A stretch of 64,000 nt of DNA from a virus. Its lineage: Duplodnaviria > Caudoviricetes. Location of the stretch: IMG/VR virus record IMGVR_UViG_3300033076_001039, positions 1 to 64,000 of that record. One strand, given 5' to 3'. Below the pieces are notes generated by a model, which was not told where the DNA came from, made no database searches, and worked only from the letters and a program-made list of their open reading frames with translations. This document shows, one piece after another, positions 1 through 64,000 of this stretch. Position numbers and translations under genes: made by a program. The first letter of the stretch is position 1; the number at the start of each line of letters is the position of its first letter.

Positions 1-3000
1 CCGCTAGTTCCTGATGAACCACTTGAACCTGAAGTACCATTCGTACCACTAGTTCCTGATGAACCACTTGAACCTGATGAACCACTTGAACCAGATGTCC
101 CTGAAGAACCTGAAGAACCTGAAGTGCCATTCGTTCCGCTAGTTCCTGATGAACCACTTGAACCTGAAGTACCATTCGTACCACTAGTACCTGAAGAACC
201 CGATGTACCTGATGAGCCAGATGTACCATCAGTACCGCTAGTTCCTGATGAACCACTTGAACCTGATGTTCCGCTAGAACCTGAAGTACCATTAGTCCCA
301 CTAGTTCCCGATGAACCACTTGAACCTGAAATACCACTAGTACCACTAGTACCTGATGAACCTGAAGTTCCGCTAGTTCCTGAAGAACCTGATGTTCCCG
401 ATGAACCACTTGAACCTGAAGAACCTGAAGAGCCATTAGTCCCGCTAGTTCCCGAAGAACCTGATGTACCATCTACACCTGATGTTCCTGATGAACCGCT
501 TGAACCTGAATTACCGCTAGTTCCTGATGAACCTGAAGTTCCTGATGAACCTGAAGTTCCGTTTCCGCCACTAGTACCTGAGGTTCCACTTGAACCAGAT
601 GTACCACTACTACCATTAACACCACTAATTCCTGAAGTACCACTAGTACCTGAACTACCTGATGTACCATCACTACCACTAGTTCCTGATGAACCTGATG
701 TACCATCTGAACCACTAGTACCTGAACTACCTGATGTACCATCACTACCGCTAGTTCCTGATGAACCTGATGTCCCGTCTGAACCACTAGTACCTGAACT
801 ACCCGATGTACCATCACTACCGCTAGTACCTGATGAACCTGACGTTCCTGATGAACCTGATGTTCCTGAACTACCTGATGTACCATCACTACCGCTAGTA
901 CCTGAACTACCTGATGTACCATCACTACCACTAGTACCTGAACTACCTGATGTACCATCACTACCGCTAGTACCTGATGAACCTGACGTTCCTGATGAAC
1001 CTGATGTTCCTGAACTACCTGATGTACCATCACTACCGCTAGTACCTGAACTACCTGATGTACCATCACTACCACTAGTACCTGAACTACCTGATGTACC
1101 ATCACTACCGCTAGTACCTGATGAACCTGACGTTCCTGATGAACCTGATGTTCCTGAACTACCTGATGTACCATCACTACCACTTGTTCCTGAAGACCCA
1201 CTAGTTCCTGAAGACCCACTTGTCCCTGAAGACCCGCTAGTTCCTGAAGACCCACTAGTCCCTGAAGACCCGCTACTTCCTGAGGCGGATTGTAATGTAG
1301 TTACGATGTAAGAATAGTGTGTAGTACCTTCAGTATAAAATGTAACCGTTTTATTACCTGTTTGGTTATTGTTCACATAAATATTAACAATAATTCTATC
1401 AGATGGGTCTAAAATTGCTGTAGTTGCAACACCATTACTTTTTGTTTCTACGGGAGTTGTATTATTTGTTTGCCACCCAATTTGTACAGGGTCACCACTA
1501 AATAATACAGTTGTTGTTCCACCTGTAGTATATTTTGATACTGTAAAGTAATAAGTAATATCATCATTTACAGCGTTTTTAGTGAAATAAGAATATGCGT
1601 GCCATATACCATTTGGAATAACCAAAACATTTGGATAACCAGGGTCGGTAATCCAACCTGAATCAACCAAAACATTTTGTTGGTTAGACGTTAAATTAAC
1701 AGTTATTCCTGTTTGAGGTGCCGTTGTTGTATATAAACCTAATTCTCTGTATGGTGATGGTGATTGAGCAACAGATGAGTTGAAAAATAAATTTTGTCCT
1801 CCTGAAATACCATTAATACCTGAAGTTCCTGATGAACCCGAACTACCGCTAGTTCCAGAGGAACCTGATGAGCCATCAACACCACTAGTTCCCGATGAAC
1901 CACTACTACCTGAAGTTCCACTAGACCCTGAAGTAGAAGTATACGCAACCGCTGCAACACCAATATTTTTAATATTAACAATAATTGAAGGTGCTGCAGG
2001 TGCAACAAATGGTGATGTTGTTGCAGATAATGCCGTAATTTGAGCATATTGTGTTGTTGCCGCCATTACTAATTCAACAGTATCTCCTTGATTTAAAGAT
2101 AAAATAATACTTACAAATGGTAATTGTTTTGTTGAATTAGCAACTAAATCAATATACGAATCTGTTCTCGGTACATCAACACCATTAACACGAACCCAAA
2201 AACTCATTTCAGAATTTGTTCCTTGTGTTTTTTCAACTTGAGGGGAATATGCAAATTCGTAGATTCCTGAATATTGAATGGAAATACTATTACCGCTTAG
2301 TAAGGTAATTCCATTTTCTATTTCAGTATTACTATAGGTTATAACTGTTGGAGTATTTGCACCTGAGACTACTTGAGTAATATCACTACTATAAGACGCA
2401 TAATAGTTCATTACTCCAGCTCCGCTAGTTCCTGAAGAACCTGAGGTTCCACTTGAACCTGAGCTTCCGCTTGAACCTGATGACCCTGATGTACCATCCA
2501 CACCACTAGTTCCTGAAGAACCTGATGAACCTGAAGTTCCACTTGAACCTGATGTACCATCTACACCACTAGTTCCTGAAGAACCTGAAGAACCTGAAGT
2601 ACCACTAGTCCCTGAAGAACCTGATGTACCATCTACACCACTAGTTCCTGAAGAACCTGAAGTACCACTTGAACCTGATGAACCTGAGGTACCGCTCGAA
2701 CCTGATGTACCATCAACACCACTAGTTCCTGAAGAACCTGATGTACCATTAGTACCACTAGTTCCTGAAGAACCTGATGTACCATCTACACCACTAGTCC
2801 CTGAAGAACCTGAAGTGCCACTTGAACCTGATGTTCCGTCCGTACCACTAGTACCTGAAGAACCCGATGTACCTGATGAACCGCTCGTACCTGATGTACC
2901 ACTTGAACCTGATGAACCGTTTGACCCATCAATCCCACTAACACCTGATGTTCCACTTGTCCCTGAAGAACCACTAGTCCCATTTGTCCCACTTGTTCCC

Positions 3001-3986
3001 GAAGAACCACTAGTTCCATTTGTTCCACTTGTTCCTGAAGAACCACTTGAACCATCAATCCCACTAACGCCTGAAGTTCCACTAGTTCCTGATGAACCAC
3101 TTGAACCTGAAGTGGTACCTGTAAATGTAATAACAACATTTCCACCACCATTATCAGTAACAGAGGCATTTGAAAATGTCATCCCTGTAACATTTGTTGC
3201 GGTTACACCTGAAGTGGCATCATATATTGTAAGAGGGCTTCCTCCTCCACCTGAAGTAAATCCTGTCACTTGAATATCTTGACCAAGTGAATTAGTTAAC
3301 GTTAAAGTTTGAGTACCTGAATTATATGTACCTCCCGTGATTGGTACTGTCAAACCTGTAATAGTAATAGTACCACCAGTATTATTATATAAAACTAAAT
3401 CTGAAGTACCTGAATAAAAGGTACCTCCTGTAATTTGAACATCAGTTCCATAGAATATCCTCCAACGTGCATCATTATGAGTAACCCCATCAACACCCTC
3501 AACAGTTGAGCCTGTCCAAGCGTTTATGAAGTTTTTACCGGCTTGGGAACGACTATTTACTACTGTCGCATAATCGGTAACTGTTTTTGCCGAATTTCCT
3601 GTAAGTCCCGATAATGCATCCCATAAAGTCTCATAATTAGGTATTGTGTATTGGTATACCGTATCCGTTTCTTGAACATATACCTGCATACCAAGTCTTC
3701 TCCTACCTGATGAAATATTATCAGAATTTAAACTTATACTGTCAGGTGAAAAAGCAGTTCCTGTTCCTTTTGTAAAATTTATTGGAATCGTGTTTGCAGA
3801 TAGTTGTATATTTGAAGGGTATGTTGAAGCAGTTAATACAAGTTCAAGGTCACTTAGATAATAAACTTCCATATAACCTCCCACAGTTAATACGGAAAAA
3901 TTAGTACCAAATGTTGAAGTCCTTAAAACACTTTGAGTTCCACCTAATTGTGCTGACGATAAAGGGTTTTTATATTCTAATGCCAT
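1..3986 (-). CDS. Giant Gly-X-Y (GTS/GSS) collagen-like fibre protein with internal C1q/BclA-like and beta-sandwich domains; 3'-partial, runs off left edge (>1320 aa)
   Basis: Manual translation from ATG 3986: MALEYKNPLSSAQLGG...RRLGMQVYVQETDTVYQ. The same frame reads GTSGSSG repeats down to base 1, and the globular inserts I translated have no stop. Insert ~2415-1945 reads YYASYSSDITQ...GIYEFAYSPQV...SLNQGDTVEL...APSIIVNI (C1q/BclA-like); a second insert lies at ~1795-1290. Absent from the ORF track because its stop is outside the window. Confidence 0.88.
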   Translation of the reverse strand, partial: MALEYKNPLSSAQLGGTQSVLRTSTFGTNFSVLTVGGYMEVYYLSDLELVLTASTYPSNIQLSANTIPINFTKGTGTAFSPDSISLNSDNISSGRRRLGMQVYVQETDTVYQYTIPNYETLWDALSGLTGNSAKTVTDYATVVNSRSQAGKNFINAWTGSTVEGVDGVTHNDARWRIFYGTDVQITGGTFYSGTSDLVLYNNTGGTITITGLTVPITGGTYNSGTQTLTLTNSLGQDIQVTGFTSGGGGSPLTIYDATSGVTATNVTGMTFSNASVTDNGGGNVVITFTGTTSGSSGSSGTSGTSGVSGIDGSSGSSGTSGTNGTSGSSGTSGTNGTSGSSGTSGTSGVSGIDGSNGSSGSSGTSGTSGSSGTSGSSGTSGTDGTSGSSGTSGSSGTSGVDGTSGSSGTSGTNGTSGSSGTSGVDGTSGSSGTSGSSGSSGTSGSSGTSGVDGTSGSSGTSGTSGSSGSSGTSGVDGTSGSSGTSGSSGSSGTSGVDGTSGSSGSSGSSGSSGTSGSSGTSGAGVMNYYASYSSDITQVVSGANTPTVITYSNTEIENGITLLSGNSISIQYSGIYEFAYSPQVEKTQGTNSEMSFWVRVNGVDVPRTDSYIDLVANSTKQLPFVSIILSLNQGDTVELVMAATTQYAQITALSATTSPFVAPAAPSIIVNIKNIGVAAVAYTSTSGSSGTSGSSGSSGTSGVDGSSGSSGTSGSSGSSGTSGINGISGGQNLFFNSSVAQSPSPYRELGLYTTTAPQTGITVNLTSNQQNVLVDSGWITDPGYPNVLVIPNGIWHAYSYFTKNAVNDDITYYFTVSKYTTGGTTTVLFSGDPVQIGWQTNNTTPVETKSNGVATTAILDPSDRIIVNIYVNNNQTGNKTVTFYTEGTTHYSYIVTTLQSASGSSGSSGTSGSSGTSGSSGTSGSSGTSGSSGTSGSDGTSGSSGTSGSSGTSGSSGTSGSDGTSGSSGTSGSDGTSGSSGTSGSDGTSGSSGTSGSSGTSGSSGTSGSDGTSGSSGTSGSDGTSGSSGTSGSDGTSGSSGTSGSSGTSGSSGTSGSDGTSGSSGTSGSDGTSGSSGTSGSDGTSGSSGTSGSDGTSGSSGTSGSDGTSGSSGTSGTSGISGVNGSSGTSGSSGTSGTSGGNGTSGSSGTSGSSGTSGNSGSSGSSGTSGVDGTSGSSGTSGTNGSSGSSGSSGSSGTSGSSGTSGTSGSSGTSGTSGISGSSGSSGTSGTNGTSGSSGTSGSSGSSGTSGTDGTSGSSGTSGSSGTSGTNGTSGSSGSSGTSGTNGTSGSSGSSGTSGSSGSSGSSGSSGTSGTNGTSGSSGSSGTS
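640..1285. repeat. Coding tandem repeats in the fibre gene: 9-nt Gly-X-Y unit, 36-nt unit, ~2.5 near-exact copies of a 144-nt unit, and 18-nt units at ~1185-1280
   Basis: gacgttcctgatgaacctg recurs at 841, 985 and 1129 (period 144); ctagtacctgaactacctgatgtaccatcactacc recurs many times; cctgaagaccc recurs every 18 nt at ~1189-1270. Confidence 0.9.
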
Positions 3987-4013
3987 GTTCTATATTGTTA
4001 TATTTAAGTATTT

Positions 4014-5273
4014 TTAAGATTTAGTATCACCTTTTATCCAAAGTGTTGTACTTAATGGTGGTGCTCCTGGCACATAATACAACTCGTTCATCCATAGTAC
4101 TCTATAAACTCCTGAAGGTATTGCACATCCTGATGGTACCGTTACGTTAATTCCCGCATTTGTTGTGTCAGGTACACCATTATCAATAATAGACACCGAA
4201 CATGCAGAACCTGTACCCACGTCTAATGTCATATTAGTCATAGAACCTCCAACTCCCGCTAATGGTATCCAAACTGTATAAACATATTGTTCAGATGGAT
4301 TAACCATACTTGTTGTAATACCAATACTTCCAAATGTATATTGATTTTGAGGACAACCTTGAGAATCCGTACCTGAACCTGATGCCTGTCTGATTGAATT
4401 TTTAATTGTACCAACATTAGTTATAAAATTACCACTTGAACCTGTCCATCCAGGGTATTGAACATATATCGCCAAGTCCGAAGCATATGTTGCTCCACCT
4501 GCAGGTCCTCCATTATTTGTAAACCCGTTGAAGTTTCCACCCGCATTAAATGTCCACAAACCTATATCCGCCTGTGAAGTTCCATCTTGTGGTTCAGGGA
4601 ATATATATGCACTAAACGGTACATTAGTTGGTGTTGGTGTTAATGTTGGTGTAGGAGTATTTGTAGGTGTACTAGTGTTTGTCTGTGTTGGTGTGTTAGT
4701 ATTAGTTGGTGTATTAGTTGGAGTTGTAGTATTAGTTGGTGTATTAGTTGGTGTGGTGGTATTTGTTGGTGTATTTGTAGGTGTTGGTGTTAATGTTTTA
4801 GTTGTAGTTGGAGTATTAGTCGGTGTTGTAGTATTTGTTGGTGTTACAGTAGGTGTAATTGTATTTGTCGGCGTGATTGATGGAGTAGGAGTGTTAGTTG
4901 GTGTTGTAGTATTAGTTGGTGTATTTGTTGGCGTACTAGTATTTGTAGGTGTGTTAGTTGGAGTCGCAGTATTAGTTGGAGTCACCCCTGTCATAGGGTC
5001 AGTTTGAGTTGGTGTTGGAGTAATAGTCGGAGTAATAGTTGGTGTTGGTGTACTACATTCAATAGTCACCACAACCCCATTCAACATTTCTGTTCTTGTT
5101 TGTGCTGAATAATATATTGCACTGTCAAGATAAACATTAAATGGTCCTAACGCGTTTGAATTGGATGCCAACCTAACTATATATGTAGTACACCCTGTAA
5201 CCGTTAGTTGTTGTTCGATTTCAGTGGCACATCCAGGGGCATTGTTTGTTACTAATATAGAATATGTGGACAT
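4014..5273 (-). CDS. Pro/Thr-rich (TPTNT repeat, mucin-like linker) putative virion protein
   Basis: 419-aa ORF with ~140 aa of TPTNTPT repeats between two globular, Cys-containing regions; lies in the fibre/baseplate cluster. Confidence 0.7.
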   Translation of the reverse strand: MSTYSILVTNNAPGCATEIEQQLTVTGCTTYIVRLASNSNALGPFNVYLDSAIYYSAQTRTEMLNGVVVTIECSTPTPTITPTITPTPTQTDPMTGVTPTNTATPTNTPTNTSTPTNTPTNTTTPTNTPTPSITPTNTITPTVTPTNTTTPTNTPTTTKTLTPTPTNTPTNTTTPTNTPTNTTTPTNTPTNTNTPTQTNTSTPTNTPTPTLTPTPTNVPFSAYIFPEPQDGTSQADIGLWTFNAGGNFNGFTNNGGPAGGATYASDLAIYVQYPGWTGSSGNFITNVGTIKNSIRQASGSGTDSQGCPQNQYTFGSIGITTSMVNPSEQYVYTVWIPLAGVGGSMTNMTLDVGTGSACSVSIIDNGVPDTTNAGINVTVPSGCAIPSGVYRVLWMNELYYVPGAPPLSTTLWIKGDTKS

Positions 5274-5369
5274 TCGATGTTTTTATTTAATAAATACCAC
5301 AACAATACTATTTCAGTGAGTCAGATTAAAAATATTGGGAACTTTAATTTTAGTTGTATTATTGACTTT

Positions 5370-5669
5370 TTATTGTATGTTAATATTAACAACACAAGAA
5401 GCCAATTCAATTGTGATTTGAAAGGTACATCCAAATGTACATTCTAATAACTTAAATAAACTACATCCGTTATTATCAGTCAGTGTCAACATTATTTGAG
5501 GAGCAGTCTGAAAAATTGATGGAATCACCGTATTGTATTCAACAATTGGTGGTACAGGTCCTGGGTCAATTGTACCAAGCAAAGTTTGATGATTACCATA
5601 TACATCTGAAATGTATACGTCAATAGGATAAGTACCCCCCGTTATTTCCGTTATTCTTACTTGTATCAT
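5370..5669 (-). CDS. Small beta-rich putative virion protein, single SprB-like unit
   Basis: ITGGTYP...LTDNNGC resembles one repeat of the upstream protein. Start at 5669 chosen from the ATGA overlap with the upstream stop. Confidence 0.6.
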   Translation of the reverse strand: MIQVRITEITGGTYPIDVYISDVYGNHQTLLGTIDPGPVPPIVEYNTVIPSIFQTAPQIMLTLTDNNGCSLFKLLECTFGCTFQITIELASCVVNINIQ

Positions 5670-7801
5670 GTTAAACAAATAATATCATATACAATTAGTA
5701 GTTCAATTGTAATTTCTTGACCATCTAAACTATTATTGTTTGGATTAGTCTCTATTTTAATTTGGTTATTACCCGCATCAACCGTTACATTACCAATACC
5801 AGGAATTGTTTGTAATAAATTAACAACCGTGTCATAATATTCATTATCACTTGGTGCGGTAATTAGTGAAGTACTCGTAAAGAATGTATTTGAAGTAGTT
5901 AAACCTAAAGGATTCACCGAAATATTTACCGTGAATGTCGCAGAAATTAAACTACAACTTGTATTACCTGACGTTAAATCATCAAATCCGTCATTTAACA
6001 TTTGTAATAAACCATACTTTGTTTGTGATTGAATGTTAAATACTTCAGACCCCATAACATATGTCTGATATGATGCGTAATTTGCATCACAAGTTATATC
6101 CGCAAATCTTTGTAAAGAACATCCATTATTGTCTATAATTGTAACATTATATGTTCCTGCAGTTAAACCACTAACTTGAATTTGTTGAGGGTTATTTGGG
6201 ACGTTTGTTGACCAATTAAATGTAAACGGTGGCTCTCCTGATGAAATAAATGCAGTTATTGCCCCGTTAGACCCACTACCACATGAAGTGCTATATAAAC
6301 TATAATTTAAAGTCGGACTGGATTCAACATTTACTTGTATCGTTTGAGTACATCCCGTATTATCATTTACAGTAATTGTATGTTGTCCTGCGGATACGTT
6401 ATTAAACGTAACTGCGGATTGTGATGTATCTAATATATTAACCAAACCATCTAAAGAATAATCAAATGGTGGTTGACCTCCATCTGTTTTTGTTACCGTT
6501 ATATACCCATTACTCTGATTACATGTCGTTCCTGTTGTTTCAGTTGAAATTGTGAATGTATTTGTCGCATATAATGTAACCTCATCCATATAATAACAAC
6601 CCGAAGCATCTGTAACTGAAACAGTATATGTTCCTGAATATAAATTTGAGAATAATTGGTTTGTTTGCGTATTCGCAACATTTAACGTGTCACCATTAGG
6701 ATATATTAAAGTGTAGGTATATGGTGTAGTACCACCATTAACCGCCACACTAATAGTTCCACCACTACTAGAGCAAGTTGACCCTTGAGTATTAATAACA
6801 ACTGATGTAATACCGTTAGGTGATGTTAATACCGTACCTTGTGTAAAATTACATAATGCAGCATCCGTAACTTGGATACTATAACTACCTGGCGATAGTC
6901 CTGAAATGGACCAAGATGTAGGATATTGAACCGTAACCTCACCTGTCGATGCTGAAAAATAATACGGTGCAGTACCTCCCGTAATTTGTATTGTTAATAC
7001 ACCATCGTTAGAGAAACATGAAGGTTGTGTTACGGTAAATGAACCAAAACCAAGTGGCGATACATCAGTTACAGTTGCGGTCTCGCTTTTGACACAACCG
7101 TAAGCATCCGTTACATCTACTGAATATACACCCGCAGTTAATCCCGTTACAGTTGAACCTGTTGCGGTGGTGTTCCAAAGATATGTATATGGTGGAGTCC
7201 CCGTCAAACCTGTTACCATGATTTTACCAATAGGTGAACCATTACAAGAAGAATTTGGAATTACGTACAACCCATAATTTAATGGACTTGAATCTTCAAC
7301 AATAAAGTTAGATGTTTGTGCAGTACACCCACCTAAGTCTTCAACCGTCATATAATATGTTCCAGCAGTTAAACTACCAAAAACTATTGTTTGTTGATTA
7401 GTCACCGCCGATTGTGAAAAAACACCATTACCTTGATATAAGTAAAAATTAGTTGATGAATACTCTGATGTTGAGCTACCTGTTACGGCACCATTATCAA
7501 ATCCGCAAGTTGTTCCTTGAACTGCCAATATGCTGGCACATACCCCACTCGATACAGGTATGTTAATATAAAACTCGGCGTTAGTAGGTAAAGAGCTGTC
7601 ATTAACACGTACCGCATAAGTATCGGCACTTAAACCTGTTTTAACTGCCGGTGACGTAGTGACAACATCAGGTGATAATGCGGGACTAATCCAGTCTACT
7701 GTATATGGTGAAGTACCACCTGTTAGTGATAAACTAATTGAACCAAGATTTGAGTTGGTACAATCCCCCGTTATCGATATACTATAATTAAAAACTGACA
7801 T
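5666..7801 (-). CDS. SprB-repeat protein (Bacteroidota adhesin-type repeats), putative tail/baseplate appendage
   Basis: About seven repeats of C-x4-G-x-I-x5-GG-T-x-PY-x-Y-x-W...L-x-AG-x-Y-x-V-x-V-x-D-x2-GC. No signal peptide. TAATG-coupled to the upstream baseplate gene. Confidence 0.8.
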   Translation of the reverse strand: MSVFNYSISITGDCTNSNLGSISLSLTGGTSPYTVDWISPALSPDVVTTSPAVKTGLSADTYAVRVNDSSLPTNAEFYINIPVSSGVCASILAVQGTTCGFDNGAVTGSSTSEYSSTNFYLYQGNGVFSQSAVTNQQTIVFGSLTAGTYYMTVEDLGGCTAQTSNFIVEDSSPLNYGLYVIPNSSCNGSPIGKIMVTGLTGTPPYTYLWNTTATGSTVTGLTAGVYSVDVTDAYGCVKSETATVTDVSPLGFGSFTVTQPSCFSNDGVLTIQITGGTAPYYFSASTGEVTVQYPTSWSISGLSPGSYSIQVTDAALCNFTQGTVLTSPNGITSVVINTQGSTCSSSGGTISVAVNGGTTPYTYTLIYPNGDTLNVANTQTNQLFSNLYSGTYTVSVTDASGCYYMDEVTLYATNTFTISTETTGTTCNQSNGYITVTKTDGGQPPFDYSLDGLVNILDTSQSAVTFNNVSAGQHTITVNDNTGCTQTIQVNVESSPTLNYSLYSTSCGSGSNGAITAFISSGEPPFTFNWSTNVPNNPQQIQVSGLTAGTYNVTIIDNNGCSLQRFADITCDANYASYQTYVMGSEVFNIQSQTKYGLLQMLNDGFDDLTSGNTSCSLISATFTVNISVNPLGLTTSNTFFTSTSLITAPSDNEYYDTVVNLLQTIPGIGNVTVDAGNNQIKIETNPNNNSLDGQEITIELLIVYDIICLT

Positions 7802-10785
7802 TATATACTACAATCTATATTAATATTTATTCCAACATTCAGAGTTAATGTCTCCTGTAGATTTTGAGTAATACAATTTAAATTTGTAATTGTTAACTCA
7901 TTACCATTTAGAAAATAAGTATAACCATAATTGTATAGTGTTGGTAAATAATCTATTAGAGCATTCCTCCATTCAGTATTAGTCGGTACATCGTTGTACC
8001 CATAACCATTATAGAATGTGTCCTGTATTAATATATCACCACCAATACGTAAGTCAACAAACCATTCAGTTTGAACTGAGTTTTGTTGACATTGGTTTAG
8101 AGTTAACCCACTTGATGCCAACATGACAGTAATTCTATTGGCAAGAATACTATCAAAATTAGAAACGTTAATGTCCCCGTTCAACCATGGATATATATTA
8201 AAATCAACATATTCTGTACTACAAGTGTAATCAAATATGTTTGATATTATAAAACATGGTTCAACAGGTACTGGTACAAATTGACAACCCCTCTGTCTTC
8301 TATATACAAACTTTTGTTTGTGAAGAACTGAGTTTTCTAATCTAACCCCTCCATTCCAAATCGTAGTTGCAGGAACCATTTGTTCAACTAACTTTGTCCA
8401 ATAAGGACCAATACCATTCACATAATCAATAAGTTTTTGATATGTATATTTGTTGTTTGGTAAACCTACAGTTTGTTCAGACTCAATATACTTCCACCAT
8501 ATAGATTGTAATGTCGGATAACCCCCTGTTTTACCATCTGAAATATATTGTCTATTTCTTGTGTTAATCATATTCTGCCAAAAAGTTTGGGAGAATTCGA
8601 AGAATGTTTTCTTTTTTGGTTTTGGGTCAACATATGTCCAATCAACCCCACCAGGTACGGGATAACCAATTGTCAATCCTGATTCAGGTATTGGGTAATC
8701 ATATTTTCTTGATTGGTCCCAAACGTCATAAACTAAACCTTGGGCAGGATTTAAGAATATATCTACATTCTTAACGTTTAATACTAATTTTTCATTATCA
8801 ACGAAATAGTATGCGTTATAATCTCCTTGGGTTGACACCCTAATTTTGTCATCATCTGCTAACCATGACTTATTATTATCAACAACTTTTTGTAGTTTGA
8901 ATCCTTCAGTCATATAAGGGAAATCCCTAAATCTATTTAAATAAGTTTGACCATAAGTGAACGGTTGTAATTGTGTTTGAATATCAAAATTTTGGCCTGT
9001 ATAAACATTCCCTGTTATTGTCACAGCGTCAGGACTTCTATGTTCAGGTGTTGATTCATACCAACCAGAACCTATTTGGAAGAAATAATTTTCAGTATTT
9101 ACAGGTGCATTAGGATAACCCAAAGCGTCCATTGGATAATCTTCTAATGTAATATTAACATCTTGATAAGTAGAATTCGTTGTAAATGCGGTGAATATCT
9201 GACCGTGGATACTATAAGTCTGTCCTTGAGCATATGTTGGGGTTTGTTGAACATAAGTTCCTCCCGATATTTGAGCCCACTGTGTGTAGAATTGGTCTAA
9301 ATTAATTCTTTGGTCCGCCAAGTATATATGTTCGTTATATTCTATCAAAGAGTCAGGTGCGCCTATTAATCTTAATAAAAATTCAACAGACCTTCTAGTT
9401 CCTTTTGATTTAAACAAGTAAGACGCATTTAAAATTAAATTTCTGTAGTACGCATAATTTAATTCAGTTGGCGTAAGAGCTCTTGCATATCCTGGGTATG
9501 TCGGTGTTGATGTATTACCAAACACAGACTCCAAGAAATCCTCATTAGTTATTGGTGAAAAATTGGATGACCAACCTAATGTTTGTGACAAGTTAACCAA
9601 CAATTGAGATGGTATATCATTCGAAGGATTATAGTTTACAGAATTCATGTACGCTAAACCTTCGATAAAAGTTTTAATTTGGTCAAAACTTCTACCATAT
9701 ATTTGGAATATTTTTTCAACTTTTCTACCTAAAGTATCGAACTCTTTTAACGAATCAGAAACTAAAAATCTTGATATTAAATTTGTTTTAAATGAATCCA
9801 AATTCACCGCAATTGCTTGAATTTGTTCCAAATACCCATCAAATAAAAATGACCTAATGTCTAAATTCCATGGTCCATCTTTTGGCCAAGTAACTTGTTG
9901 ATAATCCGTATAAGTCTGACCATATTCATTTTGTTGTGGTACTTGGAATACTGCAGTATATTCAGGTCGAACTAATCTATTAACCAAAAATTTCTCAACC
10001 TCATCAAAATCTTCTTGAAAAGTCTTGTCCACAATATAGTCATTCGGTCTTATTTGGAATTCTTGCTGAATTGTAGTTGCAGTGGTACCAAAAGGAGAAC
10101 CTGAAACATAAAATGATAATACACCTGACGATAATGTTTGTGATGGAGTAAATGAAAGTATTTTAAAAATATCATCATTAATACTCACACAATAATCCAA
10201 ATAAGTATTACTAAGATTTCTGTATTTTGATGTTATGATTTCACTTGCCGCCAAGTTGGTTGAAGCACTAACCGAATAATCAATATCAAATGGATTTCGG
10301 ATTCTATCAACGTTGACTTTAAAATACGTTTCGTCCGCCTGAACGTCATAAACTATATCATATGCGGTGTTACCTGTAATGTAATCATCATTACTAAATT
10401 GAATGTCTAAAGATGCAGGAAAAAAGTTAATTATCTTTGTAATGGAAACTCTAAATCTTTCCGATAAAGAGCCATACATTGAAAAGTTAAGAACTTGAGT
10501 AATATCAAAATTTGGATAAACCCTAAATTGGGTTGCCAATATCTTTCTACTCTGTTCAAGACTCTCGATGTTCATCGCGTCTAACGTCATTGGTTCAGAG
10601 AACGCCCCTACATTAAATGTTCTGTTAACTTTTTCAGTTACACCTGTCGTAAATTCAAAATTACCTTGCGTAAGTCCTCCACCCTCAACAGTTTGTAATC
10701 CTACAATGTTGTCGGAAAAAGTACCCGCACCATTTCCTGGTCTTGGTGGGTAAAAGAATTTAGTATTTTTTGTGTTTACCGCCAT
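7801..10785 (-). CDS. Baseplate wedge protein (P2 gpI/T4 gp7-like), enlarged
   Basis: Motif LSQTLGW...YRNLILNASYLFKSKGTRRSVEFLLRLIG is typical of gpI-like wedge proteins; baseplate context. Confidence 0.6.
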   Translation of the reverse strand: MAVNTKNTKFFYPPRPGNGAGTFSDNIVGLQTVEGGGLTQGNFEFTTGVTEKVNRTFNVGAFSEPMTLDAMNIESLEQSRKILATQFRVYPNFDITQVLNFSMYGSLSERFRVSITKIINFFPASLDIQFSNDDYITGNTAYDIVYDVQADETYFKVNVDRIRNPFDIDYSVSASTNLAASEIITSKYRNLSNTYLDYCVSINDDIFKILSFTPSQTLSSGVLSFYVSGSPFGTTATTIQQEFQIRPNDYIVDKTFQEDFDEVEKFLVNRLVRPEYTAVFQVPQQNEYGQTYTDYQQVTWPKDGPWNLDIRSFLFDGYLEQIQAIAVNLDSFKTNLISRFLVSDSLKEFDTLGRKVEKIFQIYGRSFDQIKTFIEGLAYMNSVNYNPSNDIPSQLLVNLSQTLGWSSNFSPITNEDFLESVFGNTSTPTYPGYARALTPTELNYAYYRNLILNASYLFKSKGTRRSVEFLLRLIGAPDSLIEYNEHIYLADQRINLDQFYTQWAQISGGTYVQQTPTYAQGQTYSIHGQIFTAFTTNSTYQDVNITLEDYPMDALGYPNAPVNTENYFFQIGSGWYESTPEHRSPDAVTITGNVYTGQNFDIQTQLQPFTYGQTYLNRFRDFPYMTEGFKLQKVVDNNKSWLADDDKIRVSTQGDYNAYYFVDNEKLVLNVKNVDIFLNPAQGLVYDVWDQSRKYDYPIPESGLTIGYPVPGGVDWTYVDPKPKKKTFFEFSQTFWQNMINTRNRQYISDGKTGGYPTLQSIWWKYIESEQTVGLPNNKYTYQKLIDYVNGIGPYWTKLVEQMVPATTIWNGGVRLENSVLHKQKFVYRRQRGCQFVPVPVEPCFIISNIFDYTCSTEYVDFNIYPWLNGDINVSNFDSILANRITVMLASSGLTLNQCQQNSVQTEWFVDLRIGGDILIQDTFYNGYGYNDVPTNTEWRNALIDYLPTLYNYGYTYFLNGNELTITNLNCITQNLQETLTLNVGININIDCSI

Positions 10786-11693
10786 TAACTAGTTATGTTT
10801 GTGAAGTTTTTACTGAAGTCAATATTATTACCTCTACTTTGTCTAACCTCATAAAGTAATGCGTTAAATTGGTCTCTAATTTCATACAAGTTGTACTGTC
10901 TATATATGTTATTTTGAGTGTCGTAGATTGTGTAGATACCATCATCAATAGATTTGGTTTGATTACCATAAAGAGCAATCGCAAGAGATGATACGTCGTA
11001 CTCAACCATTTCAATTTCCAAAGTAATTGGGTTAAAATATGTGTTTGAAATAATAATATTTTGATTTGGTTGTCCAATAAACGGTGTTGAATTTGGGTTG
11101 TTTGTTGGCGATGAAGATGGAGATAGTGTTAAGAAAATTAAATTTGAATTTCCATCAACATATCTATATCTAATACTTTTTTGTGTCGTATTTGTTTCAT
11201 TTGTTACCACGGGTTCACAGAAGAACGATGAAGTCACAACTCTAAAGAAATTAGGAATCTTTGAGCCGTCAGGATTTAAGTATTCAATTCTAAATCCAAC
11301 CAATCCTTGAGGTACAAATTTATTTTGGTATTGTACAGGAACATTTGTAATGTCAATTACAATTCCTTTTACGTTTGGTAATGCGTTTAACACACCACAA
11401 TCTGTAATTCTTGTTCTTATTTGAGCAGGTCTTAAATAAAGTGTGTAAATTCCAAGAGCATTGAACTGTTCTGCAGGTAATGTTAAATTATATAACCCCC
11501 CTAACACTTCAACACCTGCGTTTCCACCTGTTTGAGTATTATTGAAGTAAGGCTTAAGAATTGTTTGTGCATCCAGTTGTGTTAGGGTAAAATTGTCCGT
11601 AACATCCCTTGATGGTGTATAATTCATAATAATCTGAACGTCTTCTGGTGAGACATCACTTGGTCGTATTGTGCCGTATGAACCTATTGCCAT
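10785..11693 (-). CDS. Hypothetical virion structural protein
   Basis: 302-aa ORF, TAATG-coupled, preceded by TATTTAT; no recognised motif. Confidence 0.55.
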   Translation of the reverse strand: MAIGSYGTIRPSDVSPEDVQIIMNYTPSRDVTDNFTLTQLDAQTILKPYFNNTQTGGNAGVEVLGGLYNLTLPAEQFNALGIYTLYLRPAQIRTRITDCGVLNALPNVKGIVIDITNVPVQYQNKFVPQGLVGFRIEYLNPDGSKIPNFFRVVTSSFFCEPVVTNETNTTQKSIRYRYVDGNSNLIFLTLSPSSSPTNNPNSTPFIGQPNQNIIISNTYFNPITLEIEMVEYDVSSLAIALYGNQTKSIDDGIYTIYDTQNNIYRQYNLYEIRDQFNALLYEVRQSRGNNIDFSKNFTNITS

Positions 11694-11715
11694 ATCTTTT
11701 TATCTTATAAATAGT

Positions 11716-12825
11716 TTAGTTCTTTTTTTCAACGTTAAAAAATCCATATCCGTAGTTAATCATATCACCTAAATTATCAACTTCACCCATTCTTTGAATT
11801 CTTTCGTATGCTGAGTTTTTACCTCTTTCAACAAAAACATTTGTTTGGACTTGTGCTTGGTCAACAACTTTTAATAATACTTCTTCTTTTGTTATTGGTC
11901 TTGATGTTAAATTATTCTCAGTAAATCCTGATGATTGTTCAAAAAATATTGTGGTACCATCAGCATAATCATAGTAATCAACTGAATTAACTGTATAGGC
12001 AGTAAATGTTGCACCTGTATTTGTTATCGCACCCCATATCTGACCGTTTTTAATTACAGGAACACCAACTTGATATTTGAATGGTCCATACATAGCCAAT
12101 TCATTTAATTTGGATTTTGTTAAACCTGAAACGGTAAAAGGTACTGTAGTAAAATTATTTGATGTTTGTGCAGAAACTACGTTAACCGCATCTCCTGAAA
12201 ATATATAATCATAACTTATTGGTGTCTCAAACCAATTACCCCCCGCAGGAATAAAAAATGCCTCACCATTTGGATTATTAATTACAACATCACTATAAGG
12301 TGTGGTGATTGTTTTTTGAACTTTAGTCACACCCCAAGGGTTAGTCTGTTTTAAAGTAATCGTATATTGAGCATTTGCAACAGGATATGTATGTGAAATC
12401 GAATTTGGTGTGTACGCACTTATTATTTCATCGGATGTACCATCACCCCAATTCACAGTATATACCGATAATTCTAAAAACTTTTGAAACTCACTTGATG
12501 TGTTGTAGATATTATAAACGTATGGGTCTACAGTCGTTGAGGAGAATATGAAATTTGCAACTACATCTTTTTGTAAAACTGCACCATCAAAAGGACTATA
12601 ATATCCAAAATCTACTGCGGTTTGTCTAATCAATATTGGGATAGTTAATCCTGTTAGTAATGAACTTCCATTAGGACCTCCCGTTAAAACTTGGGTCATA
12701 CCTGAATAAATCCCTGTGGTCTCACCACTGTAATTAGATGAGACGTTCTGACCCTGCATGTTAACAGTAAAAATATCACCCTTAATTGTTTCGGGGGAAA
12801 TTATAATATTATAAAAATCTTCCAT
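11716..12825 (-). CDS. Putative structural protein with PKD-like Ig domain
   Basis: YTVNWGDG...ISHTY...YTITL matches the PKD signature. Confidence 0.6.
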   Translation of the reverse strand: MEDFYNIIISPETIKGDIFTVNMQGQNVSSNYSGETTGIYSGMTQVLTGGPNGSSLLTGLTIPILIRQTAVDFGYYSPFDGAVLQKDVVANFIFSSTTVDPYVYNIYNTSSEFQKFLELSVYTVNWGDGTSDEIISAYTPNSISHTYPVANAQYTITLKQTNPWGVTKVQKTITTPYSDVVINNPNGEAFFIPAGGNWFETPISYDYIFSGDAVNVVSAQTSNNFTTVPFTVSGLTKSKLNELAMYGPFKYQVGVPVIKNGQIWGAITNTGATFTAYTVNSVDYYDYADGTTIFFEQSSGFTENNLTSRPITKEEVLLKVVDQAQVQTNVFVERGKNSAYERIQRMGEVDNLGDMINYGYGFFNVEKKN

Positions 12826-13646
12826 TATGGGTTAACATATTCATACCATTTTATGGGTTGTAGAGTCCCGGCTCTTTCACCATCATTCAAATAAATTGTT
12901 TGATTTGGATTCATATTGAATACTTGATATTCTTGATTTGTATAATCAAGATGAACCCTATAATAGAAATACTGTGAATTATCAAAAACGTACTTATTAC
13001 CAGGTAATGATGATTGTGGCATATTCATCATTTTTACAAACACACCTTGTTTTGCGTCATAAAATTTGGCTGTCATGTAAAAAGTATCAATATCCAAAAA
13101 GTTTCTTTTCTTTAACCAATAAATGAAGAAACCTTCTTTATCCCCCACATAATCTAAAACAAATGAAGGTTTTTTGATTGATACGTTAGTTGTTTGCATA
13201 ATCGTATCCATCTTTAATCCTTGTTGGGTCGGTATGATTATCGTGATATAATTCTTCTGTCTTTTTTCATCAAAATTATCATACAAATCGAGTTTGAAAA
13301 ATGAGTTAGAAAAATTATTAGAATAATAATAAATCTCTTGTGTTGTAAATCCCTCGGCAATATAATTGGTAACCCAATTAGACTCAACATCTAATGAACT
13401 ACCTGAGTAAAAATTAAACTCATATTTAATATCTGTCGGTTCAATAGTAGTACCCGTTAATGGTGTGTGAGCAAATCTACTAACTTCAAAATCTCTACCA
13501 GTTCCAATAACTTCCGTGATAACTTCAGACTCATATTCATCAATACTTTGGTCCAATCCAAGGTAATCCCAAGTAAATTGGACGGGTATTGTCAACTGAT
13601 TGTTCACAAAACCATTTTGTCTAATTTGTATTTTATTCACATTCAT
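12825..13646 (-). CDS. Hypothetical virion structural protein
   Basis: 273-aa ORF overlapping both neighbours in the baseplate operon. Confidence 0.55.
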   Translation of the reverse strand: MNVNKIQIRQNGFVNNQLTIPVQFTWDYLGLDQSIDEYESEVITEVIGTGRDFEVSRFAHTPLTGTTIEPTDIKYEFNFYSGSSLDVESNWVTNYIAEGFTTQEIYYYSNNFSNSFFKLDLYDNFDEKRQKNYITIIIPTQQGLKMDTIMQTTNVSIKKPSFVLDYVGDKEGFFIYWLKKRNFLDIDTFYMTAKFYDAKQGVFVKMMNMPQSSLPGNKYVFDNSQYFYYRVHLDYTNQEYQVFNMNPNQTIYLNDGERAGTLQPIKWYEYVNP

Positions 13647-15321
13647 CTATTAATGGTTTTATTGAGTATTGAACACCCAACGTATTGTAGTTTATTCCTT
13701 CAGGTATCAATCTGAATATGACATCTTTGAATGGGTATTGTGCACTATTCATAAATGGATAATCCACGCCTCTTTCTAGATTATCTTTAAACCCATAACT
13801 ATATAAATCTCTCCATCTGAATTGTTGGTCAGTAGATGAGTAATATGAATAGAATGGAACATTATCTACTTGTCCAACATTTGCAGTTTCAATGTAATCC
13901 GAAAAAACTCTAATAGTCATTGATGTGTGTGGTTTGTAGTAATACCCAGGACTATTCGTACTATAATTGTCGGTAGTTTGAAAGACGTTTTGATTGTAAT
14001 TAATTTTTTGATAATATGGTGATACAACTCTTTCAATTTGGTCATAATCATTCCATTCACAAAAATCCCCATCAATTATATCACCAATTTTTAAATCTTG
14101 ATTATAATAAAATGTTTTAGTTACACCACTTGTTAAGGTATAAGCCGAAGTTTGAATATTAGTATCTGAGTCATTGTTTGTTAATTCCCACCAACTGCTT
14201 GTTGGCGTAGTAATATTAAACTCCCATCCTTGTTTTAATCCAATACCATTATTTGGTTGATTGAAATATCCTGTATATCCTTTATTAATGATTGTCAAAA
14301 ATAATTCACTTACAGGTCTTTTTTGATTATCTAACACCCCAAAAAGATTTAAGTCATCAGCAACCGTAATATTGTAAGAATTACTACTTGTTTTCTGTGA
14401 TATTCGGGAAACTTGATTTGGTGTAATAGAACTATATTCAAATTTCTTTTCTTCACCGAACACATTTTTTTCAAAACCATTTTTAGTTATAATACAACCA
14501 TCAACATTTGTTAAAATTTTATGTCTTCTAACATAATATTTTGATTTAGTTTCCGTTATATTATCAGGATTAACAACTCTTTTAAAGGTACCTGTAACCC
14601 CATTTGCAAATGTTGTACCTGTATATCCAAAATTATATAGATTGAATATGTATTCATCACTATCAAATTCACCACTACCTAATGAATACACTTGAAACAA
14701 ATTGGTTTGGTTATAAAAAAATGATAGTTCAACATATTCACCAGCCAAAAGTCCGTGAGGGGCAATACATTGGAACCTTATAACATTACTACCATTTTGA
14801 GTTCCATTATTAATTGAGAATGGTATTCCTTCAGATGCAACCCAATTTAGAGAAGTGTTATTTAACTCATACGACATTTGTTTTGTATCATCATTTTCAG
14901 ACGCATAACTCACATAATATGTCCAATTATAGGTATATGCACTTTTTGCCTTGTATTCAATGTGTTGGTCTTTTATATCAGGTCTATAAAAATCAAACTC
15001 ATAATATTGTGGAAATCCTTTCCAAACACCACTTACGGTTGATTGTACTGGGTCAACATAATACAAGTTATTCTTAAATGGAATGTATTCTGTAGTACCA
15101 GTATATGTATTAGCATATAAGTAATTAACTTTAAAAGTGGGTCTGAAAGTTGATGAGGATTGTCTTTCATCATCATACACTTGAGCCAAACTTATACTCT
15201 GGCTTCTATCATATTCAACAATTTGTTGGGCCTGTTGTTCCAAAGATATTGACAATTCTTGGTCAACAAAGGGAGCCGACTTGTATTTCTGACTACTTGG
15301 TATGATAGTATACTTATTCAC
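13633..15321 (-). CDS. Hypothetical virion structural protein
   Basis: 562-aa Tyr/Asn/Thr-rich ORF overlapping both neighbours. Confidence 0.55.
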   Translation of the reverse strand: MNKYTIIPSSQKYKSAPFVDQELSISLEQQAQQIVEYDRSQSISLAQVYDDERQSSSTFRPTFKVNYLYANTYTGTTEYIPFKNNLYYVDPVQSTVSGVWKGFPQYYEFDFYRPDIKDQHIEYKAKSAYTYNWTYYVSYASENDDTKQMSYELNNTSLNWVASEGIPFSINNGTQNGSNVIRFQCIAPHGLLAGEYVELSFFYNQTNLFQVYSLGSGEFDSDEYIFNLYNFGYTGTTFANGVTGTFKRVVNPDNITETKSKYYVRRHKILTNVDGCIITKNGFEKNVFGEEKKFEYSSITPNQVSRISQKTSSNSYNITVADDLNLFGVLDNQKRPVSELFLTIINKGYTGYFNQPNNGIGLKQGWEFNITTPTSSWWELTNNDSDTNIQTSAYTLTSGVTKTFYYNQDLKIGDIIDGDFCEWNDYDQIERVVSPYYQKINYNQNVFQTTDNYSTNSPGYYYKPHTSMTIRVFSDYIETANVGQVDNVPFYSYYSSTDQQFRWRDLYSYGFKDNLERGVDYPFMNSAQYPFKDVIFRLIPEGINYNTLGVQYSIKPLIDECE

Positions 15322-18300
15322 TTATAGAGTATTTTGTTTTGAATTTATCCAATGCACTGTTACCTTTAATTATTCCAAAATAAAAATGATTAGGTGCACC
15401 AACCAAGAACTTACTTAATGGAATACCCGCCATGCTATAGGAATATGCTCCGTTTGAGTTCACATTAAAAATATAACCTCTTTGATATATATCATTTGTA
15501 TTATTTGAACCAACAAAATATGTTGGTGGGTTAATGTTTCTTCTATCCAAAGATTGGTAATTAAATCCAAAAATACCAGTACTATTTAAACTCGTAGATT
15601 CATTTGTTTTCCAATTGTTTAATTGACTACCAAAAATGTTTTGAGAACCTGATTGTTTTAATTCCCACTGATAGAATGGAACATATTGTGATATAATACC
15701 ATAAGGATATGTTATCGCAGTCGCATTATTTGAAGGTCTGAAGTTGATTACCCCTGGACTTAAATAATCCTTATTCTGTAAGTCGACTGTTGTTGACGAA
15801 AAGAATACACCCATAGTTGGTGAGTAACTTGAACCTAAAATAACAACTGGGTCATCTCCTGAACCAGTTGCAACATAAAATTCAGGTGAAAATGGAATCA
15901 CCCCATATTCAGAATTAATCGACATGCTCTGTGCCAAGTCACCATCAATTCTTTTTTCTTCTCTAGTGAATAACATATCCAAACTATTATTCCCATTGAG
16001 AGGTATTTGTTCCAAAAAACTACTATTTGCAATTCTTGATATAACAAATAAATTAACTAAGTCGGATGTGTCAGAATAACTTGTAGGATTTAAAGTATTC
16101 ATTATATATGCTTTAGCAGATGCATCATAAATTATTTCCTGATAAACAGAATCTTTCATACCTAAGTTAACTATTGTTGTTGGAAATAATAGATTTCTAC
16201 TATTCGTAGGTTTAGTGAGCCCTGTTGTTGGTCTACCAATAAATCTACTTTGTGATGATAAATAAGGTGAAGACCTGTAATAAAAATTATTAGTTTTATC
16301 ATCAAAGAACACTAACTCTTTAGCAAATTCAGGTGGTAATGGTTTGTTTTCTGAGTCGTAATAAGTATCCACCTGTATTGGAAATGTGAATAAAGAACCG
16401 TTAACCCAATTATTAGTAAAAGTTTGTGATAATACTCCTCTACATAGACCATAAAAGAATCTAAATCGATACCCCCATTCACTAAAATTATCAATGTCTT
16501 TACCTATATCTTTAATAGGGTTTTTAACAAAAACATAACACCCATTTTCAACACCATCATCATAAGTACAATTGGTATTAACCCCAAAAGAATTTCCGAA
16601 CCCTTGATAACATTCTAGACCAACCATTTTTTCACAACTACCTAGAGTATTTAATACATTATCCGCAGCTAATTGTCCTTGAATGTCGGGTGTGACTTGT
16701 GAAGAACCTGTCGGATACCCTGGTGTTATATAACTTATTGTGTTGCCATCCAAAACATATACCGCAAATCCTAAATTTTGTTGTAATAAACTAACACTAC
16801 CCTCAATCACACCACTATCAATAAAATCTGAAGATGGTAATCTATCGGTTCTCATGATATTTTTCGATGAATCGGTAATGTCCAATTGACTAGTACCTGT
16901 TAATGATGGGTATAATAATGGACTAAAATATACCGTTTCAAATGCACCATAACTTTGAAGTTGTGGTGGTATCACGGCATTATTCGCAGGATAATTTTGT
17001 GGTGGTACTCCCCATGTTATTGCACCTCCTGACAAATCTTCAGAAGTATCATAATTAACTAATGAAACCGCAGTTGAGTAATATGTGTTTGACATTACTG
17101 TGGTTACTCCGTTTGCGCTTCCGTACGCCGGAGTTTGATTTACATAATTTCCAGAGTAATATGTTCCGTATGGACTAATTACCTCTCTACCACTCGAAAC
17201 CCCATCTAACGCACCATAATATCCAACATTACTTGTTGTGTATGATGAAAACTGTAACCCTGAAATGGTTGAGCCAACAAAACTTGGAGTGTAAAAATAA
17301 GATTGGAAATAAATATTATTTTGGTTATTGTGTTGTGGTATTGATGTAGGTGAACCACTTGGTATTTGTTGTATAGGTATATTTAATCTAGTACTAGCAG
17401 TAAACACCCAATTTGGGTCATTTTCACTTAAACCAAACAAAGTACCTATAGAATATTTATTTTGTAATTTAGGTGAGTATGGGTCAACACCTCTTTGTAA
17501 TACTAAAATTACTTGTTGTGTGAAATCATTTAAAAAATCCGTAGATTTTAAAGTAATCGTACTTTCTAAAGTTCTAGCCCCTGAGGGATATGCACCAGTC
17601 ACTTGTAGTTGGTAATTCTCAATTATACTGTCTTGTCTTAGTAGTCCCCCAAAAAACCCTTCATTTTGATTTGAATTTAGAACAACAGGTGTTGTTATTC
17701 CATTAACCGTTGTAGTAGTAATTGTGATTGCCGTTAAAACTTGGTAGTATTCAATATCTGAAGGGTAAACATATCTCTGACAAGTATTACCACTATTGGT
17801 TATGGTAAATTCTGCAGTACCCCCAATTGAATTTAAATAAATACAATTGTTATTTGTTATTGTTTGTGGGCCTAAAGTAGTTGCCGTGTATGTATTAATT
17901 AGAGTATTACAATCACTATATGTTATAGTACCTAAACTAGTAACATCAACAACAATATTATCAACACAACCTGAAGAAGGTATTGATGGGATAGTATAAG
18001 CAGTAGTTAGAGTATTATTAGGATTATTTGGGTCCGCATAGTTAACGTTAATGTTAAATTGATTTACTTGTAATGTACCATTAATACCATTCACAACACC
18101 GTTAGGTGTTTGTCCTGACCATAAGTAATTTTTATCAGTACTTTTTGCTGGGTCAACAAAAGACAGTAGTGTACCCGCCTCCAAACTTTTAGTCGCCAAT
18201 ACTGTTATAGTATTGTCGTAGTGATATGTTGTATTAACATCAGATGCAAATGTTACTTTAATCCTATTAATATTCTCAAAATATTTATTCCTTGTATTAA

Positions 18301-20242
18301 ATACATTAATTCTTTCACCTATGGGTAAAGTCTGTTGTTGTATTGATGATAGGAACCCATTACTACTTTTAGCACATTTGAATATTTCAGGATTAGTTGG
18401 CGTTTCACTTGATGTTGATATTGCACCAACCATCGTACTAAGATAATTTGAATTAGGATATGTTTGAGTAAGTTTTTCTAAATACAATTGAGAATTAGAT
18501 ACTTGAGTTAACAATCCTTCATCAGGTACTGGCGTTGGTGGTATAATATTACCTGAATTATTATTAGAATTATCACCACAATCACAAGACTGACACTCAG
18601 GATAAGTAATCATGGGTAATTTAATTGGCTCGAATTTTCTAGCATCTAATCTTAATATCTTAATCGCCTTATTATACACATATGCCACTATATGGTATAA
18701 TATTAATAATAATGGACCAATATATTGGATTATCGTAAACAATATTGAAAATAAAAAGTATATTAAATCAAAATTCCTAAATCCTTCATTAACAGGAAAT
18801 TTATTAATAGTATTCTCACAATCTTGACTATCAATTTCTTTAATACCTATGAATCTACCTCTACCTCCATTTTTAAATTCATCAATTAAGCCTGCAACAG
18901 TATACACTCTATTGAATTCGAACTGATAGAAGGTATCTTCACAATTCACTGCAGCATTAACATTGGTATAACCAGACCAATCTAACCCAAAATAATAAGA
19001 ACCCGCTAAACTCGCTTTAACCGTAGATGAAGAAGAATAATTTGGGTCTGAGTCAATATTCGTCCAACCATATTCTTTAACATTTGGAACTAAAAAATAA
19101 GGTCGTCTAGTTTGTTCTGTCAATGAATTTGGTTGAGCCCACTTAATTTTAAATCTATATTTACCTTTAGTTGGAATCCCTATTGTTGGGTCATTGGATA
19201 TTATTTTTTCACCGAATTCATTTGTTATAAAATAATCTAAATTCATTGGTAGTTCGGTTAACCAAACGCCGTCCCCGTCAATTACATTACCAGCCTGCTC
19301 CAACACATATTGTTCTAATATTGGATTCCCGTCACTACCTTGGTCGATAGTTTGTCTGATAGCCAATATTTGACCAGGACCTGTCTGTAGTGAGCACAGA
19401 TTACCCATATCATCTTTAGGTTTTGCACTTTTTCTAACTCTAAAACTATCGCTTGTAGAATAGATTGAACCCATGAATACCGAGGTTGGCATTATATCAA
19501 TATTTGCCTCATCTCTTAAATCAAAATCGACTCGATTTATTGCAATATCACAAACCGATGGGTCACCCCACAGTGGTGAGATTTCAACAGTTTTAACTAA
19601 ATTTATAATTTGAGGTAATGATGTTAAATCATTGGATGTTCTAAATGTGTTACCAGCAACTTGTGCTTCCGTCGCCAAACCCATTCTTATTAAGTCTTGT
19701 GGTGTTAATGAAAATTCACCAATATCCGACAAATCAACATCCATTACTAAAGTTTGATTACCTAATGGTACACCCATAATCATGTAATCACCACTTTCAT
19801 TAGTCTTTGCGGTTAATTTATAATATTTGTCAAAGATTTCAACAGCGGTCGACCCTGTTAATGCATCAAGTCTTGTTGGTAATGTACCTGTCGCTGCGTG
19901 AGTTGAATATGATTTTTCATAAGGTAATAGATTATATCGGTACCCATCTTCGTTTTTATCTTCAGGAGATTTGTATGGATATATACTTGATATTATCGGA
20001 TTAGATTCGTCAATCGGTAGTATTGGTATAAAAATAGATACTCTCGCATTAGGTAAACCAAATCCATTATTAGCAGTAACTCTACCAACAAGGACCCCAT
20101 AGTCTGAACAATTTCTAGTGTAGACATCTTCTTGTTGTAACTTTAAAGATAAAATCTCTAATTGTTCAAACTCTTGGTCTAACTGTACATTAATTGTTTT
20201 AGTAATACCTAACTCGGTTCGTATTCTATATGATTGACCCAT
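15314..20242 (-). CDS. Large baseplate/tail-associated protein with N-terminal carboxypeptidase-regulatory-like (transthyretin-like) domain
   Basis: GVLVGRVTANNGFGLPNARVSIF...KTNESGDYMIMGVPLGNQTL; 1642 aa; directly downstream of the gp6-like gene. Confidence 0.6.
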   Translation of the reverse strand: MGQSYRIRTELGITKTINVQLDQEFEQLEILSLKLQQEDVYTRNCSDYGVLVGRVTANNGFGLPNARVSIFIPILPIDESNPIISSIYPYKSPEDKNEDGYRYNLLPYEKSYSTHAATGTLPTRLDALTGSTAVEIFDKYYKLTAKTNESGDYMIMGVPLGNQTLVMDVDLSDIGEFSLTPQDLIRMGLATEAQVAGNTFRTSNDLTSLPQIINLVKTVEISPLWGDPSVCDIAINRVDFDLRDEANIDIMPTSVFMGSIYSTSDSFRVRKSAKPKDDMGNLCSLQTGPGQILAIRQTIDQGSDGNPILEQYVLEQAGNVIDGDGVWLTELPMNLDYFITNEFGEKIISNDPTIGIPTKGKYRFKIKWAQPNSLTEQTRRPYFLVPNVKEYGWTNIDSDPNYSSSSTVKASLAGSYYFGLDWSGYTNVNAAVNCEDTFYQFEFNRVYTVAGLIDEFKNGGRGRFIGIKEIDSQDCENTINKFPVNEGFRNFDLIYFLFSILFTIIQYIGPLLLILYHIVAYVYNKAIKILRLDARKFEPIKLPMITYPECQSCDCGDNSNNNSGNIIPPTPVPDEGLLTQVSNSQLYLEKLTQTYPNSNYLSTMVGAISTSSETPTNPEIFKCAKSSNGFLSSIQQQTLPIGERINVFNTRNKYFENINRIKVTFASDVNTTYHYDNTITVLATKSLEAGTLLSFVDPAKSTDKNYLWSGQTPNGVVNGINGTLQVNQFNINVNYADPNNPNNTLTTAYTIPSIPSSGCVDNIVVDVTSLGTITYSDCNTLINTYTATTLGPQTITNNNCIYLNSIGGTAEFTITNSGNTCQRYVYPSDIEYYQVLTAITITTTTVNGITTPVVLNSNQNEGFFGGLLRQDSIIENYQLQVTGAYPSGARTLESTITLKSTDFLNDFTQQVILVLQRGVDPYSPKLQNKYSIGTLFGLSENDPNWVFTASTRLNIPIQQIPSGSPTSIPQHNNQNNIYFQSYFYTPSFVGSTISGLQFSSYTTSNVGYYGALDGVSSGREVISPYGTYYSGNYVNQTPAYGSANGVTTVMSNTYYSTAVSLVNYDTSEDLSGGAITWGVPPQNYPANNAVIPPQLQSYGAFETVYFSPLLYPSLTGTSQLDITDSSKNIMRTDRLPSSDFIDSGVIEGSVSLLQQNLGFAVYVLDGNTISYITPGYPTGSSQVTPDIQGQLAADNVLNTLGSCEKMVGLECYQGFGNSFGVNTNCTYDDGVENGCYVFVKNPIKDIGKDIDNFSEWGYRFRFFYGLCRGVLSQTFTNNWVNGSLFTFPIQVDTYYDSENKPLPPEFAKELVFFDDKTNNFYYRSSPYLSSQSRFIGRPTTGLTKPTNSRNLLFPTTIVNLGMKDSVYQEIIYDASAKAYIMNTLNPTSYSDTSDLVNLFVISRIANSSFLEQIPLNGNNSLDMLFTREEKRIDGDLAQSMSINSEYGVIPFSPEFYVATGSGDDPVVILGSSYSPTMGVFFSSTTVDLQNKDYLSPGVINFRPSNNATAITYPYGIISQYVPFYQWELKQSGSQNIFGSQLNNWKTNESTSLNSTGIFGFNYQSLDRRNINPPTYFVGSNNTNDIYQRGYIFNVNSNGAYSYSMAGIPLSKFLVGAPNHFYFGIIKGNSALDKFKTKYSISE

Positions 20243-20334
20243 TAATATCTTTAGTTAATAAATAGTTTATGCGTTATTTTTAAAGTTCACGCAGACAATT
20301 AAATAATAACTTAAAGAAAAAATAAATAAACTTG

Positions 20335-22173
20335 TTAAGAGAAAGTAATTGATTGGAAGTTTTTGACTGATACTCTAATATCTTTACCAGGATATCTAAT
20401 CTGATACACTTGTGATGGTTGAGCAAATATAGTGTCGTCCACAGGTGCTATCAATCTAAGTTCAGGGTCTGAATACTGCATTGATGTTTCAGCTGAAGAA
20501 TACTGACCTCCGACTTCGTTGAATACGTCTAATTGGGCAACAGTTAAAACTCCATTAGTATTTTGAATAATACTTCTAATTTCAGATAGATAAACGTTTT
20601 GACCTAATTGTCTTGTTTGTGGATTAAAGTATGACGATACTTTATCAATAACATCTGAAATGACTTGACCTGAATTCTGAGCAGAATCCAATACTATTGA
20701 AATATCAACACTTAAGTCGATTACCTCAGCACTGAATATTGAAATATAGTCATTCATCATACGGTAGTTTGACAAATAGTTTGCAATGTTTTGTCGTAAA
20801 GTATTTGAAACAATATTGGTTAGTTTACCTGATGTATCGTAAGATAATATTTGAATCAAAATCTTATTATCGTTTTCAGTTATTGACACTTTTGCAGGTG
20901 CTCCAAACTGAGCAGGCATGTTTCTAATAATTGATTCGTAATCTTGAACAGTTACCGCCCTCTTTTGAGCCGCAAAGTTAAATGAAACATAATTTCTAAT
21001 TTCCTCTAAAGAAGGTATTCCTGCCCCACCAACAGCTGCAGTTACGTTAACACATCTTAATGAGTTAACTACCGCAGAGTTTGTTGTTTCAGATGGACCA
21101 TTAACAAAGAATGATACAGTACCAATTTGATTAATTACGTTTGTACCTAAGTTTGTCGCTAATCCACCACCAACTCTATACTGAATAAACAAAGTGGAGT
21201 TTGGTGTTAGTGTAGAACCTAATGAGAAGTTGTTTGAATATTTTTGAAGTTCTAATGTTGTACCTAAAGTTGTAAACTGATTTAATTGGTCTTGAGCGGT
21301 ATTTGTACCACCACCAAATGTCATCTTTTTAAATCCTTCAGGAGTGTATTCTGTAATAAATCTATTTTGTGTTTGGATATATCTACCAACTTTAATTCCT
21401 GGTTGGTCAGAAACTTTTGTCGGGTCTTCAATAAAGACTCTATCTTCAGCCAAAGCATCCACCTCATACCATCTGTTCTCAGCACCTAAGAATTCCGCAG
21501 TTGTTGGGATGTTGGTATATTGAGTCCCATTCTTTAATAAAACACTTGTAATACCCAATACGTTCTTTTCAGGTAGGAATAATTCAAAGAATGGTTTAAC
21601 ATCATTAGCCCCAATAACTCTCTTGAATACTTTTGTAATACCATTTACAACAATCTCTCGTTTAGTAATTGTATAGTTAACTAATACGTTGTTAGCGTTG
21701 AAATTTGGTATTTTAATTCTATTTGGGAAACCTTGAGCATTGTATGGTGAAGCAAAGTCAATATCATAAACATTTTCAAATACTACCCCAGCACCCACAA
21801 CTTGAGAACCTCTTTGTAAGGTACCTAAATATCTTTCATCTTCTTTATCCCCAAATGCAGGGACTGTGATTGAGAAATCAACTAAAGAAACTGATGGTCT
21901 TTGACCTGGTAATTTTAACCCGTAGGTTCTGGCTATGTTATAAATTGACGACCTTTGTTGTGCATATTGTAATACAGTTTCCTGAATACTTCTATCAATA
22001 TTGTAATGTAGGTTGTCAGCAATTGCCGCATTTAAATCAATAAATACAGAGAATACCGAAGCATCATTAAAGTCTTGTATTAAATCAGGATAATACGTTC
22101 TAGTATAATTTAAGAGTTCAGTCCTGATTGACTGATAATCTCTCGTAGCGTACGATATTCTATTATTTGCCAT
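20335..22173 (-). CDS. Baseplate wedge subunit (T4 gp6 / baseplate J-like)
   Basis: RDYQSIRTEL...DFNDASVFSVFIDLNA...ARTYG and YRVGGG...AAQKRAVTVQDY; follows the gp25-like gene. Confidence 0.88.
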   Translation of the reverse strand: MANNRISYATRDYQSIRTELLNYTRTYYPDLIQDFNDASVFSVFIDLNAAIADNLHYNIDRSIQETVLQYAQQRSSIYNIARTYGLKLPGQRPSVSLVDFSITVPAFGDKEDERYLGTLQRGSQVVGAGVVFENVYDIDFASPYNAQGFPNRIKIPNFNANNVLVNYTITKREIVVNGITKVFKRVIGANDVKPFFELFLPEKNVLGITSVLLKNGTQYTNIPTTAEFLGAENRWYEVDALAEDRVFIEDPTKVSDQPGIKVGRYIQTQNRFITEYTPEGFKKMTFGGGTNTAQDQLNQFTTLGTTLELQKYSNNFSLGSTLTPNSTLFIQYRVGGGLATNLGTNVINQIGTVSFFVNGPSETTNSAVVNSLRCVNVTAAVGGAGIPSLEEIRNYVSFNFAAQKRAVTVQDYESIIRNMPAQFGAPAKVSITENDNKILIQILSYDTSGKLTNIVSNTLRQNIANYLSNYRMMNDYISIFSAEVIDLSVDISIVLDSAQNSGQVISDVIDKVSSYFNPQTRQLGQNVYLSEIRSIIQNTNGVLTVAQLDVFNEVGGQYSSAETSMQYSDPELRLIAPVDDTIFAQPSQVYQIRYPGKDIRVSVKNFQSITFS

Positions 22174-22178
22174 TTATA

Positions 22179-22649
22179 TTAAATATTGATAATTACAAAA
22201 TCACTTTGACCAAAAGTAGAACCGTTGGTCGAGTAATCTAATCTTATTTTTGCAGTATATTCAGATGTACCTTTACCAGGGAATCGATATATAGAAGACT
22301 CACTTGTACCTAAAAGATTTTGACCTGTAGCAATATCAACTTCTTCTTGAGCATCTGCAGGTGTAATACTCAAACTATTCACCAATAGATTTGGCATGAA
22401 TGTTTCAATAGCATCTCTAATGTCAGATTCAATTGCATTGAAGGTAAGTCCGTCAAATGGTTCAAATAGGAACTCATAAAGTCTTGTCCCGAATTGAGGT
22501 AAAAAATACCTTGAACCTTTTCTTGTTAATAATAAATGTATTAAGTCGGCCTTAATCTCCTGAGACTGTAACTCGGTAAGTTCTAAATAGTCACCACGTC
22601 TAGAGTCCCTAAAGGGAAAATTAATACCATAAGTAATTCCATCTGCCAT
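22179..22649 (-). CDS. Baseplate protein gp25/GPW-like (sheath initiator)
   Basis: IKADLIHLLLTRKGSRYFLPQFGTRLYEFLFEP motif. Confidence 0.9.
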   Translation of the reverse strand: MADGITYGINFPFRDSRRGDYLELTELQSQEIKADLIHLLLTRKGSRYFLPQFGTRLYEFLFEPFDGLTFNAIESDIRDAIETFMPNLLVNSLSITPADAQEEVDIATGQNLLGTSESSIYRFPGKGTSEYTAKIRLDYSTNGSTFGQSDFVIINI

Positions 22650-22698
22650 ATCTATAAATATAATCGTATCTATTTTTCTTTAAATAGATTAAAAATGA

Positions 22699-22722
22699 AA
22701 AATCCCGACGAATCGGGATTTT
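22699..22722 (-). terminator. Intrinsic terminator after nrdA (UUCG loop)
   Basis: Minus strand reads AAAATCCCGA-TTCG-TCGGGATTTT, starting just after the nrdA stop. Confidence 0.8.
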
Positions 22723-22726
22723 AAAA

Positions 22727-25153
22727 TTAGGAACTACATCCAAAACATTCAAAAGGACTGTCTTCAGGTTTTTGAGTTAGTTCATAAATCTCAACCTTTG
22801 GTTGTTCAATCTTAGCTTTAGGTTGTTGTATTTTTGAAACATCAACCGCCAAGTGTTTCGCCCCTGTTGATATTGCCTTGGTTCTTACATAATAACACAA
22901 TGTCTTCAAACCTTTTTCCCATGAGTGGAAGTGTGATGAGGTAATCTTGGACAATGTTGGGTTAGCCATGTAGATATTCATTGATTGTGATTGGTCGATG
23001 AATGGTGCTCTGTCCGCCGCCATATTGATAAGTTCTCTTTGTGAGATTTCCCAAATAGTTTTGTACTTAGCAATTAAGTGCTCAACTCTTTTAACTTTTT
23101 TTAGATAATTTTTATCTTCATTATCTAAGTAATTATTGAAGTTAATATTTTGGATTGAGCCTTCATTCAAAATAATTTCGTTCTTCAAGTCTTCACACCA
23201 AATACCCAATTTTTCAAAATCACTAATTAAGTATTTGTTCACAATCATAATCTCACCACCAACAACTCGTCTATTAAATAATGCTGAGTGAGCGGGTTCT
23301 GTCATTTCAAATGAACCTGTAATCTTAGCTGAAGATGCTACAGGCATTTGAGCGGTAAATAAAGAGTTACATACACCGTGGTTGGATACTTCTAACTTAA
23401 GTGAGTCCCAATCCCATAAACCACCTAAACCTTCATAATCTAATCCCCACATATCAAATTGGAAAATACCTCTTGACATTGGTGAACCTTCAAAGTGTTT
23501 GTATGGTTTATATTCACCTGACTTACACAATTCCATACTTTCAGTAATAGCCGCGAAATAGATTGTTTCAAAAATCATTTTGTTTAATTTTTTAGCTTCT
23601 TCTGATGTGAAAATATAATCCATCAAATAGAATACGTCAGCCAATCCTTGAGTACCGATTGCAATTGCTCTCTGTTCCAATCCACCTTTCTCACCTTTAC
23701 TTGTTGAGTAGTTGTTGATATCAATCACTTTGTTCAATGCTTTAACAACTTTTCTAACTTCAGTATAAAGTAATTGGAAATCAAACTCACCTTTATTAAT
23801 AAAGTTCTTTAACACCATAGATGATAATGTACAGATTGCCGTAGTTTCTTCATCAGTGTATTGGTAAATCTCATTACAAAGGTTTGATTGTTTAATCACA
23901 CCAATATTCTGATGGTTTGTTTTCTTGTTAGCATTATCTTTAGAACACAAGTAAGGAACACCAGTCTCAACTTGGGATTCGATAATCTTGGTCCAAATAT
24001 CTTGAGCCTTAACTTTTTTACCCAAACCTAACTCAACCGCTTTATTGTAGTTTTCCTCGTATTCTTGCCCATAACATTCTTGAAGTGGTTTAATTCCCGC
24101 TTTAATAATGTCGTTTGGACAGAATAAATACCAATCACTACTTTCTCTTACCGCTCTCATGAAGTTATCAGGAATCCAAAGTGCTGTAAATAAATCTCTT
24201 GCTCTTAATTCTTCAGCACCTGTATTCTTTTTAATGTCCAACAAATCCATAATGTCTTTGTGCCATGGTTCGATGTAAATCGCCGCACTACCTGGTCGTC
24301 TACCTTGTTGATTGAAGAATCGGAGTGATTCGTTTACAATTTTCAAATACTTTAATAATCCACCCGCAAATCCACCTGAACTATTGATACGACTTTCTTT
24401 ACTTCGGATATTAGACATTGACAATCCAATACCTGCAGCGTCAGATGAATAGGTTGAAATGTCGTTTAGAGTTTTTAACAGACCTTCTCTTGAGTCAGCA
24501 TTGTTATAATGTAATACACAAGATGCTAATTGAGGAACTTTTGTACCTGAATTAATTATGATTGGTGTTGCAGGTGAAATCAACTGATTTGATAATGAAT
24601 GATAATATTCAACCGCTTGTTCAAAAGATTTCGTTACCCACAAAGCGACTCTCATATACATGTGTTGAGGTCTTTCAATTACCTTACCCGCAGGTGTTTT
24701 TAACAAGTACATCTCTTGTAATGAACGCCAAGCAAAGTAATCAAAGTTATAATCATTTTCATGGTTAATTACCGCATCAATTTTATCATGACCATATGAG
24801 TCAATAATATCCATTAACTTATCATTTATGATTCCTGTTTCGTATAACTCAAACATAGTTTTACAAAAACTTTCTTCAGTTTCTTTATGGTATGAAGAAA
24901 TTGCAACTGATGAAGCCAATCTTGAATAATCGTGATGACTACCAGTATAAGACGCAGCAATTTCATAAACTAACTTATCCAACTCTTTAGTTGTGATAAG
25001 TCCTTCAGTAGGAACCGATGTAATTACTTTGATAAAAATTTCATCTGAATTAACGTTCAATCCCTTGGACGCTCTTTTTACTCGGTTATAAATTTTCTGA
25101 GGATTAAACGATACGTCGTCCCCATTTCTTTTTTTAATTTTTAATGACATCAT
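22727..25153 (-). CDS. nrdA: Ribonucleotide reductase class Ia alpha subunit with ATP cone
   Basis: N-terminal IKKRNG ATP cone, ERPQH, SCVL, SNLCNEI, ICTLSS, PVASS, CYYVRT and a C-terminal CFGC. Confidence 0.97.
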   Translation of the reverse strand: MMSLKIKKRNGDDVSFNPQKIYNRVKRASKGLNVNSDEIFIKVITSVPTEGLITTKELDKLVYEIAASYTGSHHDYSRLASSVAISSYHKETEESFCKTMFELYETGIINDKLMDIIDSYGHDKIDAVINHENDYNFDYFAWRSLQEMYLLKTPAGKVIERPQHMYMRVALWVTKSFEQAVEYYHSLSNQLISPATPIIINSGTKVPQLASCVLHYNNADSREGLLKTLNDISTYSSDAAGIGLSMSNIRSKESRINSSGGFAGGLLKYLKIVNESLRFFNQQGRRPGSAAIYIEPWHKDIMDLLDIKKNTGAEELRARDLFTALWIPDNFMRAVRESSDWYLFCPNDIIKAGIKPLQECYGQEYEENYNKAVELGLGKKVKAQDIWTKIIESQVETGVPYLCSKDNANKKTNHQNIGVIKQSNLCNEIYQYTDEETTAICTLSSMVLKNFINKGEFDFQLLYTEVRKVVKALNKVIDINNYSTSKGEKGGLEQRAIAIGTQGLADVFYLMDYIFTSEEAKKLNKMIFETIYFAAITESMELCKSGEYKPYKHFEGSPMSRGIFQFDMWGLDYEGLGGLWDWDSLKLEVSNHGVCNSLFTAQMPVASSAKITGSFEMTEPAHSALFNRRVVGGEIMIVNKYLISDFEKLGIWCEDLKNEIILNEGSIQNINFNNYLDNEDKNYLKKVKRVEHLIAKYKTIWEISQRELINMAADRAPFIDQSQSMNIYMANPTLSKITSSHFHSWEKGLKTLCYYVRTKAISTGAKHLAVDVSKIQQPKAKIEQPKVEIYELTQKPEDSPFECFGCSS

Positions 25154-25164
25154 ATTATTTTTAT

Positions 25165-26112
25165 TTAGAAATCTTCCTCAAAGGAAATAGTTTCATTTAA
25201 TTTAGCTTTTTGATATTCAACAGTTCTTGACTCAAAGAAGTTACCTTTAGTTTCAACCGCAATTTGTTCCATGAATTTGAATGGTTGTTCAACATTAAAT
25301 TCTTTTTTTAATCCAAATTTAACCAATAAACCGTCAACAACAAACTCAAGGTATTGTTTCATCAAGTTAGAATTCATACCAATCAAAGATACAGGTAAAG
25401 ACTCAGTGATGAACTCTTTTTCAATCTCCAAAGCTGAAAGAAGAATCTCTCTGATTCGTTTATCACTTGGTCTATTCTCAACGTGGTTATTCAATAAATG
25501 AATTGCGAAATCACAATGTAAGTTTTCATCTTTAAAGATTAGTGAGTTGGCATTACACAAACCTTGCATGATACCTCTTGATTTCAACCAGAAAATTGAA
25601 CAGAATGAACCTGAGAAGAAGATACCTTCAACCGCAGCAAATGCCACCAATCTTTCTTGGAACGAAGCATTTTCAATCCAATCCAAAGCCCATTTAGCTT
25701 TCTTTTGAACTGCAGGTAAATTATCCAATGCGGTAAAACATAAGTTCTTTTCCTCCTCACTTGAAATATAAGTGTCGATAAGAAGTGAATACATCAAACT
25801 ATGGATGTTCTCCATCGCAAGTTGGAATCCGTAGAAAAACTTTGCTTCAGGATATTGTACTTCACGATAAAAGTTTTCAGCCAAGTTTTCATTAACAATA
25901 CCATCAGATGCTGCAAAGAACGACAAAATGTTCTTGATGAAGTATTGTTCGTTCTCAGATAGATTATTCCAATCTCTGATGTCATTTGTTAGGTCGATTT
26001 CCTCTGCGGTCCAAAAAGCTGCTTGGTGCATTTTGTAGAACTCCCATATGTCATGGTGCTCGATTGGGAAGATAACAAACCTATTAGGGTTCTCTATTAA
26101 TATTTTTTCCAT
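25165..26112 (-). CDS. nrdB: Ribonucleotide reductase class Ia beta subunit
   Basis: [41 protein letters not shown] and NFFESR motifs. Confidence 0.97.
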
Positions 26113-26130
26113 AATTTTAAATTGTGTTTT

Positions 26131-27510
26131 TTACGATTTTTGTTGTTCTTCTCGTTGTTTTCTTTTCTCCAAAAGTTCCTTAACTCTATCTCTTTTTCTT
26201 TCCTCTTGTTGTTCTTCAAAACCTAAGAATGTTACAGACGACTCGGTGTCGATTTCAAGTAGTTCATTGTTGAACTTACAGTTTTCAAATACCACACCAT
26301 CTTTACCAATACGTGACTTGGTAATTGCAATTGTTGCCAAGTTCATTTCTTTTTGTTGTAATGTTTTTGCCACGGAAATAATAACGTGACCTACTTGGGC
26401 CTTTTTGATTGAACCACCCATTTGGTCTGTAGTTACAACTTCAGATGAAATTGATGACCTGTTACCTTGAGTTGCTGTCCAACCTACCAAAGATAATTCA
26501 TGACACATAGCCTCGAATCCTCTCATTACTGAACCTTCAGCTTTCCACTCATCTTTGTTTGAACTTTCAGGAACCACACAGTCAATGTAATCCAATAGAA
26601 CCAAATCAATCTTTGTTCCATCAGCAATCATCTTTCTAATTTGATTTTTGATTTGATTCATCGACATAGTATCTGAAGGGAGTTTTTTTAAAATTAACTC
26701 GTTCTTCATGGTCTCTTTGATTTCGGTAATTTTTGCCATTACCTCATCTTTGTGTTTAACCAAGTTATCAGGTTCAATACCAGTCCAAAGTGTAAAGTGT
26801 TTACGTTGTACGATTTTTGGGTTGTCCTCAAAAAAGATTTGAAGTACGTTGTACCCAAGATTGAATGCTGTGTTTGCAATCTTTGTTAAGATGGTAGTTT
26901 TACCCACACCTGTTGGTGCTAAAATTACCCCAATCTCACCTTTAGCCAATCCTCCTTTAAGAAGTCTGTCAATACCTACAACTCCCATAGGAATTGGATG
27001 ACGGAAGTCCTCATCAAGTACTGTGTCAAGGTTAGAGAAGATATCAGTTGTACCCGTATCTCTTTCACCAACTTGAAGGGCTTCACGTACCAATCCTTCA
27101 ACTTTATCATATGATTCAAAGTCACCTTCAGTAATAATCTTTTGGGCTTTGTCCATCGCCTTTTGAAGCTCTTGTTGTTTACAGAACTTCAATGCCTTTT
27201 CTTGAACGAACTGAGTTCCTTCAAATGGGGCGTCTTTTACTTGTTTGATTGTGTCAAGAACAATTTTAGCAACTAATTCTTGTGAAATCTCAGATTTTAC
27301 AATCTGCTCAAGTGTGTCAAAGTTTGGGGTTGATTGGTATTTGATATGATACTCCTTAATCATTTGCAAGATAATCTTGAAGTATTTGTTGTCGAAATAT
27401 GAACTCTCGATTACATCCATAATTGATGTCGAAAATTCTTTATCGACTACAATTTGGTTTAAAAGTTGTATTTGAAATGTCGTTCCTAAGTAATCAAAAT
27501 TCTTGTTCAT
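26131..27510 (-). CDS. dnaB: Replicative DnaB-like (T4 gp41-like) helicase
   Basis: Walker A APTGVGKT, Walker B LLDYID, WTATQGNR, KSRIG. Confidence 0.9.
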   Translation of the reverse strand: MNKNFDYLGTTFQIQLLNQIVVDKEFSTSIMDVIESSYFDNKYFKIILQMIKEYHIKYQSTPNFDTLEQIVKSEISQELVAKIVLDTIKQVKDAPFEGTQFVQEKALKFCKQQELQKAMDKAQKIITEGDFESYDKVEGLVREALQVGERDTGTTDIFSNLDTVLDEDFRHPIPMGVVGIDRLLKGGLAKGEIGVILAPTGVGKTTILTKIANTAFNLGYNVLQIFFEDNPKIVQRKHFTLWTGIEPDNLVKHKDEVMAKITEIKETMKNELILKKLPSDTMSMNQIKNQIRKMIADGTKIDLVLLDYIDCVVPESSNKDEWKAEGSVMRGFEAMCHELSLVGWTATQGNRSSISSEVVTTDQMGGSIKKAQVGHVIISVAKTLQQKEMNLATIAITKSRIGKDGVVFENCKFNNELLEIDTESSVTFLGFEEQQEERKRDRVKELLEKRKQREEQQKS

Positions 27511-27544
27511 ATTCTATTTTTCGTCCGTCTGTTTTATTAAATAT

Positions 27545-27997
27545 TCACTTACTTAAGTCAAATCCATTATATTCAAAAGATAATTTTTGACCTGAAAAAA
27601 TGTCAGTCAATTCTCGTAAAACGTCTTTCAAAAATGGTCGTACGTCAACGGTATAACGAACTTTTGGCGGGAACAATTTTCCATCAAAATTTCTATGACA
27701 AATTGTCTGTTCTCCAATTTTAACAAAAATGTTAAACTCTTCACTACCATCGGTGTACGATGTGTCCATGATTCCTGGGTCTGCGGTAATCGCATCTTTG
27801 TTATCCATCATGTAGATAACTGTTTTCATCTTGAGGTTGTACTCTAACTCTTCTTTAAGTCTTTTGATAAACTCGTACAACTCCAAAGAATTTTTTGCTT
27901 TCGGGTTATACCCTCGAACATTAAAGAATCTTTGGACAACGATGTTGTCATTCAACGTAAGTAAGAATTCCATTTTGGTGCTGTCTTGCTCTTTCAT
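27545..27997 (-). CDS. Hypothetical protein in replication operon
   Basis: ATG at 27997 directly follows the exonuclease stop; the longer 28069 start would overlap the upstream gene. Confidence 0.65.
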   Translation of the reverse strand: MKEQDSTKMEFLLTLNDNIVVQRFFNVRGYNPKAKNSLELYEFIKRLKEELEYNLKMKTVIYMMDNKDAITADPGIMDTSYTDGSEEFNIFVKIGEQTICHRNFDGKLFPPKVRYTVDVRPFLKDVLRELTDIFSGQKLSFEYNGFDLSK

Positions 27998-27999
27998 AA

Positions 28000-29001
28000 T
28001 TAATTTTTGTTTGTATTTCTTTTTTCTTTTCTTGTTAATTTCATAAAGGGTTTGAGGAAATTCACCCAAGCCTCATCATTCTTGGGTAGATACTTAAATA
28101 GACCGTCCTCCATCATCATCCTCATTAGATTCTTGTAACCCCTATCTGTTGGGTCTATCGTATCGGTCAAAATCTGTTCAACTAATTCTTTTCCATTCTC
28201 AGTAATTAAAGGGTTAGTAAGGTCAACTATCTTTTTGTTTGTACTATAAAACTGTTCTCCAAGTATAGTTGATTTTGTTTTACCAGTCAAAAGATTGGTC
28301 AAAGTTTTTGAAGGTTTGGTTTGCGGGATATTTCGTGCACAATCCAAAATTTCTTCGATAGTGCATGGTTTCTCTTGCAATTGTGGAAACATCTTAACTA
28401 AGGTTTTTTCTCCAAGTCCTTGAATTCCATCGATGTTATCCGATTTGTCACCAGTGAACACTTTAGTAATTAATACATTATAGTGGGGGATGTCAACCTT
28501 GTTAATTGATATCATATCTCCCTTCTTAAAATATTGTTTTGTAATTGGTGAGTAAATGGTCACTCTATCAGAGATAAGTTGTGTAAGGTCTTTATCTGCA
28601 GAAAAAATGATAATTTGTTCGTCTTCAGATATCTTACAATAATGCGCAATTAGGTCATCCGCCTCATTATCTTCAACTTCAATTTGTCTTACAAAAATCT
28701 CTTCAAGATATTGTTTAACTCGAGAGCGTTGGTATAAATATGAATCATACTTATACTCATTCATATTCTCTCGTCTGTTCTCTTTGTATTGTGGGTATAT
28801 AGATTTTCTGATAGATGAATTTGATTCTCCATCCCAAAACACAACGACCTTATCATGGTTGTGTTCTTCAAGGAATTTACGGAGTATATTCACAAAGTGA
28901 AATACTCCGCCCACGTGGTCTCCGTTGTTAAAAACATCTTTGGCTCCGTGGAATCCTATCTTAAATAAGTTATTACCGTCTACTAATAGTGTCTTAATCA
29001 C
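28000..29001 (-). CDS. 5'-3' exonuclease / flap endonuclease (T4 RNase H-like)
   Basis: LLVDGNNL, VFWDG, YKENR, EADDLIA, SADKDLTQL and GDKSDNIDGIQGLGEKT (H3TH). Confidence 0.93.
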   Translation of the reverse strand: MIKTLLVDGNNLFKIGFHGAKDVFNNGDHVGGVFHFVNILRKFLEEHNHDKVVVFWDGESNSSIRKSIYPQYKENRRENMNEYKYDSYLYQRSRVKQYLEEIFVRQIEVEDNEADDLIAHYCKISEDEQIIIFSADKDLTQLISDRVTIYSPITKQYFKKGDMISINKVDIPHYNVLITKVFTGDKSDNIDGIQGLGEKTLVKMFPQLQEKPCTIEEILDCARNIPQTKPSKTLTNLLTGKTKSTILGEQFYSTNKKIVDLTNPLITENGKELVEQILTDTIDPTDRGYKNLMRMMMEDGLFKYLPKNDEAWVNFLKPFMKLTRKEKRNTNKN

Positions 29002-29031
29002 ACTCGTGATTTAAAATGGTGAAACAATATA

Positions 29032-30033
29032 TTAATCCTCTTTTTCTTCTTTCAAATCGAAATCTCCATCGACTCCGATAATTTCTTTCCAATAGTCAGC
29101 ATACTCTTTCTTGTACGCTTCAATTGATGCCTTTTCTTCTGATGCTTCTTTACCCGCTAAGAATCCGTGTGGTGTCACGATAATTTTACCATCTTCATAA
29201 CCTAATCCGTTGATGTGATTTTTCATTACAGATACTTTTGTTCTGATAGCAAATTTAACACTTCTTTTGTCTTTTGTTGCAGTTATTTTATTTGTTCCCG
29301 CACCTTTTTGATTTCCAAATAAGAAAACCAAAGATGAGTTTAACCAAATCGCCTCACCACCTTTTGCTTTAATTTTTGGTTGACCGAATGGATTATCAGG
29401 AAGTTCAACCCAAGGTTGATTCACAATAACCAAAGTGTTTTCATATTTTGAATCAGATTTACGTGAACCTGAAATACGTTGGTTGATACCCATACCAATC
29501 TTATCTGCTAATACAGATGCGTTGTGTTGTTTACCACCTTTACCGTCATAAGTCATCTTACAAGGTACAGAACCAACTGAATCCCACAAGAACAATAAAC
29601 TGTAATCCAATTCACCTTTTTCTTGTGCATCTAACAAACTATTGATATAGTCAGTAATTTGTTCGATGTAATCAAAGTCATTGTTGAAGATATAGAATCC
29701 GTCCCAATCAATTTCACCTGTTTCCTCGTCAACAACTTCTTCACATTCAAAACCCATAAGTTTGGCATGTTCAAAAGACCATTTCTGTTCGGTAATGATG
29801 AATACAGGAAGAATACCTTTCTTCTGAGCATCAACCGCAGATTTAACCAACGCAGTTGTCTTACCTGTATCTGAGTGACCCAAGAACATATTTAAGTGTC
29901 CGATAGCAGGACCTGGTAGTCCAACCGCATCCAAGAAGTCAGGACCCAAATCAAAAAACCTTTGTGGTTTATATTTCGCAGAGGTAGAAAACTTTTTCTT
30001 TACCGCACTGAAATCGTTTTTCTTAATTGCCAT
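29032..30033 (-). CDS. recA: RecA/UvsX-like recombinase
   Basis: GHSDTGKTT, LWDSVG, IVNQ, KGGEAI, KNHING. Confidence 0.88.
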   Translation of the reverse strand: MAIKKNDFSAVKKKFSTSAKYKPQRFFDLGPDFLDAVGLPGPAIGHLNMFLGHSDTGKTTALVKSAVDAQKKGILPVFIITEQKWSFEHAKLMGFECEEVVDEETGEIDWDGFYIFNNDFDYIEQITDYINSLLDAQEKGELDYSLLFLWDSVGSVPCKMTYDGKGGKQHNASVLADKIGMGINQRISGSRKSDSKYENTLVIVNQPWVELPDNPFGQPKIKAKGGEAIWLNSSLVFLFGNQKGAGTNKITATKDKRSVKFAIRTKVSVMKNHINGLGYEDGKIIVTPHGFLAGKEASEEKASIEAYKKEYADYWKEIIGVDGDFDLKEEKED

Positions 30034-30250
30034 AATGTCTTGAATAAAATTCTTTTAGGGTTACAAGTTTATCTGAAGCGTCTGCAAGTTTTCCAACAAA
30101 GTTGTCCATCTCTTCCAAGTGTTGTGGGTGTTCTCCAATTCCAACCGCATTCTCCATATAAACCATTAATGTTGCTTCAGCTTCAGCAACTTCACTCTCA
30201 TATTTTAATACGAGAGATTCATACATTCTTTTTCCTATTCTATGTTCCAT
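30023..30250 (-). CDS. Small helical hypothetical phage protein
   Basis: 75 aa with YMENAVGIGEHP; A-rich leader; overlaps the recA start. Confidence 0.7.
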   Translation of the reverse strand: MEHRIGKRMYESLVLKYESEVAEAEATLMVYMENAVGIGEHPQHLEEMDNFVGKLADASDKLVTLKEFYSRHYGN

Positions 30251-30276
30251 GTGTTTTTTTTTTTAATAAAAGAAAA

Positions 30277-30313
30277 GAGCTTGGACACAGTGTTTAAGTT
30301 AGTGTCCAAGCTC
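30277..30313 (-). terminator. Intrinsic terminator/attenuator after ssb
   Basis: GAGCTTGGACAC, 13-nt loop, GTGTCCAAGCTC, then TTTTCTTTT on the minus strand. Confidence 0.75.
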
Positions 30314-30320
30314 AATTAAA

Positions 30321-31175
30321 TTAGAATGGTAATTCAGAGTCAGCCTCATCATTAGCCTGTGGGTCAACGATTGGTGTGGATGATTTACCTCCACCGATAG
30401 AAGTTGTTGATTCTTCTTCGTTACCGTAAACGTAACCACCTTTTTCACTATCCCATTTTGGAGTCTCACCACGAGCAATAGCTTCAAGGTATTCAACAGG
30501 TTTTTTAGAATATACATCCATCCAAGTCAACTCGTCATTAATCCAAGCGTCAGCCTGAGCTTTGTCTTCATGAACTGCAGTTGGGTCATCGTACATGATT
30601 GTTGATATACTCGTATACTCTTTACCTGCAGGTGTTTTAGATTTGGTCAATTCGATGATAAGGTCACGGCCTTTTTCAGGGTCAGTAATATCACCTTTGT
30701 TTCTCCAAATCGGAATGATTTTATCCAAAATACCATCATTCTTATAGTTGTGTTTAAATCGCCAGAATTTTACACCATCTTCTTCGTTATCACGGTCAAT
30801 AACTTTCACGATGTAAAACTTACGTGATTTATATTGTTTTGCCAATTCTTTGTCGGATTCTTTACCCGTAGACATCAACTCCTCGTAAACCTCATTCAAA
30901 GGTGAACGCTCGTTGTCATTTTTTCCTGGGTCATAAAATTTGTTCCACTGACCACCTACTTGAATTTCGTGGTACCATGCTTCTTTGAATGGTGAAGAAC
31001 CATCATGTGTTGGTAGGATACGTACTCTACGTTGTCCTGATTTTTCCTTATCGCTAAGGATACAAGCGAAATACTTTTTCATTCTTTCATCTTGCGACAT
31101 CTTACTTTGGGCCCCGCCCCCTGCTTGTTGTGCTTTTTCGTACTGTGCCAATACGGCGTCTAATGAACTCATCAT
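30321..31175 (-). CDS. ssb: Single-stranded DNA-binding protein (T4 gp32-like)
   Basis: RVRILP...PF..AWYH, FYIVKVIDRDNEEDGVKFW, DITDPEKGRDL, acidic tail ending SELPF; next to recA. Confidence 0.8.
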   Translation of the reverse strand: MMSSLDAVLAQYEKAQQAGGGAQSKMSQDERMKKYFACILSDKEKSGQRRVRILPTHDGSSPFKEAWYHEIQVGGQWNKFYDPGKNDNERSPLNEVYEELMSTGKESDKELAKQYKSRKFYIVKVIDRDNEEDGVKFWRFKHNYKNDGILDKIIPIWRNKGDITDPEKGRDLIIELTKSKTPAGKEYTSISTIMYDDPTAVHEDKAQADAWINDELTWMDVYSKKPVEYLEAIARGETPKWDSEKGGYVYGNEEESTTSIGGGKSSTPIVDPQANDEADSELPF

Positions 31176-31209
31176 GTTTTATATATTTAAGTTTTTAATT
31201 TGTTCTACA

Positions 31210-31238
31210 ATTATAGTCTAGTTTTACCACTTTGTCAA
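31210..31238 (-). promoter_or_regulatory. Consensus sigma70-type promoter driving the replication operon
   Basis: Minus strand TTGACA (31238-31233), 17-nt spacer, TATAAT (31215-31210), ~35 nt upstream of ssb. Confidence 0.85.
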
Positions 31239-31240
31239 AT

Positions 31241-31269
31241 AAAAAAAGGTCGCCTTTTGAGCGACCTTT
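31241..31269 (-). terminator. Intrinsic terminator upstream of the replication promoter
   Basis: AAAGGTCGC-TCAAAAG-GCGACC followed by T7 on the minus strand. Confidence 0.85.
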
Positions 31270-31287
31270 CACATTTGTTAATGTTTG

Positions 31288-31989
31288 TTATTTGTATTTG
31301 AATTCGTCTTCAAATCCACTTCCTTGGAAAGAATTCTTTATATCATTAACATTGATGTCAGTAACGTCATCAGGTGTTAAAACATAATCATTTTTTCCTG
31401 TCTTTTCCATTTCTTCAGACTTATCGTCAAAAAATTGTGATAACTTTTGATTGAATGGGTATGAATCATAACTTCTTAACTCTAATTTTTCTTGAGGGGT
31501 CTTTTCACGATACTTCTCAATTTTGTTTTCAAGAGCATTTAATTTGTTCATGATTGCGTCCATCTCGCCCAATCTTGATTCCAACTTATTTAATTGTCCA
31601 AACAAATTTTCAAAGTAGTCATCTTGTTTTGTTTGAATATCTTTTTGAGCGGTAACCAATTCAGTAATATCAAGTTCTTCACTATCTCCACCTTCTTCAG
31701 TACCCTTTTCCATAGATTCTCCCTCATCATCAATTTTTTCAACTTCAGGGTCACTGTCCACATCGATTGGAGTTGCGGGTGCAGCTGCGTCAGTCGCAGG
31801 TGCCTCACCACCAGGAGGAGGTGGGGGAGTTGCTCCCGCCTCAGCTGGTGGAGGTGGGGGTGCCGCTCCTGCGTCAGGGGCAAGTGCCGCCAAATCATCA
31901 GGATTAGGTTCTGTTGCCTGCTCTAAAATATACTTATTGATACTTCTGTATCTTTCTATTTCACTTAAAATTTTTCTATCTATGCTCAT
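31288..31989 (-). CDS. Acidic Pro-rich coiled-coil protein, possible head core/internal protein
   Basis: N-terminal KILSE...YILEQ, a poly-Pro/Ala disordered region and a C-terminal heptad stretch. Confidence 0.55.
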   Translation of the reverse strand: MSIDRKILSEIERYRSINKYILEQATEPNPDDLAALAPDAGAAPPPPPAEAGATPPPPPGGEAPATDAAAPATPIDVDSDPEVEKIDDEGESMEKGTEEGGDSEELDITELVTAQKDIQTKQDDYFENLFGQLNKLESRLGEMDAIMNKLNALENKIEKYREKTPQEKLELRSYDSYPFNQKLSQFFDDKSEEMEKTGKNDYVLTPDDVTDINVNDIKNSFQGSGFEDEFKYK

Positions 31990-31993
31990 TTTA

Positions 31994-32218
31994 TTAGCCG
32001 TTTAATAATTGCTTTATACCTTTAGATGTTTCAACTCTAACTTTTCTATTGGCAGTTGTTTGGTGACCAGCTCTTTCAATAAGACCGTCTCTTTCTCTAA
32101 CAGTGTAACAATCACCAGTATCTAAATCACAAACTTGTTTAGTACCGTCACCGTTATCTTCTTGTGAAAATCTTGTAGATTTACCAAGGTAGTTGTCTAA
32201 TGCTGTTTTAATGTCCAT
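31994..32218 (-). CDS. Small hypothetical protein (C-x6-C)
   Basis: 74-aa ORF preceded by TATTTAT. Confidence 0.65.
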   Translation of the reverse strand: MDIKTALDNYLGKSTRFSQEDNGDGTKQVCDLDTGDCYTVRERDGLIERAGHQTTANRKVRVETSKGIKQLLNG

Positions 32219-32256
32219 AATAATGTTTCTATATAAATATATCGTTATTTGTTAAA

Positions 32257-35200
32257 TTATAACTGTATGTTCAGTTTGAAGAACTGACTAACTTCTTGTG
32301 GCGGAGTCGCCAAAACTAATAAAGGTTCGGCATTGAATGTGAACTCACAAATAATATTACAATTTGATGGTGGTGTTTGCCAATTACTAGTTATGACTGA
32401 AAGTATATTACTTTGATTCATGAAGAAAGTAGATGGTGATGTAAAATAACCTAAACCTAAACTAATCAATCCGCTTTCATATACTGTATAAGTTTGAGTT
32501 ACATTGTTTGATGTGTTAGTTTGAGTTACTTTGAATTTCAAAGTAGGTGGGACTTGAGTTGGTAATAAAGTATAAGATGAGGTCAATACAGGATTAACAC
32601 TAACATCAATTGACGCTTGGCTCAGTAAATACGTACCATTTTGTGTGACACCAATTAATGGTAATGGTCCTGTTTGTTGTGGTTGAGTGTTTGAGTTTGG
32701 TAATGTGCCAGGTACTGTTGTAGTTTGTACTGGTGCATTTTGTAATGGATTATATGTAAATGTACTTGTAGTTGTACCACTACCGTGAATACCTCCAACA
32801 CTTATTGTATTATTTTGAGGCACTATTGTATTACTGAATGGAACAATAACCACAATATTAGTTGAGTTATTAATTGTAATACCTGTAGTTGTTGTTACCC
32901 CATTTACTGTAACCGCACTTACACCACTTAAATCAGTTCCTGTAAGATTTAATATAGTACCTGTCACACCAGTCAATGGTGAGAATGATGTAACTTTAGG
33001 TGGTAAACATGACGGTGACGGTGCGTTGGTTGTATTCAAGTTGTTGGTTGCACCCGCACCACCATTCGCAATTTGTTGTGCTTGTTTATCTCCCGCAGTT
33101 TTAATTGTATTTGCTGAAGCAACATTTAATTGTACATCACCCGCAGATTTAATACCTTTTTTAACCGTATCAAATAAAGTTTTAAATTCATTTTGATTAC
33201 TGTCAAAATATGATGGGGATATATTAGGATTAGCACTTGTTGCAGGTGTCCAATAACAAGCATAGTATTTCGGTAATCCTAATGGTGCTTCACCATTTTC
33301 ACCATAGAATATTCTATTGATATTTGGTGTCAATCTTGCAATCATAAAATCCAAGAAACCATCTAAGTTTGTAAAGTTAGCAATTGGTGTTGATGTTGGC
33401 GTACCCGTAGAATTTGACACTTCAACGCATGAAGATTGTTTTTGTATGAAATATTTGGTACTTGGTCCCCAATATACTGTTAAATCGACATTCGCAAAGT
33501 TATTATTATAACCATAGAATTTATCTTTGTTATATGTTTTGATATAACACATTAAGTAAATTAATACTTGTAAATCAGAATTATTTGTCTTATTTCTAAT
33601 TGCATCTGCCAACTCTAATGGTGTTAATCCTGTAGTTGCGGATTCTTTAAAATCACCCCATGCACTATAATTCGTATTTAATTTATTAGTACATGAATTA
33701 ACTGCGGCCGCAGTATTAACTCCTTGTTGGCTTAACAACGCTGTCTTATTAATATTAGTGATTGGTTTGTCAGGTGCATTATCTTTTTTGGTTAAAATTG
33801 CACTTTCAATTTGTGTTAAAAGATTCTGATTAATACTTTGAAGTAAGGTATCAATTGCAGGTAAATCATACACACCTTGTCTGATACCACTAAAACTAGT
33901 TTGGAACTCACCAGCAGTTATGGTATGTGTAACGTCAGTAATTAAATAAGGTCCGTTAAACATTGGTACGTGTCTTAAATTAAAATACATCGTAGGTTGT
34001 AATAACGCATTACCAAAACAAACTATGGTACACTTATAACTTCTTCGTTTATATAAGTTATATAAACCAACATTCTGAGTTGCAGTATTTTTACCATTCG
34101 CTTGATTAACCATATCCAATTGAGCTTGAATAGTTTCGGAAGTTGCTTTACCGCTGTCCATGGATACACTAAACGAATAGAAAATATTTTGATTTCTAGT
34201 ACCAATATCAACATTAAATCCAACACATCTATTAGATACCGCCCAATCTTTTTTACCTGATTGATTTTCAATTAGTGGGTTTTCAGATGCCCTTCTTAAT
34301 TCAAACGCATCACTTCTAAATCTAGCATTACCTTTAGGTAAGTCTAATTGAGATGATGGTAGTCCAGCATAAAAACAAACCATTTTAGGACTTGATTTTC
34401 TGTAGTCGACATCCAAGAACGTACCCCACATGTTATCGGCAAACTGTAATGAACCCTCAGCGTTTTGTGAAATTGTAGTTCCATCCGCATCTTGGACATT
34501 ATAGAAGTTTACGTATGCAGGTAATGGCATAACATTAAACTTATTTTTAATTAAGATACCACTTAAGAATGTAAACACACTCATCTCCATATTCAAAGAA
34601 GTCTCTTCAAAAGTTTTTGTACCTAACAAACTATCTTTTAATGAAAAAATATCTACGATGATAGTATCTCCAATATTTCTTGATGCTCTATCCAAAAATA
34701 AGAAGTCCTCAAATAATGTTTTAGTACTGAAATCACCACCCGCAATCCATTTATCATTCAAAGCTTTGAATACCTCGTAGTTTTCAACTTTACTTTGTTG
34801 ACCATCGATAACACTTTGAATAGATTTTTCAGGAAGTTGTTGTTGGTTTGGTAGGTCAGCTCTAACTCTGTTTAAAACTTGATTCAAGAAAAGATTTTGG
34901 AGGGAGGTTGTCCCATCCAAATAAGTCTGAAGTCTTGTTTTAAATTCACTACTATTTAGTGTTGGTGTTATTAATTTTTGAGTAGCATATTGTTTAATCA
35001 ACTGAGAACATAGGACAATATTATTAACGGAAAATTCAATATTATTATCAATAAAGAAATCCGTAATATACGAACCTTGGTCTGTATAAACTAAATTCTT
35101 AATAGTTGAAAATCCCACTTCTGTTTCTAAAGCTAACCATTGTGATGGAAATTGAGCCTTAGATTGGGCTACTGTTATAGTACCATTTGAGGATGGTAAG

Positions 35201-38200
35201 GTATTAGGAACGTAAGGACTAAACACTATTGGGTCTGTAACCACATTAGGTCCCCCATTCGACGCCAAGAAAGAGTCAACAATCCTACGTTTATAGTTGG
35301 CAGGATTACCATACTTCAAGATAACATCGTATTCTAAAAACGATTTAATCGTTGTGGAAAAAGATGATAATTGAGTATTAGCAACAGAATTAAAATATTC
35401 CGTATTTGTTTGGTCAGTATTACCGTTAATGGACATTAAACTTCTAAATAGGTATTGGAAATTCCTAAATATCGCATTATTATCCACGGGTGACTCGCCG
35501 ACAGGAACTACCACTTGAGGCCCTAAATCTATATCGGCAATTGGTTTACAGAAATTTAAAAATTCTTGCTCAAACTTATCAAGAATACTTTTATCAAAAA
35601 CTGAAAATATTTCTTCAATGTTTGAGTATTCATCAGAATCTAAAAATCTGAAAGCTGATTGTTTAGTATTACCTGTTAAAATTTTATTAACATATTTTTC
35701 AGGACTTGGTTTAACAATACTTGTGTTGTTAAAATATCCATAATTAGGTGCTGACCATAACATTCTCACAGAACCATTATAGATTGATGGATTATCTAAA
35801 AACGGTATTACTTGAATGTTGTTTTGTAATAACTCAGAATTAACTTGATTGATGGGTGAACCAAATGACGGAACCACAAAATATTTAATACTCGTGGTAT
35901 TTTGATTTGGTGAACAATTACCCGACAAAGCATCTAAATCCATTACAGTGTCAGGTAAAATTACTGACCATGTTTGAATCGTGGAAAGTGGCGGATTGCC
36001 AGATAATAAATTAACGATAGAACCACTAGGTATAATATTGGAATTAGTAAAGTTATATACTTTCATTCCTCCCCCAATACTTGCCTGTATTTCCGCATCA
36101 GTATAATCTTTGTATAAGTCATACCCATTATAAAATACGTTAAAGTCATTAATAACTTTAGGATAAAATCCTGTTTGTATTTTTGGTGTCGATGGGTTGG
36201 TTACGTTTTGTAATGTAATATTTTTTACCCCCTCAAATTCAAATTTATATGTCTTTGTATCCGAACTTGTAATTGGGTCAAAATTAGTTTTATAGTCAAA
36301 GTTTGTCCAAGCACTATCCAAGAAATCAACCCCTGTCGATTTGAATGTTTTATATCGATACCATACTGAACCCATTTTAAGAACCCAAGCATATGGCATT
36401 TTATGAATTGCCCCAAATTTCTTAAAACAAGATGCAATATAATCCAATTCACTTGATGCTCCATCTGTACGATATCGTTCTTTTAAAGATGCTAATGGTA
36501 AGGAATTGATGAATAAATAAGCGGCTTGAACATACGGGTACTTATCTTTTTTCCTCCAATTATAGACACCATTTTGAATTGCATTCACCATATATGGTGT
36601 ATTCAACATTGATGTTGTTGTTTCAGTGGTAATATTACCTATAGGTTTTATGTGAGTAACATACCCTTCTGTAGGTACAAACTTATCGGGATTTTTTCTT
36701 CCAGTATAAAAAACATTCAAACCTGTTGCCAAAACTTCAGTAACAGGGTTAGAGACATTTAGATAAGAAAAATTAGTAACAGGTCTGTTTGTCGTATAGT
36801 TATATACACTATTAAAGTTGGATATTACGTTTCTTTCTTTAAAGACAGTTAGTACTTGTTTTGTATTATATACGTCATTACCCTTATTTTTATCACTTTG
36901 ACTCATATTCGCAGAAACCCATGATGGGTCCGTAAATGGATATGTGTCAATTATTAACGGGTCATTAGTTGCGTTTTTAACTAACTGTTCAAGGGCCTCA
37001 TACTTTGCAGTTATTTGAGGTTCTTTACCTAATTCATTTGTGGTTAAAATGTTGAATGAATTCTCCGTTAAATTTCTAATATAAGGTGTAACAAAAAAAT
37101 CTCTTATATATTCTTGATATGCTCGTCCAGTACCTTGGTTTGATATATTTGAAAGGAACTGTTCATAGTTTTGAGCGGTTATATCGTAATTTTTAAGTTT
37201 AAGAGTTAAGAAAGGTGAACTAACACCTAAACTAGTTACAATATTACTTGTTTCTGAACTAAGAACTAATTCAGTTAATTGGCTTAATTGATTTCCATTT
37301 GCACGTATGAATCCAGAATAATTTGAAGTTAAGAATTGTCTCTCCCATATTTCATAGAAAAACTTAATCTCTTCTTTATTAGCATATGCAACACCATTTG
37401 ACGGGTATTCAATTGCATTTATATTAATAATATTTGTAGTCGCCTGACTATCTGTAGGAACTTGAGCAATAGGTGGATTGAACTTTTGAGTTAACCCTCT
37501 CATATATTCCTCAACAAATTCTACTTCAGGCCATTTATCATATAGATAACCTTTAGTAATGTTCACAACTGAAGGGTCTGCAATGTATTTAAGTTGGAAC
37601 CTACCTTTCTTATCATCAGGTGTTTCAACAAAAAATTGAGGCCATGGGTATACTGGTATTTGACCTGTCGATAAACCCTGATTTTGATTTTGGGACTGTT
37701 GTGATGTCTTATAATTATCAACAGTATCGGTGCCAGGTGCCGACGATGGATTATCTAAAATTGCTAATCTTCTAACAGGGTCATATTTTACATTCCAAGC
37801 ATTAGTGTGAACTTCATCCATTAATCGAATAAACGCCTCCGCAGATGCCATGACAACTGCAGAAATATTTCTAACAGTAGGCTTAAACCCAATACCTAAT
37901 GTTGGGTCTTCAATTTTTTTAGAAAAATCCGCAGTAAGTTTTGTTTCATACTCAGTCAACTTTCTATTGGCTTCCGCCTCCATTTGATATATTAAATTTT
38001 CAAATCTTGGAATTGATGAATTTGTTACTGACGAACTTTTAAAAATAAATAAAGGTGGTATTACAACATTTACAGATTTTTCAGGACTAGTAACTAACTC
38101 TTGATTTAATGTAACCTCTAATGAAGGTGATAATGTTTTTTCTAAATAAGTTTTAGTTATTTTTGTATCTGCAGTGGTAGGTGCTAACTTACCGCTCTGT

Positions 38201-39609
38201 TCTATTGTTGTCTTCTCTAAATCAACATCATCAAGAGTAACATTCACTAATAAGGTATTAAAATCAATACTATTTTTAATTGATGCGGGACCTGTCGCGC
38301 CTAAGGTAGGATTTTCCGCCAACAATTTATTATATTCGATTGTATAACCACTTAAAAGTGTTCTAGCACTTTGTTGTTTAGTCACATCAAGTTCACTCTT
38401 AAACGCATAAACATATGTCCCATTTTTTAACACAATAGGTTTTGGGTTCATGTTTATATTGTACCAAGACGTATCCGAACCATAAATTTCGTTGTAGTAA
38501 TTTTTTAACACTTCTTTGTACGCTCGAATATTAGTTAATGGTTGAACGTCGACTTTTGTATAGGTATTAATAATATTTTTTTCTAAATTCTCTAAAGAAT
38601 TCATGAATTGTGCAAAAGTTAATTCAGGAAAGTCAGGGTCTATTAAACCTTTAGCTTTATACTCACTATAAACCTCAATAACTTTTTGATAACCTTTTTC
38701 ACTAACTATTTGGGTAGTAACATTACTTTGACTATTACTCGCTTGGCCTGCAATTGTTGCACTTTGTTTTGTTTGAGCTTCAATATTTTTATTACCACCT
38801 TCAGCAGACGTTGGTGATTTTGAAATATCGAATCTTGTACTGTACATGTGTGGTGCCGCCAATAAGTGTCCCATGGATATTTCATTCAAGATGTTGAATT
38901 TATAACCAACAAACTCTAAACTAATTGAGTAATTACCACTGAACGAATTAAATCTTGCATTAAAAGTTTTTAAATTTAATTGATACTTAATTGCCTGACC
39001 ATAATACCCTTTAAGTGTTAGGTAAAATGGTGGGTATGGTAAGTTAAAAAATGCTGCGTATGGTGAATTATCACCTAATTGAAATAAAGCCCTTCCTTGA
39101 ACATCCTCTAATTCTATAGTAACCGTTGGAATGAATGATGTATTAGTTGTTACATTAATACTTGTTATACCTAAAAGTCCATTGTCTTTTGATGTTCCTC
39201 CAGGATTTACAACTGAAACTTTATTATATGGTCTTGTCCCATTATTTGGGTCAATTAATTGTTCTCGTATTTGATTATCACCTAATCCGTTTCTAGTATT
39301 TTTACCCGTAAGTTCGTCATAATAACCAGTAGTTAATGCAGTTCCTTCAGTTGGTCTTAAAAAATTAATTTTGGCAACCGAGATTGTTTGGACCGTATCT
39401 TCAGGACTTCCTCCAACAGCTAACTTTGTTCTTGGTAAAACTTCAGCTTCAAGGTTGGCGAACATAACCATATTTTCATGGTCAACCAATCTTTCACGAA
39501 TGTTTCCAAATGCATCAATAGTCTTATTTGGGTCAACAACAATTATGTTGTTGTAATCAAATTCTACTAATACATTTCCACTATTGTCTCCTGGTCTATT
39601 ACCTACCAT
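32257..39609 (-). CDS. Giant baseplate hub protein (gp27/gpD-like) with C-terminal GH73/lysozyme-like and IPT/TIG domains
   Basis: N-terminal GITSINV...VTIELEDVQG; hub C-terminal motif GNALLQP..YFNL...GPYLITDVTHTI...FQTSFSG; IPT motif PKVTSFSPLTG..GTILNLTG; follows the LysM and tube-initiator genes. Confidence 0.65.
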   Translation of the reverse strand: MVGNRPGDNSGNVLVEFDYNNIIVVDPNKTIDAFGNIRERLVDHENMVMFANLEAEVLPRTKLAVGGSPEDTVQTISVAKINFLRPTEGTALTTGYYDELTGKNTRNGLGDNQIREQLIDPNNGTRPYNKVSVVNPGGTSKDNGLLGITSINVTTNTSFIPTVTIELEDVQGRALFQLGDNSPYAAFFNLPYPPFYLTLKGYYGQAIKYQLNLKTFNARFNSFSGNYSISLEFVGYKFNILNEISMGHLLAAPHMYSTRFDISKSPTSAEGGNKNIEAQTKQSATIAGQASNSQSNVTTQIVSEKGYQKVIEVYSEYKAKGLIDPDFPELTFAQFMNSLENLEKNIINTYTKVDVQPLTNIRAYKEVLKNYYNEIYGSDTSWYNINMNPKPIVLKNGTYVYAFKSELDVTKQQSARTLLSGYTIEYNKLLAENPTLGATGPASIKNSIDFNTLLVNVTLDDVDLEKTTIEQSGKLAPTTADTKITKTYLEKTLSPSLEVTLNQELVTSPEKSVNVVIPPLFIFKSSSVTNSSIPRFENLIYQMEAEANRKLTEYETKLTADFSKKIEDPTLGIGFKPTVRNISAVVMASAEAFIRLMDEVHTNAWNVKYDPVRRLAILDNPSSAPGTDTVDNYKTSQQSQNQNQGLSTGQIPVYPWPQFFVETPDDKKGRFQLKYIADPSVVNITKGYLYDKWPEVEFVEEYMRGLTQKFNPPIAQVPTDSQATTNIININAIEYPSNGVAYANKEEIKFFYEIWERQFLTSNYSGFIRANGNQLSQLTELVLSSETSNIVTSLGVSSPFLTLKLKNYDITAQNYEQFLSNISNQGTGRAYQEYIRDFFVTPYIRNLTENSFNILTTNELGKEPQITAKYEALEQLVKNATNDPLIIDTYPFTDPSWVSANMSQSDKNKGNDVYNTKQVLTVFKERNVISNFNSVYNYTTNRPVTNFSYLNVSNPVTEVLATGLNVFYTGRKNPDKFVPTEGYVTHIKPIGNITTETTTSMLNTPYMVNAIQNGVYNWRKKDKYPYVQAAYLFINSLPLASLKERYRTDGASSELDYIASCFKKFGAIHKMPYAWVLKMGSVWYRYKTFKSTGVDFLDSAWTNFDYKTNFDPITSSDTKTYKFEFEGVKNITLQNVTNPSTPKIQTGFYPKVINDFNVFYNGYDLYKDYTDAEIQASIGGGMKVYNFTNSNIIPSGSIVNLLSGNPPLSTIQTWSVILPDTVMDLDALSGNCSPNQNTTSIKYFVVPSFGSPINQVNSELLQNNIQVIPFLDNPSIYNGSVRMLWSAPNYGYFNNTSIVKPSPEKYVNKILTGNTKQSAFRFLDSDEYSNIEEIFSVFDKSILDKFEQEFLNFCKPIADIDLGPQVVVPVGESPVDNNAIFRNFQYLFRSLMSINGNTDQTNTEYFNSVANTQLSSFSTTIKSFLEYDVILKYGNPANYKRRIVDSFLASNGGPNVVTDPIVFSPYVPNTLPSSNGTITVAQSKAQFPSQWLALETEVGFSTIKNLVYTDQGSYITDFFIDNNIEFSVNNIVLCSQLIKQYATQKLITPTLNSSEFKTRLQTYLDGTTSLQNLFLNQVLNRVRADLPNQQQLPEKSIQSVIDGQQSKVENYEVFKALNDKWIAGGDFSTKTLFEDFLFLDRASRNIGDTIIVDIFSLKDSLLGTKTFEETSLNMEMSVFTFLSGILIKNKFNVMPLPAYVNFYNVQDADGTTISQNAEGSLQFADNMWGTFLDVDYRKSSPKMVCFYAGLPSSQLDLPKGNARFRSDAFELRRASENPLIENQSGKKDWAVSNRCVGFNVDIGTRNQNIFYSFSVSMDSGKATSETIQAQLDMVNQANGKNTATQNVGLYNLYKRRSYKCTIVCFGNALLQPTMYFNLRHVPMFNGPYLITDVTHTITAGEFQTSFSGIRQGVYDLPAIDTLLQSINQNLLTQIESAILTKKDNAPDKPITNINKTALLSQQGVNTAAAVNSCTNKLNTNYSAWGDFKESATTGLTPLELADAIRNKTNNSDLQVLIYLMCYIKTYNKDKFYGYNNNFANVDLTVYWGPSTKYFIQKQSSCVEVSNSTGTPTSTPIANFTNLDGFLDFMIARLTPNINRIFYGENGEAPLGLPKYYACYWTPATSANPNISPSYFDSNQNEFKTLFDTVKKGIKSAGDVQLNVASANTIKTAGDKQAQQIANGGAGATNNLNTTNAPSPSCLPPKVTSFSPLTGVTGTILNLTGTDLSGVSAVTVNGVTTTTGITINNSTNIVVIVPFSNTIVPQNNTISVGGIHGSGTTTSTFTYNPLQNAPVQTTTVPGTLPNSNTQPQQTGPLPLIGVTQNGTYLLSQASIDVSVNPVLTSSYTLLPTQVPPTLKFKVTQTNTSNNVTQTYTVYESGLISLGLGYFTSPSTFFMNQSNILSVITSNWQTPPSNCNIICEFTFNAEPLLVLATPPQEVSQFFKLNIQL

Positions 39610-39922
39610 AATAATAAAAATAATTTTCTAACGCGGCTTTATAATCCTGTAATGAAGGTAGTAGTGGATATGGAATAATCAATACCGCACCGTCAAATAT
39701 ATTGTTTTCTAAACCACCAAATTGTGGGTTGGCCTGTAATATTAACCATCCAAAATATGGTGAGTTGTAATACTCTTGAGAAACTACATCTAGTCTACTT
39801 CGGGCAACTTTATATATGTAAGATTTGTCTGTTGGTTTTTGAGGTAATTGCACAAACGGGACCACGGTTTGTTCACCATTAATAAGAAAGTCACTATATC
39901 TATTCCAATACTGATATGCCAT
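39599..39922 (-). CDS. LysM-like baseplate protein (T4 gp53 / P2 gpX-like)
   Basis: RLDVVSQEYYNSPYFGWLILQANP...GAVLIIP. Confidence 0.85.
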   Translation of the reverse strand: MAYQYWNRYSDFLINGEQTVVPFVQLPQKPTDKSYIYKVARSRLDVVSQEYYNSPYFGWLILQANPQFGGLENNIFDGAVLIIPYPLLPSLQDYKAALENYFYYYGR

Positions 39923-42900
39923 TAGTTAAATTTTACTTTTGATATCCATGCGTTACTCGAATATTCATCGTTCCACGTTTTATTATTTGTGTTTTGGTTT
40001 TCCAAAGCGCCTAACCCCTTAATCAAATTAATTCTACCCTCTTCTTTTGCTTGGTATGTTGTATATGTAAAGTTTCTTTTCTTGCTCGGGAATGGTGTAT
40101 ATTTTAAGAAGTTTTGTAACTGATTTTTTTCAACCCAAGTGATAAACTCTTTTGTAATATCGTTTTCCTCAACAAACGCTGGTTTTGCCTTTACAGTCCA
40201 ATAATCATCAAAACTTTTTCTCAAATTATCTGCATTTATTTGCTCACCAATTAAACCCTGATTATTAATTATATTGGCAATCATCGCATTTTTAAAGGTT
40301 TCATATTTTTTACTATCAACAACATCATCAGATAATAACATATAAACTCTTCTAAACGGTGCATCTAAAAATAATCCACCACTAAATGGTACAAAAACTT
40401 TTTGTCCTTCAGGTAGTTTGTATCCTGGACCAAAAACTAAATAACCTTGGTACAATTTATTATTCTTTGGATATAAGAATGTTTTTTTCTCCCAAATCAC
40501 TTTATTGAATTCAGTAATACCACTACTAATTTTTTCAATATCCTTAACTAATTCTACTAAAGTATCACTAACACCTTGTGAACTACTATCAACTTCGGTT
40601 GTTGGTATTGTAATATATGGAATCACATTTCCGTTTTTTTCTTGTTTACCATCACTACCCTTATTTGGAATTGCGGAAACAAAATAAGGAACAGTATTAG
40701 CTTTAGCAATAAATTTAATATACGATTGTTGAACGTCTGTCATGCTTTGGGTTATTGTTGTAACCGCGTTTTGATATGTTCCTTTTTTGTTTTTAAGAAT
40801 GTTTACATAATTTTCTTTCAACTGTCTTACCACTTTAGTTGTAAATAAATTAGAATCCACAACACTCTTAATAAAACCTTCATCCCCATTTTTTACATCA
40901 TCAATTAACTCTTCAAATATATCATCAATTCTTTTTTGATATCCTGTTGGTTTACCAAATAATACAGTATTATCTAATTCGGTTACCAAGAATCTACCAT
41001 CAGTATAGTTTCTTTCTAACATCCATTGTTGACGTAAAGCGTTGTTATATTGGTTAACAGTTTCTCTGTTTTTATTCACAACATTTGTAAAGTATGTCTG
41101 TGTTTCAGTAACAAGGTTATCCATAAACGTCTGATATGTAATTGTACCTGTTTCACCAGATTCAACAACACTACTTGAAATAACCGTACCAATAGTACTT
41201 TCATTTGATTGTCCGTTATTTGGAGCCGCATTATTTATGGTTGGTGGTGCAACGTTACTTAACGCAGCAAACTGTAAAAATTCTTTATCTAAAACTTGGT
41301 AACTTGTGTCAGTTGGGTCTGCTCTGTCATCGTAAATTTCAGTATTAGCATAGTAGTTAAACGTTAATGCATTCTGTAATTTATCAACAGATTCTTTCAA
41401 TCCACTACCACCCACGAAATTAAATGCCAGTGTAACTTTCGCAATCATAGGTTGGACCCCAATCCCTTCAGGGTTAATGTCCAATTGCTCATAAGCCAAA
41501 CTTAAACTTGTTGGTATAATTTTAGTGTTAAAGAAATCACCAATTCTCAATATCAATACTGGTGGTGCCCCAAATGCTGTGTTAGTTGCATTGTTATATT
41601 CTAAAACATCTTTACCACCTATTGATTTAACAACAGGTATTGTATCACCTGGTCTCATACATTGTTGTAAGAATGTTAATCGAGTATTCAAACCTTCAGG
41701 TGTTATTGCGTGAAAGGCTGGTTGGAAGAATTTAAGTTTATCTTTAAGGTTGTCAAATACCATTGGTGTTTCTTCCTTAATAACTTCAAAATAATCACAT
41801 TCAGATAGTAATGACCTTAAAACTCTTTTTGTGATATTATCTCTTACAACTGCAACGTTTTCTATTTGAGTTTGTGTTTCAGTTGTAGTGACAACATTAC
41901 CTGTAACAACTGTTGTTTTCTTTGGTGGTAAAATTGGGCTTGGAGCCTTTAACTGATTGTCTATTTTTGATATAAACGCTCTTCTACATGACATTGCTGG
42001 TGTAGTATAAATGTCTTTAGCACCTACTTGTGTATCACCTCCAACCGCATTTTGATTGGTATCCGTACAGTTTACAGACTGAGCAGGAGACATTTCACTA
42101 ATTGAATATGGTTCTTGTGTCTTCTTTGATTTTAACGGTGCTGATGTTGCAACCTCACCAAAACCAGTACCACTAACAACCAATAATCTTTTCTCTTCAA
42201 TGTATTTTTTTGTTGCAGGATTTTCATTAAAGAATCTTATAACAGATGCAATTCTTCTAGCTGACAAAGATTTGTTATACGCCACAGTTTGTGGTGCCGA
42301 ACAACTTGAGTCAATTGAAATTGTAACAGTACCCGATTCACTATTTTTAATTTGTTCTGCAACATCAATTGCCAATTGTTGAGCAATTTTATAGTTTGGT
42401 GTGATAACCGTATTGTAAAATTCGTCCAATTGAGGTCCGTTTGATTTTTTCAAATATGTTGGTTTTTCACCAATATATTCATCATACATTTCATTGTAGT
42501 TAGGTGCGGTTTTTGGTAGTGGATAATCGTTTGCAAAATAGAAACCGATTTGTTCATAATCTTTTAGATTAATACCACCATTACCATTACTACCTCCAGA
42601 ACCAGTCGCTCCCCCACCACTATTGGCTTGAGCCGCTTCAGGTGTTGTTGTAATTTCACTTACAATATATTGCATTTGTTCTTTTGTTATCTCTTTCGAG
42701 GTAATTGCTTGTTGCATTTGGAACAAATCATTTGGATTGATTGTATAATATTTTTTAGCCAATTCGTAAATGTCATACTTTCTACATCCCGCAAAGAATG
42801 AATCTAATATTCCATCGATTCTTGTCTTATTAGTTTCATTACCCAAAACTTTATTAACGATAACATTCAATACCGATGGGTGGTCAACAACAATATCCCA

Positions 42901-44946
42901 TGTTAAACTACCTGTTCTACTTGTATTCTTGTAAGTATATATTGGTTCGGGTCTTCCGATGAAATCATTTTGATTCCAACTTGCTTGAACTGACTCATTA
43001 AAAGTTAGGTTATATGGTGGGAACCACATTACTCGACCTCCGTTTGGACCTCTTTCACATACCGCCAAATCAGAAACAGAATAACCAGGGGAATTTGATG
43101 TCGCCCATGCCAAGTTTTCCAAAGAGAACATGTATTTCTTCGCATAACCATTATTCATCGTACCAATAATGTTGGTAGAGTCTTGTCCACCTTCTTGTTT
43201 GTTTGGTGCAATATTAAGATTATATGTTTTATCTAACACTGACCATGAGAATCTTCTACCTTCAGTAGTAATACCATCTTGTTTTTGTAAGTCGTTGTAT
43301 TGTAGGTATGGTACGTCTTTGGCAAATACACGACAATATTCAGTCCCTACTTCTTGTCCAATTGCACCAACATAACTTAACACCCTTGAACCTTTAGTAA
43401 GTTCTTTGTACCCGTCGTTGAATACTTTACTAACTTGGTCAATTGCATTACCTGCGTGTTTTAGACGATTACCACCTTGTGGTTGGCTGTCAATAAGTCT
43501 CTGTGTATCATCAAGAATTGAACCTTCTCTAAATGTTCTTTCTGTAGACTCTGTCGTATTATATGATGATGGTTTAAAGTCCTCATCGTCATTTGTAATT
43601 TGACCACCAATACCTACTTTCTTACCAGCATTACCTTTGTATTTAGGAGAAACCCATGTGAATCCACCTTCAATACCCCCACCGTTACTGTATGTAGGTC
43701 CATTAGCACCAAGTCTAATTTCTTTACTTGGACCCTCATATAACTGAGCAAGTTCTTCAGGACCATAAACAGGTGCTTGTACCTCATTACCGTAAGGGTC
43801 ATTTGGTAATGAACCTGATGGTGAGAATATTCTTGATGGTTCAGATGTAGTAGAACCAACATAGTAGTTAGCATTATTAGTATTTGTACCAACAAGAGCC
43901 CCACCCAACCTATCAATTGCAGTTCTGTCGTAGCTTGGCTTATACCTGTTGAAATTGATATTCTTAAACAACAAAGACTTTTGACCTTGTCCTGTATTTT
44001 CAAAGAATATTTGTGAACCTGTCTTACCAGCACCTAATAGGTTACTGATAAACTTACCTCCCGCAGCCAAGGGATTACCCAACAGAGCTTGTTGGATTGT
44101 TGTTGGTTGTGGTGGATTAATACTTGGGTCCCAATAAGAACCTGGTATTGGTGAGAACGGTAATTGTGAACCAGCAAGACTTAACGCAAACTGAGCAGCG
44201 GCACCCAACGGATTATTTGGTACCGTAATATTATAGTTAGGTTCGATTAGTGGAACATTACCTGTTAAGATATTAACAAGGTTTGTACTACTATTAACAT
44301 TAAGAATGTTTGCCCTACCAATAGTTTCTCTAATGATTGCACGTCCAATTCGGTCTTCAAATTCTCTCTTTAAAGTTTTCGCACCTAAACGAGCAATAAA
44401 TGAATCCGAACTTAATAAACCATTACTACCAAGTGGGTCAGGACTTAATAAGATTGAAACCGAACGATAAGTTGATGCGTTAAACGTTGGGTATGGTTGT
44501 CCATTTGGTGGTCTGTCTTGGTCAGGTCTAACCGTCTCTAAAGTTGTAACTGCCTCACCCGCATCAAAGTTGTTAGAACTTGAGTAGGCGTTTAGTGGTC
44601 TCCACTTTTGAGTCGCAGCAAATCCTGTATCCACAATATGAGCATCCTGTTGACCAGGACCATACTCACCTTTGTTTGATACTGTGTTAAGATTTCCTGA
44701 AATATCAGGTGCAAACTCATATCCCCCCTCATTACCCCATTTATTTAAAGGGTATTGTTTGTCGGCAAAGAAAGTTGTGTCAATTAAAAAATCAGGACTA
44801 TCAATTACTGAAATATCTTGTTGAACTACTTCATATGTAATTGGCGGGGTCGCAGGACTTGGTGATTTAGCATACGGTACTAAATTACGCGTCATCAGTT
44901 TTTTTCTGAATCCTTCGGTACTAATATAATCTAATGGACTACCCAT
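39922..44946 (-). CDS. Tail tube initiator-like baseplate protein with inserted OmpA-C-like domain
   Basis: Tube-fold halves FPPYNLTFNESVQASW...GRPEPIYTY..TSRTGSL and PPVLILRIGDF...PMIAKVTLAF flank GFYFAND...YNKSLSARRIASV...GFGE...CRRAFI; lies between tape measure and LysM genes. Confidence 0.65.
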   Translation of the reverse strand: MGSPLDYISTEGFRKKLMTRNLVPYAKSPSPATPPITYEVVQQDISVIDSPDFLIDTTFFADKQYPLNKWGNEGGYEFAPDISGNLNTVSNKGEYGPGQQDAHIVDTGFAATQKWRPLNAYSSSNNFDAGEAVTTLETVRPDQDRPPNGQPYPTFNASTYRSVSILLSPDPLGSNGLLSSDSFIARLGAKTLKREFEDRIGRAIIRETIGRANILNVNSSTNLVNILTGNVPLIEPNYNITVPNNPLGAAAQFALSLAGSQLPFSPIPGSYWDPSINPPQPTTIQQALLGNPLAAGGKFISNLLGAGKTGSQIFFENTGQGQKSLLFKNINFNRYKPSYDRTAIDRLGGALVGTNTNNANYYVGSTTSEPSRIFSPSGSLPNDPYGNEVQAPVYGPEELAQLYEGPSKEIRLGANGPTYSNGGGIEGGFTWVSPKYKGNAGKKVGIGGQITNDDEDFKPSSYNTTESTERTFREGSILDDTQRLIDSQPQGGNRLKHAGNAIDQVSKVFNDGYKELTKGSRVLSYVGAIGQEVGTEYCRVFAKDVPYLQYNDLQKQDGITTEGRRFSWSVLDKTYNLNIAPNKQEGGQDSTNIIGTMNNGYAKKYMFSLENLAWATSNSPGYSVSDLAVCERGPNGGRVMWFPPYNLTFNESVQASWNQNDFIGRPEPIYTYKNTSRTGSLTWDIVVDHPSVLNVIVNKVLGNETNKTRIDGILDSFFAGCRKYDIYELAKKYYTINPNDLFQMQQAITSKEITKEQMQYIVSEITTTPEAAQANSGGGATGSGGSNGNGGINLKDYEQIGFYFANDYPLPKTAPNYNEMYDEYIGEKPTYLKKSNGPQLDEFYNTVITPNYKIAQQLAIDVAEQIKNSESGTVTISIDSSCSAPQTVAYNKSLSARRIASVIRFFNENPATKKYIEEKRLLVVSGTGFGEVATSAPLKSKKTQEPYSISEMSPAQSVNCTDTNQNAVGGDTQVGAKDIYTTPAMSCRRAFISKIDNQLKAPSPILPPKKTTVVTGNVVTTTETQTQIENVAVVRDNITKRVLRSLLSECDYFEVIKEETPMVFDNLKDKLKFFQPAFHAITPEGLNTRLTFLQQCMRPGDTIPVVKSIGGKDVLEYNNATNTAFGAPPVLILRIGDFFNTKIIPTSLSLAYEQLDINPEGIGVQPMIAKVTLAFNFVGGSGLKESVDKLQNALTFNYYANTEIYDDRADPTDTSYQVLDKEFLQFAALSNVAPPTINNAAPNNGQSNESTIGTVISSSVVESGETGTITYQTFMDNLVTETQTYFTNVVNKNRETVNQYNNALRQQWMLERNYTDGRFLVTELDNTVLFGKPTGYQKRIDDIFEELIDDVKNGDEGFIKSVVDSNLFTTKVVRQLKENYVNILKNKKGTYQNAVTTITQSMTDVQQSYIKFIAKANTVPYFVSAIPNKGSDGKQEKNGNVIPYITIPTTEVDSSSQGVSDTLVELVKDIEKISSGITEFNKVIWEKKTFLYPKNNKLYQGYLVFGPGYKLPEGQKVFVPFSGGLFLDAPFRRVYMLLSDDVVDSKKYETFKNAMIANIINNQGLIGEQINADNLRKSFDDYWTVKAKPAFVEENDITKEFITWVEKNQLQNFLKYTPFPSKKRNFTYTTYQAKEEGRINLIKGLGALENQNTNNKTWNDEYSSNAWISKVKFN

Positions 44947-44988
44947 CTATAACTTTATTAATAAATAGGTTAATTGGTATTTTTTTTA

Positions 44989-46830
44989 TCATTGATATGT
45001 AACAACTCCTGAACCTTTTGTATCTTTTCCAAGACCAGCAACATATTGTTTAAACGCATCACTATTGAATATTTGTGTTAGTTGTTGTTGTGTTAAACCA
45101 TTTGCTCCAACAGGCCCGTCAATTGTAATTTTTATACTCCCCGTTACATCATTTTTAACATTATATGATGATGGTTGTTTTGACTCAATTTGTTTAGATG
45201 TAATTTTTGATTGTATATTTTCACCTAAAATATCAGATTCAGATAGGGGTTTAACTTGAGCTTTAGATTTAACCGCTTCCGCAGCACTGTTTGTTTTAGT
45301 ACCTGTAGCACCTAAAGTTTCGTTTATAAAGTTTTTAAATTCTTTTTCAATTCCACTTGTACCCGTAATCTTTTTATTTGCATCTTGTAGTAAATCTTTT
45401 AATGCGTCTACACCTGTCTGACCCAAGCTACTTGCTTGTTTCATTATACTATTTTCTAACTCTTCAACTTGTTTACTAAAATCTTGCTGACTTATTTTAC
45501 CTGATTCTTTTTGAGTAAATAATTGACTCATCTTGTCAACCGCGTCCGTAACTTTTTTAGTAATTTCAGAACTCTCAGGAACCGCCTTGTCGATTGAACT
45601 AACCACCGCTCTACTAATTCGTTCAGCACCAGTAAGATTACCTCTAACTACAGGTGTTGCAGCAACTCCAAAAGTTCCTTTAGCTATATTAGAATCTAAA
45701 GACGCTTGAATATTTTTCAAAACATCTAACTGACTTATTTGTATATCTTCTAAAGTTTTAGGTCTGGTTTCTTGTTGTTCTCTTAATTTTTCAAATTCTT
45801 CCTGGGTTAAATCCGCTAATTTTTTCTGTTCAACATTACCTTTATCATCTTTAATTTGAACAACATATTCACCTTCTTTACCCATTGTCGCCATATTGGC
45901 CAACAATTGTTTATCTTCTTCAGAATCAAATTGTATTGAAGGACTTATTGCGGATATTCTTTTGTCTAAATCCGCAGCAGCCAATGCTGACTTAGATAAT
46001 TCGGCAGCACTGATACCTGTAACATCTGCCATTTCTTTTAACATTAAGATACCTTGAGGATTTATCTTAAATGTTTTTGTTTTTTCATCAAATTCGGTAA
46101 ATTGTTTTGTGGCGTTGATAATACTGTCTTGTAATGCTCCAGGGTCAGTAAGTGATTGGTTCATCAATGCAAATGGGTCAGTAAGATTTCCTATAGAAAC
46201 ACCTAATCTTTGGAATCCAGCTGCCGCTTCAATTGCGCCCTCAGGTCCCATAACTTTATTTGCAAAGTTCGCGGTGTTTTGCATATCAAACCTCAACATT
46301 GAAGCTTGAGCTGCCATCTTTGTTAACCCAGCAACACCATCAGAAAAACTAAATTGGTTCATCAGTGCCATGTTGTCGGTAACCTCACCCATTACAACTT
46401 GAGCATTCAAACCAATACTTTGTACGTAATCTATCGATTGTTCTAAATTAGTACCAATTTGTGATGCTTCGACACCCGCCTGCGCAAAATTTCTAACAAT
46501 TGTTTCGGTGTCTTTATTAATAATTTTACTGGCAGCATATAATTGACTAACTTGTTCTTCTGTAGCTAAAACATTTCTTTCAGACGCCCTGGCAATATCT
46601 GCCATGGTGTTAGAAACATCTTCAACACTCCCACCTAAACGAATTACACCTGCGGCAGACCTTGCGACAGCGTCCGCCATTTCGTCCATTCTGGTTCTAC
46701 CTTGGAGAAATGCGTTGTTGAGGTTTTCAGCACCTTGGTACATATCCCCAATAGATTCCAATATCTTATCGATAGGAGATTTTAAACCTTCTATGGAGTT
46801 TTTTAGATTTTCAAAATCGTTTTCCGCCAT
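44989..46830 (-). CDS. Tape measure protein
   Basis: 613-aa Ala/Gln/Met-rich helical protein in the canonical position after tube and chaperone genes. Confidence 0.75.
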   Translation of the reverse strand: MAENDFENLKNSIEGLKSPIDKILESIGDMYQGAENLNNAFLQGRTRMDEMADAVARSAAGVIRLGGSVEDVSNTMADIARASERNVLATEEQVSQLYAASKIINKDTETIVRNFAQAGVEASQIGTNLEQSIDYVQSIGLNAQVVMGEVTDNMALMNQFSFSDGVAGLTKMAAQASMLRFDMQNTANFANKVMGPEGAIEAAAGFQRLGVSIGNLTDPFALMNQSLTDPGALQDSIINATKQFTEFDEKTKTFKINPQGILMLKEMADVTGISAAELSKSALAAADLDKRISAISPSIQFDSEEDKQLLANMATMGKEGEYVVQIKDDKGNVEQKKLADLTQEEFEKLREQQETRPKTLEDIQISQLDVLKNIQASLDSNIAKGTFGVAATPVVRGNLTGAERISRAVVSSIDKAVPESSEITKKVTDAVDKMSQLFTQKESGKISQQDFSKQVEELENSIMKQASSLGQTGVDALKDLLQDANKKITGTSGIEKEFKNFINETLGATGTKTNSAAEAVKSKAQVKPLSESDILGENIQSKITSKQIESKQPSSYNVKNDVTGSIKITIDGPVGANGLTQQQLTQIFNSDAFKQYVAGLGKDTKGSGVVTYQ

Positions 46831-46858
46831 TTTATATTATCAGTTTGTATATAAATAG

Positions 46859-46886
46859 AAGAAGGACTAATTTTTTAGTCCTTCTT
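46859..46886 (-). terminator. Perfect 12-bp hairpin overlapping the stop of the chaperone extension ORF
   Basis: AAGAAGGACTAA-AAAA-TTAGTCCTTCTT then CTATTTAT on the minus strand. Confidence 0.6.
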
Positions 46887-47030
46887 ATTATCTTCGAGCC
46901 ATTTATTTAGTAGATATTTCCTAACAAATATTGGCATTCGTTCAAAATCTTGATAAGTAATACCCAATAAAGTCCTTAAATAGTAAAATTCGTCAATTTG
47001 ACTTTTTCTATAATCAGAAGAAAGGGCGAA
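46875..47030 (-). CDS. Tail chaperone C-terminal extension (gpGT-like), probably reached by frameshift; not in ORF track
   Basis: The +1 frame from TTT TTT CGC reads FALSSDYRKSQIDEFYYLRTLLGITYQDFERMPIFVRKYLLNKWLEDNKKD*, filling the gap before the tape measure gene. An in-frame ATG also exists at 47054. Confidence 0.75.
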   Translation of the reverse strand, partial: FALSSDYRKSQIDEFYYLRTLLGITYQDFERMPIFVRKYLLNKWLEDNKKD

Positions 47031-47757
47031 AAAAGTCGACCCCAAAACCAACATTAACTGTTAGTTTTTCTCCTGACGGGGCCATAATAGTTTTATTCAT
47101 GTCTAATCTTGGTTCATTTTCATTCATAAAATTTCTAATGAATTTTGAATCCATAATCGGCATTGACTCAATAAATTTGGCAATTCCCGCTTTGTCTGTT
47201 GAGCCGTCTACTTCAACAATTTCTCTTTCCATTCTCCAAGTAACTCGTGGAATTGTTCTACCTTGTGGGTACATCGATGCCATTTTGTTAATTTCCATAA
47301 TCTCCCCATAAGTTAATGGTTTTAACTTAATAGTTGATTGAGACTTTGGTAGAAGTACCGTAAATGAACCGTCCTCATTTGGTTTTTGTTTACCCACTAT
47401 TGACAATTCATCTAACATTACGTTTGTTTGGAAAGGTTTTTTTGTGACGGGGTCAGTCACGTTAATTGTCATCTCAGGACCAAATGCAGTATTTCTCAAA
47501 AATATTAGAATTGCTTCAACATCACCTTCAATTAAATCTTCAACTCTAACATCTGGTTCATAGATTTTAGCTCTTAATAAGGTCATGGTTAAATCATTCG
47601 CCCCACCCATCAAAATATTTTCATCCGATGCCGTTAGGTATCCAACTTTCAAGGATTTCTTTTTATTCTTATAAAAGATACCCTGTGATGGTAATTGAAC
47701 CACGTCGTGTGGTAATGTAAAGTTTTCTTGACCGTAGTCTCTTGCTTGATTTTCCAT
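47014..47757 (-). CDS. Tail/baseplate hub assembly chaperone (T4 gp26-like)
   Basis: VQLPSQG..Y, YLTASDENIL, DLIEGDVEAILIFLRNTAFG, ending VDFFRP; between tube and tape measure genes. Confidence 0.8.
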   Translation of the reverse strand: MENQARDYGQENFTLPHDVVQLPSQGIFYKNKKKSLKVGYLTASDENILMGGANDLTMTLLRAKIYEPDVRVEDLIEGDVEAILIFLRNTAFGPEMTINVTDPVTKKPFQTNVMLDELSIVGKQKPNEDGSFTVLLPKSQSTIKLKPLTYGEIMEINKMASMYPQGRTIPRVTWRMEREIVEVDGSTDKAGIAKFIESMPIMDSKFIRNFMNENEPRLDMNKTIMAPSGEKLTVNVGFGVDFFRPFF

Positions 47758-47759
47758 AT

Positions 47760-47796
47760 AAAAAAATAACCGTAAAGTTTATTAGCTTTACGGTTA
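47760..47796 (-). terminator. Intrinsic terminator after tail tube gene
   Basis: TAACCGTAAAG, 8-nt loop, CTTTACGGTTA, then T7 on the minus strand. Confidence 0.8.
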
Positions 47797-47829
47797 AATA
47801 TAAGTGAGTATGATTTTATGTAAACAGTA

Positions 47830-48318
47830 TTAGTATACTAACACACATCTATCCATTCTTAAAGAAGCTGTGATATCCGCCAACGCATCCTGACTGTAAG
47901 ATAACGCTCCGAAGTTTACATCAGTTAAGAATGTTCCATAAAGAATCCATTTCTCAACAACAACTCCTGTTGGGTCCAACATTTCAAGGTCGATGTCTTT
48001 TTTATAACCCGCAGCATAACCCATACGACCTGTCACTGATTCAGCGTGTAAACGAACCCACTCCATAAGTGCTTGTGCCGCTGATGGACCGATAGGGTCA
48101 CGGAACTTAACACTGATTGGGTCCCAGTTAAATCTACCTGCAACGAATGTAGATGTATTCAAAAATTGTATTTCAGTTGCACCAATCTTAATAGATGGTC
48201 TTGAAGCGCTTTCAACAAACCACTCGTTGATACCCAAACTTGACGGAAACCTTAAGATGAAACGGTTCTGACGTTTCGGTTCGTAAGGTATCGGCATTTT
48301 CATTAATAAATCAGCCAT
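47830..48318 (-). CDS. Tail tube protein (T4 gp19-like)
   Basis: EPKRQNRFIL, AGRFNWDPISVKFRD, YKKDIDLEMLDPTGVVVEKWILYG; downstream of sheath. Confidence 0.9.
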   Translation of the reverse strand: MADLLMKMPIPYEPKRQNRFILRFPSSLGINEWFVESASRPSIKIGATEIQFLNTSTFVAGRFNWDPISVKFRDPIGPSAAQALMEWVRLHAESVTGRMGYAAGYKKDIDLEMLDPTGVVVEKWILYGTFLTDVNFGALSYSQDALADITASLRMDRCVLVY

Positions 48319-48417
48319 GTTATTTTAAATTTTGTTTTTTTTGTTTTGTTTATATCCTATAAATATAGTCTTGTTAAAAATTTTTTCTCTTTACTTTTAT
48401 TTTGTTAAGGTTATTCA

Positions 48418-49248
48418 TTACTTATATTCCTTCTTAACGCCACCAGCAGTAGAATAAGTTTTAACTATATTATCTGGTTTATCTTTAAAGTGTTTACTCA
48501 TTACTTCTACATTTCTAACATCATCATCTGAGAATCCAATACTAGGTTGCTCTGGAACGAAGTTATTTGAAATATCATTTTTTACAAATGCTTTCTTATT
48601 TAACAAATTTGCCATTCCTTTAATATAAGAAACGAAATCTTCCATCGCTCGAACCTTTGCTTCTTCAGGGTTGGCAGCACCTTCCTCATCTCCGAAAGAC
48701 ACTGGATGATATTTGTTGAGTTCTAAATACGACTTGATTAATTCATCGTCAGTCATATCGTCCTCGTCGACAAACGTCCTGTATTTTTTAAGGTTCTTAA
48801 CTAGTTGGTCTTTATCGATACCATTAAATCCGTCAATAATATAATTGTAAACGGCTTGTTTTAAAGTGTTGGGGTTGTGACCTCTTGCGGTAATGATTGA
48901 AAAGATTGACCCGTTATTAATAGCTTCTCTGAAGTCATTGAATGCTGGTCCAAGTTTTGCTCTCATTGCATCTATAAGAAAATCTTTATCACCCTCAGTT
49001 CTAAAGTTTTTGAATGGGTCATCACCATATCCTACAATAGTTTCACCATTATATTCAAATGGTTCTTTTCCGATGATTCCTCGGTATTCCGCAAAATCAT
49101 CTGTACTCATACCAACCTCATCACCATCTTCAGTTTTTAATATTATCTTTGTCGGCATGTGAACAATGTTATCATCCCAATCAAATGCATAATATTTCAT
49201 ATCTGGTGTACCCTCACCTTTAAATCCCTCTCTTAATTGTCTCTTCAT
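48418..49248 (-). CDS. HAD-superfamily hydrolase/phosphatase
   Basis: Motif I AFDWDDN, motif II ITARG, motif III Lys (EEAK), motif IV FSDDD. ATG 49248 preferred over TTG 49257. Confidence 0.7.
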   Translation of the reverse strand: MKRQLREGFKGEGTPDMKYYAFDWDDNIVHMPTKIILKTEDGDEVGMSTDDFAEYRGIIGKEPFEYNGETIVGYGDDPFKNFRTEGDKDFLIDAMRAKLGPAFNDFREAINNGSIFSIITARGHNPNTLKQAVYNYIIDGFNGIDKDQLVKNLKKYRTFVDEDDMTDDELIKSYLELNKYHPVSFGDEEGAANPEEAKVRAMEDFVSYIKGMANLLNKKAFVKNDISNNFVPEQPSIGFSDDDVRNVEVMSKHFKDKPDNIVKTYSTAGGVKKEYK

Positions 49249-49262
49249 ACTTGGCAAATAAA

Positions 49263-49283
49263 GGGGGTACGGTTAGTACCCCC
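49263..49283 (-). terminator. Intrinsic terminator after sheath gene
   Basis: GGGGGTAC-TAACC-GTACCCCC then TTTATTT on the minus strand. Confidence 0.8.
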
Positions 49284-49293
49284 GTTAAGTTTA

Positions 49294-52200
49294 TTAGATG
49301 TTTTCAAACGAAGCTCCTGTTGGAGTGATAAAGAATTCGATGTCGATGAATTCTAACGCCTTCGTTGGTTTCAAGTAAATTTTACCAGTTAATGTATTTC
49401 TATCTAAGTCTTCAGGTGAAGAAGATACAGTTACACGGAAATCGTATAAACCTCTGTCTCTTCTAATTGAATCCAAGATAGGGTTAACACTATCTAAGAA
49501 TTGTTGTCTAACAATTTGGTCGTTTTGTTCGAACAATAATCTTACCGCCACTGCTGAAATCAACTTACGTGCTTGAAGTAATAATCTTCTTACGTTTAAT
49601 CTGTTAAGTGCTGTGTCAGCAATTTGTAAAGTTTTGTTACCCCAAATTACAGTTCCTACATCAGAGAAAGTTGCGATAGGGTTAATTCTACCTTGATACA
49701 ACGTATCTCTATCAGTCTGTGTAAGTTTTTGTCTAGCTTTGATTGAATTAACAAGACCTCTTGTGTAACCCGCCGATGCGAACCATGGGAATGAAATGTT
49801 ATCTGTCAACGCTAAGTTTCTACAAACCTCACCTGTTGGTGGTAAGTAAATTTGAGTGTTATTTACAGTATCTCTTGTTAAAATCCAAGGATAGTAAGTT
49901 GCAGTGTAGTTAGAATCAATTCCTGTGTTATCCAAGTTATCAACTGCTTCTTGTGAGTAGATGATATCTTGAGGATTAGAAGCATCTGGTGTATACATTC
50001 TATAGTCAGGAGTTGTACAGATATAAACTGAGTCAGCTCTTGAATACTGAACCATGTCAATTGCTTCTTCTACAAGGTTTGAGTTATTTACGTAGTCGAT
50101 ACTTGCAGTTGCGAACACGTTGATGTTTGTAGCTTCAGGGTTTGCAAATGTTAAGATACCAAGTAAGTAAGCGTAGTAGTCAGTGTTCGCGAAGTCTTGA
50201 GTATTATTTTGAACAACAATTCTCTTGAACATACCGTCACCTGTTGCAGTTGGGTATCTTGATGATGGGAATGCTCCCGCTAAGTAACCCGATGCACCTA
50301 ATTGGAATCTATCTTCGTTAGTTCTCCACTCTCTGTAAATATCCCATCCGTCAAATCCACCTGCAAAACACACTGTGAATTTTCTTGAGTAGATGAAGTA
50401 GTAAGGATTTTCCTGTGTTGCAGGGTCTTCTCTAAATTCTGCTACACCACATTCAAATGCTGTTTGTCCACTTGACATTGATGTATTTGAAATTGTAACA
50501 ACCGTTGCTCCTGAGTCCATGTGGAAACCTTTACTCAATACGTTCCATTTAACTGAATCTGTTGCAGTTTCCCAACCTGTTTGTGGATTTTGTTTTCCTT
50601 TGTAAGTTAAGAATGATTCATCAATACCATATTGTGTTGAGAACCCTAAGTAACTTCTTCTAACGATATCACCTGGTGATTCTACTGAATTTGAACCTCC
50701 TGTAGCAGTACCAAATGGTGGGTTAGCAATTACCTCTCCTGGATAGTCATATTTAGTTTTGAATTTAGGGTATGGTGATGGATATGTTTGTACGTCAGAA
50801 TACTCTCTTTGTGTATAACCATAGAAACCACAAGGTAGTGCATCTATTGGTGCTTCGTCAGCCATTTCAACCATGATGTATTTTGAAATCAAAGCAAACT
50901 CACCGTTAGATGAACCAATTTTTTTAGCAATAAAGTTGTTAGATGCTGGGTCCAAGTTACAATTTGTAAATTTCTCAATAACTACAGGATTAGCATCAGT
51001 GTCAAAGAAGTTTCTAACAAATACATCAAAAGACATATTGTTGTATGACATGTTTGCCAATGAAACTTTAATTTCAGTATTTGCTGAATCACCATCTGAA
51101 ATTGATATGAACTTAAACAAGTTGTAAACTTTATTACCTCTTAATTCAGAAACAATAAATGGTGTCTCAGGTGATTGGTATCTTTCTAAATTCCAAGCAA
51201 TTGATTGACTTGATTGACTTCTAGCACTTGGTAATGCAATTAATTCAGAATTCAAACCTCTGATGTAACCTTGGTTGTATGCGTAATTCAAACTACCTTG
51301 ATAAATTTCTTCTACAAAAATAGGTGTTTCAAATCTTGACTTACCGAAGTTATCAACACCTAAAACTTTAGTTAAATATTTTGCGGATAAAGCCGATAAT
51401 GAAGTCTCAAACGAGAATGTATCACTATCTTTAGTTACACCTGATAATAAGAATGTTGCAAATGGTGAAGTTGTAATACCTGAATATTGTCCTGTACTAA
51501 CAATTTGTAAATCAGTAAGACCACTAACTTGGTAAACAGGTCCGTGGTTTTCGCTTGTAGAACTATTAGAGTATAATGAAATACCTCTTGAACGTAAGGT
51601 ACCAACTACCATGTTATTAAATTCTGTATATGCAGTTCCTGTGAATGTGTAGGATTCACCTGTAACAGTTCCTGTGAATGAACCTGAACCACCTGATACT
51701 AAATCACTAACAGAATAGTAGAATGAATAACCTGTGTAAGCATTTCCTGAAGAAATGTTAAAGTTAGCGTAGAACCATGGGTCGTTTGATGCTGCAGATA
51801 AATCGTTATCATCAAAAGTATTAACACAATTGTATGGGTTAGTAACCGCAGTATAAGTTGTTGTTAAAGAATCGTAATCAGCATTAGGAATCGCACCATA
51901 TACTACCGCAGTTGTTGCAGATAATGAAGGTGTGTCGATAATTTGACCTAAATAAGCATTGAAGTCTGTTTGTAAAGATGAAACAGAACCGTCTTGAACT
52001 CTATACTGTAGGTTCAAGTTTGATTGAACTTGTGTTGGTAATGCCCCACCCACAAATGTAACCGTACTTCCTGATGCATCACCTGTAAATGTTGCAGTGA
52101 AAGAGGTTGGTGTTGATGGGTCACCAATAGTTGTTGGGTCAACATTGGCAATTAATGATAAACTCCAAGATGGACCCGCATCGTAACCTGACAATCCCAA

Positions 52201-52497
52201 TACTCTCGTAACAAACAATTGGTTTGATTGTTGTAAATAAGATTTAGCAATGTATGCTGCCTCATATTTTGGGATTTGAGTGTTATAAAACTTAACGGGT
52301 TCAGTCCCTCCAAAATATGCTTGGAACTCATCGTAGTTTGTTATGAATACTGGTTCAAATGCTGGACCTCTTAAGGTTTCCCCAACAATACCTAATGTTG
52401 TAACCCCTACACTTTGGGCCACAAAAGATAAGTCGGTTTCAGATGTGTATACGCCTGGTGATACGAATACTTTTTGATTTGCTTGTGCTGTTGCCAT
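49294..52497 (-). CDS. Contractile tail sheath protein (T4 gp18-like), 1067 aa
   Basis: FVSPGVYTSETD, GPAFEP, PWFASAGYTRG, RINPIATF, WGNKTLQ, LNVRRLL, FEQND, IYLKPTKALEFI. Confidence 0.96.
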   Translation of the reverse strand: MATAQANQKVFVSPGVYTSETDLSFVAQSVGVTTLGIVGETLRGPAFEPVFITNYDEFQAYFGGTEPVKFYNTQIPKYEAAYIAKSYLQQSNQLFVTRVLGLSGYDAGPSWSLSLIANVDPTTIGDPSTPTSFTATFTGDASGSTVTFVGGALPTQVQSNLNLQYRVQDGSVSSLQTDFNAYLGQIIDTPSLSATTAVVYGAIPNADYDSLTTTYTAVTNPYNCVNTFDDNDLSAASNDPWFYANFNISSGNAYTGYSFYYSVSDLVSGGSGSFTGTVTGESYTFTGTAYTEFNNMVVGTLRSRGISLYSNSSTSENHGPVYQVSGLTDLQIVSTGQYSGITTSPFATFLLSGVTKDSDTFSFETSLSALSAKYLTKVLGVDNFGKSRFETPIFVEEIYQGSLNYAYNQGYIRGLNSELIALPSARSQSSQSIAWNLERYQSPETPFIVSELRGNKVYNLFKFISISDGDSANTEIKVSLANMSYNNMSFDVFVRNFFDTDANPVVIEKFTNCNLDPASNNFIAKKIGSSNGEFALISKYIMVEMADEAPIDALPCGFYGYTQREYSDVQTYPSPYPKFKTKYDYPGEVIANPPFGTATGGSNSVESPGDIVRRSYLGFSTQYGIDESFLTYKGKQNPQTGWETATDSVKWNVLSKGFHMDSGATVVTISNTSMSSGQTAFECGVAEFREDPATQENPYYFIYSRKFTVCFAGGFDGWDIYREWRTNEDRFQLGASGYLAGAFPSSRYPTATGDGMFKRIVVQNNTQDFANTDYYAYLLGILTFANPEATNINVFATASIDYVNNSNLVEEAIDMVQYSRADSVYICTTPDYRMYTPDASNPQDIIYSQEAVDNLDNTGIDSNYTATYYPWILTRDTVNNTQIYLPPTGEVCRNLALTDNISFPWFASAGYTRGLVNSIKARQKLTQTDRDTLYQGRINPIATFSDVGTVIWGNKTLQIADTALNRLNVRRLLLQARKLISAVAVRLLFEQNDQIVRQQFLDSVNPILDSIRRDRGLYDFRVTVSSSPEDLDRNTLTGKIYLKPTKALEFIDIEFFITPTGASFENI

Positions 52498-52531
52498 TAT
52501 TAAATTATTCTGTTACAGATTTATTTTATTG

Positions 52532-52582
52532 ATAAATATTCAAGTTTTTACGAAAAAACTTTACTTTTACATAAGTATTTAT
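52532..52582. promoter_or_regulatory. Divergent TATTTAT elements between sheath and RHH genes (example of a window-wide motif)
   Basis: TATTTAT on minus at 52538-52532 and on plus at 52576-52582, each upstream of its own gene; the same motif precedes 13 other genes. Confidence 0.6.
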
Positions 52583-52617
52583 AAACGGTATGAATTAATT
52601 CTACCTTTTTTCTGCCC

Positions 52618-52779
52618 ATGAAAACTAAGAAAGAAATAAAGAATATTAAAATATCCCCTGAATCACATGAAATCCTAAAAAAGTACTGTGATAAACGTGG
52701 AATCAAGATTTACAAGTTTTTAGAAAATTTGATTATAGAAAAGTGTAAAGAAAAAAAAGATATCTACGGAGAAGATTAA
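52618..52779 (+). CDS. Ribbon-helix-helix (CopG/Arc-like) DNA-binding protein, 53 aa; not in ORF track
   Basis: MKTKKEIKNIKISPESHEILKKYCDKRGIKIYKFLENLIIEKCKEKKDIYGED: alternating beta strand, helix, G-turn, helix. Fills an otherwise empty gap. Confidence 0.75.
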   Translation: MKTKKEIKNIKISPESHEILKKYCDKRGIKIYKFLENLIIEKCKEKKDIYGED

Positions 52780-53819
52780 ACTAGTTTGTTTTCGAATAGT
52801 ATATTAGCAGGTAGAGTGATATTATCTTTTGTTACTTCAATCCTTAATACATCATTTGTGGTAATTTCAATTCTTTGTAAATCACTACCATAATAATCAC
52901 CATTAATGTAGACATCAAAAGTATCTACATTATCGGTTGATACTAAATTCATATTCGCAGTAAAATCAATAACATCTGTCAACATTGTATTTCCTGAAAC
53001 AAATAAAAACGGCATTTCAAAAGTGTCAGGATTTTCAGGGTTTTGGTCTCTTCTTCTTTTTCTTGATGACGTATCAACCTCAATAAGTTGTGTAACTCTT
53101 TGGATTGCAGGTTTAACTTCAAACTCTTCTTCATCAATTAAATAACCCAACATTGTAAAGTCATAACTCTGAACATAATACTTTCTCGCATCCATATTCA
53201 TTTGAGATTCGTCCGATACATTATTTAAAATAATTGGAACGTATTGTCCTTTAATAAATGTGTATGCCTGTCTCGAAGAAAAAGTTTGCATAACAATCTT
53301 ATTCAACTGATTTAATTCCCTCATTCTATTACAAATGATTTTTACTTGGTAATTAATATCAACTGGTACAGGTTGTGGAATTGTATAAATGTCCATACCC
53401 TGTTCGTTTCCGTTCCATGTTGGGACTGAGGCATAATAGAATTGTTTTCTATTTGGGATTGTGTATTGAAGTGATGGATTTGTACCATATTTAACTTCAG
53501 GTGTCCTAACTACCGTAATAAATGGTGGTGCAGGATTGTAATCTAAATCCACAAATTGCCAAGTTTCTAAATATTGTGTCCAGTTTTGTGATGTAATAAT
53601 TATATCCAACATTGGGACTACTTTGCCTGCAGTTACAACTTCAAGTTCTGTCTTAACAAAATCAAGCATTCCCCTATCCAAGTCGGCATGTAATACTGAC
53701 TTTGGCAAATAAGTCCCGTCTTCCTTAATATATTCTAAAAGTTGTTCCCTTCTTTCAGATAATACTTTTTTTGGAACTAAAGGTAATGTTGGTTTTACAA
53801 CTGTTTTAGGTAGTGGCAT
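52776..53819 (-). CDS. Tail completion / sheath-terminator protein (T4 gp15-like)
   Basis: PVPVDINYQVKI...MRELNQL...YDFTMLGYL; sits between neck and sheath genes. Confidence 0.6.
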   Translation of the reverse strand: MPLPKTVVKPTLPLVPKKVLSERREQLLEYIKEDGTYLPKSVLHADLDRGMLDFVKTELEVVTAGKVVPMLDIIITSQNWTQYLETWQFVDLDYNPAPPFITVVRTPEVKYGTNPSLQYTIPNRKQFYYASVPTWNGNEQGMDIYTIPQPVPVDINYQVKIICNRMRELNQLNKIVMQTFSSRQAYTFIKGQYVPIILNNVSDESQMNMDARKYYVQSYDFTMLGYLIDEEEFEVKPAIQRVTQLIEVDTSSRKRRRDQNPENPDTFEMPFLFVSGNTMLTDVIDFTANMNLVSTDNVDTFDVYINGDYYGSDLQRIEITTNDVLRIEVTKDNITLPANILFENKLV

Positions 53820-54232
53820 TAGTCTTTTACTACAAATAGTTTATTTTGTGAATTAATCATATCAACTTCTGTTGCATTAAAAACAGGTTCTTCATTATTC
53901 TTATAAACAAATGAATCGTACTTATATGGGTTATAGGTTACAATTTTGTCTGATGGTGGACTTGGGATGTCATCACAAGGATATTCACAATAATCCAATA
54001 ATTTTCCAATCACAAATGCATGTACGTTTTTTGCCTTTTCGGAACGAACTCTTTCTTTACCACCTTTTCTAACTCTAAACTCAACATCACCCAATTTAAC
54101 ATAATCGGCATGCATAATTACTTTACCGTCATAGGTAACCGAAAAAGTATGTTTATGTAAGTTGTAATATACCATTACCTTCTTACCTAAAAACAAATTA
54201 TCAAATTGTGACTCAGTTATTAATAATTTCAT
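53819..54232 (-). CDS. Hypothetical phage protein (YNLH...KNVHAF...YNPY) with MKLLITESQ leader
   Basis: 137-aa ORF TAATG-coupled on both sides. Confidence 0.7.
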   Translation of the reverse strand: MKLLITESQFDNLFLGKKVMVYYNLHKHTFSVTYDGKVIMHADYVKLGDVEFRVRKGGKERVRSEKAKNVHAFVIGKLLDYCEYPCDDIPSPPSDKIVTYNPYKYDSFVYKNNEEPVFNATEVDMINSQNKLFVVKD

Positions 54233-54756
54233 TATATACCCCTAAATTCGTTTTCACTCACCCATGTTGCTACAATAGTTCTGTAGAATGGTTTGTAACC
54301 ACCATAAGTGTGTTTATTATCTGACTTAACATAACCGTCATCACTAACAGAATAATATCTAACTCGGTCTTCAGTTTCGTAATATCCAATGTAATCACCC
54401 ATCCATATTTCAACACCCAAATCATCAAGTGTTTTTTGATAAATTGAGAATTGCATACTACCTGGCTCTTGTATTTCAACTTTTGAATTACCGTAGAATT
54501 TATTTGTTGGAGGTAATATTTTTACCAAACCTTTTAATTCTACAGGAGCCATGAATTGAACTCCATCTTCCACAACCTCACCATACACATTATCTTTTTT
54601 GGTTTTGTATCGGTCAATACGATAAAGTACGATTGTAAAATTCATATCACCTTCAAGCCATTCCTGACCCATACCAATATCAAGGTCATAATCCTCACCA
54701 CCGAAGAACATACCCAATCTTGTAATTGGTACCAATTTTTCTGCCGTCTTTTTCAT
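54232..54756 (-). CDS. Putative head closure / neck protein (gp14-like)
   Basis: VLYRID..KT..NVYGE...GDYIGY...YYSV pattern; upstream of tail completion and sheath genes. Confidence 0.6.
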   Translation of the reverse strand: MKKTAEKLVPITRLGMFFGGEDYDLDIGMGQEWLEGDMNFTIVLYRIDRYKTKKDNVYGEVVEDGVQFMAPVELKGLVKILPPTNKFYGNSKVEIQEPGSMQFSIYQKTLDDLGVEIWMGDYIGYYETEDRVRYYSVSDDGYVKSDNKHTYGGYKPFYRTIVATWVSENEFRGI

Positions 54757-54812
54757 ATATTGATAAATACCTAAACTTTTACTATATTTAGTTTATAATT
54801 TATGAATTTTAA

Positions 54813-56567
54813 ATGAGTGATGTTAGTTTAGAGTCAAAAGCGATGTCTATTCTTGAGTCCTATGAGGGCGGCAACAACTATATCTTGGAATTAAAACGCA
54901 AATCACAAATCAATAAAAAGTTTTATCCGACAAGAAGTCAATCAGAATATATCATTAATTTTCACGACCAAAAACCAAAGGTAGCCAAAAAGTGGGTCAT
55001 TCTTGATGCATATTTTGCACAGAAATTGGCTGATGATAAATTATACACCGAAATACCACAAAAGGTTTGGGTAGAAAAATTATTAGCAGATAAAGAAAAG
55101 GCATATCATATTTGGGGTAGAATATTGGAAACCGAAGAATTACATGATTTTTGGTTACCGAAAGCATCAATTATAAAAGACAACTCTGTTAAAGATGTTG
55201 TAATTGATTATTCTAAATATTCTCATCGTCCACCACTTGAACATCAAAAAGAAGCAATTCAAAAATTGGTTGAGAACAAAAAGTTTATCTTGGCGGATGA
55301 CATGGGTCTCGGAAAAACTACTTCAACTATCATTGCAGCATTAGAGACGGGGGCAAAAAAAGTATTAATCATTTGTCCTGCAACTTTAAAGATTAACTGG
55401 AAACGAGAAATTGAAAATTATTCAAATAAAGAAGTGTTCATTGCTGAAGGTAAAAACTTTAGTACTGAAGAGGACTTTGTAATCATAAACTATGATATTA
55501 TAAAAAATTTCCATGACACTAAGAAAAAAGATGATTCTCAAATTCTTGCTGCCAATTTTGATTTGGTCATTGTCGATGAAGCACACTATATCAAAAATGC
55601 TACAGCTCAAAGGACAAAACTAATTAATGACATTGTTAAGAAAACCGAAAGACTTTGGTTATTAACGGGTACACCTATGACCTCAAGACCAATCGATTAC
55701 TTCAACTTGTTGAGTTTAATTGACTCTCCTGTAGCAAAGAATTGGATGGCCTATGCGATTCGTTATTGCGGTGGATACCAATTCAAAGTTGGAAACAGAA
55801 AAGTTTGGAATGTTATGGGTTCATCAAACTTGGAAGAGTTACGTGACCGAACATTAGGTTTAACATTAAGACGATTAAAAGAAAATGTACTTGACCTTCC
55901 TCCTAAGATAATTACCCCAGTATATTTAAGATTAAAGTCGAAAGAATATGAAAATGTTATGGGTGAGTACTACGATTGGTATGACAAGAACCCTGAAGAG
56001 TCAAAATCTTTAACAGTTCAATTCACGAAATTAACAAAGGTTAGACAAATCATCGCCGATGAAAAAATTAAACAAACTATTGAGCTCGCTGAAAACATTC
56101 TTGAACAAGACAAGAAAGTTATTATTTTCTGTAATTTCACTGATTCCTTAAATAAAATTGTAGAACACTTTGGGAAATCTGCGGTTAAACTTGATGGGTC
56201 AATGTCAAAACCTGAACGTCAACACGCCGTTGACCAATTTCAAGAGAACCCAAAAGTTAAAGTTTTCGTGGGTAACATTAAAGCTGCAGGTGTTGGTATT
56301 ACACTTACCGCAGCCGAAGCGGTTATCATGAATGATTTATCATTCCTACCATCAGACCATGCTCAAGCTGAAGACCGAGCATATCGTTACGGTCAAAAAA
56401 ATAATGTTTTGGTTTATTACCCAATATTCGAAAATACAATCGAAGGTATCATCTACGATATCTTAAACAATAAAAAACAAGTTATTGCCACGGTTATGGG
56501 GGATGACCAACATCCTGCAGATATGGCAGAAGAAATCCTACAAAGAATCAACGAACTGCGACATTAA
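54813..56567 (+). CDS. SNF2-family ATPase (SMARCAL1/HARP-like helicase)
   Basis: LADDMGLGKT, IICPATL..NW, DEAH, LTGTP, KVIIF, GVGITLTAA, QAEDRAYRYGQ. Confidence 0.92.
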   Translation: MSDVSLESKAMSILESYEGGNNYILELKRKSQINKKFYPTRSQSEYIINFHDQKPKVAKKWVILDAYFAQKLADDKLYTEIPQKVWVEKLLADKEKAYHIWGRILETEELHDFWLPKASIIKDNSVKDVVIDYSKYSHRPPLEHQKEAIQKLVENKKFILADDMGLGKTTSTIIAALETGAKKVLIICPATLKINWKREIENYSNKEVFIAEGKNFSTEEDFVIINYDIIKNFHDTKKKDDSQILAANFDLVIVDEAHYIKNATAQRTKLINDIVKKTERLWLLTGTPMTSRPIDYFNLLSLIDSPVAKNWMAYAIRYCGGYQFKVGNRKVWNVMGSSNLEELRDRTLGLTLRRLKENVLDLPPKIITPVYLRLKSKEYENVMGEYYDWYDKNPEESKSLTVQFTKLTKVRQIIADEKIKQTIELAENILEQDKKVIIFCNFTDSLNKIVEHFGKSAVKLDGSMSKPERQHAVDQFQENPKVKVFVGNIKAAGVGITLTAAEAVIMNDLSFLPSDHAQAEDRAYRYGQKNNVLVYYPIFENTIEGIIYDILNNKKQVIATVMGDDQHPADMAEEILQRINELRH

Positions 56568-56608
56568 CGAAGAATGGATTATTTATATATAACGGATAAT
56601 CCAATTAT

Positions 56609-58138
56609 ATGAAAAAGACAGAAGAGAAAATCCAACAACTAGAATTACAGATACTTGAAAATCACGTAAAGAAAGAAAAAGAGTTGTTGATTACAGAAAT
56701 GAAAAAAATCGGAATAGAGAAACTACCTTATTCCTACTCAGCCCTCAAACAGTTTATTGACCCCGAAACTATGAGTTTCCATTACAATAAACATTATAAA
56801 GGGTATGTAGACAAATTAAACGACGCACTTTCAAAGAAAAAATACGGGGATTTAGATTTAGAAAAAATCATCAAGACAATTAGTCGTTTTGATAAAACAA
56901 TCCGAAACAACGCAGGTGGGGCATTTAACCACGCTTTGTTTTGGAATATGTTGACACCCGACCCAAAGAAACTTACTGGTGACCTTTACAAAAAGATTAC
57001 AAAACAGTGGGGGACATTCACAAATTTCAAAAAAGAATTTGAAAAAGTTGCCAAAGAAAGATTTGGTTCAGGTTGGGTGTGGTTAGTATTAACCTCCAAA
57101 AACACTTTGAAGATTATGTCTACACCAAACCAAGACAATCCATTAATGAATGTGATTGAAGGCGGGGGATTTCCATTGTTGGGATTAGATTTGTGGGAAC
57201 ACGCATATTATTTGAAGTACCGAAACAAAAGAGACGAATACATTACAAACTTTTGGAAAGTTGTGAATTGGGATTTTGTTACTAAAATGTACGAAATGAA
57301 AATTGAAACCAAATTATTAGAATCCACAAAAATGAAACAAGTTTTAAGTGAAGGTAAATCTGAAATGTGTTCCAAATCAGAAAATGAATTTTATAGAATG
57401 TTATTTAATGTCAACCAAGAAATTAAATGGACATATATGAATGCAATCAATAAAATTATGAGGGAAGTTTTTAGTGATAATTTTATTGAGAAACCTGATA
57501 ACAACCAACTTTCGGGGGTTTACGACCTTGAGGGTCCTGGTAGGTCTGTTATAAACAAACTTAATACTAACTACACATCATTCTGTATTTTACTAAAAGA
57601 TGTTAACCAAGTTATCGCAACTATACCAAATAAAAAACCTATTGTCTTTATTGATAAAACTCCCGCAGAACAGAAAAAAGAAATAGAAAGATTTATCGGA
57701 GCGTTAAATCATTTTAAGTATAGAATCTTTGATAAAGATAGTTCTACATTACATAATCTACTAAGAACATTAACTGAAAAAGATAAAGCGGGTAGTAAAA
57801 GAGAAGAGATTACCGCAGCAATACTTAGAAGATTTTTTGGTAAATCTGCAAAGGTTGAGTTAGTTGGTGAATTAGGTAATAAAAAAGATGCTATCCAAGG
57901 AGTTGATTTAGAAATTACTAAGGACGGTCAACTACACACAGCACAAGTAAAACCATTCAGAGAAATGAAAATTGGTGATGATGGTATTACTTTAGAAGGT
58001 ACTGCAAGTGTTAAATTATATAAGACAGATTGGATGGTTTTTCAAAAAGGAAAGAATGTTTTAGTCTTTAATCAAAAACCAAAAATTGTTGGTGGTAATT
58101 TTGTTTTCCCACCTGAGTCACTTTTATATAACATATAA
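56609..58138 (+). CDS. sodA: Fe/Mn superoxide dismutase (Mn-type signature) fused to a C-terminal PD-(D/E)xK-like domain
   Basis: LPYSYSAL, HYNKH, NNAGGAFNHALFW, FGSGWVWL, NQDNP and DLWEHAYY, followed by ~275 extra aa containing E...GVDL...AQVK. Confidence 0.88.
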   Translation: MKKTEEKIQQLELQILENHVKKEKELLITEMKKIGIEKLPYSYSALKQFIDPETMSFHYNKHYKGYVDKLNDALSKKKYGDLDLEKIIKTISRFDKTIRNNAGGAFNHALFWNMLTPDPKKLTGDLYKKITKQWGTFTNFKKEFEKVAKERFGSGWVWLVLTSKNTLKIMSTPNQDNPLMNVIEGGGFPLLGLDLWEHAYYLKYRNKRDEYITNFWKVVNWDFVTKMYEMKIETKLLESTKMKQVLSEGKSEMCSKSENEFYRMLFNVNQEIKWTYMNAINKIMREVFSDNFIEKPDNNQLSGVYDLEGPGRSVINKLNTNYTSFCILLKDVNQVIATIPNKKPIVFIDKTPAEQKKEIERFIGALNHFKYRIFDKDSSTLHNLLRTLTEKDKAGSKREEITAAILRRFFGKSAKVELVGELGNKKDAIQGVDLEITKDGQLHTAQVKPFREMKIGDDGITLEGTASVKLYKTDWMVFQKGKNVLVFNQKPKIVGGNFVFPPESLLYNI

Positions 58139-58161
58139 TAAACTAAAAGATATTTATTAGT

Positions 58162-59283
58162 ATGTCAGTTATACCAGAACCAGAAAGGTCAAAAATTTAT
58201 ACAAGAGTAAAACATCTCTTGGGTGCTCCATTACGTAGTGTTGAAGTCACTGACGAAATGATGGATTCATTAATGGAATTATCTATTCAGGATTATGAAC
58301 AATACATTCTGAATTGGTTGATTGATAGCCAATGGGTAAACTTGGTGAATCTTAACATGACGGAAAAATCAGTTGCACAAGCATTGATAACAAGAACTAT
58401 GGATTTCGAACAACAGTTCTCATACTCGTATTCCAAAATTGTTGGACTACAGGCAATGGGACCTTGGGTTTTGAAAAAAGATTATGTTATTCTTGAAAGA
58501 GATAAACAAAACTACGAAATACCTGCTGGTCGTGAGATAAATGAAGTATTATGGTTTAGTAATCAACCATGGACTGCATTTGGTTTAGGGGGTATTGGTG
58601 GATTTGGTGGTGTTGGTTTAGGTGCTAACGAAGCTGGATTTGCACAAATGGGATACCAAGGTTCTTATTTTATGATGTCAGGTTTTGACTATTTGATAAG
58701 AATGCAAGAAGCAAACATTCTAAATAGAATTCTTGGTGGTTCGTTAACTTATAGAATTACAGCACTACCTGATGGTAAAAAAGATTTACAACTTTATAAC
58801 ACACCTGGCGGAAATTTCAATTGGAGTAACTATAGTGAATATGTTGGTAAAGCCGTTTGGTATTGGTATTATGATGTAACACCTGACAGTAGAGCGGATT
58901 GTTTGAAAAATAATCCTGATGTAATCAAAATGCCTAATGACGTTCCATTAGAAGAACTTACTTGGAGTGACCTTAACGTACCTGCACAACAGTGGGTTAG
59001 AAGGTGGTTTACCGCTTATGTAAAAGAAACTTTAGGTAGAGTTAGAGGAAAATATAGTGGTAATTTAAAAACTCCTGACTCTGAACTACAAATGGACTAC
59101 ACAAGTTTATTGACTGAAGGTAAGGATGAAAAAACAAAACTAATTGAGGAACTTACAGGTGCTGAAGGTTGGTTAACAAGATTAAGACCTGAAAAAGTAA
59201 TGGAAAAAGAGGCCTTAATTGCAGAAAACTTAAATAAACAAATGAAGTTTAGGGCGATGCCTCGTCAAATATATGTAATTTAA
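58162..59283 (+). CDS. Neck protein (T4 gp13-like)
   Basis: LLGAPLRSVEVTDEMM...; C-terminal WVRRWFTAYVKETLGRVRGKYSG. Confidence 0.8.
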   Translation: MSVIPEPERSKIYTRVKHLLGAPLRSVEVTDEMMDSLMELSIQDYEQYILNWLIDSQWVNLVNLNMTEKSVAQALITRTMDFEQQFSYSYSKIVGLQAMGPWVLKKDYVILERDKQNYEIPAGREINEVLWFSNQPWTAFGLGGIGGFGGVGLGANEAGFAQMGYQGSYFMMSGFDYLIRMQEANILNRILGGSLTYRITALPDGKKDLQLYNTPGGNFNWSNYSEYVGKAVWYWYYDVTPDSRADCLKNNPDVIKMPNDVPLEELTWSDLNVPAQQWVRRWFTAYVKETLGRVRGKYSGNLKTPDSELQMDYTSLLTEGKDEKTKLIEELTGAEGWLTRLRPEKVMEKEALIAENLNKQMKFRAMPRQIYVI

Positions 59284-59286
59284 TTT

Positions 59287-59622
59287 ATGGCAATTCTTAA
59301 AACAATACCATCAAGAAGAATAATAAATGGTCAAGTTATTGATACATCTGAAATTTCAATAGTATCAGAAAGAGAGTACAGAACAGACGGTGAATCTTGT
59401 ATTGTCGTTAGAAACGTTATAGATTCCACCGTAATCTTGGATTCAAAAACCACAGACCATGTTGTTATTAAATCTATGACAAATTTAACAATTAGACCCG
59501 ATGTTGGTCGAATCGATGAAGATTACGATGAAATTGTTGCCGACAAATACGCTTGTATTGAATTTAGATTTTGTGCTGGTAATTGGTATATTATTTCATC
59601 AGACGGTCTCAAGAATTCCTAA
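59287..59622 (+). CDS. Small beta-rich hypothetical protein, probably structural
   Basis: 111 aa ending GNWYII; 3 nt after the neck gene. Confidence 0.6.
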   Translation: MAILKTIPSRRIINGQVIDTSEISIVSEREYRTDGESCIVVRNVIDSTVILDSKTTDHVVIKSMTNLTIRPDVGRIDEDYDEIVADKYACIEFRFCAGNWYIISSDGLKNS

Positions 59623-62328
59623 TTTTTCTTCCCAACCCTCTTCAGCTAAATCATACATATAGTCTGGTTTCAAACCACGTTTTTCCCAATATTTTAATTC
59701 TTGTTCTGTAATATCAAGAACGTCTTCATTTAACCTATCTTGGTCGCCTTCACCTAATGGATGTCCATTAATCAATTCACATTGTGATTTAGTGAAAATA
59801 CCTCTTTTTTCAGGGTCATTAACAATAAGGTTATGCCTAACCTCATCTTGAAATACTACCATCAAAGGTTCGATACGTTTGTTAAATGTTGTGATTGCTC
59901 TTGGAACATTATAGTCCCCTGTAAGATTTGGGTCTTTCTCTAAAATGTCTTTATCCAACATATAACAATTCAGTTGTACCCCATCTCCTTTTTTCTGAAC
60001 ATCACCATGAGATGCTTTCAAACCATTATTAACATACATGATTACATCACCAAGGTTCACACTCAAATTTTCATGTAAAGCTAATTCCATGTGAGCCATA
60101 CGACTCATACTATTACCCGCTTTGGTTTTTGTGGTTAACCTTTTCTTATAATCCTCAAGAGTTAATTTAACTTTTGCTCGTTGAGCAATCTTACTTAATG
60201 GTATTTGTTTATCAAATATTTTCTGAAGGTATTCATAGTAATATTCTACAAACGCTTGTCCGTCACCTTCTAATAACATCTTAATACCCTTATCCAAAAA
60301 CTCCTCAATATATAATGGAAGTTTCTTTGATTTGATACTGTTACCTGTCAATTTGATTTTACCTTTGGCGTCCATAACCGCATAATTCTTACGAGCCAAG
60401 TTAATACAAGATGGCCAAACCCCATCCGTATCGAGAGCCATCTCACCTCTCATGAATATATCGTTATACTCCGCAACATCTGCTTCAGGTCCATAATATT
60501 CTTTACCTTCCTTAACCTTCCAATTTAATCCACGACCAACATAAACTCGGTCTTTTGCATCATCAGGGGTTGAGAAGTTCACACCGTCCGTATCCATTAC
60601 CAAAGGAACATACCCTTTTGACATAAAGAACTTAATCATCTGACGAAGGTATTGTCGACCTGTACAGGTAATCTGTTCACCCATATACATGTCACCCCAA
60701 GCATAAACTTGTGGCGCTGACAACGCACCGAACATTGAGTTGATAAAGATTTTAATCGGTAACTGTTTGTTTCCGTATGATTCGGATAACTTACGGTCAG
60801 TCTCATAATACTGTTCTGCAAGTTGTTTGTATTTGATACGAGTATCACGGAAGTATTTTAACATTCCTTTCATCGCACCTGTTACATCACATTTGGGGAA
60901 TACATCGTGAACCAACTGAATAGATGGGTATAGAGACGAGAAGTCGAGCTTAAGTACGTTCTTACTATAACCAACTTTAAGAAGTCGTGAAAGACCACCT
61001 ACGAAGTCAGTCTTACCTTGTTTTTCGGGGATTGCAAGTCCATGTTTGTAAGACCAAGCCAACATCAACATTTTCCATAGAGTTGCAGTACCCATCGTAG
61101 ATACTCGTTCATAGGTTGTTGGAATCATTGCCGCAAGTAGGAATGAACCTTGGTTGAACTCTTGGTCCACTTTTAAGGTTTCATCTAAGTCATCGTCAAG
61201 ATACATCTCAACAATCTTATCTCCCGTAACTTTTTTATATACGTTAGGGAACCTAACATCCAAATCATTATATTCAGGATTGTCGGCTTTTTTATATTTA
61301 CCGTTTTGAGTATTTAACCAATACTCCTCTCTGTTGATATAAAGTTTACCGATATTGTCGTGGTCAATATAAACACGACTTGGAGATTCAGCGTTGATGT
61401 ATTTGGTAATATACTTCAAACCCGCAGCTTTGATACTTGAATTGATTGCTTGAGCTCTACGAACTGCGTGGATAATGTCAATTACATTATAACCCCAAAT
61501 AGAAGTTTGAGTATATGTCTCCACTTCGTTTGCAAGTTTTAGCATTGAGTCTTTTCTTGTAAATGAATGTTGGGGGTGTAATGACTTACAAATCTTCTTT
61601 GGGTCAATTCCTAATATTCTACAACGTTCAAAAATCCAATGCCAGTCGAAGTTTGCTGAATTGTAACCACCGATGATACTTGGTTTTAGTTCGTTGATTA
61701 CGTTGAAGAATTCGATGATTGCGTTTCGTTCTTCGGACTCATCAATACATTCGATAACTCTGTGATAACCCTTATTCGTTTTAATTCCAATCATGAAGAT
61801 ACGACCGTCCTGTGGTTCAAGAGCGGTCGTCTCCAAGTCATATACGAGTCGGGTCACTTCATCGTAGTTTTCAAATCCTTTAAATAGTCGTTTTTCTTTT
61901 GAGATGAGGTATTGTTCTACAGGTGGAAGGATAATAATCTTATCCTTTGTCTTTTCACCCCAAGGGTCACAACCACCTTCTCTAAAGAACTGAATAAGTT
62001 CTCTATACCCTTTAAGAGATTTAACCATAAAGGTCATACCTCGTTCTAATCGTTCATCCCCGTGAGTTTCCAATTTATCAATCACGATGCCGTGTTTCGT
62101 CATCGCTTCTTTTTGTTTTGGTTTTGAACCACCATAAAAGTTAATGTTTCTTAAATCACCAACCCATGCAAATGGTGTAAACGTATCCTTACGGATTTCT
62201 TTACCCTTACCAGGAATTTCTTTGATTTTGTAAATTGAGTTGGATGCGTAGTCAAATTCGATTGCTACTATAAATTCTTCAGGGTCATTACCGTGCAAGA
62301 ATGCTTCGATTTCTTCGTTTGATATCAT
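59599..62328 (-). CDS. polB: Family B DNA polymerase with 3'-5' exonuclease
   Basis: ExoI YDLET, ExoII YNSANFD, ExoIII YLDDD, motif A LDFSSLYPS, motif B KIFINSMFG, motif C MDTDG. Confidence 0.95.
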   Translation of the reverse strand: MISNEEIEAFLHGNDPEEFIVAIEFDYASNSIYKIKEIPGKGKEIRKDTFTPFAWVGDLRNINFYGGSKPKQKEAMTKHGIVIDKLETHGDERLERGMTFMVKSLKGYRELIQFFREGGCDPWGEKTKDKIIILPPVEQYLISKEKRLFKGFENYDEVTRLVYDLETTALEPQDGRIFMIGIKTNKGYHRVIECIDESEERNAIIEFFNVINELKPSIIGGYNSANFDWHWIFERCRILGIDPKKICKSLHPQHSFTRKDSMLKLANEVETYTQTSIWGYNVIDIIHAVRRAQAINSSIKAAGLKYITKYINAESPSRVYIDHDNIGKLYINREEYWLNTQNGKYKKADNPEYNDLDVRFPNVYKKVTGDKIVEMYLDDDLDETLKVDQEFNQGSFLLAAMIPTTYERVSTMGTATLWKMLMLAWSYKHGLAIPEKQGKTDFVGGLSRLLKVGYSKNVLKLDFSSLYPSIQLVHDVFPKCDVTGAMKGMLKYFRDTRIKYKQLAEQYYETDRKLSESYGNKQLPIKIFINSMFGALSAPQVYAWGDMYMGEQITCTGRQYLRQMIKFFMSKGYVPLVMDTDGVNFSTPDDAKDRVYVGRGLNWKVKEGKEYYGPEADVAEYNDIFMRGEMALDTDGVWPSCINLARKNYAVMDAKGKIKLTGNSIKSKKLPLYIEEFLDKGIKMLLEGDGQAFVEYYYEYLQKIFDKQIPLSKIAQRAKVKLTLEDYKKRLTTKTKAGNSMSRMAHMELALHENLSVNLGDVIMYVNNGLKASHGDVQKKGDGVQLNCYMLDKDILEKDPNLTGDYNVPRAITTFNKRIEPLMVVFQDEVRHNLIVNDPEKRGIFTKSQCELINGHPLGEGDQDRLNEDVLDITEQELKYWEKRGLKPDYMYDLAEEGWEEKLGILETV

Positions 62329-62416
62329 AATAATATTTCGTTGGTTTATTAGCTCTCACACCGTCGTGAGGTTTACCTTCGTAAATAAATATAAATGAAA
62401 AAACGGATTAATCAAA

Positions 62417-62794
62417 TTAACAACACGCAGTTTCTTTAATAAAACTTGGTTGTATGTTAATATATAATTCCTCCCTAATAGGTAATATTAAATCTCCTTC
62501 ATCATTCTTAATTAAGAACTGACCAACATATCTACCAGGTGTGTTAGTGTCTCTCGCTGAAAATTTATAGTAGATATAATATTCGGGTGCGGCGCCTAAT
62601 GGTAGTATAAGTGAAACGATTTCACAAGGGGCCGACACTATTTTAGGAATTTCAGTTTCAACGTCAATCATAGTGAAGAAAATAGTAGAAACTTCTAAGT
62701 CTTGCATCAACTCTAAGTAACCTGCTCTACCATCTTTAACTACTTGCATTTTTAATACAGGTAGTGTCGCATTTTGTTTAATAAAGAATTCCAT
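62417..62794 (-). CDS. BppU N-terminal-like Ig-fold protein (putative fibre/baseplate adaptor)
   Basis: FFIKQNATLP.L...YKFSARDTNTPGRYVGQF...LILP pattern. Confidence 0.55.
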   Translation of the reverse strand: MEFFIKQNATLPVLKMQVVKDGRAGYLELMQDLEVSTIFFTMIDVETEIPKIVSAPCEIVSLILPLGAAPEYYIYYKFSARDTNTPGRYVGQFLIKNDEGDLILPIREELYINIQPSFIKETACC

Positions 62795-62810
62795 AACAAT
62801 AAATATATTG

Positions 62811-64000
62811 TTATGACTCTTTTCTTAAACTTCTTTCGTAATGTTCAAATCGGTCATGTTCTGTTGGTGTCATTAATAACAATCCTGGATATAATTCACC
62901 TTTTTTAACGAGTTGATACATATGACTCATCCATGTTTGTTCAAATGGGTGACCCCATGTTGTATCCAAAAACATTTTTTTATTTCCTGTTCTTGTTACA
63001 ATTTGAGGCCAATTACAATAATAAACCTCACCTGTCACATATGGAATCCCTTGGAATGAGTTAATAGAGTCGTAAACAGCTCTTGGCGCATTTGGGTCTA
63101 GTCCTACATTAGGTAATCTATTTTTACCTGGCCAAAACTTTTCCCTAACATCTTGTGGTACATTATACCAAGACCACTGAGTTCCATTATCACCAAAGAA
63201 TTCACTATAATTAAGTTTTAAAAAATCAAAATTTTCTTTTTTAACAATTTGTAATGTTTTAGAATAAAGATTTGGAACGTATCTATTGAATCCATTTCTA
63301 CAAACTTCACCTTCATGGGGGTAAAAGAACATATCATCTTCGAAGAACAAATAAAAATCTAAATCTGTTTCATTTTGAAAATGTTCTGCAATCCATTGTC
63401 TACCACCACAAATACCTAAGTTGTCTTTCTTGATATGTTCGAAACCATATTCTTCGCAAATTTCAGCATAGTCATTAAATGTTGATTCGTCAGTTGAGTT
63501 ATCTAATAAAAACTTTTTGGTTTTTAGAATATAATCTTTATCATACGCATTCATTGATTCAATCAATGTTAAGAATTGCTTTGGACTATTAAATGTAATT
63601 ACATATAAACCAACTTTATTAACATCCAAAGAATTTGTAATATTTCTTGGGCTTTCCGATTTAGGGACTAAAGTATCATTTTTTAATTCCTCAAAAAATT
63701 TACCAACTAAACCGTTTGATTCAATTTCAAAATAATTAATCAAATCAGAATGTTTATAACACATAATACTAAAGATTGATTCTTCAGTACCCATATAACC
63801 TTCTTCTAAAGTGGTTTTTAATAGGTTATAATAAATCCCATTAATATCTGCAATTGTATGTTTTGGACCACCAAAGAAACCACCACGAGCAACTTTATTA
63901 ACCTTGGCACCCGCAAGTGAATTTAACTTATTATATTCAAAACCATGAATTTCTTTTTCTGCATCATAAGGGAAACAAATGAATGAAAATTTTGAAATAT
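62811..64000 (-). CDS. Two-domain glycosyltransferase (HtrL/YibB-like plus GT-A/GT2-like); 5'-partial
   Basis: Frame stays open from 63794 to the window edge (ISKFSFICFPY...ARGGFFGG...LLKTTLEEGYMGTEESIF). C-terminal half reads LYVITFN...LLDNS...NLGICGGR...LFFEDD. Confidence 0.75.
   Translation of the reverse strand, partial: ISKFSFICFPYDAEKEIHGFEYNKLNSLAGAKVNKVARGGFFGGPKHTIADINGIYYNLLKTTLEEGYMGTEESIFSIMCYKHSDLINYFEIESNGLVGKFFEELKNDTLVPKSESPRNITNSLDVNKVGLYVITFNSPKQFLTLIESMNAYDKDYILKTKKFLLDNSTDESTFNDYAEICEEYGFEHIKKDNLGICGGRQWIAEHFQNETDLDFYLFFEDDMFFYPHEGEVCRNGFNRYVPNLYSKTLQIVKKENFDFLKLNYSEFFGDNGTQWSWYNVPQDVREKFWPGKNRLPNVGLDPNAPRAVYDSINSFQGIPYVTGEVYYCNWPQIVTRTGNKKMFLDTTWGHPFEQTWMSHMYQLVKKGELYPGLLLMTPTEHDRFEHYERSLRKES

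Follow-up and report, generated by a model that had tools for sequence, protein, structure and literature searches.

A jumbo-phage gene joining a Mn-type superoxide dismutase to a module predicted to carry a PD-(D/E)xK nuclease fold

Background

Ordinary Fe/Mn superoxide dismutases (SODs) are stand-alone enzymes of about 200 aa, and stand-alone Fe/Mn SOD genes occur in jumbo phages (PA5oct-like phages, Vibrio phage 2.275.O); a first-pass annotation of the DNA studied here, which took phage SODs to be mostly Cu/Zn, needs correction on this point. The chlorovirus PBCV-1 encodes a SOD that is expressed late and whose packaging in the virion was shown experimentally (PMC7019647). That enzyme differs from the phage protein described here, SOD-X, in being of the Cu/Zn family, in belonging to a virus of a eukaryotic host and in being unfused. 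Proteins of the SOD-X architecture are already public, as UniProt A0A6J5L953 and as JGI and NCBI entries of 501-515 aa named 'Fe-Mn family superoxide dismutase', all annotated as SOD only with the C-terminal module unannotated. A literature search on phage Fe/Mn SODs or SOD-nuclease fusions returned nothing relevant and no description of that module.

The module, a 255-aa segment (aa 255-509 of SOD-X) that we label X, is compared here with nucleases of the PD-(D/E)xK kind. With archaeal Hjc (PF01870; 2wcw, 1gef, 1hh1) and the phage Hjc-type protein 7bgs it shares a helix-Glu / Asp / xK layout, but in X the (D/E)xK triplet has Gln in place of Glu, an additional Asp (D427) is invariant, its nuclease part is preceded by a 137-aa helical domain, and its model continues after strand 3 with strands where Hjc and other canonical family members carry a helix. 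The T4 protein gp4, a PD-(D/E)xK nuclease, is characteristic of jumbo phages of the T4-like kind (PMC1189080, PMC7824862). X has in common with gp4 (PF08722, TnsA-like) the fold superfamily and a phage with T4-type head assembly, and it adjoins a gp13-type head-completion gene; the two differ in branch, gp4 being TnsA/T7 endonuclease I-like and X Hjc-like, and in size (150 aa against about 275 aa). The homing-type nuclease I-Ssp6803I (2ost) is of a sporadic, intron-borne kind, whereas X occupies a fixed syntenic position in all relatives examined. Both halves of SOD-X are known kinds of protein, Fe/Mn SOD and PD-(D/E)xK nuclease, in a combination that is undescribed.

Results and discussion

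Gene and SOD domain

The window, by which we mean the whole 64,000-nucleotide stretch analysed (positions 1 to 64,000 of IMG/VR record IMGVR_UViG_3300033076_001039), belongs to an uncultured freshwater T4-like jumbo myovirus of about 300 kb. Its SOD-X gene (56609..58138, + strand) is a single ORF of 509 codons plus stop, with the first Met 3 codons past an in-frame stop. On the sequence evidence that follows, it is one conserved, selected gene encoding, in this order, an N-terminal helix, a Mn-type SOD, a linker and module X. A single-sequence query gathered 63 related IMG/VR loci from many samples, all 63 with the same single frame (504-510 codons), and most of 256 database relatives (from JGI, ENA, Logan and NCBI) are 509-511 aa long and carry both SOD Pfam domains. 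Because the frame recurs in every locus and in most database proteins, the junction is not a sequencing error, the concern that the first-pass annotation had raised; its suggestion to look for the same architecture elsewhere is answered by the same two sets. Every segment of the gene is under purifying selection (dN/dS 0.05-0.13), with values of 0.045 for the SOD, 0.10 for the helical part of X and 0.13 for its nuclease part.

It could be argued that the fusion is a product of misassembly or sequencing error, or that the gene is decaying and one of its halves is dead, and some database entries of ~280-340 aa do resemble stand-alone C-terminal genes. These short entries are, however, gene calls clipped by contig edges, and the frame open upstream of them encodes the SOD C-terminus. 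The ~280-aa entries P0003, P0126 and P0133, whose N-termini match the post-SOD segment, were rejected as true stand-alone X on these grounds. Against error or decay stand also the frame kept at all loci, purifying selection across all segments and the retention of every catalytic and ligand residue, which together render this explanation vanishingly improbable; as far as sequence data reach, it is refuted.

The SOD domain spans aa 36-226 (56714..57286, +) and appears from its sequence to be intact and of Mn type. Sod_Fe_N (PF00081) matches at aa 36-115 (E 4e-22, 78.8 bits, cut-off 27) and Sod_Fe_C (PF02777) at aa 123-226 (E 5e-40, 136.2 bits, cut-off 20.9); the metal ligands are H58, H108, D194 and H198, and the second-sphere and signature residues, gateway H62, G103-G104 and N174-Q175-D176, are all there. 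Four ligands, GG, NQD and the approximate extent (~56705-57300) had been read correctly in the first-pass annotation. Among solved structures the domain aligns to Mn-SODs, best to bacterial 6gsc, 6gsb and 5a9g (E 1e-58, over aa 36-231), the shared residues being the four metal ligands, the gateway His/Tyr and, in the C-terminal domain, the Mn-type Gln. The NCBIfam Mn model outscores the Fe model, both scoring below the SodA/SodB equivalog cut-offs. Compared with ordinary Fe/Mn SODs, SOD-X is longer by an N-terminal helix of 30 aa and a C-terminal extension of 280 aa.

The C-terminal module

AlphaFold models of X are confident (pLDDT 93-96) and divide it into two domains. The first, at aa 255-391 (57371..57781, +), is helical (pLDDT 95.8) and carries a near-invariant GRSxLNxLNTN motif (S313, N316); folded alone, its best VIA match reached Z 4.4 and no structural relative was recognised, so that the X family includes a confidently folded domain without a recognisable relative. 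The second, at aa 392-509 (57782..58135, +; pLDDT 93.4), finds PD-(D/E)xK proteins as nearly all of its top structural matches with two aligners. Closest is Hjc 2wcw (Z 7.9-8.4, about 100 of 125 residues, rmsd 3.3-3.5), followed by I-Ssp6803I (VIA Z 7.3-7.4), which is also the top Foldseek match (E 0.012, probability 0.99), and by the SPARDA DREN domain, NhoI, Hje and HhaI (Z 6.4-7.4); scores of this order (Z 7-8.4) are no more than moderate. As judged from these models, the last ~118 aa of SOD-X have a restriction-endonuclease-like PD-(D/E)xK fold.

The predicted catalytic residues, placed by conservation and the model within 57803..57952 (+), are E399 (57803-57805), D427 (57887-57889), D433 (57905-57907), Q446 (57944-57946) and K448 (57950-57952). 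The model places them in helix 1, where strand 2 begins and in strand 3, within the strings GSKREE (aa 395-400), KKDAIQGVD (aa 425-433) and AQVKP (aa 445-449). Alignment of 55 homologs, down to about 20% identity, shows no variation at D427, D433, Q446 and K448, and conservation of at least 90% at E399. The spacing from D433 to Q446 is 13, as is the Asp-to-Glu spacing of Hjc. With this fold and these residues, we infer that X is an active metal-dependent DNA endonuclease.

A nuclease domain of Mrr-like layout had been proposed in the first-pass annotation for the ~275-aa C-terminal part. The structural comparison that it called for, made here with Foldseek and a second aligner, did find a nuclease fold, and the helix-Glu, Asp and Q-x-K residues that it pointed out are conserved; the fold is confined to the last ~118 aa, aa 255-391 being a separate helical domain, and its best structural relatives are Hjc and I-Ssp6803I, not Mrr in particular. 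Neither X nor the 55 homologs match Mrr_cat in Pfam, and the Mrr-type domain of LlaBIII reaches Z 3.8.

At the sequence level X stands apart. Searches of Pfam, PHROG, NCBIfam and PDB sequences, with the single sequence and with a 55-sequence profile, gave no match beyond faint sub-threshold ones to DUF6602, RE_EcoO109I, DUF4942 and NOV_C. A link to Hjc is likewise absent from sequence profiles: PF01870 matched nothing in X, in the 55 homologs or in the phage genome, and did match control genomes. PF08722, which T4 gp4 matches at E 2e-21, does not match X, and X was rejected as a gp4 orthologue (probability 0.3% when hhalign compared the X alignment with T4 gp4). X is a sizeable phage-only family without annotation, counting at least 149 representative clusters, 86 of them at E<=1e-10. 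The neighbourhoods of its distant members L066, L067, L081 and P0215 have no common theme.

Slot between helicase and neck gene

SOD-X lies between two conserved neighbours. Upstream is a SNF2-family SF2 helicase of 584 aa (54813..56567, +; SNF2-rel_dom E 3e-28, Helicase_C E 2e-19, phrog_62 E 1e-114), which precedes SOD-X or X in all related loci. Downstream is a T4 gp13-type neck/adaptor gene of 373 aa (58162..59283, +), assigned by phrog_211 (head-tail adaptor, E 8e-10) and synteny, whose homologs bear precomputed Pfam Phage_T4_gp13. Examination of the DNA confirmed that the slot exists in three states: SOD and X fused, in the 63 loci; two distinct genes overlapping by 29 nt, one for SOD and one for X, a state that is identical in three samples; and X alone, straight after the helicase stop codon. 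X is the constant occupant of the helicase/gp13 slot and SOD is optional: most relatives have it fused to X, some have it as an overlapping gene of its own and others lack it, a pattern that is new in this analysis. The single bifunctional fusion of the first-pass annotation is accordingly one form among several.

The states interleave on a quick tree of X with SH-aLRT supports: stand-alone P0122 pairs with the fused clade of the window (support 100), and fused P0127 with stand-alone P0136 (support 98). Many 'stand-alone' labels on this tree are unreliable, because some entries are gene calls clipped by contig edges, and we relied on those states verified from genomic context alone. Fused, split and SOD-less states of one locus amount to a natural experiment on what a phage gains from its own SOD and on whether a physical link to a DNA enzyme is of consequence.

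X might instead be an offensive or selfish nuclease, degrading host DNA, acting in a restriction-like or anti-defence role, or homing in the manner of I-Ssp6803I, with SOD an unrelated passenger. I-Ssp6803I and the type II restriction enzymes NhoI and HhaI are among its best structural matches, the helical domain might confer variable specificity, and mobile genes (TnpB, HNH) adjoin X in split-state loci. X also changes at the protein level about four times faster than SOD and faster than all neighbours; in locus L007 it retains 83% identity, against 93-97% for the others. Its dN/dS of 0.10-0.13 is nevertheless purifying and not diversifying, and no methyltransferase partner and no intron or intein context were seen. 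Homing endonucleases are sporadic and associated with introns or inteins, whereas X keeps the same position in every related locus examined, be it one of the 63 fused loci or a split or stand-alone variant. Taken together, these observations make an offensive or selfish role improbable.

The surroundings of X have a T4-like late character: the gp13-type neighbour, sheath and tube genes, and a gp21-type prohead protease (PF03420, G000:110338-110757, E 1e-23, above cut-off). The reading that we favour, and to which we give about an even chance, is that X is a nuclease for late DNA processing and the SOD its accessory. X would act on phage DNA late in infection, trimming it or resolving branches at the interface of replication, packaging and head completion, as a functional analogue of T4 endonuclease VII or of the gp4 head-completion nuclease, possibly together with the adjacent SNF2 helicase. 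The SOD would be an accessory antioxidant, tethered to X or merely co-expressed with it, and would clear superoxide from the sites of phage DNA handling, the habitat being oxic and sunlit; it can be lost while X stays. Its cassette sits behind an N-terminal helix common to the first gene of the slot. These functions are deduced from sequence and models, and the favoured reading offers no mechanistic rationale for tethering a SOD to a nuclease. Canonical gp4 (PF08722) was found neither in the record nor in five related records of up to 182 kb, whereas the T4 positive control matched; since these records cover at most ~61% of a genome, a canonical gp4 or endonuclease VII could lie elsewhere.

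N-terminal extension, linker and expression

The N-terminal extension (aa 1-30, 56609..56698, +) is a helix that ends in I28-T29-E30 before M31. The first gene after the helicase, whichever it is, begins with an N-terminus of this type (MKxxxxKIxxLExxI), and I15 is invariant across the N-termini of fused proteins, split SODs and stand-alone X. At the DNA level the 5' ends of stand-alone (L002) and fused genes are about 58% identical over an A-rich stretch, a figure that is not decisive. The inter-domain linker (aa 229-254, 57293..57370, +) contains the conserved L236-x-E238 and L246-x-E248. Its pLDDT is 49-71 (first 20 residues of the model), and because of this low confidence it is probably flexible. 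E30 and E238 are kept in 80/80 fused proteins and E248 in 79/80, with the middle residue of the triplets varying freely.

These features allow a different account, in which the N-terminal 30 aa are a T4-like capsid-targeting sequence that takes SOD and X into the prohead, where the gp21-type protease would cut after I28-T-E30 and after L236-x-E238 and/or L246-x-E248, so that free SOD and X would be ejected with the DNA, the SOD to blunt the host oxidative response and X to attack host DNA or process the DNA end. The SOD cassette would then have been inserted in nature between targeting signal and cargo, as in engineered T4 capsid-targeting fusions. Only 6 (L/I)xE triplets occur in the 509 aa, 4 of them within the 56 residues of N-extension plus linker, and the conserved Glu residues with a free middle position, the low pLDDT of the linker and the presence of the protease gene all fit this account. 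So does the recurrence of a like helix on the first protein of the slot, as expected of a signal that needs an N-terminal place. In the T4 record the IPI leader ends in I-T-E before the mature part, the same tripeptide as I28-T29-E30; cleavage after it yields IPI*. Split-state, stand-alone X likewise opens with a 10-aa stretch ending in I-H-E, and the late, virion-packaged Cu/Zn SOD of PBCV-1 (PMC7019647) is a precedent. The conserved triplets and the protease gene lend some support to the cleavable polyprotein and the injected protein that the first-pass annotation had suggested.

(L/I)xE is, however, common in Lys/Glu/Leu-rich helices, and 6 triplets are, overall, what composition predicts; fused and stand-alone forms are only weakly alike at the N-terminus (z 1.2-4.1), split-state X has no long N-terminal helix, and an active nuclease in a DNA-filled head would need silencing. 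An (L/I)xE triplet at the end of the leader and a gene for a gp21-type protease, the features expected with T4-type internal proteins, are necessary and not sufficient. We consider capsid targeting with cleavage possible but doubtful. Should it hold, nature would offer here an example of cargo inserted behind a capsid-targeting signal, and SOD-X would be the first case of a phage SOD that is delivered along with the genome; should it fail, X would still be a candidate non-orthologous replacement for the nuclease that completes heads or resolves branches, in a lineage of freshwater jumbo phages that is widespread.

Late expression, which the first-pass annotation had assumed, finds partial support upstream of the gene. 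A promoter-like TATTTAT(ATA) box lies at 56580-56589, 20-29 nt ahead of the SOD-X start codon, and 13 of 36 genes have a sense-oriented TATTTAT in the 60 nt that precede them (0.5 expected). SOD-X and the tail and neck genes have boxes of their own and the helicase has none; polB is also preceded by one, so the box is no proof of late timing. Inspection of the sequence shows that the box of SOD-X is enclosed by a 7-bp inverted repeat, GGATTAT / ATAATCC (56576..56602, +), and the sequence of repeat and box is identical in the related loci L003 and L035.

Results and Discussion

The window covers the first 64 kb of a 128,109-bp IMG/VR viral record; CheckV rates this source record as 43% complete, so that the phage would be about 300 kb in size. 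Genes around SOD-X (window 56609-58138, + strand) indicate a T4-like contractile-tailed phage: the same phage encodes tail sheath and tail tube proteins and a family-B DNA polymerase (polB), an SNF2 helicase gene lies directly upstream of SOD-X, a gp13-type neck/adaptor gene (homologs carry Pfam Phage_T4_gp13) lies directly downstream, and a gp21-type prohead protease is encoded elsewhere in the record. SOD-X itself is one ORF of 509 codons, which the first-pass annotation had read, from sequence only, as an intact Mn-type superoxide dismutase (SOD) fused to an Mrr-like PD-(D/E)xK nuclease domain. The fusion is real: a single open frame of 504-510 codons occurs in 63/63 related IMG/VR loci, all with the gene order p137, p174, SNF2 helicase, SOD-X, gp13-like, p111, polB (p-numbers denote conserved neighbor genes), and most of the 256 relatives found with the C-terminal 275 aa as query are 509-511 aa long, have both SOD Pfam domains and derive from JGI, ENA, Logan and NCBI. 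Database entries of ~280-340 aa were considered as stand-alone C-terminal genes and rejected as contig-edge truncations. SOD-X is a combination of two known kinds of domain, already in databases though without annotation; the literature searched apparently contains no description of it.

The SOD half bears out the first-pass reading of an intact Mn-type enzyme. Sod_Fe_N (aa 36-115) and Sod_Fe_C (aa 123-226) both score well over the Pfam threshold; the closest solved structures are bacterial Mn-SODs (E 1e-58), alignment to which shows the HYxKH, NNAGGxxNHxLFW and DxWEHAYYL motifs kept. All four metal ligands (H58, H108, D194, H198) are present, as are the G103-G104 pair and Q175 within the NQD triplet, and the NCBIfam Mn model outscores the Fe model, both falling under their equivalog cut-offs. 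Because ligands and motifs are kept and dN/dS is 0.045 (22 distinct 509-codon alleles), this half looks like a working enzyme. An Fe/Mn SOD in a phage is not new as such, since cultured jumbo phages (the PA5oct group, Vibrio phage 2.275.O) carry stand-alone forms.

Module X, the C-terminal part, has no match in Pfam, PHROG, NCBIfam or PDB sequences, queried as single sequence and as profile, and fits no named nuclease family's profile. Searching 1.8 billion representatives exhaustively gives a family of at least 149 clusters (86 at E<=1e-10), and its nearest neighbors in a protein atlas are all viral. Across a 55-homolog alignment reaching down to about 20% identity, D427, D433, Q446 and K448 are invariant, and conservation reaches at least 90% at G395, E399, G431, S313, N316 and Y471. 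The AlphaFold2 model built on this alignment (pLDDT 93.4, pTM 0.88) contains a separate helical domain (aa 255-391), which folds alone at pLDDT 95.8 and whose best structural match (Z 4.4) is not meaningful, followed by a domain (aa 392-509) whose structural matches are almost exclusively PD-(D/E)xK nucleases: Hjc 2wcw (Z 7.9-8.4 over about 100/125 residues) and I-Ssp6803I (Z 7.3-7.4, Foldseek probability 0.99), then Hje, NhoI, HhaI, the SPARDA DREN domain, RecU and tRNA-splicing endonucleases. The placement of the conserved residues in the model is canonical for this fold: the long first helix carries E399, D433 lies where strand 2 begins, and strand 3 bears Q446-x-K448. Matches and residue placement together support the nuclease assignment, including the helix-Glu, Asp, QxK layout seen earlier, with the amendment that Hjc-like structures, and not Mrr in particular, come nearest. 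The original observation as a whole is confirmed, and its interpretation partly supported. In marine phages (L066:6001-9330, encoding P0261; BFVD A0A8D9CCA0), X forms the C-terminus of 1,109-1,113-aa proteins, the first ~815 aa of which have no Pfam or PHROG match.

Three states of the slot after the helicase were confirmed at the DNA level. SOD and X are fused in the window and 63 loci. At L075:4283-5801, SOD (248 aa) and X (266 aa) are instead encoded by separate genes whose frames differ and which overlap by 29 nt, an arrangement that may reflect translational coupling or the split of a formerly fused gene. This sequence, junction included, does not differ between contigs from three samples, and a 40-aa ORF, a TnpB/IS605-OrfB gene (400 aa) and an HNH gene (136 aa) lie between X and the gp13-like gene (L075:5806-7693; likewise in L076 and L077). 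X stands alone, starting 10-70 nt past the helicase stop codon, in L002 (protein P0122), L073 (P0128), L074 (P0136) and for P0125. In SOD-less L002 (L002:3-3983), X is preceded by a helicase ORF of 1,315 aa or more instead of 584 aa, whose SNF2 part is C-terminal and follows ~740 N-terminal aa. In a quick ML tree of X, one clade (support 98) holds the verified split and stand-alone states and all SOD-linked forms except fused P0161, while two further clades are without any SOD. The three states interleave within that clade: stand-alone P0122 and the window's fused clade are sister groups (support 100), and stand-alone P0136 pairs with fused P0127 (support 98). This interleaving indicates more than one gain or loss of SOD, X being the constant element of the slot. 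Whichever state is present, the first gene after the helicase opens with a similar helix (MKxxxxKIxxLExxI; I15 invariant in 8/8 sequences, pairwise z-scores 1.2-4.1), so it appears, on weak to moderate grounds, that SOD is nested behind an N-terminal peptide common to the states, between which the change would be either insertion or in-frame deletion.

X diverges faster than its surroundings. In L007, identity is 83% for X and 93-97% for SOD, helicase, gp13 and polB; in L056, X has 43%, the gp13-like gene 55%, and SOD, helicase and polB 71-74%. Despite this, dN/dS for X of 0.10-0.13 indicates purifying selection.

A TATTTAT box lies 20-29 nt ahead of the SOD-X start (window 56580), within a 7-bp inverted repeat (GGATTAT / ATAATCC, window 56576-56602) that two relatives (L003 and L035) share unchanged and that could be a helicase terminator or an operator. 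Of the 29 TATTTAT sequences in the window, 13 lie in sense orientation within 60 nt upstream of a start codon (distances of 11-63 nt), where 0.5 would be expected by position: 5290, 11707, 20258, 22654, 44961, 46851, 48359, 52532, 54763, 62385 and 62799 on the - strand, 56580 and 58151 on the + strand. The genes concerned include sheath, tube, a tape-measure-like gene, large structural ORFs and the gp13-like gene; the window's helicase gene has no box. TATTTAT is thus a candidate phage promoter element, mostly ahead of structural genes, and SOD-X has its own promoter-like element as they do. This is consistent with the late expression proposed in the first-pass annotation without establishing it, as polB has a box too.

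SOD-X could also be a capsid-targeted polyprotein cut by the prohead protease at (L/I)xE triplets beside SOD, which we think rather improbable. Three such triplets flank SOD (I28-T-E30, L236-L-E238, L246-S-E248); E30 and E238 are kept in 80/80 fused proteins and E248 in 79/80, with the middle residue varying. SOD-X has only 6 triplets, 4 of them within the 56 residues of N-extension and linker, and the AlphaFold2 model predicts a flexible linker. The phage encodes a T4-type prohead protease, and that of T4 cuts after (L/I)xE; the T4 IPI leader ends ITE, which we take to be its cleavage position. Packaging of a viral SOD in the virion has precedent (PMC7019647). SOD-X would be of greater interest were the capsid-targeting reading true.

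The role we propose is that X would act as a late DNA-processing endonuclease at the interface of replication, packaging and head completion, which SOD would serve as an optional accessory; we put the chances of this at about even. T4-like jumbo phages typically encode the PD-(D/E)xK head-completion nuclease gp4 (PMC1189080; PMC7824862, citing Benler et al. 2020). T4 gp4 itself belongs to PF08722, and X has no specific relationship to it. PF08722 is absent from the source record and five related records of 82-182 kb (T4 control positive), and Hjc (PF01870) is absent from the source record; both absences are only suggestive because the records are incomplete.

Two further features of the window were noted. 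For the 137-aa protein at 53819-54232 (- strand), Pfam gives the mycobacteriophage family Phage_L5_gp82 (E 2e-31), found here in a low-GC freshwater phage. GC content at 1-4000 is 39-43%, against about 33% elsewhere, and this segment falls inside a minus-strand ORF of more than 1,328 aa that extends past the window edge.
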